Part shown: piece by piece, positions 1 through 64,000 of the stretch | Position numbering within the stretch: the first letter of the stretch is position 1 | How the letters are laid out: every line of letters begins with the position of its first letter | Source of the DNA: Rikenellaceae bacterium | Lineage (GTDB): Bacteria; Bacteroidota; Bacteroidia; Bacteroidales; Rikenellaceae | Direction of reading: 5' to 3' | DNA length: 64,000 nucleotides | NCBI GenBank assembly: GCA_015060065.1 | Contig: SUZF01000008.1 | Location: 19,316-83,315 of the forward strand | Program-made: the position numbers and the translations under genes | The notes under the pieces: model-generated | What the model saw: the letters and a program-made list of their open reading frames with translations, nothing else | What the model was told of the DNA's origin: nothing | The model's database searches: none

Positions 1-732
1 AGCGCACCTCCCGTGTCCGACGAGCAGGCGGCACGATTCAAGGAGGCTTGTGCGAAGTATGGTTACACCGCAGCGCAGATACTACCTCACGACAGTTATC
101 TTATCAACCTCGGACATCCGGAGCGCGAGGGTCTTGATAAGTCACGCGCAGCATTCTTCGAGGAGATGGAGCGTTGCGAAAAGTTGGGTCTTGACCGCCT
201 GAATTTCCATCCGGGCAGCCACCTCAACAAAATTACTGCACTGCAATCCCTCGACCGCATTGCCGAGTCGATAAATATGGCCCTCGACCGCACCCACGGA
301 GTTACAGCCGTCATCGAGAACACGGCCGGTCAGGGCTCAAATCTCGGCTTTGCATTCGAGCATCTCGCCCACATCATCGAGCGTGTGGAGGATAAGTCGC
401 GTGTCGGAGTCTGCATAGACACCTGTCACGCCTTCGCTGCCGGCTACGATATACGCACCCGTGAGGCTTTCGAGCAGACCTTTGCCGACTTCGAGCGCAT
501 CGTCGGCTTCGGCTATCTGCGCGGTATGCACCTGAACGATGCGATGAAGATTCTCGGCAGCCATGTCGATAGGCACTCCCCCCTTGGCGAGGGTATGCTC
601 GGCATAGACCCCTTCCGTTTTATCTGCGAGGATGCTCGCTTCGACAATATTCCGCTTATCCTCGAAACCCCCGACGAAAGCCGTTGGAGCGAAGAGATCG
701 CAACCCTCAAAGGCTTCGCCGGAGAGCGTTAA
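1..732 (+). CDS. nfo: Endonuclease IV (AP endonuclease), 5'-truncated by the window edge
   Basis: Frame open from base 1; motifs [47 protein letters not shown]. Confidence 0.95.
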
Positions 733-1168
733 GGCTTTAAGGGCAACCGGGGGCGCAGTCGCCCTGCTCCTGCTTATGGGGAGTATGGGGAGCGCGACCG
801 AGGTCGCTTATGGGGAATTGACAATTGATAATTGATAATTGATAATTGACAATTAAGCGGCTGATGGCTAATTTAGAGAGTATAGAGAGTTTAAGGAGTT
901 AGGGGTTGATTCCCTAAATTTCCCTATACTCCCTAATCTCCCCAATTTCCCCATACTCTCTTATAGCCATTGGCCATTGACCCCTCCGGTCTTCGACCAC
1001 CTCCCCTAAAACAGGGGAGGAGTTTTTTTGTTCCCACGCCTTCCACGCCTTCCACGCCTCCCCAGTTTCCCCATAAGCAGTCGCAGACTGCGCTCCCCAT
1101 TCTCCCCAGAGAAATAATTTAGGGAGATTAGAGATTTTAGGTAATTTAGGGATTATGGGGACACTGGG
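733..1168. repeat. Modular intergenic foldback repeat, copy A
   Basis: Starts immediately after nfo stop; near reverse complement of 24032-24430 and partly of 18504-18866; AATTGAY x5 at 816-854, 9-mer tracts, hairpins GCGACC-GA-GGTCGC, CTCCCCT-AAAAC-AGGGGAG, GCAGTC-GCA-GACTGC. Confidence 0.9.
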
Positions 1169-1203
1169 CCAGATGAGTTAGAGGCGAATCTTTTTTGTGT
1201 TTT

Positions 1204-1445
1204 CGAGGGGTTGTGGGTATCCGCAAGGATGCTGCAAAATGGAAATAGTGACCTTGGGAATTTATTCACAAAAGGTCACTATTTTCGTTTTGTGTATTGT
1301 CGCAGACAACAAAACCCTCGTAATAAACCTTATACTGTCAAACTCCCCGAAACGCAGTTTCGGCTGAAAAGTTTTTGCACGCCCTGCTTTTTTCAAAAAG
1401 CGGGCAAATAAAAAAGGTTTTGCGTCGCTTTTTTCTAAAAGCGAC
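1204..1445. other. Cluster of inverted repeats (second REP-like module or structured RNA)
   Basis: 13-bp perfect IR 1243-1255/1272-1284; CCGAAAC-GCA-GTTTCGG 1347-1363; T-run/A-run hairpins at 1381-1405 and 1424-1445. Confidence 0.6.
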
Positions 1446-1461
1446 AAAGAAAAAAGGCTGC

Positions 1462-1499
1462 AAAAAAAAGCGACCATTCTCTATAAGGGAATAGTCGCT
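1462..1499 (-). terminator. Intrinsic terminator of the topA-pepC unit
   Basis: AGCGAC-ATTC...GAAT-GTCGCT stem with an A-run at 1462-1469 (U-tract on minus strand), 20 bp past the pepC stop. Confidence 0.75.
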
Positions 1500-1519
1500 C
1501 TATTATTGAAGGCGGGATT

Positions 1520-2695
1520 TTACAGGCCAAGTTTTGTGCGGATATCGCTTGGGATGGCGTTTTTATTCACCATAAACGACATCGTTTTATACTCCACGAA
1601 GGGGCGTGAGAAGTAGTAGTAGCCACCATAGGGAGGGCGCACGTCCCACGAATTTTTAACCTTAAAGTAGGGATTTCCGATTTGGTCTGTTGCCGTTCCG
1701 ATAATCACCATACCGTGGTCGTCGGTTGTCTCGTAGTTATCGTAAGCCTCTTGGCGCATCTGTTGAGTAATCTTCTTCTCTTTGCCAGGCTTGTCGAACT
1801 TGTAGAGGGCATCCTCCTTCTCCTTTGCCGACAGGCGACCCCAGCGTTCAGCCTCGGTACCGCTCATGCTGTCGAGGTCTGCTTCGGGGATGATACCGAT
1901 GGCCTTTGTGCGGCTGAAACCGCGCTCGCTGACATCTGCTGCCCACATAATCGAGTAGTCGTTGGCAAGGGCATTGTCGATTATCGACATCATCTCCACC
2001 AACGGCACGTTATAGACCGAATCCCAAGCCCAATTGTCGGGAACTTCGATAACAAACTTCGAGTAGAAGGGATGGTGCGTATAAGATGTGATATTCACAT
2101 AGTTATCGATATCGATAGGCAACGACTCGGCAAACGACTTCGGGGTGTACTCCTTACCTTTGTAGGTAAATTTCTCCGGCATAACTCCGAAGTAAGCATC
2201 GAGGATTCCGTTCAGACCGGCCTTCCACGAGGTGGTAAGTTTTCTGTTCGGGTTGCGGATAATGGCATCAACATAAGCCTTCAACACGGCATCAATCTCG
2301 TTGAAATGGGGCTTCTCGGTACCATAGTTCAGACCCGGATAGACCTCCTGTGGAACGATTCCGTAGTTGCGTATTCCGTTAGTTACATCATGGGCTGCGC
2401 CGCCTACCGCAAAGTTCAGGCTGCCATGCAGGCGAACATACTTCACAGCCTTCTCGAAGTAGATATTGCGGACAATCCACATCTCCGAAAGGTCCATCTC
2501 TTCGCCTCCGGCACGCATAATCTCGTTTTCGAGGAACGAGAGTGCCGAGAAGCACCAGCAGGTGCCGCTACGATGTTGGTCTTTGACCGAGGTGGTCTTG
2601 ACGAGTTTGCCATCGGTAAATTTATACCCCTTGTCGGCGTATGCCGAGAGCGAGAGTCCTGCCACGAGGACAAAAAGCAGGGTCAGTCGTTTCAT
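1520..2695 (-). CDS. pepC: Aminopeptidase C / C1B family cysteine peptidase with signal peptide
   Basis: QHRSGTCWCFS catalytic Cys, DDHGM His, KNSW Asn; hydrophobic N-terminus. Confidence 0.9.
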   Translation of the reverse strand: MKRLTLLFVLVAGLSLSAYADKGYKFTDGKLVKTTSVKDQHRSGTCWCFSALSFLENEIMRAGGEEMDLSEMWIVRNIYFEKAVKYVRLHGSLNFAVGGAAHDVTNGIRNYGIVPQEVYPGLNYGTEKPHFNEIDAVLKAYVDAIIRNPNRKLTTSWKAGLNGILDAYFGVMPEKFTYKGKEYTPKSFAESLPIDIDNYVNITSYTHHPFYSKFVIEVPDNWAWDSVYNVPLVEMMSIIDNALANDYSIMWAADVSERGFSRTKAIGIIPEADLDSMSGTEAERWGRLSAKEKEDALYKFDKPGKEKKITQQMRQEAYDNYETTDDHGMVIIGTATDQIGNPYFKVKNSWDVRPPYGGYYYFSRPFVEYKTMSFMVNKNAIPSDIRTKLGL

Positions 2696-2700
2696 AATCT

Positions 2701-4989
2701 CTATTTTTTACTTGAATTGATAATCTTCATACAATCTTCTGCCGTGAGGGTTTCAGGCTTCGCCCCCTTGGGCAGACGATAGTTCTTGCCCTTGTAAGCA
2801 ATGTAGGCTCCGTAGCGACCATTCTTAATCAAAATGTCGGGATTCTCGGCAAATGTCTTCAACGGAATGCTTGCAACCTTCACCTGCGAGAAGTGAGCAT
2901 CAAGCAACTCTACGGCACGGTCGTAGGAGATGGTGTAGGGGTCATCCCTCTTTTCGAGCGAGGCGAAGGTCTTGCCGTGGCGGACATAGGCTCCAAACTT
3001 GCCGATGCCGACAACCACATCCTCGCCCTCATACTTACCCAGATTTCGAGGCAGGGCGAAGAGTTCGAGAGCCTCCTCCAAGGTGAGAGCCTCGATAAGT
3101 TGTCCCTTTTTGAGCGAGGCAAAACGTGGCTTCTCGCCCGCAGCGCCCTCGATTTCAACCATCGGACCATAACGACCAATACGTGCCTTTACTGCAAAAC
3201 CAGTTGCGGGGTCGGTGCCCAGCACGCGCACCTGATTGTTCTTGTCTGCCTGCGTACCAATGGCACGCTCAACCATCTCGTGGAAGGGCTGATAGAAGTC
3301 GTCAATCATCTTGCTCCACGTGATATCGCCCTCGGCAATACGGTCGAACTCCTTCTCGACATCAGCCGTAAAGTGATATTCGAGAATCGGAGCAAACTGC
3401 GCTTCGAGATAGTCATTAACAATCATTCCGACGTCGGTCGGAGCCAGACGATTCTTCTCGGTGCCATAGTTCTCCGACAGACTCTTCTCGGAGAGTTTTT
3501 CGCCTTTGAGTATCAGTTGGGTGTAGGTACGTTTGCGCGACTCCTTGCTCTGCTTCTCGACATAACCGCGATTGATAATGGTCGTAATGGTCGGAGCGTA
3601 GGTCGAAGGACGGCCGATACCCAACTCTTCGAGTCGCTTGACAAGCAACGCCTCGTTATAGCGCATCGGAGGAACGGTAAAACGCTCGGTTGCCGTAATC
3701 TGCTCGACACCAACCATATCGCCCACCGACATATTTGGCAGAACACCACCTTGTTCGGTCTGCTCGTCATCGGTCGATTCGGAGTAGAGACGGAGAAATC
3801 CGTCAAAGCGAACCATCTCGCCCGTAGCGACAAACTGCGCTCCCGTAGAGGCTGTGATGGCAACATTCGTGCGGTCAATATCGGCAGCCACCATCTGCGA
3901 AGCCACCGTGCGTTTCCAAATCAGTTCGTACAGGCGTTTTTCGGCTGTCGTACCCTCAATGGTGCGACGGTCTATGTACGACGGACGTATTGCCTCGTGA
4001 GCCTCCTGCGCACCCTTGCTCTTGGTGGTATAGTTACGGGGATTTGAGTATTTCTCGCCAAAGATGGCAGAAATCTCCTCCTTGCACTTCGCGATGGCGA
4101 GATTCGAAAGATTGACCGAGTCGGTACGCATATAGGTAATCAAACCCTGCTCGTAGAGGTGCTGTGCCACCGACATCGTCTGCGATACAGACATTCCGAA
4201 CTTGCGGGCAGCCTCCTGTTGGAGCGTAGAGGTTGTGAAGGGTGGCGCCGGATAACGCTTCATCGGCTTCTCCTCGACACTCTCGATGCGGTAGGTTGCA
4301 CCCACACATCCACGGAGGAACGACTCTGCCTCCTCCTTGGTCGCGAACTTGTGCGGCACCTCTGCACGGAAGATGCTCTTCGCATCGTCAAGGGTATGGA
4401 ATTGCGCCGTTACGCGGTAAAATGGTGTAGATTGAAATCCTATAATTTCGCGCTCGCGCTCAACAATAAGTCTTACAGCCACGCTCTGCACACGTCCTGC
4501 CGAGAGAGCCGGTCGTACCTTCTTCCACAGCACGGGCGACAACTCGAAGCCCACCAATCGGTCCAACACACGACGTGCCTGCTGTGCATTCACAAGATTC
4601 ATATCGACCGTGCGGGGATTCTCGATTGCTGCAAGGATTGCATTCTTGGTAATTTCGTGGAACACAATACGCTTGGTGCGATCAACCGGAAGACCCAATA
4701 CCTCCGCCAGATGCCAAGCAATAGCCTCTCCCTCGCGGTCCTCATCGGATGCGAGCCAAACGGTCTTTGCCGACTTTGCCAGACGCGAAAGTTCATCCAC
4801 GACCTTACGCTTGTCGGCAGGAATTTCATAGATAGGTTGATAGGTGCCGTCGAGGTTGATTCCGAGGTCTTTTTTTGCCAAATCGCGGATATGTCCGAAA
4901 CTCGACTTGACCATATACTCCTTGCCGAGGAACTTCTCGATGGTCTTTGCCTTTGCCGGAGACTCGACGATTACTAAATTTTCTTGCAT
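2701..4989 (-). CDS. topA: DNA topoisomerase I
   Basis: LVIVESPAKAKTI, ASDEDREGEAIAWH, SAGRVQS, LITYMRTDS, GIGRPSTYA; C-terminal GKFGAY/GRYGAY repeats. Confidence 0.97.
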   Translation of the reverse strand: MQENLVIVESPAKAKTIEKFLGKEYMVKSSFGHIRDLAKKDLGINLDGTYQPIYEIPADKRKVVDELSRLAKSAKTVWLASDEDREGEAIAWHLAEVLGLPVDRTKRIVFHEITKNAILAAIENPRTVDMNLVNAQQARRVLDRLVGFELSPVLWKKVRPALSAGRVQSVAVRLIVEREREIIGFQSTPFYRVTAQFHTLDDAKSIFRAEVPHKFATKEEAESFLRGCVGATYRIESVEEKPMKRYPAPPFTTSTLQQEAARKFGMSVSQTMSVAQHLYEQGLITYMRTDSVNLSNLAIAKCKEEISAIFGEKYSNPRNYTTKSKGAQEAHEAIRPSYIDRRTIEGTTAEKRLYELIWKRTVASQMVAADIDRTNVAITASTGAQFVATGEMVRFDGFLRLYSESTDDEQTEQGGVLPNMSVGDMVGVEQITATERFTVPPMRYNEALLVKRLEELGIGRPSTYAPTITTIINRGYVEKQSKESRKRTYTQLILKGEKLSEKSLSENYGTEKNRLAPTDVGMIVNDYLEAQFAPILEYHFTADVEKEFDRIAEGDITWSKMIDDFYQPFHEMVERAIGTQADKNNQVRVLGTDPATGFAVKARIGRYGPMVEIEGAAGEKPRFASLKKGQLIEALTLEEALELFALPRNLGKYEGEDVVVGIGKFGAYVRHGKTFASLEKRDDPYTISYDRAVELLDAHFSQVKVASIPLKTFAENPDILIKNGRYGAYIAYKGKNYRLPKGAKPETLTAEDCMKIINSSKK

Positions 4990-4997
4990 TTCGTTGT

Positions 4998-6710
4998 CTA
5001 TTTTATCATCGTGTAGGAGAGGTTGATTTTAATCGAGGCGTTTTGCAATGCAGCATCCTCCATACCCCAAACCCTTGAATGCTTGAAGGTGTATAAATCA
5101 TACGCCTCCGGAGCGAGGTAGATTGTACGCGGGATGTACTTACCGCTCTTTGTCTTATTCTCCTCCTTTTCGTACTCCGCCTCATAGTCGAAACCTGCCT
5201 CATTATCCTTGTTGAGGAAATCGACATAGTTTTTCAGGCATTGTACATAACCCGATATATCCATTACATAACTTGCACGACTGCGGTTGAGCAGACCACC
5301 GAAGGCAAGTGCCGTATCATACGTCTTCTCGTATGTAAAATTATAGTCCGGAATGGGCGTCAGCGAGTCAAAATCGGTATATAAGCCCATACGCAGTATC
5401 GATTTATCAAGCAGAGGTGTAATCACGTCAGGCTGAATCTCCAACCAATCGTAGTTCGAGCCTTCGAGATAGACACTCATCATCGCCTGATTGATTGCCG
5501 TTTTGCTGAAATCATCCTCCGCACTAATGTTACGCAACTCCGCAAGGAAGTCATCCGAGAAGTATATCTCCAACATCGGACCACCCATACCACTGATGTA
5601 GCCCACCGTACTCTCGCTGCGTGATAGGCGATTTTCCTCTGCGCTCTTATCCTTATCGTCAGTAAGTGTGAGGTTTTCCAGCGGCGTACCCGTAAAGTCA
5701 TGCTTCACGCTGTTGATAGAGTAATTTCCAACCTTGGCGTACTTGTCATAGAAGTAGTAGTACATGTAGGTCGTATCCTTTATGAGTTTCGGCTCCTCCG
5801 GATTGCGATTACGACCCAACAGGTAGATTCCTGTTGCAGAGAAATCGACCTTATACATCGCGCCTTCCTTGTCGGCTGCGAGGTCATTCACCGGTCTGAC
5901 ATAAAGACCCTTAAACGCCTCAACCCACTTTTTGTCGTCGGTATAGACCTCCGTATCATCAGCGTATCCGTTCCAAGACTGCGTGTTGGCCGGGATAAGC
6001 ATCAACCTGCGGATAAAATCCCACGTCGGACTATCGGTTGCCAACGATACCGGCTGCATCGTCACAGCCGTAGAGGTTGTATATACACCCTCCTCCTGAT
6101 TCGGGAAGCGGAAGGTAAATAGAGGTTTACTCTGGTCGTACAACTGCTCCATATCAAAGCCGATATAGGCAACGGTATCTTTGCCGTCATCCATGGCCTC
6201 AACCAGCGACTTCGTAACCTCAAAGATCTCGTAGGTCTGGACATAGGTCGTATCGCCCGCAAAATCCTTGACCGACAAGAGCAACTGCAAAGAGTCAAAG
6301 ATGGGAAGATACCCAAAACCCTCTTCGCCTATATCGGACATAAAGAGGAAGTTGGTGGCATAGCCCGCATTGCGCTTTCCGAAAATATTGTCGAGGTCAC
6401 GCTCCACGCCCATATATCCCACTTGGAGGTTCGATGAAACGAGCGAATCCGAGCGGAAGAGACTGGTGCGGAAGGCTCGGCAATCCTTCTCGGTTACAAC
6501 AAACTTGTTCTGCTCCTTGTCAAAGATGTCCTTATAGACCTTGCCGGCAAAAAAACTCTTGAAACGAATCTGCATCTTCTGATTCTCCGGGATGATTTCA
6601 TATCCGAGCGTATTGTCGGAGGTCGTACACCCCGCAAACAGAGATATTGCCGTAATCGAAATCACGGCAACAGCATTCAGAATCTTGCGCAGATTAGCGT
6701 ATCTCTTCAT
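4998..6710 (-). CDS. DUF4270-family lipoprotein
   Basis: Lipobox LFAGC; start at ATG 6710 overlapping the upstream stop; usual Bacteroidota position after the glycogen-synthase-like gene. Confidence 0.7.
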   Translation of the reverse strand: MKRYANLRKILNAVAVISITAISLFAGCTTSDNTLGYEIIPENQKMQIRFKSFFAGKVYKDIFDKEQNKFVVTEKDCRAFRTSLFRSDSLVSSNLQVGYMGVERDLDNIFGKRNAGYATNFLFMSDIGEEGFGYLPIFDSLQLLLSVKDFAGDTTYVQTYEIFEVTKSLVEAMDDGKDTVAYIGFDMEQLYDQSKPLFTFRFPNQEEGVYTTSTAVTMQPVSLATDSPTWDFIRRLMLIPANTQSWNGYADDTEVYTDDKKWVEAFKGLYVRPVNDLAADKEGAMYKVDFSATGIYLLGRNRNPEEPKLIKDTTYMYYYFYDKYAKVGNYSINSVKHDFTGTPLENLTLTDDKDKSAEENRLSRSESTVGYISGMGGPMLEIYFSDDFLAELRNISAEDDFSKTAINQAMMSVYLEGSNYDWLEIQPDVITPLLDKSILRMGLYTDFDSLTPIPDYNFTYEKTYDTALAFGGLLNRSRASYVMDISGYVQCLKNYVDFLNKDNEAGFDYEAEYEKEENKTKSGKYIPRTIYLAPEAYDLYTFKHSRVWGMEDAALQNASIKINLSYTMIK

Positions 6711-7500
6711 AGAATCGGTTGTAATTATCGTAATAACCCTCTGCATCAGGCGATTGGTACTCCAATATAGGCTTGCCACTCTGGCGCGCGAACTCCACAA
6801 CCGCGGCATCCGCACCCTCCGATGCAAGTACTACACCATCTGCATAACCAATAACGAAACGATAGAGATTTTCGTATGAAGCATCATCGAGAATCGACAA
6901 ATTTTTATCCTGCACACCCTCTCCGGCAACCTTCTTGCGCAGATTGTGCAGCGGCTTGGAGAACTTGTCGTCATAGAGCGAAACCACAATCTTCACATCT
7001 TTGAAAATCGGGTCATCATGGAACACCTTCTTCAAGTAGATAGGCACCACGGCCGAGAACCAACCATGACAATGCACCACCGTCGGAGTCCAATGCAGTT
7101 TCTTGACCGTCTCCAACACTCCGCGAGCAAAGAAGACCATACGCTCGTCGTTATCCTCAAACTCAACCCCCTCGGCATCGGTCAGCACAGCCTTACGAGC
7201 AAAGTAGTCGTCGTTGTCGATAAAATAGATTTGAACTCGCGCCGAAGGTATCGAAGCGACCTTGATAATGAGCTGGTGGTCGTTATCATCGATTATCAGG
7301 TTCATACCCGACAATCGTATAACCTCATGCAGCTGGTTGCGACGCTCATTGATACAACCATAGCGCGGCATAAAGGTACGTACCTCGTTTCCTCGCTCCT
7401 GCATTGCAGGCGAGAGTGCGCGACAAAGGATTGACTCCTCGCTTTCAGGGAGATAAGGTGTTATCTCCTGACACACGTACAATATCTTGTTATTTGCCAT
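6694..7500 (-). CDS. Glycogen/starch synthase catalytic-domain (GT5 N-terminal) protein
   Basis: KILYVCQEITPYL, EVRTFMPRYGCINERRNQLHEVIRLSGMN, HCHGW; only 268 aa. Confidence 0.85.
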   Translation of the reverse strand: MANNKILYVCQEITPYLPESEESILCRALSPAMQERGNEVRTFMPRYGCINERRNQLHEVIRLSGMNLIIDDNDHQLIIKVASIPSARVQIYFIDNDDYFARKAVLTDAEGVEFEDNDERMVFFARGVLETVKKLHWTPTVVHCHGWFSAVVPIYLKKVFHDDPIFKDVKIVVSLYDDKFSKPLHNLRKKVAGEGVQDKNLSILDDASYENLYRFVIGYADGVVLASEGADAAVVEFARQSGKPILEYQSPDAEGYYDNYNRFYEEIR

Positions 7501-7522
7501 ACTTTCGCTGTTGTTTAGATAG

Positions 7523-7530
7523 CAAAGATA
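7523..7530 (-). promoter_or_regulatory. Bacteroidota sigma-A -7 box (TATCTTTG)
   Basis: CAAAGATA on plus strand, 23 bp upstream of the 7500 start. Confidence 0.7.
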
Positions 7531-7588
7531 ATGATTTTTTTCGAGATTTTCGGCTTATAACCAAACTTTATCCTCAAAAATCGAGGCG

Positions 7589-8638
7589 TTAAAGTATCAG
7601 CATTGCATCGCCATAGGTGCCGAAGCGATACCCCTCCTCCTTGGCGATTTTATAAGCATTCATAACCATATCGTAACCTCCAAAGGCTGCGACCATCATC
7701 AGTTGGGTCGAGTAGGGGAGCTGGAAGTTGGTTACCATTGCATCTGCCACCGTAAATTCGTAAGGGTGGAAGATGAATTTATTGGTCCAACCCTCCATCG
7801 GGTTAATCATACCACGAGTCGATACTGCCGTTTCGAGTGTGCGCATTACCGTCGTACCGACCGCAACAACCTTTCTACCACCCTCCTTTGCCGCATTTAC
7901 AGCCTTTGCAGCCTCCTCGGTCACGAAGAACTGCTCGGAGTCCATCTTATGCTTTGAAAGGTCCTCGACATCGACCGTGCGGAAGTTACCCAAGCCGACA
8001 TGCAGCGTCACAAACGCACGCTCCACGCCACGAATCTCCATTCGTTTGAGCAGATGCTTCGAGAAGTGAAGACCCGCCGTCGGAGCCGCAACTGCGCCTT
8101 CGTGTTCGGCAAAAATCGTCTGATAACGCTCGGCGTCGATATCCTCAACCTTTTCGCGCACCCAGCGGGGCAGCGGAGTCTCGCCCATGCGATAGAGAGT
8201 CTCTTTGAACTCTTCGTAGGTTCCATCAAAGAGGAATCGCAAGGTACGACCACGCGAGGTTGTGTTGTCGATAACCTCGGCACCGAGAATATCATCCTCT
8301 CCGAAGTAGAGTTTGTTTCCGATACGGATTTTTCGTGCCGGATCCACCAGCACGTCCCACAAGCGCAACTCGCGATTGAGTTCGCGCAACAGGAAAATCT
8401 CAATCTCGGCACCCGTCTTCTCCTTATTTCCATATAGGCGCGCCGGGAAGACCTTGGTGTTGTTAAAGACGAAGAGGTCCTTCTCGTCGAAGTAGTCCAG
8501 AATCTCTTTGAATAGACGATGCTCGATGGTTCCATCCTTACGGTTAAGCACCATCAGACGCGACTCATCACGATTCTCGGCAGGATATTTCGCCAACATT
8601 TCGGGCGAAAAATCGTATCCGTACTGCGATAATTTCAT
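7589..8638 (-). CDS. queA: S-adenosylmethionine:tRNA ribosyltransferase-isomerase
   Basis: [65 protein letters not shown]. Confidence 0.96.
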
Positions 8639-8737
8639 ATTCTGTTTCTATTTGAACTTTATGTGTTGTCGGCTTCGATTGTGTCGGTTGAGAACAGACG
8701 ACAATCAAGAACTATACGAAAAACCCCTCGTTTTGTT

Positions 8738-9454
8738 TCACTCTCCTTCGAGATTTTTCAGAAAATCATCGAGTTGCCACGCACTCTCAACCGTAAAACC
8801 ACCACTGCGAACTCTGCGCAACGAGGTGAGATAGGCTCCACTCTCAACCGCCTCGCCAATCTCGCCCGCGAGCGAGCGGATATATGTACCTTTGCTGCAA
8901 CGCACACGAATCGAGATGTCGGGCATCTCGTAGCGCGTCAGTTCCATTTCGTAGATATTGATAAGAGCCTTGCGCAGTTCAACCTCCTCGCCTGCACGCG
9001 CAAACTCGTAAGCACGAACACCCTCGACCTTCTTTGCAGAGTAGAGTGGCGGAGCCTGCAAACGCTCTCCGGAGAGAGATTGCAGAGCCTGCTCAACCGC
9101 CTCGCGGGTGATATGCTCGGTGGGGAAGGTCTTATCGACCGGATGCTCCATATCGAAACTCGGAGTGGTGGCTCCGAGGCGCAGATTCGCGGTGTACTCC
9201 TTCTCCTCTGCCTGCAACTGCTCGACCATCTTGGTCGCCTTGCCGATGCAGACAATCAGAATGCCCGTAGCGAGCGGGTCGAGCGTACCGGCATGACCCA
9301 CCTTAATTTTGCGATAGCCCTTGCGACGCAGGGCAAATTTTATCTTGCGGACAACATCTGCCGAGGTCCACTCATAGGGCTTATCGATAACGGCAATATA
9401 TCCCTCCTCGAAGTTGTGGTCGGCAAGCGAAATATTTTCTGACATAAAGAGCAT
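8738..9454 (-). CDS. truB: tRNA pseudouridine(55) synthase
   Basis: IDKPYEWTSADVV, KVGHAGTLDPLATG, PPLYSAKK, CSKGTYIRSL; start 9454 (TAATG overlap with uppP stop) or 9445. Confidence 0.95.
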   Translation of the reverse strand: MLFMSENISLADHNFEEGYIAVIDKPYEWTSADVVRKIKFALRRKGYRKIKVGHAGTLDPLATGILIVCIGKATKMVEQLQAEEKEYTANLRLGATTPSFDMEHPVDKTFPTEHITREAVEQALQSLSGERLQAPPLYSAKKVEGVRAYEFARAGEEVELRKALINIYEMELTRYEMPDISIRVRCSKGTYIRSLAGEIGEAVESGAYLTSLRRVRSGGFTVESAWQLDDFLKNLEGE

Positions 9455-10248
9455 TAAATGAGGTTGCAGATTATCGAGACCACACCGGCAAGGGCGCAAT
9501 ATACGGCAAACCAGATAAGTTTTCCGCGCTTGACGATGCCTATCATAAATTTACAAGCCAGACAACCCACAACGAATGCCGACACAAATCCTGCTACCAT
9601 TGGCGCAAAGCCTATCGAGCCGAGGACAACTTCTCCCTTAACGATATTGAGGAACAACTCTCCCAAAATCGGAGCCAGAACCATCAGGAACGAGAAGTTT
9701 GCCACAGCCTCCTTTTTGTTGCCGAGCAGCAGTCCCGTTGCGATAGTCGAGCCGGAGCGCGAAAGTCCGGGCATAGCAGCCACAGCCTGCGCTAAACCGA
9801 TTATAAAGGCGTCGCGATAGGATATCTGCTCCTTCTGGCGAGGCTTGGCGTAGTATGCAAATGCCAAGAGTGCAGCCGTAAGCAGCAACATCGCACCCAC
9901 AAAGGTCAGGATATATGGCGACGAGAGCATCGCATCGATATAATCCTTGAATGCAAAGCCGACAATACCGATAGGAATCATCGAGATAACGAGTTTGAGG
10001 ATATATGCCTGTTCGTCGTTAAAGTGCTTCGAGAAGAGTCCGCAGAACAATCTTTTGACCTCGCCCCACAGCACCACAATCGTACTCAACACCGTTGCAG
10101 CGTGCAACGTAACGTCGAAGAGCAGATTCTCCTCGATTTCGACTCCGAGCAGAGCCTTTGCGATTTGCAGATGTCCGCTACTCGACACGGGCAGAAACTC
10201 GGTCAGTCCCTGAACAATTCCCAATACTATTGCTTCGATAACCTCCAT
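9454..10248 (-). CDS. uppP: Undecaprenyl-diphosphate phosphatase
   Basis: [18 protein letters not shown] and [10 protein letters not shown] motifs; multiple TM segments. Confidence 0.96.
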
Positions 10249-10277
10249 TGCTTACTGTTTTTTGATTTGTCGGGGTG

Positions 10278-10285
10278 CAAAGATA
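10278..10285 (-). promoter_or_regulatory. -7 box (TATCTTTG) for uppP-truB-queA
   Basis: CAAAGATA 30 bp upstream of uppP. Confidence 0.7.
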
Positions 10286-10357
10286 GTGATTTTTTCGAGA
10301 GTGGCCATCTCTCCCGAAATTAGACTCTTCATGTGTTGTTGCAAGCCCTCCGGATTG

Positions 10358-11521
10358 TTATTCGTCGATTGTAAGTTCGATCTTTGGGTGTTGGTAGTCT
10401 GCTTGCCACATATTATCCACATGGAATACCGGAGCAGAGTGTTCGCCGGTCTCTTTGTTTGCATACAGACTTACCATTATCGACTGGAACGGCTCCAATA
10501 CGTAAGTAGTCTTACCACGACGCAAATTCAACAAAATGGAAGAGGTGTTCGTAAGGCGAACCATACGCTTCTTCTCATCAACACTTGTCACACGGCAATC
10601 CACAGCGGCATTCACAAACTCATTGAGCCACGACTCTTCGCCCACCAGATATCCGCACGAATAGGCGATGGTACGTCTTTGCAGGATTGCCTCTTTTACA
10701 GCCGCTTCGGTCAGCTCCTCCGCCAAGACTATGGTCATCGTGCGGAACACGCCCGCCTCGTCAAAGCGTGCATCCGTCAAGGAGTGTTCGTCGGTGTTGG
10801 CAAACATCGTAAGATTTTCATCAATACAACGTCGCACGATGTGTGGGTAGAAGGTACGGCCATTGATAACCTCCGCGCCATCGACCAAACCTTCGCCATA
10901 AACCTGCTGGTGAAACTCGGTCTTGTCGCTGGTCTTACGTCGCCATGCCGGGTGGTTGTGGATTACAATGCCTCCCTGTGCCTTTGCTTTGCGTAGAGCC
11001 TCGGCAGGGTCCTTATCGAAAGCCGCATCAATATCCGACAAAAAGAGCAGGTTGAAGTGACCCACATCTTCGGGCTTGCGGGTAATTTCACCACCCTTTA
11101 CAAGCAACATCGGATATCCCGACTTCTCCAACTGCGACACAGCCTCCTCATGAATCTTGTTGTGGCTAACTTTTGCCATCTTATAGTTGATAACCGTCGA
11201 GTCCTTCATCGAGATAGTTTTGAGCATGTTTCTCACTCCCGAATGGTGTTCATAATGGTCGGTAATCGCCACGATATCCAAACCATCCAACCATGCTTCG
11301 ATTACGCGAGCCGCAGGGTTCAACCTGCCATCAGAGTAGGTTGTGTGAACATGAAAATCGCCTTTGTAACAGTTGTAACCCTTGACTTTGGGCAAGATAA
11401 TCTCTGTACGGGTAGTCGTGTTCTTGGACGAGATTCCGACAGCATGCGGAATAGGCTTTTGTGCCGTTGTTGTCGAGATGCAGAGAGCCACAGAGGCGAG
11501 CATCAAAAAGAACTTCTTCAT
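10358..11521 (-). CDS. Secreted PHP-domain (histidinol-phosphatase-like) metallohydrolase
   Basis: Signal peptide; GDFHVHTTYSDG, AITDH, GHFN, NHP, NTDEH metal motifs. Confidence 0.8.
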   Translation of the reverse strand: MKKFFLMLASVALCISTTTAQKPIPHAVGISSKNTTTRTEIILPKVKGYNCYKGDFHVHTTYSDGRLNPAARVIEAWLDGLDIVAITDHYEHHSGVRNMLKTISMKDSTVINYKMAKVSHNKIHEEAVSQLEKSGYPMLLVKGGEITRKPEDVGHFNLLFLSDIDAAFDKDPAEALRKAKAQGGIVIHNHPAWRRKTSDKTEFHQQVYGEGLVDGAEVINGRTFYPHIVRRCIDENLTMFANTDEHSLTDARFDEAGVFRTMTIVLAEELTEAAVKEAILQRRTIAYSCGYLVGEESWLNEFVNAAVDCRVTSVDEKKRMVRLTNTSSILLNLRRGKTTYVLEPFQSIMVSLYANKETGEHSAPVFHVDNMWQADYQHPKIELTIDE

Positions 11522-11569
11522 AGGTAGTTGTTTTTATGGTTAATTCGTTTATATTCGGTAATCTAACTG

Positions 11570-11714
11570 CAAAAATAACATAAATTTTTCAGACTGCGCA
11601 ATGCGAAGTTATCAAAGTTGATCATCATCCCGAAAAACACACCTCTCCCACGAGCCTTTTCTTACCTTTTTTGTCTGTTTTTATTTGGGAGATACTTTTT
11701 TTTCTTTAACTTTG
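11570..11714. promoter_or_regulatory. Divergent promoter pair
   Basis: Minus-strand TATTTTTG at 11570-11577 and plus-strand TAACTTTG at 11707-11714. Confidence 0.6.
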
Positions 11715-11759
11715 CGAAAACAAATCCGACGAAAGACCAAAAACTATAAAAACTTTACC

Positions 11760-13190
11760 ATGGACAGATTAGAATTTTTGAAAAGACTGGGTGTGCTGAC
11801 CGTAGGCGCATCGCTCGTAGGCATTGATGCAAAAGCAATGGTTTCGGATGGCGATTTGATGGAAGATGCAATTCCCGAAATTGCCGCTGCGGAGAAGATC
11901 AGCACCAAAATTGAGCCGTTGAAGGCTGTGGTACCGAAACCCATTACCGTGATGGTTATCGGTGGCGGTAATCGTGGTTGGACTTACGCTCGTTATGCTG
12001 AAAAATTCCCCGAAGCGATGAAGGTTGTCGGCATTGCCGACCTCAACCCTTTCCGTCGCGAGAGAATGCAGAAAGCGCATAACATTCCCGCAGAGAATAT
12101 CTTCGAAAATTTCAATGAGGCTCTCTCGAAGCCCAAGTTTGCAGACGCAGTGATTATCGCAACTCCCGACAATCTCCACTACGAGCCTTGCATGAAGGCT
12201 TTGGCATTGGGTTACGACGTGCTTCTTGAGAAGCCCGTTGCACCGACCGAGAAGGAGTGCCGCGACATCTTGAAGCAGGCTCGCAAGTACAATCGTATCG
12301 TTGCCGTATGCCACGTTTTGCGTTATGCCCCCTACTTCCGCGCATTGAAAGAGGTGGTGGATTCGGGAGCAATCGGAGATTTGGTGAGCATCCAGCACAT
12401 GGAACCTATCGAACACAAACACATGGCTCACTCGTATGTTCGTGGTAACTGGCCCTTGGCAGAGAAGACTACACCGATTATCCTCGCGAAGTCGTGCCAC
12501 GACCTCGACATTATGCGCTGGATTGTAAATAAGCCTTGCGAGGTTATCTCGGCAGAGGGTTCGCTCCATCTGTTCCGTCGCGAGAATATGCCCGAAGGAG
12601 CAACCGAGCGTTGTATCGATAATGCCGACGGCAGAGATTGTCCGCACGAGAAAGAGTGTCCCTACTCGGCAAAACACATCTATCTCGAAAAGAAGAAGCA
12701 CACCTACGTATTTGACGTTCCGAATAAAGACCCCAAACTTATCCGCGAGAAGTTGAAGACCACCAACTATGGCCGTTGCGTATTCCAGTGCAACAACGAC
12801 CAGTGCGACCACTATGTGGCTGCTATCCGTTTCAAGGATGGTGTTACGGCAAGTTTCACGATGGATGCATTCACTCCGTGGGGAGGACGTCGTACCCGCA
12901 TTATGGGTACCAAGGGCTTTATCGAGGGCGATATGAAGACCTTTAAGTTCTACGATTTCCGCACCGGCCACACCAGCATCTGGGACCAGAAGGTTAGCGA
13001 GATTGCAGACTATAAGGGTTCGGGTCACGGTGGTGGCGACCACGCTCTGGTGCGCGACTTCGTGCGTGCGGTATCGGCACAAGACGAGAACCTGCTTTCG
13101 AGTACCATCGACGTATCTATCGAGAGCCACGTTATGGGCTTTATGGCAGAGAAGAGCCGTAAGTCGATGAAGAAGGTAAAGGTCGAGTAA
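11760..13190 (+). CDS. Gfo/Idh/MocA family oxidoreductase with Tat-like leader
   Basis: IGGGNRG Rossmann motif, IATPD, LLEKP, AKSCHDLD, GHGGGD; N-terminus MDRLEFLK. Confidence 0.88.
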   Translation: MDRLEFLKRLGVLTVGASLVGIDAKAMVSDGDLMEDAIPEIAAAEKISTKIEPLKAVVPKPITVMVIGGGNRGWTYARYAEKFPEAMKVVGIADLNPFRRERMQKAHNIPAENIFENFNEALSKPKFADAVIIATPDNLHYEPCMKALALGYDVLLEKPVAPTEKECRDILKQARKYNRIVAVCHVLRYAPYFRALKEVVDSGAIGDLVSIQHMEPIEHKHMAHSYVRGNWPLAEKTTPIILAKSCHDLDIMRWIVNKPCEVISAEGSLHLFRRENMPEGATERCIDNADGRDCPHEKECPYSAKHIYLEKKKHTYVFDVPNKDPKLIREKLKTTNYGRCVFQCNNDQCDHYVAAIRFKDGVTASFTMDAFTPWGGRRTRIMGTKGFIEGDMKTFKFYDFRTGHTSIWDQKVSEIADYKGSGHGGGDHALVRDFVRAVSAQDENLLSSTIDVSIESHVMGFMAEKSRKSMKKVKVE

Positions 13191-13217
13191 TCTCCACGAG
13201 ATGTACAGACTGTTAGA

Positions 13218-13257
13218 GGGGCTGTCCAACAGAGATGTTGCGACAGCCCCTTCTCTT
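13218..13257 (+). terminator. Intrinsic terminator
   Basis: GGGGCTGTC...GACAGCCCC stem with inner CAACA/TGTTG followed by TTCTCTT. Confidence 0.6.
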
Positions 13258-13418
13258 GTCGAAGTGGTGTGAAAAGATGTTTTTCGGCTCTTCTGCTCTA
13301 TTATTCAGCAATCGCAGACTGCGGATGCCATTCGCCCTAAAAGCCAACAGCCAAGGGTCAATTATTTCAATTTGTAAGATTTGCATTAAAAAGATGCCTG
13401 TTTTTTGGCAAAATTTCG

Positions 13419-13426
13419 TATCTTTG
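13419..13426 (+). promoter_or_regulatory. -7 box (TATCTTTG) for kbl operon
   Basis: Motif 34 bp upstream of kbl ATG. Confidence 0.7.
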
Positions 13427-13459
13427 TAACAAATAATAACAAAACAACATTTTTGCCCT

Positions 13460-14647
13460 ATGTACGGAAAAATCAAAGAGCATCTGCAAGCCGAATTGCA
13501 GTCAATTCGCGAGGCTGGTCTTTACAAGACCGAGCGCATAATCTGCTCGCCACAGCGTGCGGAGATTACCGTTGCCGGAAAGCCGGTATTAAACTTCTGC
13601 GCAAACAACTATCTCGGACTCTCGGATAATCCGCGCCTTATCGAGGCTGCAAAACGCACTATGGATGAGCGTGGATTCGGAATGTCGTCGGTACGCTTTA
13701 TCTGTGGTTGTCAGGATATCCACAAAGAACTTGAACAGGCTATTGCCGACTACTTCGGCACCGAGGACACAATTCTCTACGCAGCCTGCTTCGATGCCAA
13801 TGGCGGAGTCTTCGAGCCTCTGCTGACCGAGCAGGATGCCATCATCTCCGACTCGCTCAATCACGCCTCGATTATTGACGGAGTGCGCCTTTGCAAGGCG
13901 GTGCGTTATCGCTATGCCAATGCCGATATGGACGAGTTGGAAAACTGCCTGAAAATGGCACAGGCGCAGCGTTTCCGTATCATCGTAACCGACGGAGTAT
14001 TCTCGATGGACGGCAACGCGGCACCGCTCGACAAGATTTGCGCTCTGGCTCGCAAGTACGATGCTTTGGTAATGGTTGATGAGTGTCACTCGGCAGGTGT
14101 TCTGGGTGCTACGGGTCGCGGCATTACCGAACTCTACAACCTGCGTGGCGAGGTTGATATTCTCACCGGCACTCTTGGCAAGGCGTTTGGAGGTGCTGTG
14201 GGTGGATTTACCACGGGTCGTAAGGAGATTATCGACATGTTGCGCCAACGCTCGCGTCCCTACCTCTTCTCGAACTCGCTGCCCCCCGCAGTTGTGGGAG
14301 CCGGCATCGAACTCTTCAAGATGCTTGCCGAGAGCGACGAGATTCACGACCGCTTGGTGGCGAATGTCGAGCATTTCCGCGCCAAGATGTTGGCAGCAGG
14401 CTTCGACATCAAGCCTACACAGTCGGCAATATGTGCCGTAATGCTCTACGATGCCAAGTTGTCGCAGGATTTTGCAGCCAAATTGCAGGAAGAGGGTGTT
14501 TTCGTTACGGGATTCTACTATCCGGTGGTACCGAAGGGCCAGGCGCGTATCCGCGTGCAGGTGTCGGCAGGTCACACCACCGAACAACTTGACCGTTGCG
14601 TCGAGGCATTTATCAAGGTTGGTAAGGAGTTGAATGTTATAAAATAG
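13460..14647 (+). CDS. kbl: 2-amino-3-ketobutyrate CoA ligase (glycine C-acetyltransferase)
   Basis: LNFCANNYLGL, GFGMSSVRFICG, SDSLNHASIIDG, VDECH, TGTLGKAFGG, QARIRVQ. Confidence 0.96.
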   Translation: MYGKIKEHLQAELQSIREAGLYKTERIICSPQRAEITVAGKPVLNFCANNYLGLSDNPRLIEAAKRTMDERGFGMSSVRFICGCQDIHKELEQAIADYFGTEDTILYAACFDANGGVFEPLLTEQDAIISDSLNHASIIDGVRLCKAVRYRYANADMDELENCLKMAQAQRFRIIVTDGVFSMDGNAAPLDKICALARKYDALVMVDECHSAGVLGATGRGITELYNLRGEVDILTGTLGKAFGGAVGGFTTGRKEIIDMLRQRSRPYLFSNSLPPAVVGAGIELFKMLAESDEIHDRLVANVEHFRAKMLAAGFDIKPTQSAICAVMLYDAKLSQDFAAKLQEEGVFVTGFYYPVVPKGQARIRVQVSAGHTTEQLDRCVEAFIKVGKELNVIK

Positions 14648-14655
14648 CAAGAGTT

Positions 14656-15123
14656 ATGAAGCCCCTGTTTGACGAGATTGATCGTAAGATTCTAAAATTT
14701 TTGATTGGCAATGCCCGTATGCCATTCCTCGAAATCGCTCGCGAGTGCGGAATTTCCGGTGCTGCGATTCATCAGCGTATCAAGAAGTTGGAGGATTCGG
14801 GTGTGATTCTGGGCAGTCGTCTGATTGTCGATCCCAAGAAGATGGGATTTGACGTCTGCGCCTTTATCAGCATCCGTATTCAGGACCCGCAGTTGCAACT
14901 CCGCACTGTCGAGGAGTTGAAGCGCATCCCGGAGATTGTGGAGTGCCACTTCATTACGGGAACATACAACGTGATGGTCAAACTCTACTGCGTGGATAAC
15001 GACCACTTGATGAAGACCATCTTCAACTGCATCCTACCCGTGCCGGGCGTCTCGACCACGCAGACTTACATCTCGCTCAACGAGGCGTTCCAACGTCAGG
15101 TGCATGTAGATTGCTTGGATTAG
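14656..15123 (+). CDS. Lrp/AsnC family transcriptional regulator
   Basis: DEIDRKIL...NARMPFLEIARECGISGAAIHQRIKKL HTH; C-terminal AsnC domain. Confidence 0.93.
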   Translation: MKPLFDEIDRKILKFLIGNARMPFLEIARECGISGAAIHQRIKKLEDSGVILGSRLIVDPKKMGFDVCAFISIRIQDPQLQLRTVEELKRIPEIVECHFITGTYNVMVKLYCVDNDHLMKTIFNCILPVPGVSTTQTYISLNEAFQRQVHVDCLD

Positions 15124-15127
15124 GGGT

Positions 15128-15577
15128 ATGGCACGCATAAGACTTACCAAGGAGTTCTCCTTCGAATCGGCACACGCCCTCGAAGGGTATGACGGCAAGT
15201 GTCGCCACATTCACGGACACTCTTATCGCCTCTATGTCACCATTATCGGCGAGCCGATAGCGGACCCCGCCAATCCCAAGTATGGTATGGTTATGGACTT
15301 TGGCGCATTGAAGGCCCTGGTGGGCGAGGAGGTGGTCGATAGGATGGACCACGCCTTTGTGATGCGTCGCACGGAGAGTGCCGATGAGGTCAGCATGGTT
15401 TTGAGCGAAGGTTTTGGCAATGTGGTCTTGGTGGATTACCAGCCCACCTGCGAAAATATGCTCACAGACTTTGCCGCACGCATCTCGCGACGACTGCCCG
15501 AAGGCGTTGCGCTTCACTCGCTGAAAATGTACGAAACAGCCACCTCGTTTGCCGAATGGTATGCCGAGGATAATTAA
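15128..15577 (+). CDS. queD: 6-carboxytetrahydropterin synthase
   Basis: FESAHAL, CRHIHGHSY, DFGALK, PTCEN, ETATS. Confidence 0.9.
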   Translation: MARIRLTKEFSFESAHALEGYDGKCRHIHGHSYRLYVTIIGEPIADPANPKYGMVMDFGALKALVGEEVVDRMDHAFVMRRTESADEVSMVLSEGFGNVVLVDYQPTCENMLTDFAARISRRLPEGVALHSLKMYETATSFAEWYAEDN

Positions 15578-15602
15578 CAAACACGCAGAGTAACACCACT
15601 TT

Positions 15603-18503
15603 ATGAAAAAACTCTTTCTGGTCGATGCCTACGCATTGATTTTCAAATACTACTACGCCTTTATGGGGCGCCCGATGCGTAATCGCTCCGGGATGAATAC
15701 CTCGATACTCTTCGGCTTCACGAAGTTTCTGCGCGACATTCAGAAGCGCGAGAAGCCCGACCTGCTCGGTGTGGCATTCGACCCGAAGGATGGCTCGTTC
15801 CGCAAGGATATATTCCCCGAATACAAGGCCAATCGACCGGCAACACCCGAAGATATCATCGAGTCGGTACCATACATCAAACGACTGCTCGATGCGATGT
15901 GTATTCCCATTCTCGAAGTCGAGAACTATGAGGCTGATGACGTAATCGGCACACTCGCATTCAAAGGTGCCGCTGCGGGTTACGAGGTCTATATGGTTAC
16001 GCCCGACAAAGATTATGGTCAGTTAGTGGGCGAACACCGCCACCTCTACAAGCAGAAGGGCGATGGTATCGAGGTTGTAAAGAGTGCCGATATCTGCGAA
16101 AAATATGGCATCGAAGACCCGATTTTGGTGCGCGATATTCTAGCTTTGTGGGGCGACTCGTCAGACAACATTCCCGGAGTGCCGGGCATAGGCGAGAAGG
16201 GGGCATGCAAGTTGGTTCGCACGTGGGGCACTGCCGAGAATATCCTCGCCAATGCCGGCAACATCGGGGGAAAGATCGGTGCCAACATTGCCGAGTGGGG
16301 CGACAAACTCCTGCTGGCAAAGCGTCTGACCACAATCTGCCTCGATGTGCCTATCGAGTTCCGCCCGGAGGAGCTGACGGTCTGCTGTCCGCATATCGAT
16401 ACGTTGAAGGCTCTCTTTGCCGAGTTGGATTTTAGGATGTTTATGAACGACTTGGCAAACCTTGCGCCTGCCGAGGAGATTACCGACATCCCCCAGCAGG
16501 CTCCACAGACTCAACTTGCCGAGGTTGCACGTGCAAAGTCACACGCATTGAAGCAGGCTCGGTTGGAGGGTCAGGGCGACCTCTTTGCTCAATTTGAAGC
16601 ACCGACAACACCCGCACCAACACTGTTTGCATCTACGACAGATGTCGCTGCCGAGTCGGAGATGGCGACAACAGAGGTCGAGGATGAACTTATGCCCGCC
16701 ACAGCCCAGACGACCCCGCACGACTACCGCACAATCTACTCTGCCGAGGAGTTGCGTAAAGTTGTTGCAGAGATATCTCGCTACAAAGAGTTCTGCTTCG
16801 ACACCGAGACTATGGGACTCGACATCTTCAACGACCGCATAGTGGGTCTTTCGTTGGCGGTAGAGCCACACAAGGCGTGGTACGTCCCATTCAGCGGTCT
16901 AAACAACGAGGAGTACGCCTCGATTCTGCGCCCGCTCTTTGAGTGTGAGCAGATTGCAAAAATCGGGCAGAACATAAAGTTCGATATAATGGTTTTGAGC
17001 CGTCTGGGCATCAAAGTCGCAGGTCGCAAGTTCGACACGATGATTCTCCACTACCTGCTCGACCCCGAATCGCGCCATGGTATGAATCAACTCGCCCTGC
17101 GCTATCTGAATTACAAGCCCATCGAAATCGAGACCCTTATCGGTCGCGGAGCAAAGCAGCTGACGATGGATTTGGTTGCTATCGAGCGCGTGGCAGAGTA
17201 TGCTGCCGAGGATGCCGACATCACGTTGCAACTCAAACACGCCCTGCTGCCCCTCGTCGAGGAGCAGGGACTGCTCAACCTCTACTTCGACATCGAGGAG
17301 CCGATGATTGACGTGCTGGCAGAGATGGAACTTACGGGTGTCTGCATCGACTCCGCCCTGCTGAACAACTACTCCGTAGAACTCAACGCCCGACTTTTGG
17401 AACTTGAACGTCAGGTGCGCGAGGAGGCCGGCGAGCCGTCATTGAACATCAACTCCACACGTCAGTTGGGCGAGGTGCTTTTCGCGAAGATGCGCATAAC
17501 CGACAAGCCCAAGATGACCAAAACCAAGCAGTTCTGCACCGATGAGGAGTATCTGCAAGGCTTCGCCCACGACCACCATATCGTGAAACTCATTCTTGAA
17601 TATCGCGGTGTGAAAAAACTCCTTTCGACGTACGTCGAGGCTTTGCCACTATTGGTAAATCGCACCACCGGCCGCATCCATACATCTTTTAATCAGGCTG
17701 TTACCGCTACCGGTCGTCTCTCTTCCGCCAACCCCAACCTGCAAAATATCCCCGTACGCGAGGAACAGGGACGTCGTATTCGCGAGGCGTTCATACCCTC
17801 GGACGAGGATCATCTGCTCCTCTCGGCAGATTACAGTCAGGTAGAGTTGCGCGTAATGGCACATTTGAGCGGTGACGAGTCGCTCATAGCAGCCTTCCGC
17901 AATGGCGAAGATATCCACGCAGCCACTGCCGCCCGTCTCTTCGGCAAGAGCCTCGATGAGGTCTCCGGCGAGGAGCGTCGCAGAGCCAAGACCGCCAACT
18001 TCGGCATAATATACGGCATCTCGGTATTCGGATTAAGTCAGAGATTGGAGTTGCCCCGTGCAGAGGCGAAGGCGATAATCGAGGGCTACTTCACGTCATA
18101 CCCGAAGGTCAAGGAGTATATGGATGGCGCAGCCGAATCGGCACGCGAGAAGGGCTACGTATCGACAATATTCGGTCGTCGTCGCTACTTGAACGACATC
18201 GCCTCACGCAATGCCGTGGCTCGCGGTCTGGCAGAGCGCAACGCCATAAATGCACCTATTCAGGGCAGTGCTGCCGATATTATGAAGATGGCAATGGTCG
18301 CCATAGCCCGCGAATTTAAGGCGCAAGGATTGCAGTCCAAAATGATTTTGCAGGTACACGATGAGGTTATTATCGACATGCTGCGCTCCGAGCAAGAACA
18401 GGTAATACAAATCGTTACCCACGCCATGGAGAGTGCCGCCTCATTGAGCGTTCCCCTGACTACCGACTACGGCATCGGCTCCAACTGGCTCGAAGCACAC
18501 TAA
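15603..18503 (+). CDS. polA: DNA polymerase I
   Basis: 5'-3' exo (EADDVIGT, GDSSDNIPGVPGIGEK), 3'-5' exo (FDTET, GQNIKFD, YAAEDAD), polymerase (TGRLSS, DYSQVELR, AKTANFGIIYG, QVHDE). Confidence 0.98.
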   Translation: MKKLFLVDAYALIFKYYYAFMGRPMRNRSGMNTSILFGFTKFLRDIQKREKPDLLGVAFDPKDGSFRKDIFPEYKANRPATPEDIIESVPYIKRLLDAMCIPILEVENYEADDVIGTLAFKGAAAGYEVYMVTPDKDYGQLVGEHRHLYKQKGDGIEVVKSADICEKYGIEDPILVRDILALWGDSSDNIPGVPGIGEKGACKLVRTWGTAENILANAGNIGGKIGANIAEWGDKLLLAKRLTTICLDVPIEFRPEELTVCCPHIDTLKALFAELDFRMFMNDLANLAPAEEITDIPQQAPQTQLAEVARAKSHALKQARLEGQGDLFAQFEAPTTPAPTLFASTTDVAAESEMATTEVEDELMPATAQTTPHDYRTIYSAEELRKVVAEISRYKEFCFDTETMGLDIFNDRIVGLSLAVEPHKAWYVPFSGLNNEEYASILRPLFECEQIAKIGQNIKFDIMVLSRLGIKVAGRKFDTMILHYLLDPESRHGMNQLALRYLNYKPIEIETLIGRGAKQLTMDLVAIERVAEYAAEDADITLQLKHALLPLVEEQGLLNLYFDIEEPMIDVLAEMELTGVCIDSALLNNYSVELNARLLELERQVREEAGEPSLNINSTRQLGEVLFAKMRITDKPKMTKTKQFCTDEEYLQGFAHDHHIVKLILEYRGVKKLLSTYVEALPLLVNRTTGRIHTSFNQAVTATGRLSSANPNLQNIPVREEQGRRIREAFIPSDEDHLLLSADYSQVELRVMAHLSGDESLIAAFRNGEDIHAATAARLFGKSLDEVSGEERRRAKTANFGIIYGISVFGLSQRLELPRAEAKAIIEGYFTSYPKVKEYMDGAAESAREKGYVSTIFGRRRYLNDIASRNAVARGLAERNAINAPIQGSAADIMKMAMVAIAREFKAQGLQSKMILQVHDEVIIDMLRSEQEQVIQIVTHAMESAASLSVPLTTDYGIGSNWLEAH

Positions 18504-18866
18504 ACCTCTTTAATCTCCCTAAATTATTTCTCTGGGGATTATGGGTAGCGCAGTCTGCGACTGCTTATGGGGAAATTGGGGAGAATGGGAAAACTGGGGA
18601 AATTGGGAAGATTAGGGAGTTTAAGGAATTTAGGGAATCAACGCCTAACTCCTTAAACTCTCTATACTCTCTAAATTAGCCATCAGCCACTTAATTATCA
18701 ATTATCAATTATCAATTGTCAATTCCCCATAAGCGACCTCGGTCGCGCTCCCCATACTCCCCATAAGCAGGAGCATGGCGACTGCGCCCCCGGTATCCTC
18801 AAAGCCCCCCCCCAAAAAAAACTCCTCCCCTGTTTTAGGGGCGGTGGTCGAAGACCGGAGGGGTCG
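18504..18866. repeat. Modular intergenic foldback repeat, copy B
   Basis: Begins within 10 bp of the polA stop; 18590-18806 is the near-identical reverse complement of about 733-950; AATTRTC x4 at 18693-18724; C9-A8 run; GGTC-GAA-GACC hairpin. Confidence 0.9.
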
Positions 18867-18930
18867 GAGGATAGGCCAGTGGCTTTTTGTAGGGTCGATT
18901 ATCAAACGTCTAAACCATCTTTAACAGCAC

Positions 18931-18958
18931 AAAGGGCTGCCTCGGAAAAGGCAGCCCT
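18931..18958. terminator. Terminator hairpin between convergent polA and lipoprotein genes
   Basis: AGGGCTGCCT-CGGAAA-AGGCAGCCCT perfect 10-bp stem. Confidence 0.6.
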
Positions 18959-18983
18959 CGATTTATGCAAAAATTGAGTTGTA

Positions 18984-20381
18984 TTACTTCGCACGAACCG
19001 CTTTCGGGCTTGCCTTCGGGGTGCGGAGGTGTGCCACCGAGCAGAAACGACCCAACGTGCGATGCGCTCTGCTGCGGTTTAGAGCGCTCTTCACGGCAAC
19101 TGATGCTGTGGAGATCTCTCCCTCTGCGATGGGCATTGCGCCCGTGTAGTTCGCCTTAATCTTATTGTCAAGGGCATCTGCAAAGTTGGCTGTAATATTA
19201 TAGTTACTACCACTTGCGCTCACAGAGATTGTTCCCGACATTACCAGAGCCCAAGTTGTTGCGTACTCTCCTTCGCCTGCCATATAATAGGTCGGCAAAA
19301 TCCCTCCATCTTCGGAAAAATCTCCGGCAAACGCATCTCCGACAACATTGGTAACATCACCATTGTCATTTGCCGCATAGTCGGTAATTGCGTATTGACC
19401 CACGGGGGTTGTCGCATTTGCAGCAGACAAGCACTCGACAGCAAGTTCTTCGGTGGAGTTGTAGAGGACTACTATCCAATTCTGGGTGTTATTTTCATAG
19501 AAGTCGCCATAATAGTAGGCCTCTGCATCGGTCGGTGTAACCGTAATATCGCTCGTAAGAGTTGTAGAGTCATCCTCGCCACCGGTCGAACCCGAACCGG
19601 AGTCGTCGCCCGAACCCGACCCGCTATACGTAAATACATAGGATGTCAGAGCCGTATTGGGTGCGCCATTATAACCGAATGCATAAACCGTGTAAGACTC
19701 ACCAGCGGTAAGATATCCGCTATAATCGTAGGTATCGACACCCGAAACAAGATAATACGAAAGTGTTCCTTTCCTCTGGGAAATAAGGTCATTCATGATG
19801 TACGCATCGCTCTCGCCTGCATAAGAGTCGCTCGGCACAACATCCCAGAAATATTGGTCGTTGTTCGAGGGAGTAATCGTAATTGTACCTCCATCTACGC
19901 TGATAGCAAAGGTGTTGTTCGAAGCGACCGCCTTCTCGGTATGGAAACCTTTGAGGGCAAGTTTTGTAACCGGATTGAGCCTTGAATCCACTCCAAAAGC
20001 GAAAATGTAATAATTGGTGTCGGGGGTCAGTTCATTTTGGTATGTGTAAGAGTCTGTTCCGACCGAGATGCTCGACACGGGCGTTGTACCCTGCGACTCA
20101 CACCACGCTTTCAGGTGGTTGATTCGACCCTTCATAAACTCCATATCACTATTGGAGGCTGCATACACCGACTTTTCAACCTTATCAAAATAGTACAAAG
20201 CCGTAACATCGCTCGGAGTGACCTCAACCGTAGCACTAACAGCAGAGATATCGCTGACCTTGATGCTGAATGTCATGTCCGAAAGACCGGAGCCACCATT
20301 GTTGTCACCACTCTTGTCGCAACTCACTGCAAAGAGAGCGACCATGGCAAATATTGCCACGAAAAGATTTCTAAATTTCAT
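18984..20381 (-). CDS. Surface lipoprotein with two FN3/Ig-like repeats, Gly/Ser linker and C-terminal beta domain
   Basis: MKFRNLFVAIFAMVALFAVS-C lipobox; repeats TFSIKVS..VTPS..YYF..LTPDTNYYIFAFG and TFAISV..ITPS..QYFW..LTAGESYTVYAFG; true start 20381, not 20702. Confidence 0.75.
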   Translation of the reverse strand: MKFRNLFVAIFAMVALFAVSCDKSGDNNGGSGLSDMTFSIKVSDISAVSATVEVTPSDVTALYYFDKVEKSVYAASNSDMEFMKGRINHLKAWCESQGTTPVSSISVGTDSYTYQNELTPDTNYYIFAFGVDSRLNPVTKLALKGFHTEKAVASNNTFAISVDGGTITITPSNNDQYFWDVVPSDSYAGESDAYIMNDLISQRKGTLSYYLVSGVDTYDYSGYLTAGESYTVYAFGYNGAPNTALTSYVFTYSGSGSGDDSGSGSTGGEDDSTTLTSDITVTPTDAEAYYYGDFYENNTQNWIVVLYNSTEELAVECLSAANATTPVGQYAITDYAANDNGDVTNVVGDAFAGDFSEDGGILPTYYMAGEGEYATTWALVMSGTISVSASGSNYNITANFADALDNKIKANYTGAMPIAEGEISTASVAVKSALNRSRAHRTLGRFCSVAHLRTPKASPKAVRAK

Positions 20382-20409
20382 ATTTGTTGATTCTTTGATA
20401 AACACATCG

Positions 20410-20533
20410 CAAATATATGTATAATATCGAAAAAATATGCACTCGCAGTGGTAAAATTGGTCATTTGAGGTTATTTTCATCACTTTGAGGGGTGTTATCC
20501 GGTTGTGTAATTCGGAAAATAGTTCTATCTTTG
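20410..20533. promoter_or_regulatory. Divergent promoters for the lipoprotein (minus) and tRNA-Ser (plus)
   Basis: TATATTTG minus at 20410-20417; TATCTTTG plus at 20526-20533. Confidence 0.65.
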
Positions 20534-20546
20534 CCACACGAAAAGA

Positions 20547-20634
20547 GGAGAGGTGCAGGAGTGGTTGAACTGGCCCGCCTGGAAAGCGAGTAAACGTCAA
20601 AAACGTTTCAGGGGTTCGAATCCCCTTCTCTCCG
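20547..20634 (+). tRNA. tRNA-Ser(GGA), CCA not encoded
   Basis: Acceptor GGAGAGG/TCTCTCC, D-loop GAGTGG, anticodon loop CT-GGA-AA, long variable arm AAACGT-CAAAA-ACGTTT, T-loop GTTCGAATC. Confidence 0.96.
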
Positions 20635-20652
20635 CAAAGAACAAACGAAGCA

Positions 20653-20686
20653 AAAAGGTGTCGAGAATTCGACACCTTTTGTTTTT
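20653..20686 (+). terminator. tRNA terminator
   Basis: AAAAGGTGTCGA-GAAT-TCGACACCTTTT followed by GTTTTT. Confidence 0.8.
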
Positions 20687-20731
20687 GGATAGTATGGCGC
20701 AAATTTATTTGCAGACATAGTAGCCAAAAAC

Positions 20732-21080
20732 AAAAATAGTTGATTTATCAACTTTTTGCGTAGTGCAGTTCTTTGCAAGGGCCTCCGTGGCAAGCGGAGG
20801 GGAAAAACGAGCGACGCGATGCGGCAGCAGAGCATAGCGAAGTTAATCCCTCTCCAAAAAAAACTGTAAGTTTTGGGGACGCAAAAAATAGTTGATTTAT
20901 CAACTTTTTGCGCAGTGCAGTTCTTTGCAAGGGCCCCACCGGCGAGGTGAGGGGAAAGACGCAGTAAAGCGAAGCGGCTGCGTCAATCCCGCCAAGTCCG
21001 ATTTTATATCCGAGATTTCGTGAGGGGAAAAACGAGCGGTGCGATGCGGCAGCAGAGCATAGCGAAGTTAATCCCCCTCT
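20732..21080 (+). repeat. tRNA-linked direct repeats
   Basis: 52-bp unit at 20732-20783 and 20884-20935 (1 mismatch); 59-bp unit at 20797-20855 and 21022-21080; related unit 20949-20993; each GAGGGG...AATCCC. Confidence 0.85.
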
Positions 21081-21098
21081 ATCAATTAGAATCTGAAT

Positions 21099-21275
21099 GG
21101 GGGGGGGTACTAGGGAATATGGGGGCGCAATCGGAGATTGCTTATGGGGAAGATGGGTTAAATAAGTTAAATAAGTTAGATGGGGAGTTTTTACTTACCC
21201 TAAACTCCCTAAACTCCCTAATTTCCCCATTATCAATTCTCAATTATCAATTGTCAATTATCAATTCCCCATACC
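21099..21275. repeat. Modular repeat, diverged short copy D
   Basis: G9 run, GGGGGC-GCAATC-GGA-GATTGC-TTATGGGGA module, CCCTAAACT 9-mers, AATTRTC heptamers 21229-21266. Confidence 0.8.
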
Positions 21276-21407
21276 CCCCACGCCCGAAAAAGATATTACA
21301 AAACCAACGCCCAAACAGACAAATTTATCATCTTTGAAAAAATCTTTATATCTTTGTCGATGCAGAGGGGCTGACACGGATGTCCAAAGGCTCTTCTGTT
21401 CGAAATT

Positions 21408-22961
21408 ATGCCACAAACACTAACACTTACACTCACTCCCAAGCAGGCTTCGGATGCTGCGACCTACACATCGCTGGCAGCACGTCGGTTGGGTATCAGC
21501 GACAGGCAGGTGGCTTTGGTGCGCGTGGTAAAACGCTCGATAGATGCACGCAGGGGTCGCCCGAAGGTCAATCTCTCGCTCGAAATTTACATCGACAATG
21601 AGCCTCAACCCGCACCCATACATTTCGACTATCCGTCGGTCGTTGGTAAGCCCGAAGTAGTTGTTGTCGGTTCGGGTCCCGCGGGTCTTTTTGCATCGCT
21701 TCGCCTTATCGAACTCGGATTGCGACCTATAATGCTTGAACGAGGGAAAGAGGTGCTTCCCCGCAAGCGTGATGTGGCACAAATCAACCGTAACGGAGAG
21801 ATTAACCCCGACTCGAACTACGCCTTTGGCGAGGGTGGAGCCGGCACCTTCTCGGACGGCAAACTCTTCACTCGCAGCAAGAAGCGAGGCGACTACAACA
21901 AAGCGTTGCAGACACTTGTATTTCACGGTGCATCTCCGGAGATTCTCTACGAGGCTCATCCTCACATCGGCTCCGACAAGTTACCACGCATAATCTCGTC
22001 TATATGTCAAACCATCCGCGAGGCGGGCGGTGAGGTGTTATTCGAGCATCGCGTAACCGATTTTGTGGTACGCAATGGAGTAGTGAGGGGTGTGCGTTGC
22101 GGAGATACACTTATCGAGGCCGATGCGGTAGTGATCGCTACGGGACACTCGGCAGACGATATCTACTTTTTATTGCACGATGCCGGCATAAGACTCGAAG
22201 CCAAGCCCTTCGCTATGGGTGTCCGCATCGAGCATCCGCAGGCTCTGATAAACTCTATTCAGTACCATAACTCCGACGAGATGGAGTATCTGCCCTCGGC
22301 ATCGTACTCGCTTGTTTCGCAGGAGAATGGGCGCGGAGTATATTCTTTCTGCATGTGTCCGGGCGGTTTTATGGTGCCGGCAATGACCAACCCCTCACAA
22401 GCGGTCATAAACGGAATGTCGCCCAGCGAGCGCAACTCCCCCTACGCCAACTCCGGACTTGTTACCGAGGTACGCCTATCGGATTTTGACTATCTGCGCA
22501 AGGAGTATGGCGAGTTGGCGGGTCTGGCGTTTCGTCGTGAGGTCGAGCAGGCTGCCCGTCGATTTGGAGGAGAGCATCAGGTAGCCCCCGCACAGCGCGT
22601 GGCAGATTTTGTAAGTGGCAGAGAGAGCAAGACCCTCCCCAAGGTATCGTACATCCCCGGAGTGGTACCATCGCATTTCAAGGAGTGGATGCCCGCATTT
22701 ATGTCGCAGGCCCTGCGCTCCGGCATCGCCACCTTCGGACGTCGTATGCATGGCTTCCTGACTAACGATGCGGTGGTTGTCGGTGTCGAATCGCGCACAT
22801 CGACCCCCGTGCGCATACCTCGCCACCCCGAAACACTGATGCACGAAGAGGTGGCAGGTCTCTTCCCTGCCGGCGAAGGAGCCGGCTATGCCGGAGGTAT
22901 AATCTCGGCAGCACTCGACGGAGAGCGCGTAGCCGAAGCGGTTAGAAAATATGTGAAATAG
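21408..22961 (+). CDS. NAD(P)/FAD-dependent oxidoreductase (YhiN/HI0933-like FAD-binding family)
   Basis: VVGSGPAGLF, FGEGGAGTFSDGKL, HPHIGSD, FCMCPGG, GEGAGYAGGIISAALDG; -7 box at 21349-21356. Confidence 0.88.
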   Translation: MPQTLTLTLTPKQASDAATYTSLAARRLGISDRQVALVRVVKRSIDARRGRPKVNLSLEIYIDNEPQPAPIHFDYPSVVGKPEVVVVGSGPAGLFASLRLIELGLRPIMLERGKEVLPRKRDVAQINRNGEINPDSNYAFGEGGAGTFSDGKLFTRSKKRGDYNKALQTLVFHGASPEILYEAHPHIGSDKLPRIISSICQTIREAGGEVLFEHRVTDFVVRNGVVRGVRCGDTLIEADAVVIATGHSADDIYFLLHDAGIRLEAKPFAMGVRIEHPQALINSIQYHNSDEMEYLPSASYSLVSQENGRGVYSFCMCPGGFMVPAMTNPSQAVINGMSPSERNSPYANSGLVTEVRLSDFDYLRKEYGELAGLAFRREVEQAARRFGGEHQVAPAQRVADFVSGRESKTLPKVSYIPGVVPSHFKEWMPAFMSQALRSGIATFGRRMHGFLTNDAVVVGVESRTSTPVRIPRHPETLMHEEVAGLFPAGEGAGYAGGIISAALDGERVAEAVRKYVK

Positions 22962-22969
22962 CAAACAAT

Positions 22970-24031
22970 ATGGGAAAGCACTATCTCTTCTATGTGGCAC
23001 ACTCTTATGCCTATGCCATTCTCTTCCCGATAGAGGAGGAGATTGCACGTCGTGGCGGTGTGTCGGCATGGTTTATCGAGCAGGGATGCCCCACCGAAGC
23101 CCTCGGAGAGCGTCGTCGCATTGAGAATTTTGACGAGGTGGATAACTTCGCCCCCGTGGCGGTCTTTGCTCCCGGAAACTATATCCCCGACTTCTTCCCC
23201 GGAGTGAAGGTCGAGGTATTCCACGGCTACCCGATAAACAAGCGTGCCGACAAGCACGACGACCACTTCACAATACGTGACTGGTTTGATCTCTACTGCA
23301 CGCAGGGACCAAGCAGCACCGCTCCCTTCAACGCTATCGCCCAACGTCTCGGCACCTTCCGCGTACGCGAAACCGGCTGGGCAAAGAGCGACAGTTATAT
23401 ACGCGCGGCAGAGCGCATCCTCAAAGAGCCGACCGGTCGCCCCACAATACTCTACTCATCGACATTTACCCGCTCGCTAACCTCTACAACAATACTCGCC
23501 GACGAGATAGAGCGAATGGTTGCCTCCGGTCGCTGGAACTGGATATTTATGTTCCACCCGAAACTCGACGATGCACAGGTGCTTGCCCACTACCGCTCCC
23601 TTGCCGAACGGTACGATAACGCCCGATACTACGGCAACACTTTCGATATGGAGGCAATGGTGCAGGCAGATGCAATGCTCTGCGACTCGTCATCAATAAT
23701 TATGGAGTTTATGCTCCTCGACAAGCCCGTGGTAACATTCCGCAACTCAATGCCCGGAGCGCACCTGCTCGACGTTTCCGAGATTGAAGCCGTAGAGCCG
23801 GCCCTCGAAAAGGCACTCACACGCCCCGAAACCCTGATGTCGGCACTGCGAGAGTGGCGCGATAACCACGAAGCACACCGCGACGGACTCTGCGCAGCCC
23901 GCATACTCGATGCCGTGGATGAACTAATCGCAGACGGTGGCACGAAATGCCTGCGACCGAAACCCCTCAACCTCGTGCGCAAACTTAAACTGCGCAAAAA
24001 ATTAGGCTACCCCCTATTTAGGAAGTTGTAA
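22970..24031 (+). CDS. CDP-glycerol glycerophosphotransferase family protein
   Basis: VEVFHG, TGWAKSD, LYSSTF, FHPK, CDSSSIIMEFMLLDKPVVTF. Confidence 0.75.
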   Translation: MGKHYLFYVAHSYAYAILFPIEEEIARRGGVSAWFIEQGCPTEALGERRRIENFDEVDNFAPVAVFAPGNYIPDFFPGVKVEVFHGYPINKRADKHDDHFTIRDWFDLYCTQGPSSTAPFNAIAQRLGTFRVRETGWAKSDSYIRAAERILKEPTGRPTILYSSTFTRSLTSTTILADEIERMVASGRWNWIFMFHPKLDDAQVLAHYRSLAERYDNARYYGNTFDMEAMVQADAMLCDSSSIIMEFMLLDKPVVTFRNSMPGAHLLDVSEIEAVEPALEKALTRPETLMSALREWRDNHEAHRDGLCAARILDAVDELIADGGTKCLRPKPLNLVRKLKLRKKLGYPLFRKL

Positions 24032-24486
24032 TATCTCCCTAAATTATTTCTCTGGGGATAATGGGGAGCGCAGTTTGCGACTGCTTATGGGGACACTGGG
24101 GAAATTGGGGAGGCGTGGGAACAAAAAAACTCCTCCCCTGTTTTAGGGGAGGTGGTCGAAGACCGAAGGGGTCAATGGACAATGGCTATAAGAGAGAATG
24201 GGAAAACTGGGGAAATTGGGAAGATTAGGGAGTTTAAGGAATTTAGGGAATCAACCCCTAACTCCTTAAACTCTCTATACTCTATAAATTAGACAATTAG
24301 CCACTTAATTATCAATTATCAATTATCAATTGTCAATTGTCAATTCCCCATAAGTGACCTCGGTCGCGCTCCCCATACTCCCCATAAGCAGGAGCAGGGC
24401 GACTGCGCCCCCAGTTTCCTCAAAGCCCCCCCCAAAAAAAACTCCTCCCCTGTTTTAGGGGAGGTGGTCGAAGACCGGAGGGGTCA
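24032..24486. repeat. Modular intergenic foldback repeat, copy C (longest)
   Basis: Begins at the 24031 stop; near full reverse complement of copy A; two copies of CTCCTCCCCTGTTTTAGGGGAGGTGGTCGAAGACC; AATTRTC x5 at 24307-24345. Confidence 0.9.
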
Positions 24487-24516
24487 AAAGTTTAGCCATT
24501 AGCCATCGGCTAACGT

Positions 24517-25338
24517 CTAATGTCTAAAAAAGAGTCTGCGCAGAGCGAAGATGGCGTTGTTTATCACGCGATGCAGGTCGTAACTCCATCGGCTCTTGGG
24601 TTTTAGGCGGTCATCAACCATATAGACAGCCTTATAGCATACGCGCATACCTTTATGCAGTGCATAGACCATCAACAATCGCTCGCTGATGTATCCGAAG
24701 ATGCGCCCCTGCACAGGGTCTTTCGGCACCTCAATACGTCGTTCCGCCTCGAAGAGGGTATCGAACAACCACTCCGAATACTCCTCGAAATCCTTGCGTC
24801 GCATAATGAACATATTGAATCGAGCCAGCAGGTTGTTCTCGAAGAATATCTTATCGAAGGCGTCAAGGTATTCGGGCGAGCGTTCTGCGACAATCTCGCG
24901 CACGGTAAGGATATCCTCGCCCCGATGACTGCGGGCATACTCGGTGTAGATATTGCGAGTCTGCACCCTCGGCTTCGAGAGAACGATATCGTACTCCTTA
25001 AAAACCTCGTCCATATCAGGCAGAGGATGCTCCTCGGAAAAGAAACTCTCCGTGCGGACAATATGCACATTTCCCGGCTCGTTACCAAAGTCGAAGTAGC
25101 GACGGTAGTGGCTCAAACCGACATACTCCGCCTCTCCAAGGTTTTTCCAAGCCCAATAGTGCGCCGTAAGTTCGCAAAAACTGCGATTCTTGTCGCTGAT
25201 ATTATCGCCCGTGTCGTCACCCGTGAAGCCCAAATCGACCGAAGAGATTGCCTTGCCGACCTGAATCGGCATATACGGCTCATGTGCCAGACAGCGGTCC
25301 TGCTTATGGGCGCAGACCAAGATTACAGTTTTGCTCAT
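24517..25338 (-). CDS. DUF4422-domain protein (putative galactofuranosyl transferase)
   Basis: YMPIQVG, DDTGDNISDKNRSFCELTAHYWAWKN, GLSHYRRYF, NMFIM, RIFGYISERL; coupled to glf. Confidence 0.85.
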   Translation of the reverse strand: MSKTVILVCAHKQDRCLAHEPYMPIQVGKAISSVDLGFTGDDTGDNISDKNRSFCELTAHYWAWKNLGEAEYVGLSHYRRYFDFGNEPGNVHIVRTESFFSEEHPLPDMDEVFKEYDIVLSKPRVQTRNIYTEYARSHRGEDILTVREIVAERSPEYLDAFDKIFFENNLLARFNMFIMRRKDFEEYSEWLFDTLFEAERRIEVPKDPVQGRIFGYISERLLMVYALHKGMRVCYKAVYMVDDRLKPKSRWSYDLHRVINNAIFALRRLFFRH

Positions 25339-26429
25339 TGTATCTCCAATTTAAGTGCGCTCTCGATAACTTTGTCCATATCGTAGTAGCGATACTCGCC
25401 CAAACGACCGCCAAACGTAACCTTCTCGTCTGCGGCCGCCAGGGCGCGATAACGCTCATAGAGGGCATTGTTGCGCTCGTCGTTAATGGGATAGTAAGGC
25501 TCCTTGCCCTCGCCAAACTGTTCGGGATACTCGCGTGTGATGACGGTCGAGGGTTGCTTTCCAAACTCGAAGTGCTTATGTTCGATGATGCGCGTATATG
25601 GCACCTCGCGCTCGGTGTAATTTACCACGGCACAGCCCTGATAATTCTCCATGGGCAGGTTTTCGTGTTCGAAACGCAGCGAGCGGTAGTCCAAAGCACC
25701 GAATCGGAAGTCGTAATACTCGTCGATACGACCTGTGAAGATAACCCTATCGCACTGTGATAGCCACTCCTCGCGGTCGGCAAAGAAGTCGGTATTGCAA
25801 CGCACCTCGACACCCTCGAACAAGGCATCTATAATCTTATTGTAGCCACCAATCGGTATTCCCTGCCAGCGGTCGTTGAAGTAGTTATTGTCGAAGGTCA
25901 GGCGCACCGGCAGACGACGGATAATGAACGCCGGCAACTCCTTGGCATCGCACCCCCACTGCTTCTCGGTATAACCCTTGACCAACCTCTCGTAGATATC
26001 CCGACCCACAAGCGATATCGCCTGCTCTTCGAGGTTCTGCGGCTCGGTAATGCCCGCCTCGCGACGCTGCTCCTCGATTTTTGCCTGCGCTTCGGCAGGG
26101 GTTATCACTCCCCACATGGCATGAAAGGTGTTCATATTGAAGGGGAGGTTATAGAGTCGTCCCTTGTAGTTTGCCACAGGCGAATTTACATAGTTGTTGA
26201 ACTCGGCAAAGCGATTTACGAACTCCCAAACCTCGCGATTCGATGTATGGAAGATGTGCGCTCCGTATTTATGGACATTTATACCGTCAATCTCTTCGCA
26301 GTAGATATTTCCGCCACGATGAGGTCGCTTCTCCAAAACAAGGACACTACGTCCCGCCTGCCTTGCCCGCCACGCAACCACGGCACCAAACAGACCGGCT
26401 CCGACAATCAGATAATCATACTTTTTCAT
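25335..26429 (-). CDS. glf: UDP-galactopyranose mutase
   Basis: YDYLIVGAGLFG, GGNIY, HKYGAHIFHT, YTEKQWG, YTRIIEHKHF, PYYP, GRLGEYRYYDMD; start 26429 or 26435; -7 box at 26463-26470. Confidence 0.96.
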   Translation of the reverse strand: MKKYDYLIVGAGLFGAVVAWRARQAGRSVLVLEKRPHRGGNIYCEEIDGINVHKYGAHIFHTSNREVWEFVNRFAEFNNYVNSPVANYKGRLYNLPFNMNTFHAMWGVITPAEAQAKIEEQRREAGITEPQNLEEQAISLVGRDIYERLVKGYTEKQWGCDAKELPAFIIRRLPVRLTFDNNYFNDRWQGIPIGGYNKIIDALFEGVEVRCNTDFFADREEWLSQCDRVIFTGRIDEYYDFRFGALDYRSLRFEHENLPMENYQGCAVVNYTEREVPYTRIIEHKHFEFGKQPSTVITREYPEQFGEGKEPYYPINDERNNALYERYRALAAADEKVTFGGRLGEYRYYDMDKVIESALKLEIQ

Positions 26430-26716
26430 AACCATTTGGCGGTTTTTCTCCGCTACTATACGCAAAGGTAACAAAATCCGTCGGCAAATCAAAATTTTTG
26501 CCCACAACCACTCACTTATAGCCATTAACCCCACTTTTAGAGATAAAAGTTTCGAAAAAAAGTATTAAACCAAACTTTCACAAAAACACATAACACACTG
26601 TTTATCAATGATAAACCCCAAAACCACACGGGGTGTAATGAAAAAATATCAAAAAATTATGAAAATTTTTTATAAAATACTTGCACGGAATCAAAAAAGC
26701 CCTTATCTTTGCAGCG

Positions 26717-26846
26717 AAGTTTTAAGGTTCATTTAGGTTAGTAGTTTTAGGTTGGTAGAGGAAACGGAAGGTTGCAACGATAGTTGCTAAGACTCACAGG
26801 CGGTGCTCGCTTGGAGTCGAATACCTCCGCAACCTCGATTTTTTTT
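26717..26846 (+). ncRNA. Candidate small stable RNA
   Basis: TATCTTTG at 26704-26711 with AT-rich upstream region, no ORF, several stems, ends in T8 run. Confidence 0.45.
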
Positions 26847-26966
26847 GCCCATACCTCAACCACCCCAACCCATTTCAAGGCGAAAATCTTCAAATCTCGA
26901 TTGCAAAATTATCTCTATTTGCTATATTTGTATCCGAATCCGCAACATACTGCGGAGTAGGTGCTT

Positions 26967-28139
26967 ATGGCTATACTAAACTACTACCTGATTATCGTCA
27001 TTTTTCTCCTCACCCCGGCAGGTGTAATATGGTTGTGTCGCAGATTCCCGCTTCTCGACAAGATTGGACCCATTATGATTCTCTACGCTGTGGGGATGAT
27101 TTTTGGCAATATGCCCTTCGCTCCGGAGGAGATTGCCCCGATACAGGAGATTATGCCCAATGTGCTGATTCCGTTAGCGATACCGATGATGTTATTCGGC
27201 TGTTCGTTTTCGAGCAAGGATGCTCCATTGCAGTTGAGGGTCGTCTCTTCGGGATTTATCTCTGTGGTTGTGGCAGTTGTTGTGGGCTACCTGCTCTTTG
27301 GCTGCAAAGTCAAGGAGGGAGCCGAAATCGGAGGCATAATTACGGGTATGTACACCGGAGGAACACTCAACGCAGCGGCTCTGCAAGCGATATTCCGCAT
27401 AAACAGCGAGCAATTCATTCTGATAAACTCCTACGACATCATTATCTCGTTCCTCTACTTCGTCTTTCTGTTCGGTATCGGAATACGCCTCTTCCGTTGG
27501 CTCTATGGCGAGAAACGCTTTGCGGAGAAGATGACACAGAGCGAAGCACCCGCAACCGAAGTGCAACCGACTGTCATCAAAGAAAATCCATACAAAAAAC
27601 TATGCACCAAGGCAGGAGCCATCCAACTTGGCAAGATTCTACTCACAACACTTGCCATCGTTGCCATCTCGGCAGGTGTAGCGTTGTTGCTGCCCGAACA
27701 GTGGTTTATGGTGGTTTTCATCTTGTTGCTGACCACCCTCGGTGTGTTGAGTTCGTTTATCCGCCCCGTGCGCGAGTTGGATGTGGCGTATGATGTGGGA
27801 ATGTACCTTATCTACGTGTTCAGCATGGTTATCGCCTCGATGGCAGACTTCTCGAACCTCGACCTGCGCGGTGGGGTCTATCAACTCGCATTTATGACAA
27901 TAGCGGTATTCCTATCGTTGGCAATTCACGCCATACTCTGCCGCCTGATGAAGGTCGATGCCGACTCGATGGTCATATCGTCAGTGGCATTTATCAATTC
28001 CCCACCCTTCGTTCCGATGGTTGTAGCAGCGATGAATAACAAGAGAAGCCTTGTAACGGGTCTGGGCGCAGGAATCGTGGGCTACGCCCTTGGCAACCAC
28101 CTCGGCGTCTTGGTTGCAGAGTTGTTGTCGAGACTCTAA
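26967..28139 (+). CDS. DUF819 family membrane protein
   Basis: About 10 TM segments; GMYTGGTLN, SVAFINSPPFVP, GYALGNHLG; own -7 box at 26923-26930. Confidence 0.85.
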   Translation: MAILNYYLIIVIFLLTPAGVIWLCRRFPLLDKIGPIMILYAVGMIFGNMPFAPEEIAPIQEIMPNVLIPLAIPMMLFGCSFSSKDAPLQLRVVSSGFISVVVAVVVGYLLFGCKVKEGAEIGGIITGMYTGGTLNAAALQAIFRINSEQFILINSYDIIISFLYFVFLFGIGIRLFRWLYGEKRFAEKMTQSEAPATEVQPTVIKENPYKKLCTKAGAIQLGKILLTTLAIVAISAGVALLLPEQWFMVVFILLLTTLGVLSSFIRPVRELDVAYDVGMYLIYVFSMVIASMADFSNLDLRGGVYQLAFMTIAVFLSLAIHAILCRLMKVDADSMVISSVAFINSPPFVPMVVAAMNNKRSLVTGLGAGIVGYALGNHLGVLVAELLSRL

Positions 28140-28858
28140 AACAGACGTTTCTTGGATGTGGTAACCACAAAATCTTTGAGATAGAAAGGCTCGAAGTAGG
28201 CGATATCTTCGAAGCGACCCTCGTCATACGCCTTTTGCGCCAGCGGAGCAATACCGCGCACTGACGGAGTGACGTTTATCAGAGTTGCATCGCCCAGAAC
28301 ATCCACACACTTGGCGGCTCCGTTTCCGAAGATTACAAACTCTCCACCAAGGCTCTCGGCACCACCTCGACGCCACGCAGCAAAACTCTCGGCCGTTACC
28401 ACCTCGGCTACGACATCCGACAGGGGCGACCCCTCGCTATCGAACACCTCGGCATAGACCTCCATACGACGAGCATCGACCATAGGACAGAGGCGTGCCT
28501 GCGACCAATTCTCGACATCCACGATGCCCGCCTCGAAATCCTCGCGAGCCACAGCCACAAGGGCATCGAGCGAACCGACAGCAATGAGCGGCTTCTGCAA
28601 TCCGTAGCACAGACCCTTGGCAAACGACACACCGATACGCAATCCGGTATAAGACCCCGGACCTTTTCCCACCGCCACGGCATCAATATCTTCGGGAGAG
28701 ATGCCCGTCGAGCGCAAAATCTCATCGACAAAGAGACCAACCTTGCGTGCGTGGTCGCGCCCCTCGTCGCTTTCGAGCATCGACACAATCTCGCCATCGC
28801 GAGCAATGCCGACCGAGCAGATGTCGGTACCGGTTTCAATACAGAGAATCGTAGCCAT
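28136..28858 (-). CDS. tsaB: tRNA t6A biosynthesis protein TsaB
   Basis: ILCIETGT, AVGKGPGSYTGLRIGVS, MVDARRMEVY, EPFYLK. Confidence 0.95.
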   Translation of the reverse strand: MATILCIETGTDICSVGIARDGEIVSMLESDEGRDHARKVGLFVDEILRSTGISPEDIDAVAVGKGPGSYTGLRIGVSFAKGLCYGLQKPLIAVGSLDALVAVAREDFEAGIVDVENWSQARLCPMVDARRMEVYAEVFDSEGSPLSDVVAEVVTAESFAAWRRGGAESLGGEFVIFGNGAAKCVDVLGDATLINVTPSVRGIAPLAQKAYDEGRFEDIAYFEPFYLKDFVVTTSKKRLF

Positions 28859-28862
28859 CGTT

Positions 28863-29324
28863 TTATTTGTAATTTTTCATTGCTTTATCCATCTCGCGAC
28901 GAGCATCGTTTGCTTTGAGATATTCGCGCTTGTCGTAGGACTTACGACCACGCGCCAAGCCGATTGCCACCTTCGCCAGACCCCTATCATTGAGGAATAT
29001 GCGCAAGCCCACAACCGTCAGACCTCGGTCTTGGAGCGAGCGTTGCAGTTTATCGAGTTCCTTGTGGTTGAGCAGCAACTTGCGGTCGCGCTTGGGGGTG
29101 TGGTTGTTGCAGGTACCCCAGCCATACTCGGCGATATTCAACCCTCGCAACCAGAGTTCTCCGCGGTCAAAATAGCAGTAGGTATCGACCATCGAAGCCT
29201 TGCCAAGTCGCAGAGATTTTATCTCGGTACCGACCAAAACAACTCCGGCAAGATACTCTTCGAGTATCTCGTAATCGAAAGTTGCCCGCTTGTTGCGGAT
29301 GTTTATCTTTTTGTAGTCGGTCAT
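28863..29324 (-). CDS. smpB: SsrA-binding protein
   Basis: [37 protein letters not shown]; start ATG 29324; -7 box at 29360-29367. Confidence 0.96.
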
Positions 29325-29704
29325 CACGTTTGTCGGTGCTTTATTTGCACACCACGGTACAAATATACTCTTTTTTCGCGAGTTGCGAAAAAAAATCGTG
29401 CCGAGCCTTCTCTTATACACCATTCGGCACAGGATTTGTTCTGTTTGGGCATGGGTAGAGCCGGATAAGGTAACTAATTCTTTTATCTTTGATATGTTTT
29501 ACACACATCTTTCTGTTTATTTTCTGTTTGCACACTGTTGTGCGTAGTGATACGCACACGACCCCGGCTCCACCCTTTTTTTATCAAATTACATACGTAG
29601 TATGTCGTTAGCAAATCCCGAATCGGGGGTCATTTTTTTTCATTTTTTTCTTGCGGAGAGAGATTTTTTCTCTACCTTTGTCTTCGCACAAGGAGCCTTT
29701 ACGA

Positions 29705-29965
29705 GCCGGGTGTTTTCGGAGGGGGTGGCTTATGGGAAAGCGTTTATTCTGCGCTGAACATCTGCAAACCGTTTGAAAACCAAGCGCAACGAAGGGTGAA
29801 AAGGGAATCCGGTGCAAATCCGGAACAATGCCTGTTGCTGTGAGTCCGCCTCTGTTGCCGACAGTTTGGTCGAGTGTAAAATTTCAGAGGGTTGCTTATC
29901 GTAATCTATTGCCACTGGGAGACCGGGAAGGCGCGATAAGTGGACAAGTCAGAAGACCTGCCTGT
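29705..29965 (+). promoter_or_regulatory. Cobalamin (AdoCbl) riboswitch
   Basis: AAAAGGGAATCCGGTGCAAATCCGG, GCTGTGAG, GCCACTGGGAGACCGGGAAGG, AAGTCAGAAGACCTGCC; promoter TACCTTTG at 29673-29680; upstream of btu genes; 5' boundary approximate. Confidence 0.93.
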
Positions 29966-30154
29966 GTGATTAAGATTTTGGACCTGCAGGATTATGGGTT
30001 GGAATCAAAATACTTTACAACCATAACAGTCAGGTTTTTAGTGTGGGGCCGCCATGGCGCGAACACATTTTAGGGGCGGGTGGCATAATCCGCACCGCAA
30101 AGAGACAACCGGTGGCAGGTTTTATTGGTTATAGAGTTTTTGAGTCGAGCATAG

Positions 30155-30204
30155 GTTACCGTATTCCGAGGGTCAGCAAGGAGTACGGTAACTTTATTTT
30201 GTTT
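30155..30204 (+). terminator. Attenuator terminator of the B12 leader
   Basis: GTTACCGTATTCC/GGAGTACGGTAAC 13-bp stem (one G-U) then TTTATTTTGTTT. Confidence 0.75.
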
Positions 30205-30221
30205 AACTTCAAATTTATAGA

Positions 30222-30332
30222 ATGATGAACAAGAACTATTATCAACAGCCGACTGCAGAGGTGATTGAGTTCGCTGTAGAGTCGGGATTTGCACAATCAC
30301 AACAGAAACCCGCAGAGTGGGAGGATATGTAA
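30222..30332 (+). CDS. Small 36-aa peptide MMNKNYYQQPTAEVIEFAVESGFAQSQQKPAEWEDM
   Basis: AT-rich pre-ATG region, Y-x-x-P-x-x-E-V-I...GFA-x-S pattern, stop 17 bp before next ATG; below the ORF-track cutoff. Confidence 0.7.
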   Translation: MMNKNYYQQPTAEVIEFAVESGFAQSQQKPAEWEDM

Positions 30333-30349
30333 TTTAACCTATTCGTACT

Positions 30350-32011
30350 ATGAAAAAGATTTTTGCAATTATTGCTACATTGACACTGGTGGTGTCGTGT
30401 AGTACAGACGAGGGTCTTGCACCCAAAAATGGTTTAACGCTCACGGGTTACAACTCGATTGAGGCGCGTACAGCATTCGATACTCCCTCGGCAAGCAGCA
30501 TTCCTTTCAGTTGGAGTGCGGGCGACTACATTTGGTTGGGCTCGTTCAAAAGTAAGGCTATTGCAGAAGGTGGGAAAGCCGCGCAGTTCAAGTGGGACAA
30601 CGAGCCTTCGACCGCAGGCGACTACCACATATTTTATAATATGACTGGCAACCACAAGAATGCGGTGGTATTGACCGAACAGAGCGCAGATGGAAATCTT
30701 GGCAATGACGGAGATTTCGGTTATGCCGTTGCCGACGAGTTTAAGACATTCTATCTCGAACACAAAACCTCCTACATCTGGTTTGACACTACGAGCGCAG
30801 ATGTTACCGAGAAACTGACCACCATAACGGTCACTGCCGAGGAGGGTGTTAATCTTGCCGGTAAATGTGTGTTTGATTACGCCAATGACGCTTGGAGTTC
30901 GACCGTAAGCGAAGGCTCTAATCAAATCGTCTTGAATTTTGGCGAGGGCGTTCAGTTGGCGGAGGCAAACGATGGTATATTTGCCGCTATGGTGACACTC
31001 CCTGCGGCTATCGGTGGCAAGAATCTTACCATTACCTATACATTTGCCTCCGGTGCAACCTTTACCGAGGTTAAGACCCCGTCAAAAGACTTTGAGCCGG
31101 GCAAGGTTCGCCGTATTGCTACCTCCATCGCAGCGGCAAATCTCGTTCAGCCCGAGCCTGAACTGTCATACGAGTTGCGCGTGCTGACATTCGAGGATGA
31201 GGATGTGAAGTTTGATCCCATCGAGAATTTTGCCTTTGCATATCCCGACTATATGGGTGGCTATTGGTATGGTGACTACTTTACTCTTACCAAGTGGTCG
31301 GACTATATCCCTCGCGATGGTCAGTATGGCAATGGTCACAGATCTTACGAATGGTATGATGCCAATAACACCGAGTTGGAGTTTGTATGGCCCAGCGAGG
31401 AGAACGAAGCCTCTTGGTGGGGCATTGCCGGCCACGCAGGTATTTCGGACTATGTGGGAACTATGGATGACGTGAATAGTTTCCACGATGACAATATGCT
31501 CTATATGATTGACTTGCAGGCATATAATGTTAAGGGCGGTGCCAACGGCTCGAAGAATTTTTGCTCGCAGTATGGCTATCTCGACCCCGATGAGTATGCA
31601 ACGATATACTCGCCCGAGGGTGTTCTGCCCGGTATTCAGTTCCACGATGGCGTGGCAAGAGTTATCGATCATATGTATGTTACAAATACAACCTACACCT
31701 ATGGTGTGATTATTCACGGCGAGTGCGACTTCGGTGGTAGTTTCCAATTGACAGATGCGAGCACCTTCAAGATTGTGGCTTACGGATATGATTCATTCGA
31801 TGACACCGAGCCGACAATAACAGATTTCTATCTTTTGAATACAGGTCAACGCTTTGTGACCGATTGGACAAAGTGGGATCTGTCGGTTTTGGGTAAGGTT
31901 GTGCGCGTAGAGTTTAACCTCGTTGCCTGCGACAACGGATATGGTAAATATGGTCTGGTTATTCCTGCCTACTTTGCTTATGATGATGTAGCTGTTAGAT
32001 TTGAGAAATGA
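30350..32011 (+). CDS. Surface lipoprotein: fimbrillin-like N-terminal part plus C-terminal DUF4465-like domain (putative B12-binding)
   Basis: Lipobox VVS-C; EARTAF..FSWSAGDYI; C-terminal GGANGSKNF, YVTNTTY, FKIVAYG, VTDWTKWDLSVLGKV, IPAYFAYDD. Confidence 0.7.
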   Translation: MKKIFAIIATLTLVVSCSTDEGLAPKNGLTLTGYNSIEARTAFDTPSASSIPFSWSAGDYIWLGSFKSKAIAEGGKAAQFKWDNEPSTAGDYHIFYNMTGNHKNAVVLTEQSADGNLGNDGDFGYAVADEFKTFYLEHKTSYIWFDTTSADVTEKLTTITVTAEEGVNLAGKCVFDYANDAWSSTVSEGSNQIVLNFGEGVQLAEANDGIFAAMVTLPAAIGGKNLTITYTFASGATFTEVKTPSKDFEPGKVRRIATSIAAANLVQPEPELSYELRVLTFEDEDVKFDPIENFAFAYPDYMGGYWYGDYFTLTKWSDYIPRDGQYGNGHRSYEWYDANNTELEFVWPSEENEASWWGIAGHAGISDYVGTMDDVNSFHDDNMLYMIDLQAYNVKGGANGSKNFCSQYGYLDPDEYATIYSPEGVLPGIQFHDGVARVIDHMYVTNTTYTYGVIIHGECDFGGSFQLTDASTFKIVAYGYDSFDDTEPTITDFYLLNTGQRFVTDWTKWDLSVLGKVVRVEFNLVACDNGYGKYGLVIPAYFAYDDVAVRFEK

Positions 32012-32997
32012 GAAAGGTCTTTATAGATTTTTGTATTGTGGTTCTAGTAGCGATCTCTTCGTCTTGCAACATAGACGAAGAGATTGTGAAAGATTTGGAC
32101 CAAGGAGAGTTCTATCGAGCAAAAACTGCCGCATCGAAGCCCGATTGGAACAAGGTGTACGAATATACTCCTGCCCCCGGGCAATTTATCAACGAGTTGA
32201 AAACCGGTGGCTTTGATGGCACGCAGACAACCCCCGAAGCGGCTGTTGCATACGCCGAGGCGAGAATGTCGGAGGTGGACAAAAATGGTAATCCCTCGCC
32301 CAATTGGGTCTCGTTAGGTGGCTTTGGTGGCTATATCGTGGTGGGATTTGACCATAGTATCGACAATCTGGGCAGTTACGACTTCGCGATTTTGGGTAAT
32401 TCGTTCAAGGGCTCATCCGAGCCGGGTATTGTTTGGGTTATGCAGGACGAGAATGGTAATGGTCTGCCTGATGATACTTGGTACGAGTTGAAAGGCTCCG
32501 AGACCGGCAACCCCGAGACTATCCAAAACTATGCCGTAACCTACTATCGCCCCACCGAGCCTCAACAGCCCGTGCAGTGGAGCGACAATCAGGGTAATAG
32601 CGGACAGATAGACTACTTGAAGGCTTACCACAAGCAGGATTACTACTACCCATTATGGATTGAGGAGGATAGCTACACGCTGACCGGCACCTGTCTGAAA
32701 GCCCGCAACTACGATGCTTCGAATGGAAAGGGTACATATTGGGTGAATGATGAGTATGATTGGGGATATGCTGACAATTTTAGTTCCGAAGACCGACTGA
32801 CCGATGACAGCAATGTGGGCGCGGCTGCCAATGCCAACCACTTCAAAATCTCGAATGCGATAGATGTAAACGGCAAGCACAAGGAGTTGAAGTACATCGA
32901 TTTTATAAAGGTACAGGTCGGAGTCAATGCCAAAAGTGGCTGGTTGGGCGAGATTTCGACAGAAGTTTTTGGATTCAAGGACCTGCACTTTGAATAA
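32008..32997 (+). CDS. Cell-surface lipoprotein resembling the Bacteroides BtuH-type B12-binding domain
   Basis: Lipobox SSS-C; VYEYTPAPGQFIN, VSLGGFGGYIVVGFDHSI, SEPGIVWVMQDENGNGLPDDTWYELKGS, WGYADN, GEISTE. Confidence 0.7.
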   Translation: MRKVFIDFCIVVLVAISSSCNIDEEIVKDLDQGEFYRAKTAASKPDWNKVYEYTPAPGQFINELKTGGFDGTQTTPEAAVAYAEARMSEVDKNGNPSPNWVSLGGFGGYIVVGFDHSIDNLGSYDFAILGNSFKGSSEPGIVWVMQDENGNGLPDDTWYELKGSETGNPETIQNYAVTYYRPTEPQQPVQWSDNQGNSGQIDYLKAYHKQDYYYPLWIEEDSYTLTGTCLKARNYDASNGKGTYWVNDEYDWGYADNFSSEDRLTDDSNVGAAANANHFKISNAIDVNGKHKELKYIDFIKVQVGVNAKSGWLGEISTEVFGFKDLHFE

Positions 32998-33025
32998 TTA
33001 TGTGTAATTTCGCAAGCGAAAAGAG

Positions 33026-34105
33026 ATGCTGATGAGAGCCTTTGTCCGAAATATTGAGTTTGTAGTGGTGCTTCTGTTGGCTGTCGCGCTCGGTGGCTGT
33101 ATGAAGTGGGACTATCTCTACACCGAGGAGTTCAATGAGCGAGGCAGGGGTCTTTTCTGCCTTAATGAGGGTAATTTTCAGTATGGCAACGCATCACTAT
33201 CGCACTACAACCCTGCAACACATAAGGTTGAAAACGAGGTGTTCGCCCGCGCCAACGGTATGAAGTTGGGCGATGTGGCGCAGTCGATGACCATCCGCAA
33301 CGGTATAGGCTGGGTCGTAGTAAACAACTCGCACGTCGTCTTTGCCATCGACATCAATACATTCAAGGAGGTAGGACGTATCACGAACCTTACCTCTCCG
33401 CGATATATCCACTTTCTCTCGGACGAGAAAGCTTACGTCACCCAAATCTGGGATAACCGAATCTTTATCGTAAACCCCAAACGTTACGAGATTACGGGGT
33501 ATATCGAAGTACCGAATATGACTATGGAGTCCGGCTCTACGGAGCAGATGGTGCAGGTGGGAGATTTCGTATATGTGAATTGTTGGTCGTATCAAAACCG
33601 AATACTCAAGATTGACACCCGAACAGACAAGGTGGTCGATGAACTCATAGTGGGTATTCAGCCCACATCGCTTGCGCTGGATTGCAACGATAAGTTATGG
33701 ACCGTAACTGATGGTGGTTATGAAGGCTCTCCATACGGATATGAAGCGCCTTCTCTCTATCGCATTGATGCCGAAACCTTCACCATCGAAAAGCAGTTTA
33801 GATTCAAATTTGGCGACTGGCCCTCGGAGGTGCAACTCAACGGTGCGAAAGATAAGATTTATTGGCTCAACGATGATGTTTGGGAGATGAGCGTAACAGC
33901 CGACTACCTGCCTGCCGAGCCGTTCCTACCGTACAAAGATACTATCTACTATGGTCTTACAATCGACCCTCAATCGGGCGATGTCTATATTGCCGATGCG
34001 ATAGATTATGTGCAGCAAGGAATGATTTATCGCTACTCGAAAGAGCGTGAGTTGCTCGATAGTTTTTATGTGGGAATCATCCCCGGTGCGTTTTGTTGGA
34101 AATAG
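33026..34105 (+). CDS. btuG: B12-binding beta-propeller surface lipoprotein (YncE/DUF5074-like)
   Basis: Lipobox LGG-C; NEGNFQYGNASLSHY, LGDVAQSM, SPRYI, YGLTIDP, DAIDYVQQG, VGIIPGAFCW; directly upstream of the TBDT. Confidence 0.85.
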   Translation: MLMRAFVRNIEFVVVLLLAVALGGCMKWDYLYTEEFNERGRGLFCLNEGNFQYGNASLSHYNPATHKVENEVFARANGMKLGDVAQSMTIRNGIGWVVVNNSHVVFAIDINTFKEVGRITNLTSPRYIHFLSDEKAYVTQIWDNRIFIVNPKRYEITGYIEVPNMTMESGSTEQMVQVGDFVYVNCWSYQNRILKIDTRTDKVVDELIVGIQPTSLALDCNDKLWTVTDGGYEGSPYGYEAPSLYRIDAETFTIEKQFRFKFGDWPSEVQLNGAKDKIYWLNDDVWEMSVTADYLPAEPFLPYKDTIYYGLTIDPQSGDVYIADAIDYVQQGMIYRYSKERELLDSFYVGIIPGAFCWK

Positions 34106-34116
34106 AAGAGAAGAGT

Positions 34117-36168
34117 ATGAAAAGAGTTATAATAGGCATACTGCTCTCGATTATTCCGCTCGGATTGTCCGCACAAACCGAGCAGGTGTGGCATAAGCGC
34201 ACGCACGACATCCCCGAAATCTCGGTCTATGGCTCACGCCCGATGAAAGATATTGGCACACAACAGACCAAAATCGACACCACGGCTCTCAAAGAGAACA
34301 TCTCGCTTTCGATGGCCGATGTGCTGACCTTCAACTCCTCGATATTTGTCAAGAGTTATGGTCGTGCAACCCTATCGACTGTGGCATTTCGAGGCACTTC
34401 GCCTTCACACACGCAGGTAACATGGAATGGAATGCGCATCAATAACCCGATGCTCGGAATGACCGACTTCTCGATGATTCCATCCTACTTTATCGACGAT
34501 GCCTCATTGCTGCACGGCACATCCTCGGTAAATGATACGGGTGGTGGTTTGGGTGGAGCAGTTCGCCTCTCGACCAAGCCTGCCGAAGCGCGAGGTTTCG
34601 GCTTGCAGTTTGTGCAGGGTGTCGGCTCTTTCACAACTATCGACGACTTCCTGCGCCTCACGTGGGGTAACGAGCGGTGGCAGACATCAACCCGCGTGGT
34701 CTTCTCAACCTCGAAGAACGACTACAAATATCGCAACCGCGACAAGAAGGAGAATATCTACGACGAGCAGATGAACATCGTCGGTCAATACTACCCCATA
34801 GAGCGCAATCGCAGCGGAGCCTTCCGTGACCTGCACCTCCTGCAAGAGGTCTATTACAATACCGGCAAGGGCGACCGCCTCGGACTGAATGCGTGGTACA
34901 TAGCCTCCAATCGCGAACTGCCGATGCTCACGACCGACTACGGCAATGCTGCCGCCTTCGATAATCGCCAGCGCGAGCAAACATTCCGAGGAGTACTCTC
35001 ATGGGACCACCTGCGACCAAATTGGAAGGTGGGAGCCAAGGCCGGATATGTTTATACGTGGATGGCATACGACTACAAGCGCGATGTCGGCAATGGGGTA
35101 ATGCATGCCATGACCCGCTCGCGAAGCCTTGTGAATACAATCTATGCGCAAGCCGAAGGCGAGTACTACATCGGCAAAAAGTGGCTCTTTACGGCAAATC
35201 TGTCGGCACACCAGCATTTAGTCGAGAGCCGCGACAAAAACATCATACGCCAGGACGGCAACAAGGCTATTGTCGGCTACCACTCCGGACGTTTTGAACT
35301 TTCGGGGTCGGTATCGGCGAAGTGGCGACCCATCGACCGTCTGGGCATATCGGCAGTGTTGCGCGAGGAGTTGTTCGGCAACAAATGGACACCCATCATT
35401 CCGGCTCTCTTTATCGATGGGGTAATCTCTCAAAAGGGCAACATCACAGCCAAAGCCTCCGTGTCGCGCAACTTCCGCTTTCCAACCCTCAACGACCTCT
35501 ATTTCCTGCCGGGTGGAAATCCCGACCTGCGCCCCGAAAGCGGCTGGACATACGATGCGGGCATCTCGTTTACCATAGGCAAAAAGGGAGTCTATTCGTT
35601 GAGCGGCTCGGCGACGTGGTTTGACTCACATATCAAGGATTGGATTATCTGGCTACCCACCGCCAAAGGCTTCTTCTCGCCCGAAAACATCAAGGATGTA
35701 CACGCCTACGGAGTGGAGTTACAGGCGGCTCTCTCGGTGGCTCTCGCCCCAAAGTGGCAATTAGACCTCAACGGAAACTTTTCGTGGACACCCTCTATCA
35801 ACGAGGGCGAGCCGCGCTCGGCAGCCGACCGCTCGGTAGGCAAACAATTGCCATACGTTCCGGAGTTCTCCTCCTCGGTCACAGGGCGGTTGTCGTGGCG
35901 CAGATGGTCACTCCTCTACAAGTGGTGCTGGTACAGCGAGCGATTCACGATGTCGAGCAACGACCTCTCGCTATCGGGCAAACTGCCCGAATACTTTATG
36001 AGCAACATCTCGCTCGAAAAGGTGCTGGTATTCAATTGGGCAGACCTCTCGCTCAAAGGAACGATAAACAACCTCTTCAACGAGGAGTATCTCACGGTAC
36101 TCTCGCGCCCGATGCCCGGCATAAACTTCGAAATCTTCGTGGGCATTACGCCCAAGTGGGGCAAATAA
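34117..36168 (+). CDS. btuB: TonB-dependent cobalamin receptor
   Basis: Plug FVKSYGRATLSTVAFRGTSPSHTQVTWNGMRIN; barrel FRFPTLNDLYF.PGGNPDL.PE; NNLFNEEY..RPMPG; riboswitch-controlled. Confidence 0.9.
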   Translation: MKRVIIGILLSIIPLGLSAQTEQVWHKRTHDIPEISVYGSRPMKDIGTQQTKIDTTALKENISLSMADVLTFNSSIFVKSYGRATLSTVAFRGTSPSHTQVTWNGMRINNPMLGMTDFSMIPSYFIDDASLLHGTSSVNDTGGGLGGAVRLSTKPAEARGFGLQFVQGVGSFTTIDDFLRLTWGNERWQTSTRVVFSTSKNDYKYRNRDKKENIYDEQMNIVGQYYPIERNRSGAFRDLHLLQEVYYNTGKGDRLGLNAWYIASNRELPMLTTDYGNAAAFDNRQREQTFRGVLSWDHLRPNWKVGAKAGYVYTWMAYDYKRDVGNGVMHAMTRSRSLVNTIYAQAEGEYYIGKKWLFTANLSAHQHLVESRDKNIIRQDGNKAIVGYHSGRFELSGSVSAKWRPIDRLGISAVLREELFGNKWTPIIPALFIDGVISQKGNITAKASVSRNFRFPTLNDLYFLPGGNPDLRPESGWTYDAGISFTIGKKGVYSLSGSATWFDSHIKDWIIWLPTAKGFFSPENIKDVHAYGVELQAALSVALAPKWQLDLNGNFSWTPSINEGEPRSAADRSVGKQLPYVPEFSSSVTGRLSWRRWSLLYKWCWYSERFTMSSNDLSLSGKLPEYFMSNISLEKVLVFNWADLSLKGTINNLFNEEYLTVLSRPMPGINFEIFVGITPKWGK

Positions 36169-38430
<2,262 letters not shown>

Positions 38431-38511
38431 CCGAAAGGGTCGCCATTTTCGGCGGCGAGTGGTCTTCTATGTAGGATTTTGGCACCATTATCCCATTACC
38501 ATCTATAACAG

Positions 38512-38550
38512 AAAGGGCGTGTTCCAAATTTGTCGGACACGCCCCCTTTG
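38512..38550. terminator. Bidirectional terminator between convergent GH97 and GH109 genes
   Basis: AAAGGGCGTGTTCC...GGACACGCCCCCTTT. Confidence 0.65.
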
Positions 38551-38582
38551 TTATAAATCGTATAACGTCACTAAACCTTCGG

Positions 38583-40001
38583 CTACTCCTTCATTGCATG
38601 ACGATAGCCGTCGATTTTATCCCACTCACCACGAGTGAAGTCGGGGAAGAGCACCGGCATCGAGCCATTCTCGATTGAGGCAGCGGAGAGTTCGCCTATA
38701 CACGACCACTCTGCGGCATCATACACATCTTGGTCGAGCGGCAGACCATGACGCAGGCAATAGACCAGACGGGCATCCATAATGAAATCCATACCGCCAT
38801 GTCCGCCCACGCGCTTCGCCTGCTCCATAAGTTCGATTTGTATGGGGTGGCGATACTTTTCGAGCAGCGCATCACGCACATCGTCGGGAACAAACTTGTG
38901 CGACGAGAGATTCTCGTGGTCGGGATTTCCGCTCACATCGGCAGCCTCGGCAAAGAGGAATCCCTTGACGGGATATTTATTGGCAAAGCCCTTGGTTCCG
39001 GTCAATTGATAGAGGCGATTGTAGGGTCGCGGGGTATAGACATTGTGCTGCAACGAGATGGTCTTACCCTGCTCGGTGGCAATAAGTGTGCAGGTGTGGT
39101 CGCCATTGGCAAATGTATCAACACCAAGGCTCTCCTTGGCGGTGTTCAAACCACACACCGACTTGGTATCCATCGACACCAGACGGGTCATGCGGTCGCC
39201 ACGATGAATGTCGAGCAGTTGGCAAACGGGACCGAGTCCGTGAGTAGCATAGACATCGCCACGATGTTGCTGATTATATTTCAGACGCCAATTGCCCTGA
39301 TACTCCTGCCAGAACTCGTCAAGATTATGGATGTAGGCTCCCTCGACGTGCAGAATCTCGCCAAACAGACCTTTTTGAGCCATATTGAGCGTTGTGAGTT
39401 CGAAGTGGTCATAGATGCAGTTTTCGAGCATCATACAGTGGCAACGTGTGCGCTCCGAGGTATCAACCAACTGCCAGCACTCCGCCACGGTCATTGCTGC
39501 CGGCACCTCGACAGCCACATGCTTGCCACACTCCATGGCATATACCGCCATCGGGGTATGCAATCGCCATGGGGTCACAAGATAGACCAAGTCGATATCG
39601 TCGCGCTGACACAACTCCTTCCAGCCATCCTCGCCCATATATGTTGCCTCCACAGGGACACGAGCGCAACCCAGCGATTCGAGCATCTGCTGTGTCTTTT
39701 CGATATTTTCGGGGATAAGGTCACACAGAGCCTTAACCTCGGCACCCTCAATCTGTGCAAAACGCTTAACCGCTCCCGGTCCGCGCATACCAAGACCCAC
39801 AAAACCTACACGAACAACGGGCATAGGCTCTGCGGCAAAGCCAAGCATCGACTGCTGACCTTCGGCACGTGCCGGCTCGTCAAAAACGATTTGATTATCG
39901 GTAATTTTGTAGGGTTTGTCGCCATCAAAACTGCACCCCGACAGCAACAGGGCGCATACTGCAACCATAAATGTTGCAATGTTCAGAAAGTTTCGTTTCA
40001 T
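38583..40001 (-). CDS. GH109 family NAD-dependent alpha-N-acetylgalactosaminidase, lipoprotein
   Basis: Lipobox LSG-C; VGLGMRG, VTPWRLH, VEVPAA, MMLENC, YATHGLGP, GGHGGMDF, DVYDAAEWS. Confidence 0.88.
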   Translation of the reverse strand: MKRNFLNIATFMVAVCALLLSGCSFDGDKPYKITDNQIVFDEPARAEGQQSMLGFAAEPMPVVRVGFVGLGMRGPGAVKRFAQIEGAEVKALCDLIPENIEKTQQMLESLGCARVPVEATYMGEDGWKELCQRDDIDLVYLVTPWRLHTPMAVYAMECGKHVAVEVPAAMTVAECWQLVDTSERTRCHCMMLENCIYDHFELTTLNMAQKGLFGEILHVEGAYIHNLDEFWQEYQGNWRLKYNQQHRGDVYATHGLGPVCQLLDIHRGDRMTRLVSMDTKSVCGLNTAKESLGVDTFANGDHTCTLIATEQGKTISLQHNVYTPRPYNRLYQLTGTKGFANKYPVKGFLFAEAADVSGNPDHENLSSHKFVPDDVRDALLEKYRHPIQIELMEQAKRVGGHGGMDFIMDARLVYCLRHGLPLDQDVYDAAEWSCIGELSAASIENGSMPVLFPDFTRGEWDKIDGYRHAMKE

Positions 40002-40185
40002 ATCTTTTTTGGTTGGTTTTTCTCTATACAAAAGTACTATTTTTTTCGTTTATCACCAAAATACGGTTCGGATTGTTAATAAAATATCGAAAAAGAGTTG
40101 CACCTCAACGGATAGCGACTCTTTATTAGCACTATATTTGCATCCGAGAAACAGAACTTTTTTCAAAAACAGACCAACAGTTATT

Positions 40186-40491
40186 ATGGCAGAGATGAAA
40201 CAGGTCGGCATCGACCTCGAACTCGATGAGGCTACGGCACAGGGACACTACTCCAATCTGGCTATCATTTCGCACTCGGCCTCGGAGTTCGTCATAGACT
40301 TTGCGGCGATGCTTCCGGGCGTACCGAAGGCAAAGGTAAAGAGCCGCATTATATTGACCCCCGAACACGCGAAACGACTTCTGCTATCGTTGCAGGACAA
40401 CATTACGCGCTACGAAAGCAATATGGGCCAAATCAAATTCCGCCAGCCGGAGCAGACTAACGGCAACTTCAACAAGATAGGCGAGGCGTAA
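40186..40491 (+). CDS. DUF3467 family protein
   Basis: GHYSNLAIISHS.SEFVIDF...PG..KAKVKSRIILTPEHAKRLL..L; -7 box 40133-40140. Confidence 0.9.
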   Translation: MAEMKQVGIDLELDEATAQGHYSNLAIISHSASEFVIDFAAMLPGVPKAKVKSRIILTPEHAKRLLLSLQDNITRYESNMGQIKFRQPEQTNGNFNKIGEA

Positions 40492-40548
40492 CAGAACAGC
40501 CCCGACCAATTCGGTCGGCAGACTATACAGACTCACTCGGTAAAGGTC

Positions 40549-42294
40549 TTATTTCTTGCGAAAGAAATAGGACTTTTGTCGTTTTTTATCATCCTGATTG
40601 CGGGCAACATACAGACGCTCGCCCGTGTAGGGGTTCTCGCCCGTGTAGAACATCACCGACGAGAGGGTCATCGGTGTCGGCGTGAGGTCCTGCACCTGTT
40701 CGAGATTGAAGTGCAACCTGCCCAACACCTTCTGCGACAACGCCCTCATATCCTGCTCGGTACAACCGGGATGCGACGATATAAAGTAAGGAATAAGTTG
40801 GAAGTTAAGACCCTCGCGACGACAAATCGAGCGGAAATCCTCATTCAACTTCTCAAAGAGCCCAAACGAGGGCTTGCGCATCAGTTTTAAGACCTTATCC
40901 TCGGTATGCTCCGGAGCAACCTTCAAACGACCCGACGTGTGGTGCTTTACAACCGTTTCGAGGTACTTCCCTCCATCAAAAAGGTCATATCGGATACCGC
41001 TGCCGACAAATGCCTTCTTTACCCCCTTCACGGCACGAATCTTCTCGTAGAGAGCAAGTAGTGGGCGGTGGTCATTATCGAGATTGGGACACATCTTGGG
41101 GTGCAGGCACGACGGTCGGCGACACTTGGCGCAGAGCGAGCGGTCGTGACCTCTCATTCGATACATATTTGCCGATGGCGCACCGACATCCGACAGATAA
41201 CCTCGGAAGTCTGGCATTCGGGTAATCGCCTCCACCTCGCGCAAAATCGACTTTTCGCTACGCGAGGTTATAAACTTGCCCTGATGGGCAGATATGGTAC
41301 AGAACGAACAGCCACCGAAGCAGCCTCGATGAATATTTACCGAGTGTTTTATCATCTCCCACGCAGGGATATCACCCTTACCTCGATATCGCGGATGTGG
41401 CGCACGCTCGTAAGGAAGGTCAAACGAGTGGTCCAACTCCTCGGTCGTAATATCGGTATTTGGAGGATTGATTACGACATATCTGTCGCCCACACGCTCG
41501 ACAAGCGCGGCCGTCGGTTCGAGCAGGTTACTCTGCACCTCCTCGGTGACGAAATTTTCGCCAAAAGCCTTGGGATTACGTGCGCACTCCTCGAAAGAGT
41601 GCAACTCGATTTTATCCTCGATGCGCTCGACATAATCGCGGTCGGCAATGAAGCCCACCTGTCGGATTTTGCGGAGCAGTTTGGCGTTATAGCCATTGCG
41701 CATAGCCTTTGCCACCTCGCAGACCACCCGCTCGCCCATACCATACATCAGCAGGTCGGCACCACTCTCGGCAAGAATGGAGCGATGGAGCGAGTTGCTC
41801 CAATAGTCATAATGAGTAAGTCGTCGCAGAGAGGCCTCGATACCTCCGATAACAACCGGAATATGAGGATATAACTTTTTGAGTATCTGCGTATAGACCG
41901 TAACCGCTCGGTCGGGGCGAAATCCCGCCTTGCCACCTGCTGTATAGGCATCATTGCTTCGCAAGCGCAGGTTGGCAGTGTAGTGATTGACCATCGAGTC
42001 CATCGCTCCTGCCGTAACGCCAAAGAAGAGGCGAGGTGCGCCAAGTTTCGTGAAGTCGCGCAGGTCATCACGCCAGTTTGGCTGTGGGACTATCGCCACA
42101 CGCAACCCCTCCGCTTCGAGCAGACGACCCACGACCGCAGCCCCGAATGAGGGGTGGTCGATGTAGGCATCTCCCGTGAAGAGAATCACATCGAGCGAAT
42201 CCCAACCCAGAGCGCGTACCTCTTTTATGGTTGTTGGCAGAAACAAATTTTTGTCTATGTTGGTTCGGTTTCCAATCTCGGTCACAAAGACCAA
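40549..42294 (-). CDS. ygiQ: YgiQ family radical SAM protein
   Basis: GDAYIDHPSFG, HRGCFGGCSFC, SGIRYD, LKVAPEH, YFISSHPG, QVQDLTPTPMT. Confidence 0.92.
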   Translation of the reverse strand: MVFVTEIGNRTNIDKNLFLPTTIKEVRALGWDSLDVILFTGDAYIDHPSFGAAVVGRLLEAEGLRVAIVPQPNWRDDLRDFTKLGAPRLFFGVTAGAMDSMVNHYTANLRLRSNDAYTAGGKAGFRPDRAVTVYTQILKKLYPHIPVVIGGIEASLRRLTHYDYWSNSLHRSILAESGADLLMYGMGERVVCEVAKAMRNGYNAKLLRKIRQVGFIADRDYVERIEDKIELHSFEECARNPKAFGENFVTEEVQSNLLEPTAALVERVGDRYVVINPPNTDITTEELDHSFDLPYERAPHPRYRGKGDIPAWEMIKHSVNIHRGCFGGCSFCTISAHQGKFITSRSEKSILREVEAITRMPDFRGYLSDVGAPSANMYRMRGHDRSLCAKCRRPSCLHPKMCPNLDNDHRPLLALYEKIRAVKGVKKAFVGSGIRYDLFDGGKYLETVVKHHTSGRLKVAPEHTEDKVLKLMRKPSFGLFEKLNEDFRSICRREGLNFQLIPYFISSHPGCTEQDMRALSQKVLGRLHFNLEQVQDLTPTPMTLSSVMFYTGENPYTGERLYVARNQDDKKRQKSYFFRKK

Positions 42295-42297
42295 ACA

Positions 42298-43224
42298 CTA
42301 CCTCAACACAACCTCGGTGCTACCCATCATATAGCCACCGCTGTACAACTGAACCTTGTAGGTACCTGCGGCAAAACCGCTGCCATTGTAGAAGATGCTG
42401 ACATCAAGGTCTTCGTTCTGATAATCGACCTCTCGCGAAGCCGAGTAACTCAACTTACCTCCTTCGAACTCAAACGACGGGGTCTGCTCGGTCGAGAGGA
42501 TATAGCCGTCAGGCGAAGTTATACGGACATAGATTTCGCGGTTACCCGGAGTTGCCAACTCGTTTGAGTTGAGCGTAAAATCGACACGCAGGGTCGTTGC
42601 TGTGCGCACGCGGCTCACCGGCTTACCCTTGGAACTCAACGCAATAAGCGTAATATCTCTTGCACGGAGAATTGCACCCTGCTGTACCTTGTTTTTAAGT
42701 TCCGAAGCCTTCTCTTCGGCGCGCTCGGCACGCAGATTTGCTGACGAAATCTCCTTACGATACGAGACATTCTCGTTTATCAGCTTTTTGTTGAGGTTGT
42801 TGAGCGAGTCGATTTGTCGCAAGTAACGCTTCATTACGGTACGTAGCGTTCCGACCTCCTTCTCGTAAGCACGCAGACGATTGTAGTTGAGGCGACGCTC
42901 ATATTTGAGTTGCTCTACAAGTTCGTTTGCCTCGACCAGACGTGCCGAGATGGTGTCGTTCTGATATTGAAGGCTGTCATACTCCGAAATCAGGCTCGTA
43001 AGGTCGTTCTTAATCGAGTCGCGCACCACCTCCAACTCGCGATATTCGAGCTGTTGGCGACGGTTGATATTGTAGTAAAGCACCGATATTGCCGCCAGAA
43101 TAACAGCCAAAATTGCAATCACGATTTTGTAACCGCGCAGCGACTTGTTCACATCGGTCCGATAGTAATAATCCTCTTCGTCGTTCTCCTCTTCGGGAGC
43201 GTATCCTTTGGTATTCTCTTCCAT
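42298..43224 (-). CDS. Conserved membrane-anchored coiled-coil protein with C-terminal beta-sandwich
   Basis: Single TM after acidic N-terminus, long heptad region, C-terminal GTYKVQLY; -7 box 43245-43252. Confidence 0.65.
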   Translation of the reverse strand: MEENTKGYAPEEENDEEDYYYRTDVNKSLRGYKIVIAILAVILAAISVLYYNINRRQQLEYRELEVVRDSIKNDLTSLISEYDSLQYQNDTISARLVEANELVEQLKYERRLNYNRLRAYEKEVGTLRTVMKRYLRQIDSLNNLNKKLINENVSYRKEISSANLRAERAEEKASELKNKVQQGAILRARDITLIALSSKGKPVSRVRTATTLRVDFTLNSNELATPGNREIYVRITSPDGYILSTEQTPSFEFEGGKLSYSASREVDYQNEDLDVSIFYNGSGFAAGTYKVQLYSGGYMMGSTEVVLR

Positions 43225-43288
43225 AGTGTTGTATTATATTTCTGCAAAGATAGTGTTTTTTATGCAATTATACCACCCGCAACCCAAA

Positions 43289-44092
43289 TCAACGCTTCAC
43301 GCGGCTGTCGAGCGGGTATTTCAGACCCGTACATTTCGATATATATGCACAGATGCTGCCGATACGTATGGGCGATTCGAGATATACAGGGAATTTATTA
43401 TCGTCATCGGTAATCCATATCGAGAACTCCGTGCCATCCGTAAATGAAAAGCCGTCAGAGGTGCCTATCTGGCACTTGAATTTGAGTGTGCGGAACTTTC
43501 CCATCTTCGGGATGCGCTTTATCTCGCGACCGATAAATCTAAATTCGAGATAACGCACCGTATCCTCCAAGATCATCTCCAAACGTCGCGATTCGCCCTC
43601 TCGGAACGAGGTGGAGGCTTCACTGCGCAGGTTAAAGTAGAGCGATACCGGGTCCATACCCTGCTCGGAAATCTGCATTGTCTTGCGCTGTTCCGGAAGT
43701 TGTTTCTTCTGCCAACGGGTATTGACAACACCATTTGCTCTGTCGTAGCGATATTCGCTGCGGAAGGTGTAGGAGCCTTCACGTATATCGCTGGCAAAAC
43801 GCGTTGTACGATTGTCGAGCGTATCTGCCCAGATGTAGTAACTGTCATCGACCGTAAAAAACCAGCGATAAGCCGGCATCGTCACTCCGCGACCATGCAC
43901 CTTGTAGTGCGGTCTGCCATCAAGCGTATCGAGCGTAGTGCGCACATCAACCGTGGCAACCTCCGTGTTCGGAAAGAGTTTTGCCTTGTAACTTACGCGA
44001 TACGACAACACCTCCCCCGGCTGGTAGAGTTGTGCCGAAGCGGTCATCGATGCCGTCAAAGCAAATATTATTACCCACAAAAATCGCTTCAT
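43289..44092 (-). CDS. DUF3108-domain secreted protein
   Basis: Signal peptide; GEVLSYRVSY, DPVSLYF.LR, WITDDDNKFPV..ESPIRIGS. Confidence 0.75.
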   Translation of the reverse strand: MKRFLWVIIFALTASMTASAQLYQPGEVLSYRVSYKAKLFPNTEVATVDVRTTLDTLDGRPHYKVHGRGVTMPAYRWFFTVDDSYYIWADTLDNRTTRFASDIREGSYTFRSEYRYDRANGVVNTRWQKKQLPEQRKTMQISEQGMDPVSLYFNLRSEASTSFREGESRRLEMILEDTVRYLEFRFIGREIKRIPKMGKFRTLKFKCQIGTSDGFSFTDGTEFSIWITDDDNKFPVYLESPIRIGSICAYISKCTGLKYPLDSRVKR

Positions 44093-44144
44093 ACTATTCA
44101 AACGCCCGACGCGATCCATTTATTACAATTTTATCGCACCTCTG

Positions 44145-46256
44145 TTACGAAATCATCGAAAAATCCATCTTCTCCTCGGCTGCATATCGCAGTTTCAGTT
44201 GCAACAACCCTTGGTTTTCGGGCTTCGCAAGGTTGGCATCATCGGCAAGCAGGGCTATGGCTGCGGTCTGCGTCACTTGCAGAATCTGCGTATCGAGTGT
44301 CGGATTGGCAATCTTCAAATCAAAAGCCGCGCCACTCTGCATCGTGCCATTGATATCGCCCGCACCGCGCAATTTAAGGTCGAGTTCCGCGAGTCGGAAT
44401 CCGTCATTGGTCTCGCACATAGCCTCCAAGCGTTGGCGAGCCTCCTTCGAGAGTTTTTCGCCTGACATCAAGATACAGTAGGATTGCTCGCCACCACGAC
44501 CCACACGACCTCGCAACTGGTGCAACTGCGAGAGTCCGAATCGCTCTGCCGACTCGATAACCATAACCGTCGCATTCGGCACATCGACACCCACTTCGAT
44601 TACCGAAGTGGCGACCATAATATCCGCCTCGCCCGCCTTGAATTGGCGCATCGACTCCTCCTTATCCTCCGGTTTCTGCTTACCATGACACACCGCCACG
44701 CGATACTCCGGTAACGGAAAATCGCGCGAAATCGACTCGAATCCGTCGGTCAAATCCTTATAATCCATCGTCTCGGACTCCTTAATCAGCGGATATACCA
44801 CATACACCTGTCGCCCCTTGGCTATCTCCTGACGCATAAAACCGAAGAGTCGCAGACGTGCCGAGTCGTAGTAATGAACGGTACGAATAGGTTGGCGATT
44901 GGGTGGCAACTCATCAATAATCGACACATCTAAATCGCCATAGAGAGTCATTGCCAGTGTGCGAGGTATAGGCGTTGCGGTCATCACAAGGATATGTGGC
45001 GGCTGCGAGTTTTTTGTCCACATCTTCGCCCTCTGCTCCACACCGAAGCGATGCTGTTCGTCGATAACCACAAAGCCGAGATTTTCAAACTTCACACGCT
45101 CCTCAATCAGAGCGTGGGTGCCGATAAGAATCTTTACCGAGCCGTCGGCAATACCTTCGAGGGCTGCACGTCGCTCGCGGGCTTTCGACGAGCCGGTAAG
45201 TATGGCAACACGCACCCCGCAACCCTCCAACATTCGCGAAATGGTCGCAAAGTGTTGGCGAGCGAGAATCTCGGTCGGCGCCATCATACAAGCCTGATAG
45301 TCGTTATCGACCGCCAGCAACATCGTGAGCAGAGCCACCACGGTCTTGCCGCTACCCACATCGCCCTGCAACAAGCGATTCATCTGATACCCCGACACCA
45401 TATCGCCACGAATCTCCTTAATCACGCGCTTCTGTGCGCCCGTGAGGGGGAATGGCAACCTGCCATACAGCCCATTAAACGCCTCGCCAACCTTCGGAAA
45501 GAGGAATCCGTTACGACGACTTATACGGTCGGTGCGTTGCGTTTGGATGTTTAGTTGTATGCCGAGCAACTCCTCGAATTTCAGACGATATTGTGCCTGC
45601 CGCAACGCTTCGGGCGATTGCGGAAAATGTATGTTGTAGAGAGCCTCCCGCAGAGGTATAAGCCCATACTGCCGCATCAGTGCAGGGGGCATTGTTTCGG
45701 CAATATGCTCCTTGGCAACAGCCCACAGATTGCAGATGATGTTGTAAAATCCTTTGGCACCAAGTGACGAGGAGAGACGCTCGGTTGTGGAGTAGATTCC
45801 CTGCATACCGCTCTCGTTCTTACGCGAGAGAGCCTTCTCGACGCTCTCAATCTCCGGATGCACAATCGACAGTTCGCCACGAAAGAAGGTGGGTTTTCCG
45901 AAGATAAGATACTCGCGCCCCACCTCGATACGCTTCTCTATCCAATTGACACCCTGAAACCAGATAAGTTCTGCCGAGCCGGTCAAGTCCGAGACATAGA
46001 CCGAAAATCTGCGCTTACGCCCAGCACCGGCATAACTCACGCCCGTAACTCTGGCGCGAAATTGAACGTATGCCAACCCGGCCGCCTCCGAAATCTCCCC
46101 GATTTGGTAGATTTTTGTGCGGTCGATATATCGGAACGGGAAGTGGTAGAGCATATCGCGCATAGAGCGGATACCCAACTCCTTTTCGAGAAGTTTGGCA
46201 CGCACTTCGCCCACTCCGGCGATATACTTCAATCCATTATCGAGATAATCTGCCAT
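44145..46256 (-). CDS. recG: ATP-dependent DNA helicase RecG
   Basis: RLLQGDVGSGKT, MAPTEILARQH, IDEQHRFGV, MTATPIPRTL, QLHQLRGRVGRG, DLKLRGAG. Confidence 0.97.
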   Translation of the reverse strand: MADYLDNGLKYIAGVGEVRAKLLEKELGIRSMRDMLYHFPFRYIDRTKIYQIGEISEAAGLAYVQFRARVTGVSYAGAGRKRRFSVYVSDLTGSAELIWFQGVNWIEKRIEVGREYLIFGKPTFFRGELSIVHPEIESVEKALSRKNESGMQGIYSTTERLSSSLGAKGFYNIICNLWAVAKEHIAETMPPALMRQYGLIPLREALYNIHFPQSPEALRQAQYRLKFEELLGIQLNIQTQRTDRISRRNGFLFPKVGEAFNGLYGRLPFPLTGAQKRVIKEIRGDMVSGYQMNRLLQGDVGSGKTVVALLTMLLAVDNDYQACMMAPTEILARQHFATISRMLEGCGVRVAILTGSSKARERRAALEGIADGSVKILIGTHALIEERVKFENLGFVVIDEQHRFGVEQRAKMWTKNSQPPHILVMTATPIPRTLAMTLYGDLDVSIIDELPPNRQPIRTVHYYDSARLRLFGFMRQEIAKGRQVYVVYPLIKESETMDYKDLTDGFESISRDFPLPEYRVAVCHGKQKPEDKEESMRQFKAGEADIMVATSVIEVGVDVPNATVMVIESAERFGLSQLHQLRGRVGRGGEQSYCILMSGEKLSKEARQRLEAMCETNDGFRLAELDLKLRGAGDINGTMQSGAAFDLKIANPTLDTQILQVTQTAAIALLADDANLAKPENQGLLQLKLRYAAEEKMDFSMIS

Positions 46257-46283
46257 ATCTCCTACAAAAGTAAGAAATTTCGC

Positions 46284-46308
46284 AATTCACAATTCACAAT
46301 TCACAATT
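46284..46308. repeat. Solo heptamer tract (AATTCAC)x3.5
   Basis: Direct reading, in recG/ispG divergent spacer. Confidence 0.8.
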
Positions 46309-46387
46309 ATTTTTTGCAAAACTTGTCCCACTGACGAGAATTCTCAATTATTTTCCATTTTTAAGTTCGTTTTACTATCTTTGTAGT

Positions 46388-47878
46388 ATGAATTTAAGCA
46401 AGTACATACGTCGAGAGAGTTGCGAGGTGCAGATTGGCGATGTCTGCATCGGTGGCAACAACCCCGTGGCGGTGCAGTCGATGACCAACACGGCAACTGC
46501 CGACACCGCATCAAGTGTTGCGCAAATCAAACGCATAGCAGATGCAGGTGCGCCGATAGTACGCCTCACGGCACAAGGTCGCAAGGAGGGCGAAAACCTC
46601 GAAAACATCATGCGAGAACTGCGTGCCGATGGCTATCGCACGGCTCTGGTGGCAGATATTCACTTTGTCCCCGAAGTGGCAACCATTGCTGCTCGATATG
46701 TCGATAAGGTGCGTATTAACCCCGGCAACTACCGCACCTCAAATGGCGAGTTGGAGGCTCTCATAGAGCAGTGTCGCGAGCGAGGTGTTGCCCTGCGCAT
46801 CGGTGTCAATCACGGCTCTCTTGCAAAGCATATTTTCGACGAGTGGGGCGACACGCCACAAGGTATGGTCGCCTCGGCAATGGAGTTTTTGAGGGTCTGC
46901 CACGAGCGAGACTTCTCGCAGGTTGTGGTCTCGATGAAGTCGAGCAACACGCGCGTAATGGTCTATGCCTATCGTCTGCTGGTCGAGGCTATGGAGCGTG
47001 AGGGCATGAACTACCCCATTCATCTTGGCGTTACCGAGGCGGGCAACGGCATCGAGGGTCGCATTAAGAGTGCCGTGGGTATCGGTGCGTTGATGGCTGA
47101 CGGCATTGGCGACACCATTCGCGTATCGCTCACCGAAGCGCCCGAAGCGGAGGTGCCTGTGGCGAAGATGCTGGTCGATTACTTTGCATCTCGCGAGGGC
47201 GAGTTTGAGATTGCAGATGCTTCGGCATACTCTCCCACCGAGTATCGACGTCGTAGCGCGGTGCAGATACCGGTTGTAAGGAACGAGATTACCCCCGAAT
47301 TTGCGGTTGTGGAGTCGGTGTCGGCAAATCCGACAGCCGAACTTCGTGCTGCCATTCTCAATATGGCAACCGAGCGCCCGATAGCCGTAACCCGTCGATA
47401 TGATGACCTCACACTCGAAGAGGTTGCCGTCAAGGCTGCGGCAGACTTGGGTGTGCTTTTCATTGACGGCTTGGCTGATGGTCTGCGCATCGAGGCTCCG
47501 CAGTTTGCAGACGAGGCCCTGCGCGAGGTAGAGTTAGCAATCTTGCAGGCGGCTCGTGTGCGCTTTTCACATACCGAGTATATCGCCTGTCCGAGTTGTG
47601 GTCGCACCCTCTACGATATCGAGACCACCCTTGCACAAATCAAGGCAAAGACCTCGCACTTGAAAAATCTCAAAATCGGTATTATGGGCTGCATCGTAAA
47701 TGGTCCGGGCGAGATGGCAGATGCCGACTACGGATATGTCGGGGCGGCTCCGGGACGCATTACTCTCTACCGCGGGCGCGAGATTGTAGAGCGCAACATT
47801 CCGCAGGAGGAGGCTATCGACCACCTTATCGCTCTGATTAAGTCCGATGGAAATTGGGTGGAGCCGGAAGGAAATTAA
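46388..47878 (+). CDS. ispG: 4-hydroxy-3-methylbut-2-en-1-yl diphosphate synthase
   Basis: VAVQSMTNT, ADIHF, RINPGN, RIGVNHGSL, HLGVTEAG, GDTIRVSL, CPSCGR, MGCIVNGPGE; -7 box 46376-46383. Confidence 0.96.
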   Translation: MNLSKYIRRESCEVQIGDVCIGGNNPVAVQSMTNTATADTASSVAQIKRIADAGAPIVRLTAQGRKEGENLENIMRELRADGYRTALVADIHFVPEVATIAARYVDKVRINPGNYRTSNGELEALIEQCRERGVALRIGVNHGSLAKHIFDEWGDTPQGMVASAMEFLRVCHERDFSQVVVSMKSSNTRVMVYAYRLLVEAMEREGMNYPIHLGVTEAGNGIEGRIKSAVGIGALMADGIGDTIRVSLTEAPEAEVPVAKMLVDYFASREGEFEIADASAYSPTEYRRRSAVQIPVVRNEITPEFAVVESVSANPTAELRAAILNMATERPIAVTRRYDDLTLEEVAVKAAADLGVLFIDGLADGLRIEAPQFADEALREVELAILQAARVRFSHTEYIACPSCGRTLYDIETTLAQIKAKTSHLKNLKIGIMGCIVNGPGEMADADYGYVGAAPGRITLYRGREIVERNIPQEEAIDHLIALIKSDGNWVEPEGN

Positions 47879-47922
47879 CAAGACCTTACAACGCTCACGC
47901 CAAATATCAATTATCAATTCAA

Positions 47923-48528
47923 ATGGTTGTTCTACCATCGACATACCTCGGCTCGATTGAGTATTTTGCCAACCTCGCACAGCGGGGCGGAGAGTGTGTA
48001 GTGGATATTCACGAACACTACATCAAACGCTCCGAGCGCAATCGTGCGCAGATAATGACCGCAAACGGGATTATGCCTCTGTCGGTACATGTTGTCAATG
48101 CCAACCGCCCCCGAACACCGATGCACAAAGTGCGAATCGACTACTCGAAGCGTTGGCAACACCAACATTGGGTTGCTATCGTGTCGGCATACCGCTCATC
48201 GCCATACTTTGAACACTATGCACCCCTGATAGAGCCATTCTACTCGGCTCACTACGACTCGTTGGTCGAGTTTAACACAGCCCTAACCTCGCGACTGATG
48301 CAGTTGTTGGGTATCGAGGGGGGATTGCACCTATCGGAGGAGTATGTCGAGGCGGCTGCGGGAGATATCGACCTGCGCATAAAAAAGAGGGAGAGTCACT
48401 TCGACTCCCCCCACTATTTCCAACTCTTTTCGGACAGATTCCCCTTTGAGCCAAACCTCTCGGTCTTGGATTTGCTCTTCTCGGAGGGACCTGCCGCTAT
48501 CGACTTTTTAAGACGTTGCCGATTGTAA
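47923..48528 (+). CDS. WbqC family protein
   Basis: LPSTYLGSIEYF, RNRAQI, AYRSSPYFEHY, YFQLFSDRFPFEPNLSVLDLLF. Confidence 0.85.
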   Translation: MVVLPSTYLGSIEYFANLAQRGGECVVDIHEHYIKRSERNRAQIMTANGIMPLSVHVVNANRPRTPMHKVRIDYSKRWQHQHWVAIVSAYRSSPYFEHYAPLIEPFYSAHYDSLVEFNTALTSRLMQLLGIEGGLHLSEEYVEAAAGDIDLRIKKRESHFDSPHYFQLFSDRFPFEPNLSVLDLLFSEGPAAIDFLRRCRL

Positions 48529-50476
48529 GGGTCATCCGGTCACGCAGGTCACCGGCAACAACCTCCACATCATTCACGCCACGCAATTGCAGCACCTCCG
48601 ACTCGTATTGACACGGGCCTACATTGCTAATCTTTGCGGTGTCTCCGTTAATTATCAGCACCGGCTCGGCTGACGATGAGTAGAACTTGATTTTCTGGTC
48701 TGTACGACTACGATACTGGTTGATTTTTCCCTTGATATGCAGTGTGGGAGATGTGCGATTCCACAGCGCGCGGTAGAGATAATAGGTATCCTTCGTCGTC
48801 TTGTGGTCTAACTCTACAAGACCCGCATTCAGCACTCCCGACAGATACCTCGTCGCACCAAAGTCGAACATATTGTTAATCCACGTACCCCAGAAGAGGT
48901 CTGCGCCAACCAACTCGCGCACATATCCTTCGTGGAAGTTGCGCTGCCAGATTGCCGGGGTTTTATTGCCGCGATATTTGGTGTGGGTAATGATATCCGA
49001 AGGCTCTCCAACAGCACTGCATGCGCCATAACTAATCGCCTGTCGCAGATGTTTCCACTCTCCGGCAAGGAGGTCACACCAAATCTTGACATCCGAGATT
49101 TTACCCTTATCCCAGCCAAGACTCTGCTGCCAGACGATAAGGTCAGTGATGAAGTTGATATCTCCGTCTTGATTGCTGCATGCCACGGTCGGGCGCGAGG
49201 GATCGAGTTTTTTCGCGAGAGAGTTTAACTCCTTGACATACCCCATCATCTTCTCGCCACGCGGTTTAAGCAGTGAAAAGACTCCCCACATAACCACCGA
49301 GGGGTGATTGTTGTTTTGTGCAATGATTTCACGCACTTGTGTTCGCCCGTTATCCTCAAAACGACGGGTCGAGAAGTAGGGAATATCGCTCAAAAACGGA
49401 GCCTGCGTAAGCGGGAAATCGACCCACACAAGCACACCCTGCTCGTCACACATGTCGTAGAGGCATTGAGCGTGGGGTGCCGTGGCAGAGCGGATGGCAT
49501 TGGCTCCCATATCACGTATCAGGGTCAAATCCTCGGCATACTGCTTATTGGTCATTGCGTTGCCCACACCTGCACGGTCGTGATAGAGCGCGACGCCTCG
49601 CACCGGTGTAGTTCTACCATTGAGCATAAAACGCTTCTCCGGAGTTACCTCGATTTTTCGGAATCCCGTGCGAATCGAGAGGGTATCGCTACCCGCCACA
49701 ACGCGCACGTCATAGAGTTTCGGAGATGCCGGACTCCACAATTCGGGCGTTTCAATGGCAAAGGGAACAGTTACCGCCTTGCCGTCGGTCTTGGCGCGTA
49801 GGCTCTTATGCACAGCAGCATAGCCGTCGGGGCCGATAATCGACAAGGTCACATTACACATCGACTCGCGGGTGGATGTAAGATAGATAACTGCCTCGCC
49901 ATCAACTCGCTCACGCGATACGCTGTGCTGGTTTATCATAATGCCGTCGGTACCATAAAACATCGGTGTTACGGTTGTCGGCTCGGTAACGATAAGTTCC
50001 ACATCGCGATAGATTCCGCCATAGAGATTCATCTCGGTAGAGGTGGGTAGAACATCGTTCTGGTAGGCGTTGCTCACCATCACGTGCAGCAGATTATCGC
50101 CATCAAAACGCACCTTGTCGGTAATCTCGAAGGTAAATGCCGTCCATCCGCCACGATGCTCGCCGATATGCTCTCCGTTGAGGAAAACATCGGCAACACT
50201 CTGCACACCAAAGAAGCGTAGGAAGAGACGCTTACCGCTCCACTCGGAGGGAATGTAAATCTCGCGCAGGTAGTTTCCCGTGGTCTGCTCATAAGTTCGC
50301 GACCCGGTCAGCGCATCGAGATTCCACGTATGGGGAACGGTCACATACCTGGCATTATCGCCCGTGTTCTCGTTCTTGAAGAAGAATCTCCAATCGTTAT
50401 TGAGCGAATAGACCTCTCGCGCCTCAACCGCGAAAACCGACATAACTGCCAGCAGAATAAGTATATATCGTTTCAT
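48497..50476 (-). CDS. GH2 family beta-galactosidase-like protein, probably catalytically altered
   Basis: Signal peptide; LNNDWRF, HRGGWTAF, GGIYRDV, GFRKI, MGANAIR, NHPSVVMW; expected NE and SEYG motifs are substituted. Confidence 0.8.
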   Translation of the reverse strand: MKRYILILLAVMSVFAVEAREVYSLNNDWRFFFKNENTGDNARYVTVPHTWNLDALTGSRTYEQTTGNYLREIYIPSEWSGKRLFLRFFGVQSVADVFLNGEHIGEHRGGWTAFTFEITDKVRFDGDNLLHVMVSNAYQNDVLPTSTEMNLYGGIYRDVELIVTEPTTVTPMFYGTDGIMINQHSVSRERVDGEAVIYLTSTRESMCNVTLSIIGPDGYAAVHKSLRAKTDGKAVTVPFAIETPELWSPASPKLYDVRVVAGSDTLSIRTGFRKIEVTPEKRFMLNGRTTPVRGVALYHDRAGVGNAMTNKQYAEDLTLIRDMGANAIRSATAPHAQCLYDMCDEQGVLVWVDFPLTQAPFLSDIPYFSTRRFEDNGRTQVREIIAQNNNHPSVVMWGVFSLLKPRGEKMMGYVKELNSLAKKLDPSRPTVACSNQDGDINFITDLIVWQQSLGWDKGKISDVKIWCDLLAGEWKHLRQAISYGACSAVGEPSDIITHTKYRGNKTPAIWQRNFHEGYVRELVGADLFWGTWINNMFDFGATRYLSGVLNAGLVELDHKTTKDTYYLYRALWNRTSPTLHIKGKINQYRSRTDQKIKFYSSSAEPVLIINGDTAKISNVGPCQYESEVLQLRGVNDVEVVAGDLRDRMTLTIGNVLKSR

Positions 50477-50576
50477 AGCCACAGCGAATTATAGTGCAAA
50501 TATAGGAATAAACGAAAAAAAATGCTAACTTCGTGCGCATAAAGTGCGTTTTGCGCCTATTCAAACACTTTTTAAG

Positions 50577-51101
50577 ATGGGAATATTTGATATTGTCATT
50601 TCGGTTTTTGCCCTGATTGCGCTGGTTACCGGTTGGCGCAAAGGATTGATTATTCAAGTTTGCAGCATTGCTGCAATCATCGGAGGAATGTGGCTCGCAG
50701 CGGCATTTGGCGAGGAGGTTGGTACGCTCTGCTCTATTGATGTCAAATATGCCAAGGCTGCGGGATTTCTTATCATCTTCTTCGTGGTGCTTATCTTGGT
50801 GGCTGTTTTGTCGCGTGTGGCAAAAAAATTCTTTAAGTTTGTCGGTCTTGGGGTTTTAGATTCTGTGTTCGGAGCCTTGCTGTCGGTGGCAAAGGTCGGT
50901 TTGGTTATCGGCATTCTCTGCTCGGCATTCAATGCTCTGAATGGCGATGGCCGCTTTGTCAAGACGCAAACTCTCGACAACACCATATTTTTCCGCCCGC
51001 TCTGCCGCGCCACCGAGGTCTTTGACCTCTTCGACATAGACGAAGTTGGCAAAACGCTGGAAGAGACGACAAAGAGCGTGACAAATCAAACCGATGTCTG
51101 A
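50577..51101 (+). CDS. cvpA: CvpA / colicin V production family membrane protein
   Basis: FDIVI..G.RKGLI, four TM segments, LDSVFGA. Confidence 0.85.
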   Translation: MGIFDIVISVFALIALVTGWRKGLIIQVCSIAAIIGGMWLAAAFGEEVGTLCSIDVKYAKAAGFLIIFFVVLILVAVLSRVAKKFFKFVGLGVLDSVFGALLSVAKVGLVIGILCSAFNALNGDGRFVKTQTLDNTIFFRPLCRATEVFDLFDIDEVGKTLEETTKSVTNQTDV

Positions 51102-52023
51102 TATGATGCAAAAGGGTGTTGTAATTTGTGCCACAGGAAGTTGGTACGACGTTTTGGCGGAGGATGGAACGACTCGCAAGTGTCGTATCCGCGGCCGTAT
51201 GCGCCTCAAAGGCGTGCGCTCGACCAACCCTGTCGTCGTGGGGGACGAAGTTCTCTTCACGGAAGAGGGTAGCGACTTCGTTATCGAAGAGTTGTCGCCA
51301 CGACGCAACTACATCATCCGTCGCGCCTCAAACCTCTCGAAGGAGTCGCATATCATAGCGGCAAACATCGACCGCGCAATGTTGGTCGTAACCCTTGCCT
51401 CACCGCGTACTGCCCCCGAATTTATCGACCGCTTTCTTATCACATGCGAGGCATACTCTATCCCCGCAACCATCTTGTTGGCGAAGATTGACCTTGCCAC
51501 AGAGTGTCGCGAGGAGGTTAAGGCCTTCCGCTCGATATACGAGAGTGCCGGATATGAGGTGGTCGAGATTTCAGCGAAGTTCGGCACGGGTCTCGACCGG
51601 GTGAGAGAACTTGTTTCGGGCGCAACAACCCTCGTTGCGGGCAATTCGGGAGTGGGAAAATCGACCCTTATCGGGGCATTGGAGCCAACCCTCGACGTGC
51701 GCACAGGCGAGATTTCGCAGAGCCACCACAAGGGTCGCCACACAACCACTTTCTCGACGATGTATCCCCTCACGGGCGGAGGCTCGATTATCGACACTCC
51801 GGGAGTCAAGGGATTTGGTCTGATAGATATCGAGGATGCGGAACTCTGCCGCTTCTTCCCTGACATGATGCGCTATGCCCCCGAATGTCGATACTACAAC
51901 TGCACGCACATTCACGAGCCGGGGTGTGCCGTAATTCGTGCCGTCGAGAAGGGAGAAATCGCCTACTCGCGCTACGAGAGTTATCTGAAAATTTTGGATG
52001 AAGATGAAAAATACCGAAAATAG
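51094..52023 (+). CDS. rsgA: Ribosome small subunit-dependent GTPase A
   Basis: NPVVVGD, IAANID, GNSGVGKSTL, GRHTTT, IDTPG, C.YYNC.H.HEPGC. Confidence 0.96.
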   Translation: MSDMMQKGVVICATGSWYDVLAEDGTTRKCRIRGRMRLKGVRSTNPVVVGDEVLFTEEGSDFVIEELSPRRNYIIRRASNLSKESHIIAANIDRAMLVVTLASPRTAPEFIDRFLITCEAYSIPATILLAKIDLATECREEVKAFRSIYESAGYEVVEISAKFGTGLDRVRELVSGATTLVAGNSGVGKSTLIGALEPTLDVRTGEISQSHHKGRHTTTFSTMYPLTGGGSIIDTPGVKGFGLIDIEDAELCRFFPDMMRYAPECRYYNCTHIHEPGCAVIRAVEKGEIAYSRYESYLKILDEDEKYRK

Positions 52024-52699
52024 AGCCAAAACGACCGAGTGGTACCGCGAGCGTATCGACTACCTGCGTGAGTTTATGCGCGAGGAGCGTTACGACACCC
52101 TTTGTCGGTCGTTGGCTATGCGCACAAAATATATGACCCTGATGGCGGAGAACACGTTTCATCCCCACAATGCCAGCGCGTTGGTGCGCCACTGCGAGGC
52201 GTTTGGCGTGCAGACGATGCACACGGTCGAGACACGCTGCAAGTTTGATTTGAGCGAGAATATCATGCGCGGAACAGACAAGTGGGTCGATATCAAGAGT
52301 CACAACTCAACAGCAGAGGCGTTGGCAACCTTGCGTCGAGAGGGTTATCGCATTGTGGCAACCACACCCCACCGCGAAAGTTGTACTCCCGAAACCTTTG
52401 ATGTCACAAAGGGCAAATTTGCACTGGTCTTCGGCACCGAGCATGCCGGCATCTCCGACGAGGTTATCGCTGCGGCAGACGAGTTTTTGAAGATTCCGAT
52501 GTGCGGAATGGTCGAGAGCCTGAACGTCTCGGCATCGGCAGCAATCTTGGTCTATATGCTCTCGGAGCGTATGCGCCACGAGGTCGAGGGGTGGCAACTC
52601 TCGGAGGAGGAGTATCACGAAACTCTATACCGCTGGGCAAGGGAGAGTGTGCGCGACGATGAAAATGTGTTGAAACGTCACTTTGGCGAAGATTTTTAG
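52004..52699 (+). CDS. TrmH/SpoU family tRNA methyltransferase
   Basis: HNASALVR.CEAFGVQ, VFGTEHAGIS, IPMCGMVESLNVSASAA. Confidence 0.88.
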   Translation: MKNTENRAKTTEWYRERIDYLREFMREERYDTLCRSLAMRTKYMTLMAENTFHPHNASALVRHCEAFGVQTMHTVETRCKFDLSENIMRGTDKWVDIKSHNSTAEALATLRREGYRIVATTPHRESCTPETFDVTKGKFALVFGTEHAGISDEVIAAADEFLKIPMCGMVESLNVSASAAILVYMLSERMRHEVEGWQLSEEEYHETLYRWARESVRDDENVLKRHFGEDF

Positions 52700-52780
52700 A
52701 CTTTTATTACAATTTTATTACGCTTATTACGCGTCGGGTCGGTGAGGCTCGATAGCGCAGGCAATCAAAATTAGAGAGAG

Positions 52781-53986
52781 ATGGCAAACGAGATATTACG
52801 AAAGGCTTTTTTGGCGCATGTCGGTCAGACGTCGCCCTCGCCGATGATGATAGAGGTAGAGCGTGCCGAAGGGGTGTTCTTCTATACACCCGAAGGCAAG
52901 CCCTACTATGACCTTGTGGCAGGTGTGTCGGTCAGCAATGTAGGACACGCCAACCCTGCCGTCGTGAAGGCTGTACAGGAGCAGGCGGCAAAGTATATGC
53001 ACGTTATGGTCTATGGCGAGATGGTCGAGCGACCACAGGTTGAGTATGCCACGCGCATAGCCTCATTGCTTCCGGGGGATATCGACAGCGTCTATTTCCT
53101 CTCGACCGGAGCCGAGGCTGTCGAGGGAGCGTTGAAACTTGCCAAGCGATACACCGCCCGACGGGAGATTATCTCGATGCGCCGCGCCTATCACGGCTCC
53201 ACGCACGGAGCAATGACCCTTATGGGGTCGCCCGAAGGCGAGGAGTGGAAGGGTGCTTTCCGCCCTCTGATGCCCGATGTCCGCTCGATAGAGTTTAACG
53301 ACTTCGGACAACTCTCCGAAATAACGGAACGTACCGCCTGTGTAATTGCCGAGCCGGTACAGGGCGAGGCGGGTGTGCGACCTCCCAAGGAGGGATATCT
53401 TGCTGCGCTGCGCAAGCGTTGCGACGAAGTGGGGGCATTGCTTATCTTTGACGAAATCCAGACCGGCTTCGGTCGCACGGGCGAGATGTTTGCCTCGCTC
53501 AAATATGGCATTACGCCCGATATTGTCTGTATGGCAAAATCGCTTGGCGGCGGTATGCCTCTCGGAGCCTTCGCGGCTCGCAGGGAGGTGATGAACACGC
53601 TGACCCACAACCCTGTACTCGGACACATCACGACCTTTGGAGGTCATCCCGTGTGCTGTGCTGCGGGACTTGCCGCTCTCGACTATCTCGAACAGAACAA
53701 CATCGTCGGACAGGTCGAAGCGAAGGGTGCGCTTTACGAAGAGTTGCTCTCCGACCACCCTGCCGTGTGCGAAATTCGTCGCAGCGGTCTGCTGCTGGCG
53801 GTTGAACTCGGCACATCGGAGCGCATGTTCCGAATGATGGAACTCTTTGCCGAGAAGGGTATTATGAGCGACTGGTTCCTCTTCTGCGACACGGCTTTCC
53901 GCATCTCGCCACCGCTGGTTATCTCCGAAGAGGAGATTCGCGACAGTGTGCGCATAATTCGCGACTGTCTTGACCAACTCGCATAA
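52781..53986 (+). CDS. Class III PLP aminotransferase (acetylornithine aminotransferase-like)
   Basis: YDLVAGVSV.NVGH, GAEAVEGALK, YHGSTHG, EPVQGEAG, FDEIQTGFGRTG, AKSLGGGMP. Confidence 0.88.
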   Translation: MANEILRKAFLAHVGQTSPSPMMIEVERAEGVFFYTPEGKPYYDLVAGVSVSNVGHANPAVVKAVQEQAAKYMHVMVYGEMVERPQVEYATRIASLLPGDIDSVYFLSTGAEAVEGALKLAKRYTARREIISMRRAYHGSTHGAMTLMGSPEGEEWKGAFRPLMPDVRSIEFNDFGQLSEITERTACVIAEPVQGEAGVRPPKEGYLAALRKRCDEVGALLIFDEIQTGFGRTGEMFASLKYGITPDIVCMAKSLGGGMPLGAFAARREVMNTLTHNPVLGHITTFGGHPVCCAAGLAALDYLEQNNIVGQVEAKGALYEELLSDHPAVCEIRRSGLLLAVELGTSERMFRMMELFAEKGIMSDWFLFCDTAFRISPPLVISEEEIRDSVRIIRDCLDQLA

Positions 53987-54174
53987 TCCACGGCATTTGT
54001 GGCGTAAATTTCGAAACATATACCAAATTTTTTATAACTTTGTGCGTTATTGGGTAGTATTGCCCGATTTACCGCAAAGATAGGGGGGGGTAAAGGTGTC
54101 TGCCGAGGTGTTTTAATCGAGGCATCTGCTCCTTCTGCCCGATGAATGAGAAAATTTGAATAAAATTACAAGAT

Positions 54175-55197
54175 ATGAACAACAAAATTAACGACCTGCT
54201 GAAACGTGTCGAGGAGTTCGCGCCCAAGTCGGCAGCCGAAGTAGAGGAGTTCCGCATCAAGGTTCTCGGCAAGAAGGGCGAAATGAATGCCCTGCTCGAA
54301 GAGTTTAAGAGCGTTGCCCCTGAACAAAAACGCGAATTTGGACAGAAACTCAACCATCTCAAAAATCGCGCATTGGAGCGTGTAAATAGCCTCAAAGAGG
54401 AGTTCGCCTCGATGGCAACTCCGGCAACGGCTGTGGGCGACATGACCCGTCCGGGCAGTAGCGAGGAACTTGGCTCGCGCCATCCGATTTCGCTTGTGAA
54501 GAACGAGATTTGCGATATCTTCTCGCGCTTGGGTTACACCATTGCCGATGGTCCCGAAATCGAGGATGATTGGCACGTCTTTTCGGCACTGAACTTCCCG
54601 CCCGAACACCCCGCTCGCGATATGCAGGACACCTTCTTCATCGAGAAGAATCCCGATGTGCTGTTGCGTACCCACACCTCCTCGATTCAGGTTCGCACCA
54701 TGGAGCGTCAAAAGCCGCCCATCCGTGTAGTGTGTCCGGGTCGTGTGTTCCGCAATGAGGCAATATCGTACCGCGCACACTGCATCTTCCACCAGATTGA
54801 GGGTCTCTACATCGATGAGGGTGTCTCGTTTGCAGATATGAAGCAGTCGATTCTCTACTTTGCGAAGGAACTCTTTGGCGAGAGCGCAACGATTCGTATG
54901 CGCCCGTCGTACTTCCCCTTCACGGAGCCTTCGGCAGAGGTCGATGTGTCGTGTAATCTCTGCGGTGGCAAGGGATGTCCCGTCTGCAAGGGTACCGGAT
55001 GGTTGGAGATTATGGGTTGCGGAATGGTCGATCCCAATGTCCTCGAAGCGAGCGGTATAGACTCGAAGAAGTATTCGGGCTTTGCGTTTGGTATGGGAGT
55101 TGAGCGTATCGCAATGCTCAAATTTGGTGTGAAGGACTTGCGCCTCTACTTCGAGAACGATGTGCGCTTCCTGCACCAATTCGACAGCGTACTGTAA
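54175..55197 (+). CDS. pheS: Phenylalanine--tRNA ligase alpha subunit
   Basis: LNFPPEHPARDMQDTFF, LRTHTS, FHQIEGL, FPFTEPSAE, GFAFGMGVER; -7 box 54035-54042. Confidence 0.97.
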   Translation: MNNKINDLLKRVEEFAPKSAAEVEEFRIKVLGKKGEMNALLEEFKSVAPEQKREFGQKLNHLKNRALERVNSLKEEFASMATPATAVGDMTRPGSSEELGSRHPISLVKNEICDIFSRLGYTIADGPEIEDDWHVFSALNFPPEHPARDMQDTFFIEKNPDVLLRTHTSSIQVRTMERQKPPIRVVCPGRVFRNEAISYRAHCIFHQIEGLYIDEGVSFADMKQSILYFAKELFGESATIRMRPSYFPFTEPSAEVDVSCNLCGGKGCPVCKGTGWLEIMGCGMVDPNVLEASGIDSKKYSGFAFGMGVERIAMLKFGVKDLRLYFENDVRFLHQFDSVL

Positions 55198-55232
55198 TAA
55201 ACCGTTTTTGATTTCATTCACTTCGCTCCTTT

Positions 55233-57011
55233 ATGCGTCGAGTCGTTGCCATACTGCTCTTGTGCCTTTTTTTCTCGTGCGGATTCATCAAGGCGCCGCA
55301 GCAGAAGGTTACGACCATTGACGTACCCGGTTCGGGGCGTTGCCTGTTTCTCTACACCGAGGGAATCAAGCGCAACATCATCGATAACGATACGTTGCAG
55401 GCTCGAAATCTCTTTTTGAAGGCTCTCGAAGTCGATTCTACCTACGCTCCGGCACACTACGAGTTGGCAGCAAATATTCTCTATGAGCAGCCCTCAAAGG
55501 CTATCCGACATGCTCGACGTGCCGTTGAACTCGACTCCACAAATCGTTGGTATCTCCAACTCTATGGGCAGGCTCTGCTTGTTGGCAGACGATATGTGGA
55601 GGCTCTGCCCGTATTCGAAAAGTTGGTACGCACCGAGCGCAATCCCGACCACTATCGCCTGCTGGCGGCTCTTTATGAGCAGGATCGTCGCCCCTTTTCG
55701 GCAATAGCCATCCTCGACTCGGCAGAGCGTCAGTTTGGATTAAACCCCTACCTTGGCGAGATGAAACGTCGTCTGCTGCTCTCGACCCGACAATTCGACA
55801 AGGCTCTCGATGAGGCAAAGAAAATGGTGGAGGCAATTCCCTATGCACCTGAAAATCACATTGCACTGGGCGAGGTATATGCCTTGATGAAGCGCGATTC
55901 ATTGGCAGAGATTTCGTTGCGACGTGCTGTGCAGACCGACTCGACAAGCATTGCCGCATGGGCGGCTCTCGGAGAGTTCTACCACCAAAAGGGAGATATG
56001 GGAGCCTACTTCGATGCCACATACCGCCTTGTGAATCTCGAAAATCTCCCCGTGGCGGATAAGATTGATATCTTCCGACAACTGACCGCCAATCGCACGT
56101 TCTATCAAGAGAATTACCACCGCATAGATATCCTTGCGACGATGCTCCACAACCGCAATCCGGAGAATCGCGAGGTTATGGAACTCTTTGCCGAGCATCT
56201 GATTCGGTCGGGCAAACTCAACGAGGCTCTTGCCCTCTACAAAGCGCAGGTGGGTCGTGCCGATGCCGACCGCGAAAGTTATACGGCTGTAATGGAGATT
56301 GAGAGTTATCTCGGACACGCCGACTCGGTGTCGCTATACCTGCATAAAGCCCTTGTCCGCTTCCCCGAAGATGCCGAACTCTATATCCGACGTGGGCATC
56401 TTCATCTTCTCGACAAGGAGTATGACAAAGCCATAAAGGGGTATTGTGAAGCATTAAAGCATGCCGGAAACGACACCTTGCGTAGCACAATCTGGGGCTA
56501 TATCGGTGACACATATCATCAGCAGGCAATTCGTGGCGAAGAGGTGGTCATCGAAGGTGCTTTCGGCACTCGCTCTGCCAATAAGGTCGAGCGTAAAAAT
56601 ATGGAGCGTTGCTACGACTGCTACACCAAGGCTCTTACGCTCCACGCGGACAATGCCGGCGTTTTGAACAACTACGCCTACTTTCTCTCGCTCGAAGAGC
56701 GCGACTTGGAACGGGCCCTGACGATGGCGGAACGCGCAATATCGCTGACCGAGAACAACCCAACATATCTCGACACCAAGGCGTGGATTCTCCACAAGTT
56801 GGGACGTAACGACGAGGCAAAGCGCGCAATGCGACAAGCAATATCGCTTGACAGAACCAACAGCGCAGACCTTCAACTGCACTACGGAGATATCTTGGCG
56901 GCTCTGGGAGAACGATTTATGGCAGAGGTTTATTGGCGCAAAGCGCTTGATAACGGATATGACAAAGGCAGCATAGAGCAACGACTCAATCGCCTCAAAC
57001 AAAAGAAATAG
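55233..57011 (+). CDS. Tetratricopeptide repeat lipoprotein
   Basis: Lipobox FFS-C; many TPR units; VLNNYAYFL, YLDTKAWIL, HYGDIL. Confidence 0.85.
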   Translation: MRRVVAILLLCLFFSCGFIKAPQQKVTTIDVPGSGRCLFLYTEGIKRNIIDNDTLQARNLFLKALEVDSTYAPAHYELAANILYEQPSKAIRHARRAVELDSTNRWYLQLYGQALLVGRRYVEALPVFEKLVRTERNPDHYRLLAALYEQDRRPFSAIAILDSAERQFGLNPYLGEMKRRLLLSTRQFDKALDEAKKMVEAIPYAPENHIALGEVYALMKRDSLAEISLRRAVQTDSTSIAAWAALGEFYHQKGDMGAYFDATYRLVNLENLPVADKIDIFRQLTANRTFYQENYHRIDILATMLHNRNPENREVMELFAEHLIRSGKLNEALALYKAQVGRADADRESYTAVMEIESYLGHADSVSLYLHKALVRFPEDAELYIRRGHLHLLDKEYDKAIKGYCEALKHAGNDTLRSTIWGYIGDTYHQQAIRGEEVVIEGAFGTRSANKVERKNMERCYDCYTKALTLHADNAGVLNNYAYFLSLEERDLERALTMAERAISLTENNPTYLDTKAWILHKLGRNDEAKRAMRQAISLDRTNSADLQLHYGDILAALGERFMAEVYWRKALDNGYDKGSIEQRLNRLKQKK

Positions 57012-57020
57012 AGAATCGAA

Positions 57021-58160
57021 ATGACCTTGACAAAGCATATAACCCGAACTCTCCTACTGCTGGTGGCAACTATTACTGTCACCCTGCCCGCCATGGCGCA
57101 AAACAGCAAGAAGATTGCCGAGCAACAGCGTGTGATTGCCAACCTCGAAAAACGAATTGCCGAGGACGAGCGCAAAATCAAGGAACTAAAAAGTTCGAAA
57201 AGTTCAACCCAAAAGAGGGTCTCGCTGCTCACTCGCCAAATCGAGTCGCGCAACCATCTTCTCAATGCCAATCGCAAGCAGATACGCCTGCTCAACAAGG
57301 ATATCAACCGCGCCGATAGTGCTGCGCGCAAACTCTCGTCACAACTCGAACACACCAAGGCCCAATATGCCGAACTCGTGCGCGAGACCTATCGCAACTA
57401 CCGACACAACAACTACTTATCGTATATCTTCTCGTCGGAATCATTCACGGATGTTGTCCGTCGCATAACAATCCTGCGCAACGTGGCAATGGCTCGTAGT
57501 GCGAAAATCAAGGAGATTGACCGACTTAACCACGAGGTTGCCCGCCATCGCGACACCCTCGCCCGTCGTCAGGAGGCCTTGAACGCAACCCGTCGCAACC
57601 TTAACACCCAGAAGCAACGCCTGCAAAAGGATGCCAACACGGCTCGGCAGACGGTCAAAAATCTATCGAAACAGGAGCAACAGACCCTGCGCAACAAGAT
57701 TGCACGCGAAGAGAAATTGGAGGTTGCAATCAACGAATTGCGCCGCCTGACAAAGGGCAACAAGGAGGGAGCGTCGTTCTCGAAGATGACCTCGAATCTC
57801 AACCTGCCCGTAGTCGGTGGTACGGTACGCAAGTACAAGGGTAATATGGCGGAAATTGTGGGTCGTAAGGATGCGGGGATAATCTCGATATATGCAGGCA
57901 AGGTCCTCGACATCAAGCGTAACCGCATAACCAACAAATATGACGTCTATGTGGCTCACGGAGAGTATATCTCGACCTACGCCAACCTCTCGGAGGTGTG
58001 CGTTGCGAAGGATTCCAAGGTGGCGAAAAATCAACGTATAGGAACTATCGGCTCATCGGTGAATCTGACCACAATGGAGATGGAGTACAAGATGGTTTTC
58101 GGCATCTACTCGCCCAATCCGAGTGAGGTGATGCAGGCCTCTAAATGTTTCAAAAAATAG
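57021..58160 (+). CDS. EnvC-like murein hydrolase activator (coiled coil plus degenerate M23 domain)
   Basis: Signal peptide, long coiled coil, LNLPV.G, AHGEYISTYANL lacking HxH zinc ligands. Confidence 0.8.
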   Translation: MTLTKHITRTLLLLVATITVTLPAMAQNSKKIAEQQRVIANLEKRIAEDERKIKELKSSKSSTQKRVSLLTRQIESRNHLLNANRKQIRLLNKDINRADSAARKLSSQLEHTKAQYAELVRETYRNYRHNNYLSYIFSSESFTDVVRRITILRNVAMARSAKIKEIDRLNHEVARHRDTLARRQEALNATRRNLNTQKQRLQKDANTARQTVKNLSKQEQQTLRNKIAREEKLEVAINELRRLTKGNKEGASFSKMTSNLNLPVVGGTVRKYKGNMAEIVGRKDAGIISIYAGKVLDIKRNRITNKYDVYVAHGEYISTYANLSEVCVAKDSKVAKNQRIGTIGSSVNLTTMEMEYKMVFGIYSPNPSEVMQASKCFKK

Positions 58161-58166
58161 AGTACA

Positions 58167-58604
58167 ATGGCTATAAAATATCATACCGAGGATTGTAATT
58201 ATCGACTTGCCGCACGTCGCAAGGTCCGCGAGTGGCTCCACACAGTGGCACAAGAGGAGGGGTATCGCATCGAGGAGATTAACTACATCTTCTGCTCGGC
58301 ACGTCATCTGCTCGATATGAATCGGCAATTTCTCGGACACGACTACTTTACCGATATCATAACCTTCGATTACAGCGAACTTGGCGAGGGTTTCGTTGCG
58401 GGCGATATATTTATCGACGTGGAGACCGTAGCCGACAATGCTCGTCTCTACGGAGCAACCCGACGCGAAGAGATGTTGCGTGTGGTTGTTCATGGACTGC
58501 TCCACCTCTGCGGACAGAAGGACAAAACACCTCGTGCCAACCGCCAGATGCACCGCAAGGAGGATAAATACCTTGCCCTCTACAAGTCGATGTTTCAAGA
58601 ATAA
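58167..58604 (+). CDS. ybeY: rRNA maturation endoribonuclease YbeY
   Basis: HDYFTDIITF, GDIFI, HGLLHLCG. Confidence 0.95.
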   Translation: MAIKYHTEDCNYRLAARRKVREWLHTVAQEEGYRIEEINYIFCSARHLLDMNRQFLGHDYFTDIITFDYSELGEGFVAGDIFIDVETVADNARLYGATRREEMLRVVVHGLLHLCGQKDKTPRANRQMHRKEDKYLALYKSMFQE

Positions 58605-58616
58605 GGATTGCAAAAG

Positions 58617-60500
58617 ATGAATCTTCACTACGATATAATTGTTGTCGGAGGCGGACATGCCGGCTGTGAGGCTGCGGCTGCGGCTGCCAACCTCGGCTCG
58701 CGCACGCTGCTGCTCACGATGGATATGACCAAGTTTGCCGCAATGTCGTGCAACCCTGCGGTCGGAGGCGTCGCAAAGGGTCAGATTGTACGCGAAATCG
58801 ATGCTCTGGGCGGTCAGATGGGTCGTATTACAGACCTCTCGACCATCCAATTCCGAATGCTCAACCGCTCAAAGGGTGCGGCTATGTGGAGCCCGCGCGC
58901 ACAGTGCGACAAGGCTCGCTTCTCGGAGGAGTGGCGCAGAACGCTCGAAAACACACAAAACCTCTATATTTGGCAAGATACGGCAGATGGGCTCCTCTTC
59001 GACACCGAGGGAGAAAAACCCCGAATAACAGGCGTCAAAACGCGAATGGGCGTAACATTCACGGCTGATGCCGTAATCCTTACCAACGGAACATTCCTAT
59101 CGGGTCTGATGCACTGTGGCCGCTCGAATGCCGAGGGAGGCAGGGCTGGCGATGCCGCCTCATTCGGTATTACCGAACAACTCATCGCTTTGGGCTTCGA
59201 AGCAGGAAGAATGAAGACAGGAACACCTGCCCGTTTAGATGCCCGCACCATTGACTTCGAGCGACTCGAACCGCAATATGGCGATGAAAAGCCTTCGAAA
59301 TTCTCGTTTTCGCCTGATACCGAGCCTGTTAAGCACCAACTACCATGCTTTTTGGTCTATACATCAAAGGCTGTTCATGACACTCTGCGCACAGGCTTCG
59401 AGGATTCGCCCCTCTTCAATGGCACGATTCAGGGCATAGGGCCACGCTACTGTCCGAGTATAGAGGACAAATTGCGCACCTTTGCCGGCAAGGAACAACA
59501 CCAACTCTTTCTTGAACCGGAGGGTCGTACCACCAACGAATATTACCTTAACGGGTTCTCGTCTTCGCTGCCTTATGAGGTGCAAATCAATGCGTTACAC
59601 CAAATAGAAGGTCTTGAAGACGTGCATGTCTATCGTCCGGGATACGCCATCGAGTATGACTACTTCCCGCCAACACAACTGCACCACTCGTTGGAGACGA
59701 AACTTGTTGATAATCTGTACTTTGCGGGGCAAATCAATGGTACAACAGGCTACGAAGAGGCTGCGGCACAAGGACTTATGGCAGGCATTAACGCCCACCG
59801 ACGACTGCACGGCGAAGAGGCTGTTGTCCTATCCCGCGACGAGGCTTATATCGGAGTCTTGATTGATGACCTCGTAACCAAGGGAGTCGATGAGCCATAC
59901 CGAATGTTCACGTCGCGAGCCGAGTATCGAATTTTGCTACGACAAGACAATGCAGATGTAAGATTGACTCCGATTGGATATAAAATTGGTCTTGTTTCCG
60001 AAAAACAGTACCAGATTTTGCTCAAAAAAAATCAATCCGTAGAATCGCTTATTTCGTTCGCTCACGAACAGAGTGTCAAAGCAAGCGAAATTTGCGACTA
60101 CTTAAAATCTGTAAATTCGGAGCCATTAACGCAAGGTCGCAAACTTTATGACATTATTTTGCGCAACGAAACAACCATTGCCGGACTGCGCACTGCCCTG
60201 CCGAAACTCGACAAATTCATCCTTCGCGAAGAGATTTCGGACGAAGCAATCGAGGAGGCGGAGATTTTGATTAAGTATCGCGGCTACATCGAGCGCGAAA
60301 AGATGATTGCCGAAAAGTTAAAAAGGCTCGAAAATATCGCAATTCCCGAAGGCTTTGACTTCAATACAATGAACTCTCTGACCATCGAGGCTCGCCAAAA
60401 ACTCTCGCGCATCGCCCCCAAAACCATTGGTCAGGCATCGCGAATCCCCGGCGTTTCGCCCGCAGACATCAATGTATTATTGATAAAATTCGGAAGATAA
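58617..60500 (+). CDS. mnmG: tRNA uridine-5-carboxymethylaminomethyl modification enzyme MnmG (GidA)
   Basis: VVGGGHAGCEAA, SCNPAVGG.AKG, GPRYCPSIEDK, AGQINGTTGYEEAA, YRMFTSRAEYR. Confidence 0.97.
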   Translation: MNLHYDIIVVGGGHAGCEAAAAAANLGSRTLLLTMDMTKFAAMSCNPAVGGVAKGQIVREIDALGGQMGRITDLSTIQFRMLNRSKGAAMWSPRAQCDKARFSEEWRRTLENTQNLYIWQDTADGLLFDTEGEKPRITGVKTRMGVTFTADAVILTNGTFLSGLMHCGRSNAEGGRAGDAASFGITEQLIALGFEAGRMKTGTPARLDARTIDFERLEPQYGDEKPSKFSFSPDTEPVKHQLPCFLVYTSKAVHDTLRTGFEDSPLFNGTIQGIGPRYCPSIEDKLRTFAGKEQHQLFLEPEGRTTNEYYLNGFSSSLPYEVQINALHQIEGLEDVHVYRPGYAIEYDYFPPTQLHHSLETKLVDNLYFAGQINGTTGYEEAAAQGLMAGINAHRRLHGEEAVVLSRDEAYIGVLIDDLVTKGVDEPYRMFTSRAEYRILLRQDNADVRLTPIGYKIGLVSEKQYQILLKKNQSVESLISFAHEQSVKASEICDYLKSVNSEPLTQGRKLYDIILRNETTIAGLRTALPKLDKFILREEISDEAIEEAEILIKYRGYIEREKMIAEKLKRLENIAIPEGFDFNTMNSLTIEARQKLSRIAPKTIGQASRIPGVSPADINVLLIKFGR

Positions 60501-60522
60501 TAGCAGAACAAACGGTTTTTAC

Positions 60523-60564
60523 AAAAAGAAAGGCGGGGTGTACAATACACCCCGCCCTCTTTTT
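60523..60564. terminator. Bidirectional terminator between mnmG and ilvE
   Basis: A-run, GGCGGGGTGTA-CAA-TACACCCCGCC, T-run. Confidence 0.8.
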
Positions 60565-60579
60565 GTTCCACGTGGAACA
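60564..60579. promoter_or_regulatory. parS centromere-like site
   Basis: Perfect 16-bp palindrome TGTTCCACGTGGAACA matching the ParB-binding consensus, intergenic, next to mnmG. Confidence 0.85.
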
Positions 60580-60593
60580 CCGTAAAATAGATA

Positions 60594-61610
60594 CTATAAC
60601 ACGACCTCGCGAGTCCAGCCAAAAACATCTTCGGCACGACCATATTGTATGTCTTGCAGCGCGTTATACATCTTCATAGACCACTCGCCCACCTCGTTGC
60701 CGAAGTTATAAATGTCACCCGTCTGCATATCAACAATCTTGCCGATGGGCGAAATTACAGCAGCGGTACCGCAAGCGCCCGCCTCTTCAAAGGTCGAAAG
60801 CTCCTCAATCGGCACTGCGCGCTCTTCAACCTTCAAGCCAAGATGCTCGGCAAGTTGGCGAAGGCTTTTGTTAGTAATCGATGGTAAAATCGAGCCTGAT
60901 TTCGGGGTGACATAACAACCGTCTTTGATTCCAAAGAAGTTCGCAGCACCGCACTCCTCTATATATTTTCGCTCGGCAGCATCCACATACAGCACGTTAG
61001 AAAATCCCGCCTTGTGCGCGCGCTCACCAGAGTAAATGCTTGACGCATAGTTACCTCCGACCTTAACCTCACCTGTTCCACGTGGAGCAGCACGGTCAAA
61101 TTCGCGGTCGAGAAGCACCGAGATTGGCTTAATACCCTCCTTGAAATATGCGCCCACAGGAGTACCGAAAACAATCAAGGTTGCCTCCGTTGCCGGACGC
61201 ACACCCAACACAGCATTCGAGCCAATCAACAACGGACGAAGATAGAAAGAGGCTCCCGTACCATACGGAGGAATGAAACGCTCATTGCGACGAACAACCT
61301 CTTCGCACGCCTCGACAAACAACTCTATCGAGGGAACGGGCAGGCAGAGTTTGCGAGCCGAGGCCTGCATTCGCTTGGCATTCTCCTCGGCACGGAAAAG
61401 ACGAACCTTACCATCCGCACCTCTAAAAGCCTTCAAGCCCTCGAAGAGTTCAAGACCATAGTGCAAACATGCCGCAGAGATGTGCATCGGAATATACTCG
61501 CTATCGCTAAACTCCAATTCACCCCACTTGCCATCACGAAAACTGCATCGAACATTCCAATCGGTTTTGGTGTAATTAAACCCCAATGAAGCCCAATCTA
61601 AATTTTCCAT
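60594..61610 (-). CDS. ilvE: Branched-chain amino acid aminotransferase
   Basis: LHYGLELFEGLKA, YLRP, KVGGNYA, EECGAANFF, ILPSIT, GTAAVISP. Confidence 0.95.
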   Translation of the reverse strand: MENLDWASLGFNYTKTDWNVRCSFRDGKWGELEFSDSEYIPMHISAACLHYGLELFEGLKAFRGADGKVRLFRAEENAKRMQASARKLCLPVPSIELFVEACEEVVRRNERFIPPYGTGASFYLRPLLIGSNAVLGVRPATEATLIVFGTPVGAYFKEGIKPISVLLDREFDRAAPRGTGEVKVGGNYASSIYSGERAHKAGFSNVLYVDAAERKYIEECGAANFFGIKDGCYVTPKSGSILPSITNKSLRQLAEHLGLKVEERAVPIEELSTFEEAGACGTAAVISPIGKIVDMQTGDIYNFGNEVGEWSMKMYNALQDIQYGRAEDVFGWTREVVL

Positions 61611-61639
61611 ATTGTTGATTTTTAGGTTGTTATCTATTT

Positions 61640-63685
61640 TTATCCTACAATGGAGCCACTGCCCACCTTTGAACTTGGCTGCAACAGCACAAGTTTTCCG
61701 GTTGCATCCTCGCCCATCAAAATCATTCCTCGCGACAAGATTCCCTTAATCTCGCGCGGTTCGAGATTCACAAGCACCAGAACTTGCTGACCCACAAGTT
61801 CTTCGGGCGAGAAATACTCCGCAATACCCGACACCAACTCGCGAGTATCGATACCCGTATCCACGGTCAAGTGCAGCAACTTCTTGGTCTTCGGCACGCG
61901 CTCTGCCGACAGGATGGTCGAAACGCGGATGTCCGCCTTTCCGAAGTCATCAAACGAGATGTTCTCCTTCTGCGGCTCCACGGGCGCCTCGGCAGCGGCA
62001 GCGGCTATATTCGCCTGCTTTGCTGCTTCGAGTTTGTCGAGTTGCTTCTGGATTACATCATCCTCAATCTTCTCGAAGAGCAACGACGGCTCCCCTATCG
62101 TGTGACCGGCCTCGATAAGCGACATCTCGCCTATACGCTCCCAGTCGAGATGCTCGACAGCCAACATCTTCAAAATCTTCGCTGCCGTGAAGGGCATAAA
62201 CGGCTCCACGACAATCGCCAGATTGGCAGTAATTTGAAGAGCAATGTTAAGAATTGTCTTAACTCGCTCTGTATCAGCCTTTATCAACTTCCACGGCTCG
62301 GTGTCGGCAAGGTATTTATTACCAATTCGTGCCACGTTCATCGCATCCTTCAATGCCTCGCGGAAGCGATAGTTTTCGAGATTAGATTCGAGCGAAGCCT
62401 TGATTTGCGACATCTCGGCAATGGTCTCGCGGTCGTAATCCGTAAGTTCTCCGCAAGCGGGCACTACCCCATCGTAATACTTCTTGGTCAGCACCAACGC
62501 ACGATTCACGAAGTTGCCAAGCACCGCCACCAACTCGTTATTGTTGCGAGCCTGATAATCCTTCCACGTGAAGTCGTTATCCTTGGTTTCGGGAGCATTC
62601 GCGCAAAGAACATAGCGCAGGACATCCTCCTTGCCGGGCATATCCTCCAAATATTCGTGCAACCACACCGCCCAATTTCGCGACGTCGAAATCTTGTCGC
62701 CTTCGAGATTCAGGAACTCGTTTGCAGGTACATTTTCGGGAAGAATATACTCTCCGTGTGCCATCAACATCGAGGGGAACACGATGCAGTGGAAGACGAT
62801 ATTGTCCTTACCGATAAAGTGTACCATCTTGGTATCTTCGCTCTTCCAATACTTCTCCCAATCGGGCGTAAGGTCCTTTGTAGCAGATATATAGCCAATC
62901 GGAGCATCAAACCAGACGTACAATACCTTACCCTCGGCACCCTCAACCGGCACGGGAATACCCCAATCGAGGTCGCGGCTCACAGCACGTGGTAGCAGAC
63001 CTCCGTCGAGCCAACTCTTGCACTGGCCATATACGTTAGACTTCCACTCCTTATGACCCTCCAAAATCCACTTGCGCAAAGCCTCCTCGTGTTGGTCGAG
63101 GGGCAGGTACCAATGTTTGGTCTCGCGCTTCACGGGAACGGCTCCCGACACGGCACTGCGCGGATTTATCAACTCATCAGGCGATAGGGTAGATCCACAC
63201 TTCTCGCACTGGTCGCCATACGCACCTTCGCTTTGGCAGCGGGGGCATGTGCCGACAATGTATCGGTCAGCGAGGAAGGTCTTTGCCTCCTCATCGTAGT
63301 ATTGCATCGAACTCTTCTCGATAAATTTACCCTCATCGTAGAGTTTGCGGAAGAAGTCCGACGCGGTCTTGGCGTGTGTCGGTGACGTTGTGCGCGAATA
63401 GATATCGAAAGAGATGCCGAGTCCCTCGAATGCGTTTTTAATGATATTGTGGTAACGGTCAACGATTTGCTGCGGTGTTACGCCCTCCTTACGGGCCTTA
63501 ATCGTAATAGGCACACCGTGTTCGTCACTACCGCAAATCGAAATCACATCACGACCCTTCAAACGCATGTAGCGCGTGTAAATATCCGATGGAACATACA
63601 CTCCCGCAAGGTGTCCGATATGCACCGGACCGTTGGCATAGGGTAGAGCCGACGTAATCAAATACCGTTTGTAATCTTTTGCCAT
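61640..63685 (-). CDS. metG: Methionine--tRNA ligase with C-terminal tRNA-binding domain
   Basis: [11 protein letters not shown], zinc knuckle [24 protein letters not shown]-terminal OB fold. Confidence 0.97.
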
Positions 63686-63919
63686 AGTTTGGTCTCGTTA
63701 AAATATAAATCCAAAATTCCACCCAAAAATAACAATTTTTGAGATAATATCGAAATTTGGCGACAAGTTATTACAAATTTTCTTTTCGGGCAGAGATTTT
63801 GTCCGCATCCGCGAAAAAATAAAAAACTATATATTCGCCCCAAAGAGAGCAACTACCGCCAACTTTTCTTATATTTGCAGTAACAAACGGATGTGTAAAC
63901 CCATAAATATTTATAGAGT

Positions 63920-64000
63920 ATGAAATTTTTGAAAGTTTTTCTTGCCGCGCTTCTTGCCGTTGTTGTCGGAGGCGTTTTGTCGAGTTTGTTATGGATCTTT
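63920..64000 (+). CDS. Start of a membrane protein, possibly signal peptide peptidase SppA (3'-truncated)
   Basis: MKFLKVFLAALLAVVVGGVLSSLLWIF; TATATTTG at 63870-63877; only 27 codons visible. Confidence 0.45.
   Translation, partial: MKFLKVFLAALLAVVVGGVLSSLLWIF

What the first reader, a model, noticed from the sequence alone, without database searches (positions are those of the whole stretch)
733..1168. Family of modular REP/BIME-like foldback elements sitting directly behind stop codons (copies at 733, 18504, 24032; diverged copy at 21099)
Seen: three 360-450 bp copies share the same modules, and copy A is the reverse complement of copy C. Modules are 9-mer tracts (GGGGAAATT, GGGAGATTA, CCACGCCTT), heptamer tracts (AATTGAY), and hairpins GCAGTC/GACTGC, GCGACC/GGTCGC, CTCCCCT/AGGGGAG and GGTC/GACC. 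Modules are deleted or duplicated between copies: the CTCCCCT/GGTC module is present twice in C and once in A and B. A, B and C start at or within 10 bp of a stop codon and lie between convergent genes. On either strand the 5' half is G-rich and the 3' half C-rich, so each copy can fold back (GCTTATGGGG/CCCCATAAGC, GGGGAGCGC/GCGCTCCCC). Inference: a non-autonomous, recombining repeat family targeted to gene 3' ends. Four copies in 25 kb suggest many genome-wide. No mobilising gene is in the window.
Basis: partly seen in the sequence, partly recalled or inferred. Interest (0 to 1): 0.72.

Follow-up and report, generated by a model that had tools for sequence, protein, structure and literature searches.

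The report
Mosaic foldback repeats behind Alistipes genes
An uncultured gut Alistipes carries a real, lineage-specific family of non-coding, hairpin-rich mosaic repeats that fill the gaps behind convergent genes; they resemble the REP/BIME elements of E. coli but are built differently, and how they spread is still unknown.

Summary
Copies A (733-1168, inverted), B (18504-18883) and C (24032-24520) share 89-100% identical modules. D (21099-21290) is a short diverged copy.

Each copy is non-coding and has nested inverted repeats:
- Three REP-like hairpin units, GGGGRGC-stem/loop-TTATGGGGA, with different stems.
- G-rich nonamer arrays that hold all six G-quadruplex motifs of the 64-kb window.
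- An (AATTGAY)n heptamer array that puts stops in all three frames in one orientation only.
- A portable intrinsic-terminator module.

Single strands fold far better than shuffles (z -6.3 to -7.6).

The family is multi-copy beyond the window. Word depth in metagenomes is 8-20x for core modules and 30-50x for the terminator module. Two further copies were found.

It is lineage-restricted. A sister Alistipes species has a copy at one shared site. Relatives with 80-91% PolA identity have plain 12-140 bp gaps instead.

Copies sit flush with stop codons, and copy C supplies one. Synteny breaks and contig joins coincide with them.

No transposase lies in the window, and no Rfam family matches. The GTAG/CGTC REP head is absent. 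Terminal inverted repeats are absent and target duplications are inconclusive.

Verdict: a new BIME/REPIN-like variant with an unresolved mobilisation mechanism, of moderate interest.

The parts
733..1168 (-). Copy A, inverted relative to B and C. It is flush with the nfo stop (730-732) and truncated at that end. Order on the + strand: U3, U2, heptamers, nonamer palindrome, M, CCACGCCTT array, U1, left-end nonamers.
749..783 (+). A: REP-like unit U3, GGGGGCGCAGTCGCCCTGCTCCTGCTTATGGGGAG. It pairs with U1 in the foldback.
787..821 (+). A: REP-like unit U2 with stem GCGACC/GGTCGC. It ends in CTTATGGGGAATTGA.
816..854 (+). A: heptamer array (AATTGAY)x5.6. It gives 2-3 stop codons in every frame on this strand and none on the other. 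It also matches TTGACA-N17-GATAAT.
865..966 (.). A: nonamer palindrome, G-rich arm then C-rich arm. It holds a G4 motif on the minus strand at 922-952.
977..1029 (+). A: module M. A small GACC/GGTC hairpin is followed by the terminator-like hairpin CCTCCCCTAAAACAGGGGAGG and a T run. It is oriented to stop transcripts coming from nfo.
1068..1098 (-). A: REP-like unit U1 with stem GCAGTC/GACTGC.
18504..18883 (+). Copy B, between the polA stop (18501-18503) and a retained plain bidirectional terminator hairpin (18932-18965). It lacks the internal M.
18543..18573 (+). B: unit U1.
18569..18692 (.). B: G-nonamer array and palindrome, with a G4 motif at 18569-18599.
18693..18724 (-). B: heptamer array. 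Its stop-giving orientation faces the minus-strand gene 18984..20480.
18719..18791 (-). B: units U2 (18719-18753) and U3 (18757-18791).
18815..18865 (-). B: module M, a terminator for the minus-strand gene. Contig L043 leaves the window's gene order within or just before this module.
24032..24520 (+). Copy C. It fills the whole gap between the glycosyltransferase-like gene (stop 24029-24031) and DUF4422 (stop 24517-24519, inside the element's AACGTCTAA end).
24063..24093 (+). C: unit U1.
24123..24173 (-). C: internal module M, first of two.
24200..24306 (.). C: nonamer palindrome. G4 motifs lie at 24089-24119 and 24200-24230.
24307..24345 (-). C: heptamer array.
24340..24412 (-). C: units U2 (24340-24374) and U3 (24378-24412).
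24435..24485 (-). C: terminal module M, 30 nt downstream of the DUF4422 stop.
21099..21290 (+). Copy D, a short diverged version with the same architecture. It has a U1-like unit with stem GCAATC/GATTGC (21121-21150), nonamers GTTAAATAA and CCCTAAACT, heptamers (21229-21267) and a CCCCATA end. It has no U2, U3 or M. It lies upstream of a gene start, not behind a stop.

Best explanation
This is a lineage-specific family of non-coding, non-autonomous mosaic intergenic repeats. It works like the REP/BIME or REPIN elements of proteobacteria, but it is a different construction.

A copy is a long imperfect palindrome of about 190-490 bp made of four kinds of part:
- REP-like hairpin units in opposite orientations. 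They share the flanks GGGGRGC and TTATGGGGA but have interchangeable 6-bp stems.
- G-rich nonamer arrays that look like slipped copies of the TATGGGGAR flank. They fit the G-quadruplex motif.
- An (AATTGAY)n array that reads as stop codons in all three frames towards the gene that runs into it.
- A portable intrinsic-terminator module (M).

Shown: copies entered short gaps between convergent genes in one Alistipes lineage. They persist there, with one site shared by two species. They lie flush with, or replace, the last codons and stop of the flanking genes. They are reshuffled module by module.

Inferred: spread happens through single-strand foldback intermediates handled by an enzyme encoded elsewhere, most plausibly a Bacteroidetes-type Y1 HUH (RAYT or IS200-like) protein. 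Homologous recombination between copies then homogenises them and rearranges the chromosome. Once in place a copy acts as a 3'-end cassette, giving a terminator, RNA 3' hairpins and back-up stops. That role would make it tolerable there and nowhere else.
For: Family and architecture:
- Searches show the copies and their shared modules.
- Foldback z scores are -6.3 to -7.6.
- Three different stems (GCAGTC/GACTGC, GCGACC/GGTCGC, GCAATC/GATTGC) sit between identical flanks. This fits selection on the hairpin rather than on its sequence.
- All 6 G4 motifs of the window lie inside the copies, against 1.18 +/- 0.96 in shuffles.
- The heptamer array gives 2-3 stops per frame in one orientation and 0 in the other.
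- That orientation faces the upstream gene in 7 of 8 arrays examined: A, B, C, F in L060, two in L014, and L018.
- M is the only terminator-like site in each copy and always points away from one flanking gene.

Copy number:
- Word depth is about 10 for single-copy sequence. It is 80-200 for core modules and 240-480 for M.

Gain and persistence:
- The same gene pair is 12 bp apart in L057.
- polA is followed by a 43-140 bp gap with one plain hairpin in L065, L049, L051 and L053, and no copy lies anywhere in those 17-23 kb loci.
- Copy E next to the M56-peptidase gene is shared by the window's species (L043) and Alistipes sp. RGIG1766 (L011), at 92% identity over 608 nt spanning the junction.

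Contact with coding ends:
- nfo gains one codon.
- The DUF4422 tail is replaced and its stop lies in the element.
- Two unrelated proteins in L014 and L018 both end LMGN*, encoded by CTTATGGGGAATTGA followed by heptamers.

Recombination:
- Identity is mosaic by module.
- Contigs L043 and L060, whose shared sequence matches the window at 99.9-100% outside the elements, switch neighbours inside copies B and A.
- Every comparison with relatives breaks synteny at an element site.

Literature:
- RAYT subclasses 2.4 and 2.6 occur in Bacteroidetes with 'atypical secondary structures' repeated in the genome (PMC6006769).
- BIMEs are proposed to be RAYT-mobilised (PMC2817692).
Against: - No mobilising enzyme was seen. 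None lies in the 64-kb window or in about 28 kb of extra flanking sequence, and the rest of the genome could not be read.
- The REP hallmark GTAG/CGTC head is absent.
- No excision product or empty allele was found in other strains. B is occupied in all four more distant strains tested.
- Array lengths are the same in the independent assemblies compared (and 100% identity), so no ongoing activity is visible.
- Modules have very different copy numbers. The heptamer array also occurs alone in many contexts, which fits piecemeal assembly as well as unit transposition.
- Terminator, G4 and back-up-stop functions are inferred from sequence only. RNA runs were available only as assembled contigs.
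- L043 and L060 could be chimeric assemblies rather than true recombinants.
Confidence: 0.5

Rival explanations
1. There is no dedicated mobilisation. The gaps grew in place by polymerase slippage of 7- and 9-nt units around pre-existing terminator hairpins. Copies resemble each other because ectopic recombination or gene conversion between gaps copies segments from one to another, and chromosomal rearrangements carry them along.
For: - Modules have independent copy numbers. The heptamer array stands alone in many contexts.
- Nonamers look like slipped TATGGGGAR.
- Identity is mosaic by module.
- Every element site is a synteny breakpoint.
- Orthologous gaps in L055 are filled by quite different repeat families, so gap turnover is general in this clade.
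- Heptamer-rich intergenic assemblages that are absent from close relatives were reported in other Bacteroidetes, with no mechanism (PMC4679880).
Against: - Slippage alone does not put the same 380-490 bp ordered arrangement at non-homologous sites at 89-100% identity.
- Gene conversion needs a homologous recipient. That is missing at a 12-bp empty site such as L057's.
- Arrays are stable between strains and between two species.
- Hairpin stems vary in a compensatory way between fixed flanks, which suggests recognition of a structure.
Confidence: 0.27
2. The element is a classical MITE, an internally deleted DDE-type insertion sequence with terminal inverted repeats. The parent IS moves it and makes target-site duplications.
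For: - It is about 400 bp, non-coding, intergenic, and present or absent between relatives.
- B is flanked in the window strain by CTAAACCTCTTTAA (18500-18513) and CTAAACCATCTTTAA (18910-18924).
- A MITE with an internal tandem-repeat array, BrickBuilt, is known in Porphyromonas gingivalis (PMC4596501).
Against: - The ends (ATCTCCCTAAATT... and ...GGAGGGGTC / AACGTCTAA) are not inverted repeats of each other. All inverted repeats are internal.
- The right-hand direct repeat of B differs at 8 positions in strains X9 and X15.
- C has at most TAAT duplicated, and A is truncated.
- Left ends are ragged, with extra nonamers in A and L011.
Confidence: 0.08
3. The copies are primarily functional host sequence. 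They would be a 3'-UTR or small-RNA cassette kept by selection, for example a ~170-180 nt RNA running from the heptamer array to module M in A and C, or an insulator between convergent genes. On this view they are not selfish DNA.
For: - M is a good intrinsic terminator and is correctly oriented.
- In A and C the heptamer array (TTGACA-N17-GATAAT, 11 of 12) lies about 150-180 nt upstream of an M on the same strand.
- Element sequences occur in a metatranscriptome (X8).
- G-rich repeats near stop codons are transcribed in Xanthomonas (PMC4692102).
Against: - Close relatives do without them at the same gene pairs.
- B lacks the internal M.
- The promoter match is to the sigma-70 consensus, not the Bacteroidetes -33 TTTG / -7 TAnnTTTG type (my own knowledge).
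- There is no Rfam match at E <= 1.
- Relative depth in the RNA run is lower than in DNA runs, and that run may contain DNA.
Confidence: 0.1
4. The copies are an assembly artefact: collapsed or chimeric repeats in a metagenome-assembled genome.
For: Contigs often stop inside the copies (L045, L059, L061), and two contigs join different neighbours there (L043, L060).
Against: - Independent assemblies from different samples and pipelines (JGI L042, L058; ENA L044) reproduce A, B, C and D with both flanks at 99.9-100% identity.
- Unitigs from eight runs run from both unique flanks into the copies.
Confidence: 0.02

Closest known systems
REP / BIME / REPIN elements with RAYT transposases (E. coli, Pseudomonas, Stenotrophomonas; PMC2817692, PMC3116915, PMC3733652)
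   Same: - Short extragenic hairpin units with conserved flanks and variable stems.
- Units sit in alternating orientation inside a larger mosaic with other motifs.
- Foldback potential, location at gene 3' ends, species specificity, and no coding capacity.
- The mobilising gene, if any, lies elsewhere.
   Different: - No GTAG or CGTC head.
- Units are separated by 200-300 nt of nonamer and heptamer arrays rather than short linkers.
- Tens of copies rather than hundreds.
- Carries its own intrinsic terminator.
- The host is a Bacteroidota, and RAYT association is untested.
Heptamer direct-repeat assemblages in intergenic regions of Beggiatoaceae, Cyanobacteria and some Bacteroidetes (TAACTGA repeats; PMC4679880)
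   Same: - Tandem A/T-rich heptamers containing TGA, giving stops in all three frames in one orientation.
- They sometimes overlap stop codons.
- Near-identical heptamer-rich gaps occur at several sites.
- Close relatives have short gaps without them.
- Contigs end in them, and a role in rearrangement was suspected.
   Different: - The unit here is (C/T)AATTGA, not TAACTGA.
- Arrays lie downstream of stops rather than just upstream of starts.
- They are embedded in a larger palindromic element with hairpin units and a terminator.
G-quadruplex-forming GGGNATC / GGGGAYT heptamer repeats of Xanthomonas and Nostoc (PMC4692102)
   Same: G-rich short tandem repeats that fit the four-tract G4 motif. 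They are enriched in non-coding DNA within about 50 bp of stop codons.
   Different: - Nonamer period, with units that drift in sequence.
- Arrays are paired with their complement to form a palindrome.
- G4 formation was not tested here.
BrickBuilt MITE with internal minisatellite, Porphyromonas gingivalis (PMC4596501)
   Same: A Bacteroidales element that is species-restricted, strictly intergenic, present in about 19 copies, contains an internal tandem-repeat array, and has leader and tail subunits.
   Different: - BrickBuilt has 23-nt bricks and small terminal inverted repeats.
- The present family has 7- and 9-nt units, internal rather than terminal inverted repeats, and lies flush with stop codons. 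BrickBuilt lies 49-591 nt from the nearest genes.
Pneumococcal BOX and neisserial NIME/Correia mosaic repeats (my own knowledge; reviewed in PMC3184786)
   Same: Modular build with variable numbers of internal modules. They are intergenic, form stable hairpins, and can affect transcription and act as recombination substrates.
   Different: No sequence relationship. There are no Correia-type terminal inverted repeats with a TA duplication, and the module set differs.

Membership tests
REP / BIME / REPIN (RAYT-associated) | Short (20-40 nt) imperfect extragenic palindromes, repeated in the genome | tested here: met
   Units U1, U2 and U3 are 31-35 nt with 6-bp stems. Word depth is 8-20x single copy. 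That means tens of copies, not the >100 typical of REPs.
REP / BIME / REPIN (RAYT-associated) | Conserved GTAG or CGTC tetranucleotide at the foot of the hairpin | tested here: not met
   The feet read GGAGC or GGGGC. Only copy B has GTAG, through one substitution.
REP / BIME / REPIN (RAYT-associated) | Units in inverted or alternating orientation that form a larger hairpin | tested here: met
   U1 pairs with U3 in the minimum-free-energy and centroid folds. z = -6.3 to -7.6.
REP / BIME / REPIN (RAYT-associated) | A cognate Y1 HUH (RAYT) gene in the same genome, flanked by the repeats | not testable with these tools
   None lies in the window or about 28 kb of flanks.
MITE (DDE-transposon derived) | Terminal inverted repeats | tested here: not met
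   The two ends are not reverse complements of each other. The inverted repeats are internal.
MITE (DDE-transposon derived) | Target-site duplication of fixed length | tested here: inconclusive
   B has a 14/15-nt flanking direct repeat in the window strain only. C has at most 4 nt, and A is truncated.
MITE (DDE-transposon derived) | Occupied versus empty orthologous sites | tested here: met
   L057 has a 12-bp gap at the C site. L065 and L049 have 43-100 bp at the polA site. No empty allele was seen within the species.
TAACTGA-type heptamer direct repeats (PMC4679880) | Tandem heptamers, intergenic, with stops in all three frames in the forward orientation | tested here: met
TAACTGA-type heptamer direct repeats (PMC4679880) | Unit sequence TAACTGA | tested here: not met
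   The unit is (C/T)AATTGA. L014 has AAACTGA and CAATTGA arrays side by side.
G4-forming G-rich tandem repeats (PMC4692102) | Four or more G3+ tracts with loops of 1-7 nt | tested here: met
   There are 6 motifs, all inside the four copies, against 1.18 expected. This is a sequence motif only.
G4-forming G-rich tandem repeats (PMC4692102) | Quadruplex formation in vitro | not testable with these tools
   This needs CD spectroscopy or similar.
Any curated RNA family (Rfam 15) | Covariance-model match | tested here: not met
   There is no match inside any copy, either at gathering score or at E <= 1.
Intrinsic (Rho-independent) terminator (module M only) | G+C-rich stem-loop followed by a T run | tested here: met
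   M has an 8-bp stem (6 G-C pairs), a 5-nt loop and AGTTTTTTT. It is found in A, in C twice, and in weaker form in B. Termination itself was not tested.

The most novel reading that the evidence does not exclude
The family would be the visible part of an undescribed Bacteroidota REPIN-like system. Foldback elements with hairpins defined by TTATGGGGA would be moved as single strands by a Bacteroidetes-type Y1 HUH enzyme. They would carry a built-in 'landing kit': a TTATGGGG-capped (AATTGAY)n array that stops translation in all three frames, plus their own terminator. That kit would let them insert against, or even into, the 3' ends of essential genes without harm. It would explain why unrelated proteins in different genomes end in the same LMGN* tail. 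The G4-prone nonamer arrays would then be part of the strand-specific recognition or replication-fork targeting.
Probability: 0.12. Interest if true: 0.7.

Novelty: new variant of a known kind. Interest (0 to 1): 0.45.

Why it matters
Small non-coding repeats are well studied in proteobacteria and a few Gram-positive bacteria, but hardly at all in gut Bacteroidota.

This family shows that an abundant, uncultured ruminant-gut Alistipes lineage has REP/BIME-like mosaics. They mark chromosome rearrangement points and remodel the last codons of housekeeping genes. They also break metagenome assemblies and probably cause chimeric contigs at these sites.

The family ties together three phenomena that have been described separately and never explained: heptamer arrays with three-frame stops, G4-prone tandem repeats near stop codons, and REP-like hairpins. 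Here all three sit in one element.

If the mobilising enzyme were found, it would give a tractable system for single-strand transposition in Bacteroidota and a strain-typing marker. If no enzyme exists, the case documents very fast turnover of intergenic DNA by slippage and recombination.

Tried and rejected
- **Genome-collection scan.** The scan for AATTRTCAATTCCCCATA gave 41 loci. Thirty-eight were chance 18-mers. Only L011, L014 and L018 were informative. The window's own genome is not among the species representatives.
- **Metagenome-collection scan.** The scan for CTCGGTCGCGCTCCCCATAC gave 3 chance hits.
- **Viral contigs.** Two scans for module patterns found nothing.
- **Rfam.** Searches at gathering score and at E <= 1 found nothing in the copies. 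A known ncRNA, group II intron remnant or riboswitch is therefore rejected.
- **Small selfish gene inside a copy.** I looked for a four-helix-bundle, DUF559, GIY-YIG or HUH gene. No ORF in or beside the copies has a family, and all larger ORFs of the window are housekeeping.
- **Target-site duplication.** The analysis was inconclusive.
- **Empty allele of copy B in more distant strains.** None was found.
- **RNA 3'-end mapping.** It was not possible, because the RNA runs exist only as assembled contigs.
- **Integron attC sites.** Rejected by inference, because the flanking genes are core genes in conserved operons.
- **Sigma-70 promoter match of the heptamer array.** Noted but not relied on, because Bacteroidota use a different consensus.
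Full report
**1. The observation**

The window (51% G+C) holds three long copies and one short copy of a repeat.
- BLASTN of 721-1180 against the window finds 18500-18865 (E = 1e-83) and 24033-24487 (E = 4e-143), both on the opposite strand. It finds weaker matches at 21195-21273 and nothing beyond 25 kb.
- The repeat finder gives inverted arms of 102-132 nt at 89-99% identity and direct B-C blocks at 87-97%.
- The MAFFT alignment shows the same order of modules in A (reverse complement), B and C. A 100-nt block containing the 53-nt module M is present in A and C and absent from B. A second M lies at the right end of B and C.
- TRF confirms the nonamer and heptamer tracts.
- GC skew changes sign in the middle of every copy.
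- Each copy folds as single-stranded DNA much better than its shuffles: -77.1, -81.8 and -93.9 kcal/mol, z = -6.4, -6.3 and -7.6.

There are small corrections for copy D, the right end of C, and the rest of the gap that holds A.

**2. Anatomy**

In the orientation of B and C a copy reads as follows.
- A left end, ATCTCCCTAAATTATTTCTCTGGGGA.
- Unit U1, GGGGAGC-GCAGTC-TGC-GACTGC-TTATGGGGA.
- Sometimes a CCACGCCTT array plus an internal M.
- A G-rich nonamer array (GGGGAAATT, GGGGAGAAT and so on) running into its own complement, which makes a long imperfect palindrome.
- A heptamer array.
- Units U2 and U3 in the opposite orientation. U2 has the stem GCGACC/GGTCGC.
- A C run and a terminal M.

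Features of these parts:
- U1 and U2 share the flanks GGGGAGC and TTATGGGGA, and U3 has the variant GGGGGC. The stems differ between units. Copy D has a third stem, GCAATC/GATTGC, between the flanks GGGGGC and TTATGGGGA. The hairpin is conserved rather than its sequence.
- The nonamers look like slipped, drifting copies of the TATGGGGAR flank.
- All six canonical G4 motifs of the 64-kb window lie in the four copies. Mononucleotide shuffles give 1.18 +/- 0.96.
- The heptamer array (AATTGAY)n carries 2-3 stop codons in each frame in one orientation and none in the other.
- M is a small GACC/GGTC hairpin followed by CCTCCCCTAAAACAGGGGAGG and a T run. It is the only terminator-like site in each copy.
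- No ORF inside the copies matches a family.
- No Rfam model matches, even at E <= 1.

**3. Context**

The organism is an uncultured Alistipes from ruminant or faecal metagenomes.
- A lies between nfo and a C1 peptidase gene.
- B lies between polA and a 498-aa gene of unknown family.
- C lies between a glycosyltransferase-like gene and DUF4422. All three are convergent pairs.
- D lies between tRNA-Ser(GGA) and the start of an FAD-protein gene.
- Of eight convergent junctions in the window, three carry a copy. These are the only ones longer than 180 bp.

Contact with coding ends:
- nfo ends GFAGER*, against GFAGE* in orthologues.
- polA and the glycosyltransferase keep their native ends, and the element starts 0-9 nt later.
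- DUF4422 ends FALRRLFFRH*, against FALRRLVGCHSAKAPKGLK* in L057. Its stop codon lies in the AACGTCTAA motif that B and C share at their right ends.

In B the plain bidirectional terminator typical of relatives is still present outside the element, at 18932-18965. All larger ORFs of the window are housekeeping or metabolic. There is no transposase, integrase or HUH protein (gene tables).

**4. Copy number and reality**

- Independent assemblies from other samples match the window at 99.9-100% across the copies and both flanks: L042, L044, L058 and L059.
- In faecal metagenome runs, single-copy flanks have word depth of about 10. Core modules have 80-200, M has 240-480, and the heptamer array has thousands.
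- More than 200 different loose ends are attached to the copies.
- These depths include related strains and count only sequence at least 90-95% alike, so they are rough. They indicate about ten to twenty whole copies, more M modules, and very many stand-alone heptamer arrays.
- The heptamer array is flanked by many unrelated sequences.
- About 28 kb of further sequence from the same strain, to the left, to the right and beyond L043, adds only copy E next to an M56-peptidase gene and copy F next to a TonB-receptor-like gene.

**5. Relatives**

Loci around PolA homologues:
- At 91% (L065), 89% (L049), 87% (L053) and 80% (L051) identity, there is no copy anywhere in 17-23 kb.
- Those loci have a 43-140 bp gap with one ordinary hairpin behind polA.
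- The downstream gene differs, with pth-L25 in the two closest relatives. The element site is therefore a synteny breakpoint.

Loci around the glycosyltransferase homologue:
- L057 has the same convergent pair 12 bp apart, which is an empty site.
- L055 has the same pair separated by 672 bp of quite different repeat families.
- L054 joins nfo-GT to the peptidase gene.
- L056 has yet another neighbour.

The only other genome with the family is Alistipes sp. RGIG1766 (L011).
- Its copy aligns with L043 at 92% over 608 nt, from the element into the M56-peptidase gene.
- At least one insertion therefore predates the split of two species.
- Array lengths are the same in that comparison and among strains, so the arrays are not hypervariable.

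**6. Recombination**

- Identity between the copies varies by module: 87-100% for the left end and U1, 88-100% for the nonamer palindrome, 88-97% for U2/U3, and 75-100% for M, where the lowest values involve L011. Within-genome values are as high as the between-species value at the shared site.
- L043 is identical to the window from 13 kb upstream of B to about 18776. It then follows copy E and its neighbours.
- L060 follows the peptidase flank and A, then switches to copy F.
- These are either true recombinants or assembly chimeras. Either way, the copies are long enough and alike enough to act as recombination substrates.

**7. The heptamer cap**

- In L014 (a Tidjanibacter MAG) a beta-lactamase-family protein ends LMGN*. 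In L018 a P-loop ATPase ends the same way. Both tails are encoded by CTTATGGGGAATTGA followed by more CAATTGA units.
- This is the same sequence as the 3' flank of U2 plus the first heptamer.
- In L060 a gene's stop is flush with (AATTGAT)n followed by a terminator.
- In 7 of 8 arrays examined, the stop-giving orientation faces the gene that reads into it.
- This suggests, but does not prove, that the array makes insertions at or in gene ends harmless.

**8. Explanation**

The best-supported reading is a non-autonomous mosaic repeat that works like a BIME or REPIN.
- *Shown:* the structure, the multiplicity, the restriction to one lineage, the empty sites, the persistence at one site, the contact with stop codons, and the coincidence with rearrangement points.
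- *Inferred:* movement through single-strand foldbacks by a Y1 HUH enzyme encoded elsewhere, homogenisation by recombination, and a role as terminator and 3'-end cassette.
- RAYT subclasses are known in Bacteroidetes, with atypical repeated hairpins (PMC6006769). BIMEs are thought to be RAYT-mobilised (PMC2817692).

The main rival is growth in place by slippage, plus spread of segments by ectopic recombination with no dedicated enzyme. It explains the unequal module copy numbers and the general turnover of gaps in this clade. It does not easily explain an ordered 400-bp arrangement arriving at a 12-bp gap.

Other rivals:
- A classical MITE is unlikely, because there are no terminal inverted repeats and duplications are inconsistent.
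- A purely functional RNA gene is unlikely, because relatives lack it, there is no Rfam match and B lacks the internal terminator.
- An artefact is excluded.

**9. Comparison with known elements**

Membership in REP/BIME fails on the GTAG/CGTC head and is untestable for the RAYT.
- The heptamer arrays match the class described by MacGregor (PMC4679880) in behaviour but not in sequence or position.
- The nonamer arrays match the G4-repeat class of Rehm et al. (PMC4692102) in motif and in location near stops, but not in period.
- BrickBuilt of P. gingivalis (PMC4596501) is the nearest described Bacteroidales element, but it is built differently.
- Four of the five paper searches were aimed at finding such elements in Alistipes or other Bacteroidetes. 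None found a description of this family.

I rate it a new variant of a known kind, of moderate interest.

Noticed in passing
window 1185-1300 (minus strand); also L011:7235-7350 and L055:11245-11478 (two copies): A second, unrelated repeat unit lies beside copy A. It is a 12-bp-stem hairpin followed by a conserved tail, TTTCCATTTTGCACTATCC..GGATAGCCACAA. Eight of 23 predicted pairs change on both sides and stay paired across four sequences. It could be a small RNA or another REP-like unit.
   Followed up: partly
window 1348-1415: This terminator-like hairpin stretch (GCACGCCCTGCTTTTTTCAAAAAGCGGGC...) has word depth 690-1940, against about 10 for its flanks. It is a separate repeat with very high copy number in the same metagenomes.
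   Followed up: no
window 20732-21079: Two tandem ~150-nt units lie directly downstream of tRNA-Ser(GGA). The 78-nt blocks are 88% identical and the 58-nt blocks 95%. Word depth is 77-150, so they are repeated elsewhere too. L042 differs from the window only at 21087, 21092 and 21096.
   Followed up: partly
window 46279-46308 and 47901-47919: Short heptamer tracts occur outside the family. (TTCACAA)x4.3 lies between the divergent recG-like and ispG (GcpE) genes, and (CAATTAT)x2.7 lies between ispG and a WbqC-like gene.
   Followed up: no
window 29745-29979 (+): A cobalamin riboswitch (Rfam RF00174, 61 bits) lies upstream of a DUF4465 / DUF5074 / TonB-receptor gene cluster.
   Followed up: no
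window 18984-20702 (-) and 20547-20635 (+): The mechanical ORF overlaps tRNA-Ser(GGA). The gene as called on public contigs is 18984..20480 (498 aa) and matches no Pfam family.
   Followed up: partly
L043:12898-13290 and L060:5011-5840: Contigs from other samples, identical to the window up to that point, leave the window's gene order inside copy B (then M56 peptidase/BlaR-like, BlaI-like genes...) and inside copy A (then a TonB-receptor-like gene). They are true recombinants or assembly chimeras. Contigs L045, L059 and L061 simply end inside copies.
   Followed up: partly
L055:11081-11752: A relative has the same glycosyltransferase/DUF4422 pair separated by 672 bp of other repeat units. The stop codon and last codons of its DUF4422 gene lie inside one of those units. 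C-terminal tails of DUF4422 differ in all three orthologues compared.
   Followed up: partly
L014:1650-1950 and 5415-5530: Gaps between convergent genes in a Tidjanibacter MAG are also packed with drifting 7-9 nt tandem arrays (AAACTGA, GGACAAT, AAGGTCTTT, CCTTTTAGC, TTCAGTT, TCAATTG, CGACCGA, GTCCTTAAG). They also hold a CCCCTCCCCTAAGTTAGGGGAGGG hairpin that resembles module M.
   Followed up: partly
window 818-846, 18722-18694, 24343-24315: The heptamer array makes an 11-of-12 match to the sigma-70 consensus TTGACA-N17-GATAAT. In A and C it points towards an M terminator about 150-180 nt away.
   Followed up: partly
window 28136-28139 and 48497-48528: Two convergent gene pairs (DUF819/TsaD and WbqC-like/GH2) overlap at their 3' ends and leave no intergenic DNA. 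This contrasts with the 480-790 bp gaps that hold the repeats.
   Followed up: no

Follow-up and report, generated by a model that had tools for sequence, protein, structure and literature searches.

Repeats resembling a tRNA T-arm behind tRNA-Ser in a Rikenellaceae genome suggest a miniature element of the TLR type

The tRNA-Ser(GGA) gene in the stretch of DNA analysed here (the window, 64,000 nucleotides from a metagenome-assembled genome, MAG, of a Rikenellaceae bacterium) is followed by repeats that look like the T-arm and acceptor end of a tRNA in which the T-loop has been replaced by a hairpin. This raises the question of what these repeats are and how they came to lie behind a tRNA gene. 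An earlier reading, made from the letters alone (the sequence-only reading), proposed an array grown by insertion or duplication at a T-loop-like target or, alternatively, a set of processed small RNAs. We find that the three units in the window are the right-hand modules of a gene-less, non-coding element of approximately 200 nt, here named E1. We consider it probable, with moderate confidence, that E1 is a miniature element of the type of the tRNA-linked repeats (TLRs) of Escherichia coli, i.e., a non-autonomous insertion that would move as a folded single strand, and that the array in the window is a secondary mosaic of its copies.

The array behind tRNA-Ser(GGA)

The array consists of the following features (window coordinates):

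20547-20635, plus strand: intact tRNA-Ser(GGA), the host gene of the array (ARAGORN; Rfam tRNA model, 43.8 bits)
20619-20635, plus strand: segment of this gene from A58 to the 3' end, AATCCCCTTCTCTCCGC, the part duplicated at intact family copies
20636-20783, plus strand: left part of E1, ending at GCAAGGGCC (terminator scan; genome copies; fold)
20650-20657, plus strand: segment A, GCAAAAAG, which pairs with segment C, CTTTTTGC, at 20752-20759
20732-20783, plus strand: first copy of a 52-bp block, with hairpin 3, segment C and GTGCAGTTCTTTGCAAGGGCC (direct repeat D1)
20784-20855, plus strand: R-unit 1 (direct repeats; fold; match of covariance model R1, G000:C11:40094-40167)
20884-20935, plus strand: second copy of the 52-bp block, a partial left part with neither terminator nor hairpin 2 (direct repeat D1)
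20936-20993, plus strand: R-unit 2 (direct repeat; model R1; tail comparison; fold)
20994-21021, plus strand: linker AAGTCCGATTTTATATCCGAGATTTCGT between R-units 2 and 3, a module also present ahead of R-units in relatives
21022-21080, plus strand: R-unit 3, 95% identical to R-unit 1 (direct repeat D2; tail comparison; fold)
21081-21283, no strand: G-tract/C-tract foldback element, TATCAATTAGAATCTGAATGGGG...CCCCATT...TCAATTATCAATT (inverted repeats I5, I6 and I14)

ARAGORN and Rfam agree on the extent of the tRNA gene, whose 3' end reads ...CAGGGGTTCGAATCCCCTTCTCTCCG(C), and Rfam returned nothing else at 20300-21500. The boundary of the duplicated segment was set from 70 family members and from the empty site described below. 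From left to right, the left part of E1 comprises the trailer AAAGAAC, an intrinsic terminator hairpin (20653-20680) with its T-run, a long hairpin (~20687-20725), an A-rich spacer, a palindrome hairpin (20738-20753) and the segment that reaches GCAAGGGCC. R-unit 1 is made up of hairpin 4 (CTCCG-TGGCAAG-CGGAG), the T-stem 5' strand GGGG(A), an insert with a GCGAAG motif and a tRNA-tail remnant, AATCCCTCTCC (20845-20855). R-unit 2 has a hairpin CACC-GGCGA-GGTG, GGGG(A), a hairpin GACGCAG...CTGCGTC and a remnant, AATCCCGCC (20985-20993), that matches tRNA-Arg(UCU); in the relative G013, a homologous unit sits behind tRNA-Arg(UCU) itself (locus L043). The motif TTTATATCCGAG(G/A)TT(C/T)CGTG of the linker likewise occurs ahead of units in L043 and at C17:14438-14601. 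The remnant of R-unit 3, AATCCCCCTCT (21070-21080), matches tRNA-Ser(GCU) over 11 nt and is then cut by the foldback element. The latter is a separate repeat family, outside E1, which abuts and truncates this last remnant; the same junction recurs in contigs C17 and C7.

A repeat finder returned a 78-nt direct repeat (D1; 20732-20809 and 20884-20961, 88% identical) and a 58-nt repeat (D2; 20797-20854 and 21022-21079, 95% identical). The three GAGGGG...AATCCC units (20797-20855, 20949-20993 and 21022-21080) lie exactly where the sequence-only reading had placed them. The 52-bp palindrome block that it had described ahead of two of them was also recovered, as the first 52 nt of D1, which contain AGTTGATTTATCAACT and differ at one base between the copies. 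In each unit, GGGG(A) pairs with (T)CCCC around the internal hairpin (single-unit fold z of -2.0 to -3.0), and the first whole element (20636-20857) folds at -83.8 kcal/mol (z = -6.7). The GAGGGG unit taken as the repeat in that reading is thus real, but it is only the right-hand module of an element that starts after the tRNA and carries its own terminator.

The tail remnants in the window are short (8 nt like Ser-CGA/Val, 9 nt of Arg-UCU, 11 nt of Ser-GCU), and none of the three matches the tail of the local tRNA-Ser(GGA), other tRNAs matching better. Because these remnants come from other tRNAs, we infer that the array is not a row of three clean insertions; it is probably a secondary mosaic of one full element and two partial ones, built by duplication and recombination among copies. 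The suggested growth at a T-loop-like target was therefore only partly borne out: the empty site supports insertion at the T-loop, but the window, with its foreign tails, is a mosaic. Unit-number polymorphism was sought in public DNA runs, where short-read contigs break inside the repeats and no count was obtained; independent contigs back only two junctions of the array, unit 1/block 2 and unit 3/foldback element.

A Bacteroidetes -7 box, TAnnTTTG, precedes the tRNA gene (TATCTTTG, 20526-20533) and also the gene downstream of the array (~21349-21356). The 52-bp block was considered as a promoter and rejected by reading: it has GTTCTTTG where relatives have GGGCTTGC or TGATTTTG, which yields no consistent promoter.

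Insertion, host changes and target choice of the E1 family

Besides tRNA-Ser(GGA), the tRNA genes followed by E1 in this genome (at least 10 of 39) include two for tRNA-Val and those for Ser-GCU, Ser-CGA, Glu-CUC, His and Pro-UGG/CGG/GGG; 170 nt of the left part recur behind tRNA-Val, Ser-GCU and Ser-CGA with 89-94% identity. E1 was present in 77 of the 121 genomes sampled from the genus, genomes other than the present one having 1-10 matches of model R1 each, and the named matches were all Alistipes or Rikenellaceae gut MAGs. A same-strand tRNA gene lay 90-790 nt upstream at 26 of 29 loci in relatives, 70 of 90 model matches and 70 of 87 motif matches (the last counted in named Alistipes/Rikenellaceae MAGs), most of the remaining sites being cut by contig ends. 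The genomes used are, with few exceptions, MAGs, where assembling repeats is difficult. Searching other tRNA loci for the units of the window was thus positive, the units being tied to tRNA genes throughout genome and genus; because the composite follows other tRNA genes both here and in relatives, its linkage to tRNAs is far above chance.

Intact E1 lies directly 3' of the tRNA gene, on the same strand, and the T-loop/T-stem of the host reads ...TTCG|AATCC.... On the left, the complete tRNA is followed by the trailer with its intrinsic terminator and by two further hairpins, and a long-range helix closes the domain. In the middle, a small hairpin with a GGCGA or GGCAA loop precedes 4-5 bases complementary to the 3' strand of the T-stem. 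On the right come a variable hairpin bearing motifs of the GCGAAGC type, the part of the tRNA between A58 and the 3' end once more, and the native flank. The long-range helix between segments A and C is present in the minimum-energy fold, where it closes the left part into one domain, and varies among copies (GAAG/CTTC, GGAG/CTCC, AAAG/CTTT, GGCT/AGCC and GAAA/TTTC); covariation was seen in this helix, in hairpin 4 and in the inner stem. Over 27 copies, the mean fold z was -6.2 for the sense strand versus -5.4 for the other strand. The sense strand folded more stably in all 27 (G-U pairs, 140 versus 54), a bias that is modest with base composition controlled, 20 of the 27 copies having the lower z on this strand. 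Between the bases ahead of the insert and the T-stem 3' strand, 3.85 of 5 positions are paired, a value that none of 2000 shuffles attained (3.35 ± 0.06 for shuffled partners); these bases fall into four classes of antisense arm (ACGG/CCGT, CTGG/CCAG, CAGG/CCTG and GGG/CCC). An antisense copy of the acceptor strand inside E1 is absent (5.6 matches versus 5.7 in controls), and the ends of the element, AAAGAAC... and ...GCAGTAGCC, are not inverted repeats. We rejected E1 as a MITE derived from a DDE transposon: it lacks terminal inverted repeats, and its duplication spans 16-21 nt rather than a short, fixed length.

The tRNA-Glu(CUC) locus provides an empty site. In two relatives (G084 and G091) this tRNA is joined straight to its native trailer, while in the present genome the same trailer comes after a 202-nt E1 and a second AATCCCCTATCCACTACAAA. 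Because of this empty site, the comparison of loci establishes E1 as an insertion accompanied by a 16-21-nt target duplication of the tRNA segment that starts at A58 and includes the 3' end. How far it extends to the right (17-21 nt) is blurred by the CAAAG-like start common to native trailers and the left end of E1, and the presence of E1 is polymorphic among close relatives. Of the 70 units, 34 finish with 17 nt, counted from A58, that reproduce the neighbouring tRNA perfectly (16 nt of tRNA and one more; the gene encodes no CCA). The other 36 tails are imperfect, and about half of the units, including the three in the window, have decayed or foreign remnants, so recombination among copies is no less active than clean insertion.

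At the genes for tRNA-Pro(UGG), Pro(CGG) and Pro(GGG), the copies share 89-95% identity, and each is flanked by the tail of its own tRNA, the tails of the three hosts differing at ~4 of 17 positions. As near-identical copies carry the tail of each gene, the duplication was made from the target and was not brought in by the element. E1 copies that share a host have a median identity of 0.68, those on different hosts 0.69, and 15 host changes are required in a tree built from 27 copies that span 9 hosts, with well-supported mixed clades. As judged from these alignments, the family has demonstrably changed host tRNA many times, both flanking copies always being those of the new host. The similarity of copies within a genome could stem from gene conversion rather than from recent movement.

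Target choice was narrow: in this genome E1 follows 10 of the 16 tRNAs with AATCC at positions 58-62 versus none of the 23 others (Fisher exact test, ~1e-5, calculated from our tRNA table). It has to be weighed whether the T-arm likeness is incidental and the units are REP/BIME-like intergenic hairpin mosaics that pile up in permissive, terminator-rich gaps behind tRNA genes. Other mosaic foldback repeats do lie behind genes of this genome, such as the one at 21081-21283, and unit-like modules occur away from tRNAs at C28:7450-7830 and in locus L035 (outer stem CTACCT/AGGTAG). Such piling up does not account for the exact 17-nt copies of the adjacent tail, the fixed orientation and position, the confinement to AATCC tRNAs, or a 5' strand that covaries with the host T-stem. 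We regard this explanation as highly improbable, and on the sequence comparisons it is already largely refuted.

Another possibility comes from the islands and phages that integrate at tRNA genes, whose T-loop-type integrases leave direct repeats of the 3' part of the tRNA, starting in the T-loop. The E1 tails carry this signature, and E1 resembles such elements also in keeping the target tRNA intact, in an insert bounded by the repeats and in tandem stacking. The units could then be att remnants (attL...attR with the interior deleted), mobilizable in cis, of islands with a tyrosine integrase that carry a replacement tRNA 3' end, arrays arising by tandem accretion. Different small elements (E2, then E1) are indeed stacked behind one tRNA, larger islands use the same tRNAs (a tRNA-Val fragment in locus L064 starts at the anticodon loop), and the sole island-type integrase of this genome (407 aa, C17:10680-11903) adjoins tRNA-Gly. 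That integrase island, however, has neither a unit nor a repeat of the tRNA-Gly tail. None of the three PF00589 genes in the genome adjoins a unit, an integrase is linked to 0 of ~170 sites, and at these sites we found no gene-bearing or longer form of E1, with genes between unit and tRNA as part of the element. Conservative recombination from a donor at another tRNA predicts a chimeric tRNA or a foreign tail, whereas near-identical E1 copies have local tails on both sides after a host change; a fixed attP-type tRNA 3' end with one lineage per tRNA was rejected on the same grounds, the local tails at tRNA-Pro and the 15 host changes contradicting it. Besides, in an element of only ~200 nt, the 25-45-nt hairpin insert splits the would-be core and parts the T-stem partner from the crossover, which would misfit a core with a 6-8-bp overlap. 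We therefore hold an origin as att remnants to be doubtful.

The sequence-only reading had seen no integrase near the array, and this was upheld: the array is flanked by an ORF that matches no Pfam family and by the gene of an FAD-dependent protein. Across 80 loci of 8 kb, no family of recombinases, transposases or reverse transcriptases recurs, only housekeeping families do, and there is no Cas1 gene near the E1 loci. We saw no transposition event, excised form or enzyme for E1.

Comparison with the TLRs of E. coli

The TLRs of E. coli K-12, typified by the RtT RNA-encoding repeats of 178 bp behind tyrT/tyrV (rttR; Rfam RF00391) (Egan and Landy 1978 and Rudd 1999, cited in PMC8144298), occur at many loci with 1-5 copies each, and the final 18-19 bp of the gene upstream recur at their 3' end (PMC8144298). 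They have been in the literature since 1978 with no accepted origin, and a function has been described only for three 5S-linked ones (PMC8144298). According to a preprint, mobilome coverage of the tyrT-rttR region rises under stress in E. coli (bioRxiv 10.1101/2024.07.17.603846). The likeness of the array to the tRNA-linked repeats of enterobacteria, pointed out in the sequence-only reading, proved apt, the K-12 TLRs having the same right-end plan. In our own reading of K-12, the TLR tail likewise begins at A58 (aatccttcccccaccacca), the antisense arms are GGGGAAGGA (Tyr), GGGAGGAT (Arg) and GAAGGAT (Lys), and the hairpins carry GNA-type mini-hairpin motifs (GCCCGAAGGGC, GACGAAGTC and GCGAAGC). 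Both groups thus share an antisense T-arm strand, a structured insert and a tail starting at A58 (as read for Tyr, Arg and Lys), and both lie directly behind the tRNA gene, on the same strand, in multiple copies and at multiple loci (three units in the window, at least 10 tRNA loci). The 18-19-bp tail repeat of E. coli has its counterpart in the 17 nt of the perfect E1 tails, while the remnants in the window are only 8-11 nt long.

The two also differ. E1 opens with a strong terminator of its own, whereas co-transcribed tRNA genes flank most E. coli TLRs; its antisense arm is shorter (4-5 versus 7-9 nt); its tail, unlike that of the E. coli TLRs, has no CCA, which the host genes do not encode; and an empty site and host switching are documented for E1, which sets it apart from the E. 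coli TLRs. RF00391, which scores the Tyr and Lys TLRs of E. coli at 47-138 bits, gave no match at E <= 10 in window positions 20300-21500 or at E <= 0.01 in four Alistipes loci, and covariance model R1, built here, matched none of the E. coli TLRs. As compared by sequence and model, E1 and the E. coli TLRs have the same design with no detectable homology. Our literature search found no relevant description of a T-loop miniature element; the TLR papers were reached via rttR.

Work on E. coli also bears on whether the units might instead be functional RNA modules of tRNA transcription units, processed at the spare tail by the tRNA 3'-end machinery, kept for an RNA function (e.g., as sponge, processing or decay buffer, or regulator) and spread by duplication and gene conversion, not by transposition. 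RtT RNA is released from the tyrT transcript (PMC8144298). RrA, RrB and RrF, small RNAs of the TLR family behind 5S rRNA in rrnA, rrnB and rrnD, are read-through products made between two terminators and processed 3 nt past the repeated tail, with Hfq and CsrA as binding partners (PMC8144298). Like E1, these RNAs are structured, lie between a first terminator and further structure, and repeat the 3' terminus of the upstream stable RNA at their own end; unlike E1, they are attached to 5S rRNA and conserved in Enterobacterales. Their contacts with Hfq and CsrA are made via GGA motifs. Each E1 has a terminator and, after it, RNA-like helices that contain G-U pairs on the sense strand, and metatranscriptome contigs (unstranded, of low depth, with no end information) cover 20554-20760 and 20823-20943, against zero depth over the flanking genes. 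On the other hand, the strong terminator precedes the unit, decay is frequent (the 36 imperfect tails), presence is polymorphic with an empty site in close relatives, and host switching with newly made local duplicates is left unexplained by duplication and conversion alone. We consider RNA modules of this kind a rather unlikely explanation of the family as a whole; a role of this sort is compatible with a mobile element, because such an element can also yield RNA.

A possible route of movement

Under the reading that we prefer, a non-autonomous mobile element, the folded single strand of E1 (RNA, or ssDNA of the tRNA sense) would present a look-alike of the T-arm and be inserted at G57|A58 by machinery acting in trans, and staggered breaks or target-primed copying would then give rise to the tail duplication. 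Two known systems offer leads. Enzymes of the Cas1 family in casposons and CRISPR make staggered attacks that produce long duplications, which span 14-15 bp in certain casposons that target tRNA 3' ends and an entire repeat in CRISPR arrays. E1 would share the long target duplication with them, but it has no terminal inverted repeats and no Cas1 nearby, so that the comparison serves as a lead only. Eukaryotic SINEs, small and structured non-autonomous retroelements that carry no genes and are related to tRNA ends, insert by target-primed reverse transcription and leave duplications whose length varies. The analogy to E1, again a lead only, may extend to size, lack of genes, structure, the link to tRNA ends and partial copies that keep the 3' module; unlike in SINEs, partial E1 copies begin at recurrent module borders and not at random, and no reverse transcriptase recurs in the 80 loci.

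A bolder version, which we think improbable, would unite the TLR-type elements, those of E. coli included, in a single class that crosses phyla, made up of non-autonomous mobile elements whose travelling form is the 3'-trailer transcript of a tRNA. Processing of the tRNA 3' end would set the 5' end of the RNA, and the element would thus always start right after the tRNA. The 3' module would fold as the T-arm look-alike and end in AATCC followed by a tRNA tail. Once a tRNA gene sharing this T-loop was nicked at G57|A58, the target strand could serve as primer for copying the RNA, and insertion would be completed by a staggered second nick immediately beyond the tRNA along with A-rich microhomology. 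If true, this would cover the local A58 duplication, the fixed orientation and the restriction to AATCC tRNAs, as well as antisense arms mismatched after a host change and partial copies that keep the 3' module, and such elements would be a bacterial counterpart of SINEs.

The E1 elements of Alistipes place the TLR plan in a phylum distant from that of E. coli and, unlike the old, fixed E. coli copies, show signs of activity in the empty site and in near-identical copies with fresh local duplications. They are further marked by a clear target rule (AATCC at 58-62) and a short antisense arm that tracks the target. What TLRs are thereby becomes a testable question on T-loop-directed insertion with no enzyme encoded in cis. 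In practice, elements of the E1 type break short-read assemblies at tRNA genes, and annotation may take them for island attachment sites or pseudo-tRNAs.

Apart from contig ends, the sites with no tRNA close by depart from the usual layout in a few ways: one (L064) has a tRNA fragment that a larger island in the anticodon loop left behind, another (L091) has foreign DNA between the tRNA and E1, and two (L135 and L140) hold solo or inverted units.

The tRNA-Ser(GGA) array

The repeats in the window are a Bacteroidota variant of an already described, still unexplained kind of element, the tRNA-linked repeats (TLRs). The sequence-only reading is confirmed in its observation, because the tRNA, the duplications, the unit folds and the flanks all check out, and is partly supported in its interpretation. 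The repeat units and two duplications that it had reported behind tRNA-Ser were recovered by the repeat finder, as a 78-nt direct repeat (20732-20809 vs 20884-20961, one mismatch in the first 52 nt) and a 58-nt direct repeat (20797-20854 vs 21022-21079, 95% identical), and by folding, in which each unit holds an inner hairpin enclosed by GGGG(A) x (T)CCCC pairing. The first whole element (20636-20857) folds at -83.8 kcal/mol (z = -6.7). As had also been stated, no integrase lies among the genes flanking the array, which are an ORF without Pfam family and a gene for an FAD-dependent protein.

Features of the window locus, in order
20547-20635, + strand: tRNA-Ser(GGA), the sole tRNA placed there by ARAGORN and Rfam; just 5' of it a -7 box of Bacteroidetes type, TATCTTTG
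20653-20680: stem of a strong intrinsic terminator, with T-run, directly behind the tRNA
~20687-20725: long hairpin, then an A-rich spacer
20738-20753: palindrome AGTTGATTTATCAACT, after which the first GGGG...AATCCC unit begins
20797-20855: unit 1, tail remnant AATCCCTCTCC; best own-genome match 8 nt, Ser-CGA/Val-like
20949-20993: unit 2, tail remnant AATCCCGCC; best own-genome match 9 nt, tRNA-Arg(UCU)
21022-21080: unit 3, tail remnant AATCCCCCTCT; best own-genome match 11 nt, Ser(GCU)

The tail of the local tRNA, from T-loop position A58 to the 3' end, is AATCCCCTTCTCTCCGC, and all three unit tails fit other tRNAs better; in one sampled genome of the genus (G013), tRNA-Arg(UCU) is trailed by a homologue of unit 2. 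Units 2 and 3 are without the terminator part, the start of unit 2 being the third hairpin and that of unit 3 a linker that is also found before units elsewhere, and the tail of unit 3 is truncated by a foldback element. The left part is 89-94% identical across the own-genome Ser-GGA, Val, Ser-GCU and Ser-CGA loci. Considering these foreign tails, partial units and similar left parts, the array appears to be a mosaic, enlarged as copies were duplicated and recombined with one another rather than through three clean insertions into this gene. The proposal of repeated insertion or duplication at a T-loop-like target thus holds for the family, which inserts with target duplication, and needs refining for this array, whose tails are foreign.

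The foldback element (21081-21283; G-tract/C-tract, TATCAATTAGAATCTGAATGGGG ... CCCCATTxTCAATTATCAATT) is a member of a mosaic foldback family. It adjoins the last unit at ..CTCT followed by ATCAATTAG, a junction found identically behind tRNA-Val on contig C17 and on C7, and metagenome contig depth is very high over 21202-21283.

Insertion at tRNA T-loops with target duplication

The window units are the right-hand modules of E1, a gene-less element of about 200 nt. The tail of 34/70 units reproduces the adjacent tRNA without mismatch over 17 nt, the copy beginning exactly at A58. In a search of the genus for tRNA-Glu(CUC) joined to the flanking sequence after the second tail, empty sites were found in G084 (94% identity across the junction) and G091 (86%), where the tRNA runs directly into the native terminator; at this site the own genome carries a 202-nt E1 and a second AATCCCCTATCCACTACAAA. 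These sequence comparisons show E1 to be an insertion that duplicates its target. Of the own-genome copies, those behind tRNA-Pro(UGG), Pro(CGG) and Pro(GGG) are 89-95% identical to one another, and each is flanked by the tail of its own gene (AATCCTGGTACCCCGAC, AATCCAGTCTCCCCGAC and AATCCAGTCATCCCGAC, respectively); the duplication is thus made from the target and not carried by E1.

Across genomes, similarity among copies does not track the host: median element identity is 0.68 within one host and 0.69 between hosts, and G135 has a Pro(UGG) copy nearer to the own-genome Glu copy than to the own-genome Pro(UGG) copy. In a maximum-likelihood tree built from 27 copies and covering 9 hosts, 15 host changes were required vs 18-20 for shuffled labels, and Glu, His, Ser and Pro hosts are mixed within supported clades. 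Recent movement could be mimicked by gene conversion between copies, which leaves the first colonisation of each new host unexplained. The target would be duplicated at insertion by staggered breaks or target-primed copying; a target-duplicating process is favoured because both tails are local, while conservative att-type recombination with a donor copy at a different tRNA would give a chimeric tRNA or a foreign tail. New here is evidence that TLRs act as T-loop-directed insertion elements whose duplication is made from the target, by a mechanism that we infer.

The suggested search for the same units at other tRNA loci was positive in the own genome and across the genus. In the own genome, a 1.86-Mb MAG of 37 contigs with the window on C11, E1 lies behind tRNA-Val(UAC) (twice), Ser(GCU), Ser(CGA), Glu(CUC), His, Pro(UGG), Pro(CGG) and Pro(GGG), on the tRNA strand at every locus. 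R1, a covariance model built on the right-hand module, matched 77/121 genus genomes with 1-10 copies each. A same-strand tRNA lies 90-770 nt upstream in 70/90 of the R1 matches fetched, and upstream in 70/87 motif matches in named MAGs; most units without one are truncated by contig ends. When species-representative genomes were scanned with a 20-nt motif, the hits came exclusively from Alistipes sp., Rikenellaceae and a single "Bacteroidetes bacterium" MAG, mostly of ruminant-gut origin, and a DNA search for E1 in 16 other families of the same order gave no match. Family hosts are Ser (four anticodons), His, Val, Glu(CUC), Arg(UCU) and Pro. E1 also has a short antisense arm and a target rule: in the own-genome tRNA table, E1 is present at 10/16 tRNAs with AATCC at positions 58-62 vs 0/23 others (Fisher exact ~1e-5).

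Regarding a possible enzyme, the own genome has three tyrosine recombinases, none next to a unit, no gene-bearing version of E1 occurred among ~170 sites, and in 80 8-kb loci housekeeping families alone recurred, with no recurrent enzyme family. E1 is non-autonomous. An island-type integrase by tRNA-Gly was rejected as its enzyme, the island having neither such a unit nor a tail repeat. The gene for this 407-aa tyrosine integrase (C17:10680-11903(-)) follows a tandem pair of tRNA-Gly(GCC) genes, 294 nt downstream of the second one. It is probably the sign of a separate island integrated there, whose genes lie at 7.8-10.5 kb and for which no tRNA-Gly tail repeat was found in the assembly.

Several loci depart from the common arrangement. 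Behind tRNA-Met (T-loop TTCAAGT) at C9:67900-68290(-) stand a left part resembling that of E1 and a diverged unit whose end, AAGTCTCTC, is the start of this tRNA's own tail; this suggests sister families, not detected by R1, for tRNAs without AATCC. Unit-like modules away from any tRNA occur at C28:7450-7830(-), with three or four degenerate units arrayed behind a terminator, at L035 (G016:C23), with an outer stem CTACCT/AGGTAG in place of the T-stem, and at L135, where, as at L110 and L109, an inverted copy of TTTGCAAGGGCC comes after the unit. In the Alistipes/Rikenellaceae MAG loci L189 and L228 the units end in AATCCCGCTCTGGTAGAC / AATCCCGCTCCGGTAGAC, a tail matching no own-genome tRNA, and ARAGORN found no tRNA upstream in the fetched loci. 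At L064 (G020:C41), and also L028 and L187, E1 is preceded by the 3' half of tRNA-Val alone, from the anticodon loop on; this looks like a fragment displaced by a larger anticodon-loop island with E1 still attached.

Fold and antisense arm of E1

Order of parts in intact E1
1-3: complete tRNA; trailer (C)AAAGAAC..CGAAGC; terminator hairpin with T-run
4-5: long hairpin centred on GCAAAyTTrTTTGC; A-rich spacer
6: small hairpin of variable sequence (GTTGAT/ATCAAC, GGTTGC/GCAAC, AGCGGC/GCCGCT)
7-8: ..TTGCG..TTTGCAAGGGCC; hairpin 4 with GGCGA or GGCAA loop
9-10: 4-5 bases complementary to the T-stem 3' strand; AAAG
11: variable hairpin with GCGAAGC or GCGGAGC motifs
12-13: AAT, T-stem 3' strand, acceptor 3' strand and discriminator; native flank

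Strong covariation was found in hairpin 4, with an outer pair UA in 14, CG in 8, AU in 3 and GC in 2 copies, and the inner GGC/GCC stem also covaries (GC in 19, AU in 9). At long range, GCAAnnnn of the left end forms a helix with nnnnTTGC behind the third hairpin, with matched variants GAAG/CTTC, GGAG/CTCC, AAAG/CTTT, GGCT/AGCC and GAAA/TTTC, and the first E1 bases, AAAGAAC, pair with GTTCTTT in the minimum-energy fold; because of both, the left part is predicted to be one closed domain. A similar trailer, (C)AAAGA/(C)AAAAG, stands behind most own-genome tRNA genes, with or without an element; E1 therefore starts like a native trailer, and the duplication's right edge is not fixable to the base.

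Both strands are far more stable than shuffles (mean z -6.2 sense, -5.4 antisense). The sense strand is the more stable in 27/27 copies (G-U pairs 140 vs 54) and has the lower z in 20/27 after dinucleotide control, and covarying stems hold more G-U than A-C exceptions. This pattern tips the balance towards the sense strand acting as a functional RNA, or as single-stranded DNA. Metatranscriptome contigs, unstranded and shallow, cover 20554-20687, 20635-20760 and 20823-20943, with zero depth on the flanking genes.

The description of the unit as a T-arm with its loop replaced is borne out, arm pairing tracking the host T-stem. The five bases before the insert and the five after AAT pair at 3.85/5 vs 3.35 +/- 0.06 for shuffled partners (0/2000 shuffles reaching the observed value), a statistic inflated by related copies, with four independent arm classes still standing: xACGG/CCGTC (Val), xCTGG/CCAGT (Pro-GGG, some Ser-GCU), xCAGG/CCTGG (Pro-UGG) and xGGG/CCCxx. 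An antisense copy of the acceptor strand was absent from E1. Since ACAGG is the arm in the Pro(UGG) copy as well as in the Pro(CGG) copy, with one mismatch to either target, the arm looks like an element-borne feature needing a rough fit to the target, not one re-made at each move.

Comparison with E. coli TLRs and a second family

E. coli TLRs comprise 22 copies at ten loci, with one to five per locus; a function has been described only for the three 5S-linked TLRs, small RNAs that arise by read-through and bind Hfq and CsrA (PMC8144298). In the K-12 loci that we read, the repeats behind tyrV, argQ/Z/Y/V and lysT/W/Y/Z/Q begin at A58 (L151, L154 and L155 being the tyrV, argQZYV-serV and lysT operons). 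Ahead of the A58 repeat stand an antisense arm, GGGGAAGGA, GGGAGGAT or GAAGGAT, and hairpins carrying GCCCGAAGGGC, GACGAAGTC or GCGAAGC. The suspected link to enterobacterial tRNA-linked repeats is thus upheld, as the Tyr, Arg and Lys TLRs share the plan of the Alistipes unit (antisense arm, hairpins, tail from A58). Homology is not detectable by either model: RF00391 (RtT) gives 47-138 bits for the Tyr and Lys TLRs of E. coli and had no match in the Alistipes loci searched, and R1 had none on E. coli. E1 is therefore assigned to the descriptive class TLR, not to the Rfam family RtT. With RF00391, the Lys copies barely exceed the cut-off and the Arg copies are not listed at E <= 0.01. The E. 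coli Arg, Lys and Tyr TLRs have a common core, ..AGGAT-AACGTTGC-nnnn-GCAACG-GCCCGAAGGGCGAG..CGAGT-(A/C)ATCC.., the Lys TLRs having C, not A, as first tail base.

A second miniature family, E2 (~240 nt), lies between tRNA and E1 at five own-genome loci, always on the tRNA side, and none of them is within the window.

E2 in the own genome
C17:14698-14956, - strand
C7 ~15312-15573, - strand
C5 ~1440-1695, - strand
C18 ~6413-6640, + strand
C19 ~71720-72073, - strand, two tandem copies

The E2-E2-E1 array at the end of C19 is bounded by tail copies of tRNA-Pro(CGG), and this tRNA lies at the start of C3 (complement 100-175); the two contigs probably join at the Pro(CGG) array, the assembly having broken within the repeats. 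E2 has its own terminator and a direct repeat with an earlier starting point in the T-loop (TTCGAATCC.., TCGAATCC.., TTCAAATCC..). Its left-end segment pairs with a segment ~100 nt downstream (ATGCAGAGC/GCTCTGCAT, ATGTAAAGGC/GCCTTTACAT), and its GGGGG or AGGGG run matches the host T-stem.

Follow-up and report, generated by a model that had tools for sequence, protein, structure and literature searches.

A putative Rikenellaceae small RNA family with a tandem U/G-rich 5' module and a three-way-junction 3' domain

The intergenic gap between glf and a DUF819 gene of a gut Alistipes genome (Rikenellaceae) very probably contains the gene for a separately transcribed small regulatory RNA (sRNA) of about 130 nt. 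The gene lies in a stretch of 64,000 nt, the whole of which was analyzed and is referred to as the window. Its proposed product belongs to a Rikenellaceae-wide family that appears undescribed, since neither Rfam 15 nor the literature searched contains it; no regulatory RNA of Alistipes and its relatives is described in that literature. The features that appear to be new are the tandem-unit architecture of the 5' module, a three-way junction supported by covariation, the linkage of a short form of the RNA to tRNA-Leu genes, and a 9-mer shared with FopS; the negative findings for RRM partners and for co-evolution are also new. The reading preferred here, by analogy and with modest confidence, is that of a trans-acting sRNA which acts by base-pairing at translation initiation regions in the manner of FopS and GibS.

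Direct reading of the gap reveals a promoter, a U/G-rich part, a G+C-richer folded part, and a run of eight T (Table 1). The promoter type follows the Bacteroidota consensus that PMC11697453 cites from earlier published studies of Bacteroides promoters. A sequence-only reading of the same DNA had already proposed a consensus promoter, an unstructured U/G-rich 5' part, a closing T8 run, the lack of an open reading frame, and a separate promoter for the DUF819 gene, and each of these proposals was borne out. The -7 box, the -33 element, and the AT-rich stretch are all present, the 5' part is unpaired in the centroid fold, the element contains no conserved ORF, and the T8 run and the DUF819 promoter are found where they had been placed. 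In orthologues the CTTGCAC context of the -33 element is retained, and a similarly AT-rich stretch is located 5' of every listed copy of the module. Within the genome of the window, the 7-mers of the -7 box are the most over-represented words upstream of genes. Judged by its distance from the -7 box, the 5' end of the RNA would fall at about 26716-26719, approximately 5-8 nt past the box, and transcription from there to the U8 tract would give the predicted length of ~130 nt. In short-form orthologues a closing helix is likewise followed by a T-run, while in large-genome species two extra hairpins are inserted ahead of the last T-run. Elsewhere in the window, a cobalamin riboswitch (RF00174, 61 bits) was found at 29745-29979 on the plus strand, upstream of a lipoprotein/fimbrillin-like region.

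Table 1. Coordinates of the candidate sRNA gene, its predicted parts, and the flanking genes, numbered within the window.
Feature	Position	Strand	Basis or remark
glf	25335-26534	minus	PF03275
AT-rich, UP-element-like stretch upstream of the -33 element	26640-26680	+	Sequence; function putative
-33 element TTG(C), Bacteroidota-type promoter	26681-26684	+	20-nt spacer to the -7 box
-7 box TATCTTTG	26704-26711	+	Sequence; retained in nearly all copies, across genera
Near-invariant single-stranded 5' module, three tandem U/G-rich units	26716-26758	+	Conservation, centroid fold
Module units 1 / 2 / 3	26720-26731 / 26732-26744 / 26745-26758	+	12-14 nt each
P1, 5' strand GAGG	26758-26761	+	Pairs with 26833-26836; MFE and centroid
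P2, 5' strand (CGG, bulged A, AGGU)	26765-26772	+	Pairs with 26823-26829
P3 hairpin	26774-26787	+	26774-26778 with 26783-26787; 5 bp, GAUA loop; longer in other species
P3/P4 junction, part of CUAAGA	26788-26790	+	(Nearly) invariant columns in alignment A1
P4 hairpin	26791-26818	+	Outer 26791-26795/26814-26818, inner 26798-26802/26808-26812
P4 apex GGUGCUC, near-invariant	26802-26808	+	G26802-C26808 closes the 5-nt loop GUGCU (26803-26807)
P4/P2 junction GAAU	26819-26822	+	Invariant columns in alignment A1
3' strands of P2 (26823-26829) and P1 (26833-26836)	26823-26836	+	Covariation, MFE
U8 tract, predicted intrinsic terminator jointly with P1/P2	26839-26846	+	Sequence
DUF819 promoter, TTG and TATATTTG	26901-26903 and 26923-26930	+	Same Bacteroidota type
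DUF819 gene	26961-28139	plus	PF05684

As judged by folding and comparative analysis, the 3' half adopts a three-way junction with two closing helices. When folded alone, this domain (26757-26838) reaches -35.4 kcal/mol with a z-score of -4.23, a value that none of 200 shuffled sequences attained, and its MFE structure is the three-way junction closed by P1. The full 130 nt give a z-score of just -1.82 because the 5' third is unstructured, the first ~40 nt being unpaired in the centroid. Covariation was assessed in an alignment of 23 orthologues (A1). Here 98.3% of the cells of the three-way junction were paired and 13 of the 21 pairs showed changes on both sides, while 0 of 500 shuffles reached any of these measures. 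These compensatory changes show that selection acts at the RNA level. They were found in 5 of 6 pairs of P3 (helix 2) and in 7 of 8 pairs of P4 (helices 3 and 4). P2 (helix 1) contains 7 pairs, with 99.4% of cells paired and one pair with a compensatory change, and the pairs of P1 are invariant and hence offer no covariation evidence. The same GAGG that begins P1 also opens the terminator hairpin of the short paralogues.

This structure differs from the tRNA-like 3' domain that had been proposed in the sequence-only reading. There, AGGTTGC/GCAACCT and GGAG/CTCC were preferred as an acceptor stem with a stacked T-arm, and the stems GCAAC/GTTGC, GACTC/GAGTC, and AGGCG/CGCTT were listed as alternatives. 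All of these stems can indeed be drawn where they were placed, but it is the supposed alternatives that make up the fold supported by covariation. The preferred acceptor/T-arm-like fold of 11 pairs was rejected: over the 23 orthologues only 56.4% of its cells were paired, there were no compensatory changes, and 452 of 500 shuffles performed as well. It was no better than slid controls either. The strand that had been taken for a T-loop forms the P4/P2 junction in the supported fold. The search for homologues which had been suggested did recover orthologues, whose covariation backs the three-way junction instead of the tRNA-like pairs.

A tRNA-like or tRNA-derived element, whose 3' domain would mimic an acceptor/T-arm either for tRNA enzymes or as an integration site, is accordingly a highly implausible explanation. 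What it has on its side is that a stack of 7 bp and 4 bp is drawable in this one genome, that the junction strand UCGAAUA resembles a T-loop minus one base, and that one species carries a duplicate of the 3' domain ~550 bp downstream, as at integration sites. The 7-bp closing helix and the T-loop-like UCGAAUA are the points of likeness to tRNA, tmRNA, and tRNA-like domains; the element differs from them in being a three-way junction, not a cloverleaf, with both detectors and covariation negative. The tRNA-like pairs, kept in just 56% of cells and without any compensatory change, are mutually exclusive with the covarying P2-P4, and a CCA/discriminator context is absent. ARAGORN detected only one tRNA gene in the window, a tRNA-Ser at 20547-20635, and cmscan with Rfam RF00005 and the tmRNA models returned no match at 26717-26846 with E values up to 10. 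The duplicate mentioned above is a near-exact repeat of the three-way-junction domain (L008:953-1044, minus strand, genome G014) from which the 5' module is absent; it looks like the product of an insertion into the 3' end of the gene.

Membership in a known Rfam family had also been considered. No family of Rfam 15 was found at the element at the gathering score, and on its own strand positions 26724-26846 gave nothing at E values up to 10. The sole plus-strand overlap was a chance snoRNA match ending at 26723, and a chance lincRNA match was found on the opposite strand. A short-form copy likewise had no match, in a copy of Rfam for which the presence of a FopS/GibS model is unconfirmed.

The distribution of the RNA was examined with BLAST and with a covariance model of the long form (R1). 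BLAST recovered the element in 33 of 36 genomes from the genus, while a search of 24 other families of the order gave no match. The 5' part searched alone was found in 227 of 301 Rikenellaceae genomes and in 21 of 31 genera, with one to three copies per genome joined to unrelated 3' domains. An exact 30-mer of the module occurs in at least 120 public contigs, all of them named Alistipes, Tidjanibacter, or Rikenellaceae save one ('bacterium isolate'). R1 detected nothing in 148 other families of the order, nor in five Rikenellaceae genomes which BLAST had scored as negative. Relatives outside the family were also sought with a 21-nt pattern allowing up to 3 mismatches, and were rejected as the number of genomes with a match was about equal to that for a reversed control. 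A mobile-element origin was rejected as well, there being no phage or plasmid match.

The 5' module is the most conserved segment of the RNA and it recurs in paralogues, in agreement with the functional single-stranded 5' part that had been predicted from the sequence. Between species the 5' 65 nt are 95-100% identical. In 63 aligned copies from many genera, each of the positions 26716-26753 is identical in 87-100% of copies; variable positions within unit 3 are 26754 (37/63) and 26757 (27/57). The number of units is three in the window copy and ranges from two to five across genera; one copy from another genus has two, and a copy from a third genus has four to five. The latter copy (L059 of genome G085, 1336-1645, minus strand) is followed ~150 nt downstream by a second, partial copy of the sRNA, and its unit array indicates that unit number is evolutionarily plastic.

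Bit scores of R1 are bimodal. Of 14 genomes sampled from the genus, 13 gave scores of at least 121, as did 1 of 15 genomes of a second genus, and all remaining copies scored 71 or less. The form usual in the other genera is shorter (~90-95 nt) and consists of the module and a plain terminator hairpin. Since this hairpin begins with the same GAGG, the three-way junction is best regarded as an expanded terminator stem. In the genome of the window (G000) the long form is the sole copy, whereas A. finegoldii, A. shahii, and A. onderdonkii seem to possess the long and the short form, ~0.4-0.6 kb from each other. Outside the window, a further ORF-free unit running from promoter to terminator was noticed in genome G000 (G000:C34:14779-14934, equal to L073:380-535), with the unit-like GGGUUAGUAGUUUUAGG in its 5' part. 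This unit occurs in 23 of the 24 genus genomes compared, with up to three copies per genome and no Rfam match. By analogy with GibS and FopS, it is possibly a second sRNA family with a partly common seed.

The genomic context indicates that the element is a gene in its own right. Apart from this genome, glf adjoins it in a single species and DUF819 in no species, and the sequence past the terminator is unrelated between species. Because the neighbors differ in this way, the element is not the leader of the DUF819 gene, a possibility which had been raised as a potential refutation of the sRNA and which is ruled out by synteny; DUF819 lies downstream solely here and is preceded by its own promoter. 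The earlier proposal of an independent sRNA fits the data well, as the element has its own consensus promoter and terminator and is kept in 33 of the 36 genus genomes despite changing neighbors. Its product would be a discrete 'stable RNA'.

A different context was found for the short form. In at least 10 loci of other genera it is located 7-120 nt upstream of tRNA-Leu(GAG) and tRNA-Leu(CAG) genes on the same strand (L034, L037, L040, L042, L044, L047, L051, L056, L057, and L060 are loci linked to tRNA-Leu). At L056 only ~6 nt separate the sRNA 3' end from the tRNA, and the gap at L050 also appears too short for a promoter; in these cases transcription past the sRNA terminator may produce the tRNAs. 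The long form of several Alistipes species is followed within 0.1-1.4 kb by a tRNA-Glu(CTC) gene. The window copy adjoins no tRNA gene, and the tRNA-Leu(GAG) of this genome has its own promoter and lacks the element. The arrangement is reminiscent of 3'ETS-leuZ of E. coli in that the short form is codirectional with, and directly beside, tRNA-Leu genes in many Rikenellaceae genera. It differs in being upstream, not in the 3' trailer, and in having its own promoter and terminator.

These linkages could be taken to favor a cis-acting leader or attenuator, in which the junction senses a signal and decides between termination and read-through into the downstream gene (DUF819 here, tRNAs elsewhere). 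A structured domain with conserved junction bases immediately before the U-tract would suit such a device, as would the short distance to the tRNA-Leu genes, some of which leave no room for a promoter, and the nearby tRNA-Glu(CTC) of Alistipes. However, there is no constant class of downstream gene: what follows the element is unrelated between species, DUF819 follows in this genome only and has a consensus promoter, and tRNA-Leu(GAG) has a promoter of its own here and no copy of the element. Moreover, it is the 5' module that is conserved, not a platform bound to one downstream gene class. The attenuator explanation is therefore considered quite improbable.

Even less weight is given to the possibility that the conserved 60 bp act at the DNA level, as a promoter with an array of transcription-factor operators, the RNA being incidental. 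Conservation does begin at the -7 box, and the unit spacing of 10-14 bp is close to one helical turn. Yet the conserved block is located past the transcription start, a helix and a T-run come after it in every case, the sequence past the terminator is unrelated between copies, and the compensatory changes reveal selection on the RNA structure of the same transcript, which makes this explanation very improbable. A type III toxin-antitoxin system (ToxI-like) was also rejected, as no conserved protein gene follows the copies and the units are 12-14 nt in length, not ~36 nt.

The closest functional parallels were found in Bacteroides thetaiotaomicron. FopS is a multicopy sRNA that consists of a conserved single-stranded 5' stretch and a terminator, and it represses susC mRNAs at the start codon (PMC11697453). 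For both FopS and GibS it was shown experimentally that pairing blocks translation initiation (PMC11697453, PMC7366714). The RNA described here shares with them a promoter of the Bacteroidota type, an extended single-stranded conserved 5' seed, an intrinsic terminator, and multicopy paralogues with a common seed. A long form with additional hairpins and a short form are found in both cases (GibS ~145 nt and FopS ~65-70 nt, compared with ~130 and ~90-95 nt here), and in silico the predicted target sites fall in the initiation regions of genes for SusC-type proteins and glycan degradation. The 9-mer UUUAAGGUU, which forms the core of unit 1, is identical in the 5' region of the FopS consensus and in the Northern probe AWO-590 (PMC11697453, Supplementary Data 2). 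Moreover, FopS target sites listed in PMC11697453 bear a leader motif of the AAC(C/U)UUAA type. The best local alignment of the module with the FopS consensus scored 22, compared with 20.7 +/- 3.7 for shuffles, 38% of which did equally well. A common 9-mer without overall alignment was treated as a sign of the same working principle and target motif, not of common descent.

The differences are also considerable. Overall homology to FopS and GibS was not detected and there is no Rfam family match; among the genomes searched the element is restricted to Rikenellaceae. The seed is a tandem array of two to five units where FopS has one stretch, and the copy number per genome is one to three, as opposed to 14. 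Linkage of the short form to tRNA-Leu genes is a further difference, and a three-way-junction 3' domain is not described for FopS or GibS in the text of PMC11697453 and PMC7366714. Finally, several sRNA-bearing genomes lack a counterpart of RbpB, the RRM partner of FopS. No match to RRM_1 (PF00076) was found in the genome of the window (92% complete) or in the complete genomes of the sRNA carriers G004 and G086, and the analogy with FopS and RbpB is in this respect incomplete. A partner of the RbpB type was thus left unsupported. Across the family, the distribution of RRM_1 (RbpB-like) proteins is patchy and does not follow that of the sRNA, such proteins being present in G011 and G160 as opposed to G000, G004, G086, and G067.

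Complementarity to mRNA leaders was then analyzed in silico. Genes were predicted with a home-made caller based on codon usage, which yielded 1343 genes with crude starts, and the module was compared with the region from -50 to +21 of each start. Contiguous matches of at least 12 bp, with G-U pairs allowed, numbered 19, compared with 10.9 +/- 5.0 for shuffled sRNAs; this is suggestive but not significant. The motif AAC(C/T)T(T)AAA, to which the core of the units is complementary, has a striking placement, as 49 of its 265 genomic sites are located 11-30 nt upstream of predicted starts. The motif exceeded its own reverse by 49 to 16 in leaders, or by 18 to 0 in a stricter form, and ranked first to third among 168-420 permutations of the same composition. 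In genome G000, a motif of the AAAAC(C/T)T(T)AAA type is over-represented from -30 to -11 of predicted starts.

Genes for glycan use are prominent among the predicted targets. Initiation-region sites of 12-13 bp were found in two of the six full SusC genes and in 17 of 1331 other genes (Fisher p = 0.003), and one of the two SusC sites spans the AUG. Eight of the 19 best matches are glycan-related, comprising the 2 SusC genes, GH3, GH2, GH123, an aldose epimerase, and two esterases. In other species of the genus, 3 of 30 SusC leaders contained a match of at least 12 bp where 0.39 would be expected, a number reached by 1% of shuffles. The leader motif also precedes the housekeeping genes infB, rplL, and frr. 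The ratio of motif to reverse was 14:4 in two genomes without the sRNA and 71:22 in three genomes with it. This equal ratio marks the motif as a general leader feature and gives no signal of co-evolution. Co-evolution of the motif with the sRNA was rejected, as the higher frequency in leaders of genomes with the sRNA than in those without it (3.8% vs 1.7%, p = 0.003) was matched by an identical odds ratio for the reversed control. The over-represented motif was also observed in one sRNA-free member of the family and in one sRNA-free outgroup. In leaders of Bacteroidales the motif may itself have a part in translation initiation. Mimicry of rRNA was considered unlikely and set aside because no single-stranded stretch resembling a unit occurs in the 16S rRNA of a family member.

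In the preferred base-pairing reading, the locus would be an independent gene encoding the 'long form' (type A) of a multicopy Rikenellaceae sRNA family. The unstructured 5' module, with its three tandem U/G-rich units, would be the working part. Each unit would pair, with G-U wobbles allowed, to the A/C-rich AAC(C/U)U(U)AAA or to its extension CUAAC(C/U)UAAA, located 11-30 nt upstream of the start codon or across it in many mRNAs. The targets would include SusC-type outer-membrane transporters and glycan-degrading enzymes, and pairing at the leader motif would block translation initiation. In vivo, such pairing would presumably result in repression. The occurrence of the module at one to three loci per genome with unrelated 3' domains is what would be expected for a common seed. 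The 3' half would be an elaborated terminator, in which the plain hairpin of the short paralogues has grown into a three-way junction; the latter probably confers stability or provides a second contact surface.

The main rival is a sponge or scaffold RNA whose tandem units would bind an RNA-binding protein and so sequester or deliver it. Such RNAs are known in CsrB/RsmZ (GGA motifs) and CrcZ (A-rich motifs), which resemble the present RNA in having a repeated short single-stranded motif with a copy number that varies by lineage. The tandem arrangement of the units and their number, two to five between genera, would be compatible with this role. The near-total invariance of the module, spacers included, exceeds the apparent need of degenerate mRNA targets. 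Furthermore, the strong AT-rich promoter context and the tRNA linkage in many genera suggest an abundant RNA, and the target statistics are merely modest. Unlike the motifs of those RNAs, the units here are not in hairpin loops. Against a sponge, their complement is a position-specific motif of mRNA leaders, which a pure protein-binding site would not predict. No candidate partner was found either, as RRM_1 proteins are lacking here and in two complete genomes which carry the sRNA. To our knowledge, Bacteroidota do not typically have CsrA, Hfq, or ProQ. The sponge is consequently regarded as unlikely.

A broader role as a global 'anti-leader' regulator can also be envisaged, and is judged improbable. 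Ancestrally, an abundant RNA would have been made from a strongly promoted unit common with tRNA-Leu(GAG) or tRNA-Leu(CAG). Its two to five tandem seeds would allow one molecule to cover several of the generic Bacteroidales leader motifs, so that translation of a few per cent of mRNAs, above all those for transporters and glycan enzymes, would be tied to growth or tRNA supply. In Alistipes, the terminator would then have been rebuilt as a three-way junction that binds a protein or ligand and gates this activity.

For Alistipes and its relatives, which are abundant in the gut, the locus provides a well-defined and very conserved candidate for a regulatory RNA, with a structure supported by covariation and a target motif that can be tested. 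The findings suggest that seed-type sRNA control of SusC and glycan-utilization genes, so far known from FopS and GibS of Bacteroides, extends to a second family. The version in this family differs in its tandem seeds and, in some species, apparently works without an RRM partner. The RNA family does not embody a new principle, but it would be worth adding to Rfam and could open up the RNA biology of Rikenellaceae.

Follow-up and report, generated by a model that had tools for sequence, protein, structure and literature searches.

Type V pili of the FimA/Mfa1 kind are reportedly assembled by protease-mediated strand exchange. In the known type V pili, the donor strand is provided by the next pilin subunit and not by a separate small gene. 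Cobamide capture has been described in Bacteroides thetaiotaomicron, where BtuJ1 and BtuJ2 act together with a BtuB-BtuG-BtuH relay (PMC13616437, PMC13398666, PMC8941943). The recent papers on cobamide capture in Bacteroides list BtuB, G, H, J, K and L and do not list a peptide. The lasso-peptide clusters of paeninodin and pseudomycoidin encode a precursor (A), a PqqD protein (B1), B2, C, an ABC transporter (D), an HPr-kinase homologue (K) and a nucleotidyltransferase (N) (PMC8498205). In these clusters PqqD/B1 binds the leader, the HPr-kinase homologue phosphorylates a Ser, the nucleotidyltransferase adds a hexose and the ABC transporter carries out export (PMC8498205).

The operon described here lies in a 64-kb stretch of DNA from an Alistipes-like gut bacterium, the whole of which is called the window. 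As in the B. thetaiotaomicron Btu relay, a cobalamin riboswitch is followed by genes for a DUF4465 B12 binder, BtuH, BtuG and BtuB. Unlike in B. thetaiotaomicron, the DUF4465 domain of the window is fused to a predicted type V pilin-like N-terminal part of roughly 300 residues, and a gene for a small peptide stands before it. The features are as follows:

29745..29979, + strand, cobalamin riboswitch aptamer (Rfam RF00174, 61 bits, E 1.2e-12)
30153..30204, + strand, expression-platform terminator (15-bp-stem hairpin 30153-30194, then TTTATTTTGTTT)
30222-30332, + strand, peptide ORF, ATGATGAAC...GATATGTAA, product MMNKNYYQQPTAEVIEFAVESGFAQSQQKPAEWEDM
30222..30299, + strand, leader part of the peptide, residues 1-26, MMNKNYYQQPTAEVIEFAVESGFAQS
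30300..30332, + strand, tail part of the peptide (QQKPAEWEDM, 10 residues) and stop codon
30350..32011, + strand, 553-aa surface-type lipoprotein with a predicted type V pilin-like N-terminal part and a C-terminal DUF4465 domain
32008..32997, + strand, BtuH-like B12-binding surface protein (phmmer against PDB 7BIZ, BtuH2)
33026..34105, + strand, BtuG beta-propeller surface lipoprotein (phmmer against PDB; Pfam DUF5074)
34093..36168, + strand, BtuB-like TonB-dependent transporter (Plug and TonB_dep_Rec_b-barrel domains)

A small gene in a cobalamin-riboswitch operon

The RF00174 match spans the full model (1-189; gathering score 31.5), and of 30 related loci that were scanned, 29 have this riboswitch upstream in the same orientation. 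The terminator hairpin folds at -27.8 kcal/mol with a z-score of -5.06, none of 200 shuffled sequences was as stable, and it is almost invariant among close relatives. A simple terminator scan missed this hairpin because its loop is above the limit of that scan. The locus thus has the features of a cobalamin-riboswitch Btu locus, namely a same-strand RF00174, a terminator before the first cistron and genes for B12 capture and transport downstream.

The lipoprotein encoded after the peptide has the lipobox LVVSC, followed by STDE, and its C-terminal domain matches Pfam DUF4465 with an E-value of 1.1e-28. Foldseek searches with its AlphaFold2 model (pLDDT 82.6) matched the C-terminus to BtuJ2 (9i2l, E 2.5e-11) and BtuJ1 (9fct/9qpm), and the N-terminus to fimbrial or 'cell adhesion' proteins (3t2l, 3ufi, 4k4k, 4eps and 3r4r, and Mfa4 5dhm), the fimbrial-protein matches having a probability of 1.00. 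Among its homologues Cys17 and Thr41 are invariant and Arg40 is nearly so, Arg40-Thr41 lying after the first strand. With its lipobox, its modelled FimA/Mfa-type fold and the Arg after the first strand, the N-terminal part resembles a type V pilin, and on the model the protein joins a type V pilin-like domain to a B12 binder of the BtuJ type. The BtuH-like protein aligned to chain residues 210-491 of 7BIZ (E 4.8e-111) and had no match in Pfam or NCBIfam. BtuG matched PDB entries 8bmx, 8bn0 and 8p97 with E-values of 1e-183 to 1e-186 (2e-186 for 8bmx), and the BtuB-like transporter gave sub-threshold matches to TonB-B12 models. The joint presence of the DUF4465/BtuJ fold, BtuH, BtuG and a TonB-dependent transporter identifies the operon as a predicted Bacteroidota cobamide-capture locus.

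The peptide ORF has 36 codons (ATG ATG AAC ... GAT ATG TAA) with its stop codon at 30330-30332, and a gap of 17 nt separates this stop from the ATG of the lipoprotein at 30350. An earlier note on this DNA had placed the ORF at these coordinates, directly after the attenuator and 17 nt before the lipoprotein start, and all of these positions were correct. Its claim that an unannotated 36-aa peptide is the first gene behind the B12 riboswitch of the window was likewise confirmed by the coordinates, the aptamer and the conservation of the ORF. The ORF cannot reach further upstream, since a TAA stands in frame at 30204-30206. The start may be either 30222 or 30225, and the orthologues have a single Met. 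In an alignment of 56 distinct orthologues, the leader shows the family motif Y-x-x-P-x-x-E-V-I-E-x-x-V-E-x-G-F-A-x-S. The tail is acidic and specific to the subfamily, with a Trp four residues from its end. The peptide as a whole has six acidic and two basic residues and a net charge of -4. The type of fragment named as an LC-MS/MS target for this peptide is QSQQKPAEWEDM.

Inspection of the peptide sequence and of its upstream in-frame stop revealed neither a hydrophobic run nor an N-terminal Sec signal sequence, and many orthologues likewise have no possible upstream extension. When modelled alone with AlphaFold2, the peptide was an extended chain with zero secondary structure, which fits a peptide that would fold only on binding and also fits binding by strand addition. 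Pfam and NCBIfam contained no family for the peptide or for nine of its relatives, even at an E-value of 10, and a search of plasmids found no similar DNA.

Since the surrounding 13 kb contain 152 ORFs of at least 30 aa, an ORF of 36 codons is by itself within chance, and its significance comes from conservation. The peptide, searched with five upstream codons added to the query, is common to five protein clusters at 90% identity. Over the last 18 codons, the DNA of these five closest clusters differs by six substitutions, all six at third positions and all six synonymous; their tails are identical and the N-terminal half of the ORF shows conservative replacements. Column entropies at codon positions 1, 2 and 3 were 1.01, 0.79 and 1.53, the third position being the most variable. 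The dN/dS comparison across orthologues that the earlier note had proposed gave a median of 0.37, with values below 1 in 98.5% of the 202 pairs with unsaturated dS. Among the 56 distinct orthologues, Y, P, E, G-F, S and W are invariant or nearly so, and changes in length preserve the frame. If the ORF were a chance overlap with conserved riboswitch-platform RNA, its existence would be explained by the abundance of short ORFs and its apparent conservation by the adjoining hairpin, which is highly conserved at the nucleotide level. The codon-periodic substitutions, the low dN/dS and the frame-keeping length changes argue against this, as does an amino-acid motif that survives DNA divergence even where there is no riboswitch. 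A chance ORF is vanishingly improbable, and the codon-level evidence excludes a non-coding explanation. Judged by this pattern of substitution, the ORF is a real gene under purifying selection. One contig of low depth, from a metatranscriptome that may contain DNA, covers 30150-30349 and is a weak sign that the peptide region is transcribed. A search for an isolate-genome run that contains the window found none, the runs with it being metagenomes only.

Pairing with pilin-like lipoproteins across the family

To follow the peptide across relatives, 79 genomic loci were fetched, each encoding a relative of the 553-aa lipoprotein; nearly all are from Alistipes, Rikenellaceae or other Bacteroidales MAGs. 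A full-length homologue of the lipoprotein is encoded in 57 of them, and the other 22 share only the DUF4465 domain. The peptide HMM matched before 56 of the 57 full-length homologues, down to a protein identity of 33%, and the remaining locus (L066) has a divergent copy, so that the tally of downstream genes proposed in the earlier note places a peptide before 57/57 full-length homologues. The distance from peptide to homologue is 11-126 nt, lying mostly within 11-59 nt and reaching 126 nt in a single locus. The peptide is missing from all 22 loci with DUF4465 alone, and about 640 kb of BtuJ-type loci contained no extra peptides outside the expected position. The tails of the BtuJ-linked subfamily have the consensus QQ(E/K)P(S/A)xWEDM, which is kept across BtuJ-type lipoproteins that have diverged to 33-45% identity. 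In several B12-linked peptides, 3-21 extra residues follow WEDM or WEEM; W-E-D-M-stop is kept in most members of this subfamily.

Because another gene separates the riboswitch from the peptide in eight related loci, the peptide appears to be tied to the lipoprotein gene and not to the riboswitch. The 170-aa ORF that stands between riboswitch and peptide in these eight relatives was considered as a hidden recognition protein and rejected; it has no Pfam match, and hhalign against a PqqD alignment gave a probability of 3.6%. Family members outside any B12 context, together with DUF4465 genes that have no pilin-like part and no peptide, narrow the association further. By gene neighbourhood, it is the pilin-like domain at the N-terminus of the lipoprotein that the peptide goes with, and not B12 or the riboswitch. 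The link to B12 uptake made in the earlier note thus stands for the position of the peptide as first cistron under the riboswitch but does not extend to the family, in which linkage follows the pilin-like domain. The constant pairing and the conservation of the tail across diverged BtuJ-type proteins argue that an exported product would work with the lipoprotein.

A profile search of 1.84 billion representative proteins found 44 representatives at E<=1e-3. A broader profile gathered 512 protein clusters, all unnamed or 'hypothetical'. The pattern Y-x-x-P-x-x-E-V-I...G-F-A-x-S, which the earlier note had given, does therefore describe a large family. Many matches share only the N-terminal 25 residues with the B12-linked type, which ends ...QQEPSPWEDM, and have different tails. 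The leader of the family reads M-x-K-x-x-Y-x-x-P-x-V-E-V-I-E-V-x-V-E-x-G-F-A-x-S/T, with a Y-x-x-P-x-L/V/I motif visible in every member. At the junction of leader and tail, G is conserved in 98%, F in 93%, A in 91% and S/T in 100% (226/226) of 226 distinct members, and about 9% of them have Q, E, T, L or I in place of the A at -1. The tails are 6-49 aa long (median 12) and variable in sequence; 97% are acidic, 91% have an aromatic residue within the last six and Cys is almost absent. A conserved N-terminal leader followed by a variable C-terminal core, as in the precursors of RiPPs, is thus the layout of these 226 members. Judged by this layout, the peptide of the window is a member of a large unnamed Bacteroidales family of leader-plus-tail peptides.

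Wherever the gene after a family peptide could be read, it encodes a lipoprotein of 275-1089 aa. All such lipoproteins have a fimbrillin-type N-terminus (...T/S-R-x...W..GD) except an LRR-type one (L094). Outside any B12 context, the paired lipoproteins have Mfa_like_1, LRR_5 or F5/8-C domains or no Pfam domain. The expectation in the earlier note that such peptides precede fimbrillin-like genes is borne out by these fimbrillin/Mfa-like partners. Like type V pilins, the partner lipoproteins combine a lipobox with a predicted pilin fold in which an Arg is conserved after the first strand, and a strand-accepting groove of the type V pilin kind would offer a site for a peptide ligand. Unlike in type V pili, the candidate donor here is encoded by a separate small gene. 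Two members' N-termini matched leader models below the cut-off, one for paeninodin lasso peptides (NF033524, E 0.03) and one for the StsA sactipeptide (NF045558, E 0.0016), in line with the resemblance to RiPP leaders that had been noted earlier. Leaders of the paeninodin type and of StsA are of the type bound by PqqD-like recognition elements.

A PqqD-linked gene set in other genomes

On Alistipes contigs (L096/L097), two peptide-lipoprotein pairs adjoin genes for a PqqD protein, an ABC exporter, a kinase-like and a peptidase-like protein. The PqqD protein has 88 aa (Pfam E 4e-13), a P-loop protein of 285 aa weakly matches HprK-related kinase A, and the peptidase-like protein of 147 aa matches signal peptidase I / S24. 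A metagenome scan seeded with PqqD-like proteins alone yielded 80 loci (709 kb), the first of them from Alistipes or another Rikenellaceae and the commonest from Phocaeicola massiliensis, in which the peptide is annotated as 'hypothetical protein' (HMPREF1534_01856). An HMM built from 56 B12-linked peptides only found 38 peptides in 37 of these 80 loci, all on the PqqD strand and all with E<1e-5. Reversed sequences searched as a control gave no matches. Where at least 4.5 kb upstream of PqqD was available, the peptide was present in 18 of 20 loci.

The conserved gene order is peptide, pilin-like lipoprotein, PqqD, PF14907, ABC exporter, kinase-like and S26-like. The PF14907 nucleotidyltransferase matches NTP_transf_5 with an E-value of 2e-41, and the NTP_transf_5, ABC, kinase-like and S26-like genes follow in 26-29 of the 31 loci with enough flank. 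The kinase-like protein contains the motif GESGTGKST...LLNDD, and the peptidase-like protein contains GxSMxP, HR and GDG and matches TIGR02228 at E 7e-7 to 8e-5; for both proteins the assignment combines such motifs with scores below threshold. Neither protein found a usable match in PDB, whether a single sequence or a profile served as the query. Taken together, gene content and gene order show a family-level linkage of the peptide to the PqqD gene set.

This linkage is rarely local in the B12-linked loci. A component of the machinery lies within the 4-kb flank in three of the 57, namely PqqD homologues (48-50% identity) about 0.9 kb upstream of the operon in two (L048, L050) and a peptidase homologue (60% identity) 3.4 kb upstream in the third (L035). 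Within the 64-kb window, tblastn with all six cluster proteins found no PqqD, nucleotidyltransferase, kinase-like, peptidase-like or matching ABC gene. The statement of the earlier note that no modifying enzyme is nearby therefore holds for the window but not for the family, which has a dedicated set of PqqD, nucleotidyltransferase, ABC, kinase-like and peptidase genes elsewhere.

The precursors and their gene set share several features with the paeninodin and pseudomycoidin systems. The precursor is short, its leader starts M-K-K-x-Y-x-x-P-x-[LVI]-E-V, and it is accompanied by a stand-alone PqqD, a PF14907-type nucleotidyltransferase, a P-loop HprK-like protein and a half-size ABC exporter. 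Unlike those systems, the peptide-family loci that were read have neither the cyclase C nor B2 and instead have an S26/S24-like Ser-His peptidase. Their tails do not end in Ser, and every precursor has a pilin-like lipoprotein as its partner. They also differ in occurring in Bacteroidales and in that many precursors are far from the machinery. In three loci (L096, L097 and L125), where the genes from PqqD to the peptidase are all accounted for, the Asn-synthetase-like C protein that serves as lasso cyclase is absent. The transglutaminase-like B2 leader peptidase is absent from the loci read, the S26/S24-like gene being the sole peptidase-like gene. A lasso peptide was rejected as an identity for the peptide, there being no cyclase and no B2 peptidase.

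Proposed processing in trans and alternative roles of the peptide

We see about an even chance that the peptide is a RiPP-like precursor that is processed in trans, exported and put to work with its co-encoded lipoprotein. Under B12 scarcity, transcription would run past the riboswitch terminator, and synthesis of the peptide would accompany that of the pilin-like BtuJ, BtuH, BtuG and BtuB. In the cytoplasm, a stand-alone PqqD-type protein encoded elsewhere in the genome would take up the Y-x-x-P-x-V-E-V-I-E... leader of the peptide as an additional beta-strand. The invariant Ser/Thr at the junction of leader and tail may receive modifications from the HprK-like kinase and the PF14907 nucleotidyltransferase. 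The S26-like peptidase would then cut off the leader near G-F-A, and the half-size ABC exporter would carry the tail over the inner membrane. In the periplasm or on the surface, the tail would associate with the co-encoded pilin-like lipoprotein. Precursors far from the machinery, including that of the window, would be served in trans. PqqD binding, modification, the cleavage site, export, use of the machinery in trans and interaction with the lipoprotein are all steps that we infer. Export by an ABC transporter to the periplasm, which the lipoprotein must also cross, would remove the topological objection to a peptide without a signal sequence. G-F-A as the cleavage site is a guess: the -3/-1 rule of signal peptidases would fit about 91% of members, and the replacement of A at -1 in the remainder makes the site uncertain. 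RiPP logic itself leaves the pairing of each peptide with a lipoprotein unexplained.

The pairing can also be read as the action of an unprocessed peptide, whose full-length form would attach to the pilin-like domain or to the precursor of the lipoprotein and serve there as donor beta-strand or dedicated chaperone; the strand donor is an idea of the earlier note. The tight association with pilin-like lipoproteins in every context examined is consistent with this, and so are the V/I/E-rich leader, modelled to have no fold of its own, the predicted type V pilin fold of the lipoprotein with its nearly invariant Arg40-Thr41 after the first strand, and the lack of processing genes near most pairs, that of the window included. 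However, type V pilin strand exchange occurs outside the inner membrane, and a peptide that has no signal sequence and cannot be extended would, unaided, stay in the cytoplasm. Nor would a strand donor or chaperone explain why the family is so strongly linked to an exporter, a peptidase and a recognition protein of the PqqD type. We consider this explanation unlikely, and the support is better for a precursor of leader and core that is handled in trans than for a beta-strand donor left unprocessed, because the family has its own dedicated gene set for such handling elsewhere. The same linkage would be needless for a purely cis-acting leader peptide, in which ribosome stalling at P-x-x-W-E-D-M-stop might control translation of the lipoprotein or Rho termination. 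As with TnaC and SpeFL, an ORF of roughly 35 codons lies between a terminator and a regulated gene and has a conserved C-terminus next to its stop. Such a role would suit an ORF that follows the terminator directly, that in most of the 57 loci ends 11-59 nt ahead of the next start, whose median length of 37 aa fits within the exit tunnel and whose stop-adjacent C-terminus is strongly conserved in the B12-linked subfamily. Unlike in TnaC and SpeFL, what is conserved family-wide is the N-terminal leader, while the tails vary in length and sequence and genes for recognition, a peptidase and export are linked to the family; even among B12-linked members, several extend 3-21 residues beyond WEDM/WEEM. 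A cis-acting role is distinctly unlikely.

The RiPP-like gene set with its ABC exporter, together with tails that differ between paralogues and species, could instead point to a peptide that is exported and acts on other cells, as a signal or as an antagonist. Its gene would then do no more than share a transcript with that of the lipoprotein, and the lipoprotein might serve as its receptor, as an immunity factor or as a display factor. Most known antimicrobial peptides are unlike these tails, which are short, acidic and nearly Cys-free. The constancy of the B12-linked tail across lipoproteins diverged to 33-45% identity also speaks against this explanation and suggests a conserved intracellular or self partner. 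We regard action on other cells as highly unlikely. Processing in trans, our preferred explanation, may be taken one step further to a proposal that is doubtful at present. Many Bacteroidales surface lipoproteins would be two-gene modules, in which a shared PqqD-type chaperone recognises the peptide, its invariant Ser/Thr is decorated, and it is trimmed and exported to become a stoichiometric ligand of the adjacent pilin-like domain, for example as a groove-filling strand or a cap. Here the peptide would be a required subunit of the BtuJ-type protein that is induced by B12 starvation.

Neither a peptide nor a small ORF is mentioned in the papers searched on BtuH, BtuJ and DUF4465 or in a review from September 2026 that covers the cobamide relay. 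A survey of Bacteroidales RiPP clusters does not describe the PqqD/PF14907/ABC/HprK-like/S26-like set, and the only literature found on PF14907, or on PqqD combined with an HPr kinase and a nucleotidyltransferase, concerned lasso peptides. The peptide family, its link to pilin-like lipoproteins and its link to the B12 operon appear to be undescribed in the literature searched. As for the suggestion that the peptide would be an undescribed part of Bacteroidota B12 uptake, none of the searched papers about B12 uptake in Bacteroides mentions it. On the gene content, we rate the system as putative RRE-dependent ribosomal peptide processing with an unusual partner and in an unusual regulatory context.

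For B12 uptake, a conserved first cistron found with every pilin-like BtuJ would be a missing component or regulator of the relay. The PqqD/PF14907/ABC/HprK-like/S26-like set, which has no class-defining cyclase, has the look of a peptide-processing pathway that is as yet uncharacterised but whose substrates can now be named; the precursors run into the hundreds and occur in frequent inhabitants of the human gut such as Phocaeicola massiliensis. Annotation routinely passes over the gene or labels it 'hypothetical', and pipelines would gain from a family model. Pilin-like 'cell adhesion' lipoproteins are very numerous in Bacteroidota and mostly of unknown function, and a dedicated partner peptide provides a concrete handle on them. 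If the two-gene-module proposal is true, the BtuJ-type protein that captures B12 would have in the peptide a required subunit that has so far gone unrecognised.

An additional ORF in related loci

At eight related loci, which carry homologues of the peptide-associated BtuJ-type lipoprotein, a conserved ORF of 166-180 aa separates the peptide gene from the cobalamin riboswitch.

Intervening ORFs (locus:coordinates)
L015:3290-3832
L017:3303-3821
L018:3327-3839
L020:3341-3841
L034:3345-3845
L036:3339-3854
L043:3280-3816
L048:~3338-3838

The ORF carries the motif NLWKFFKALRAQANP.YCLL, lacks a signal peptide and matches no Pfam family, and no counterpart is present in the window. Its identity as a PqqD-like protein was considered and rejected (hhalign probability 3.6%).

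Stand-alone PqqD-like genes were located near the B12-linked operons of two lipoprotein-homologue loci, L048 and L050.
L048:2516-2806, minus strand, PqqD-like gene
L050:2531-2794, minus strand, PqqD-like gene
Their products are 48-50% identical to the PqqD recognition protein of the gene sets that lie beside peptide-lipoprotein pairs elsewhere. Both genes are upstream of, and divergent from, the riboswitch-controlled peptide-BtuJ operon and neighbour a 78-aa ORF, with no adjoining ABC, kinase or peptidase genes.

Other features of the window

32008-32997, BtuH homologue, 329 aa (PDB 7BIZ match, E 4.8e-111)
36187-38430, same strand as the BtuB-like transporter, GH97 glycoside hydrolase gene
20547-20634, tRNA match, 88 nt (RF00005, 43.8 bits)

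The BtuH homologue had no Pfam or NCBIfam match; no model for the BtuH-type B12-binding domain seems to exist in the curated libraries. The GH97 gene is an odd passenger closing the B12 capture operon, and begins after a 19-nt gap 3' of the transporter gene. The length of the tRNA match suggests a long variable arm.

Many high-depth contigs from gut metatranscriptomes matched the conserved aptamer core (29796-29845) and diverged on either side of it, with apparent 'joints' omitting 98-124 nt. These look like cross-matches to other B12 riboswitch loci rather than processing of the window's RNA.

Other occurrences of the peptide family

The 90% cluster of the Phocaeicola massiliensis peptide includes one member, DAI63476.1, whose database entry reads 'MAG TPA: hypothetical protein [Caudoviricetes sp.]'. 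It probably reflects either a bacterial contig that was binned wrongly or a copy next to a prophage. At L098:3842-16365, a locus of the wider family, three pairs of a peptide and a ~1000-aa protein (39+980, 40+1015 and 37+951 aa) alternate in orientation and surround a large serine recombinase gene (Resolvase/Recombinase/Zn_ribbon_recom), a layout that could represent a phase-variable or mobile arrangement.
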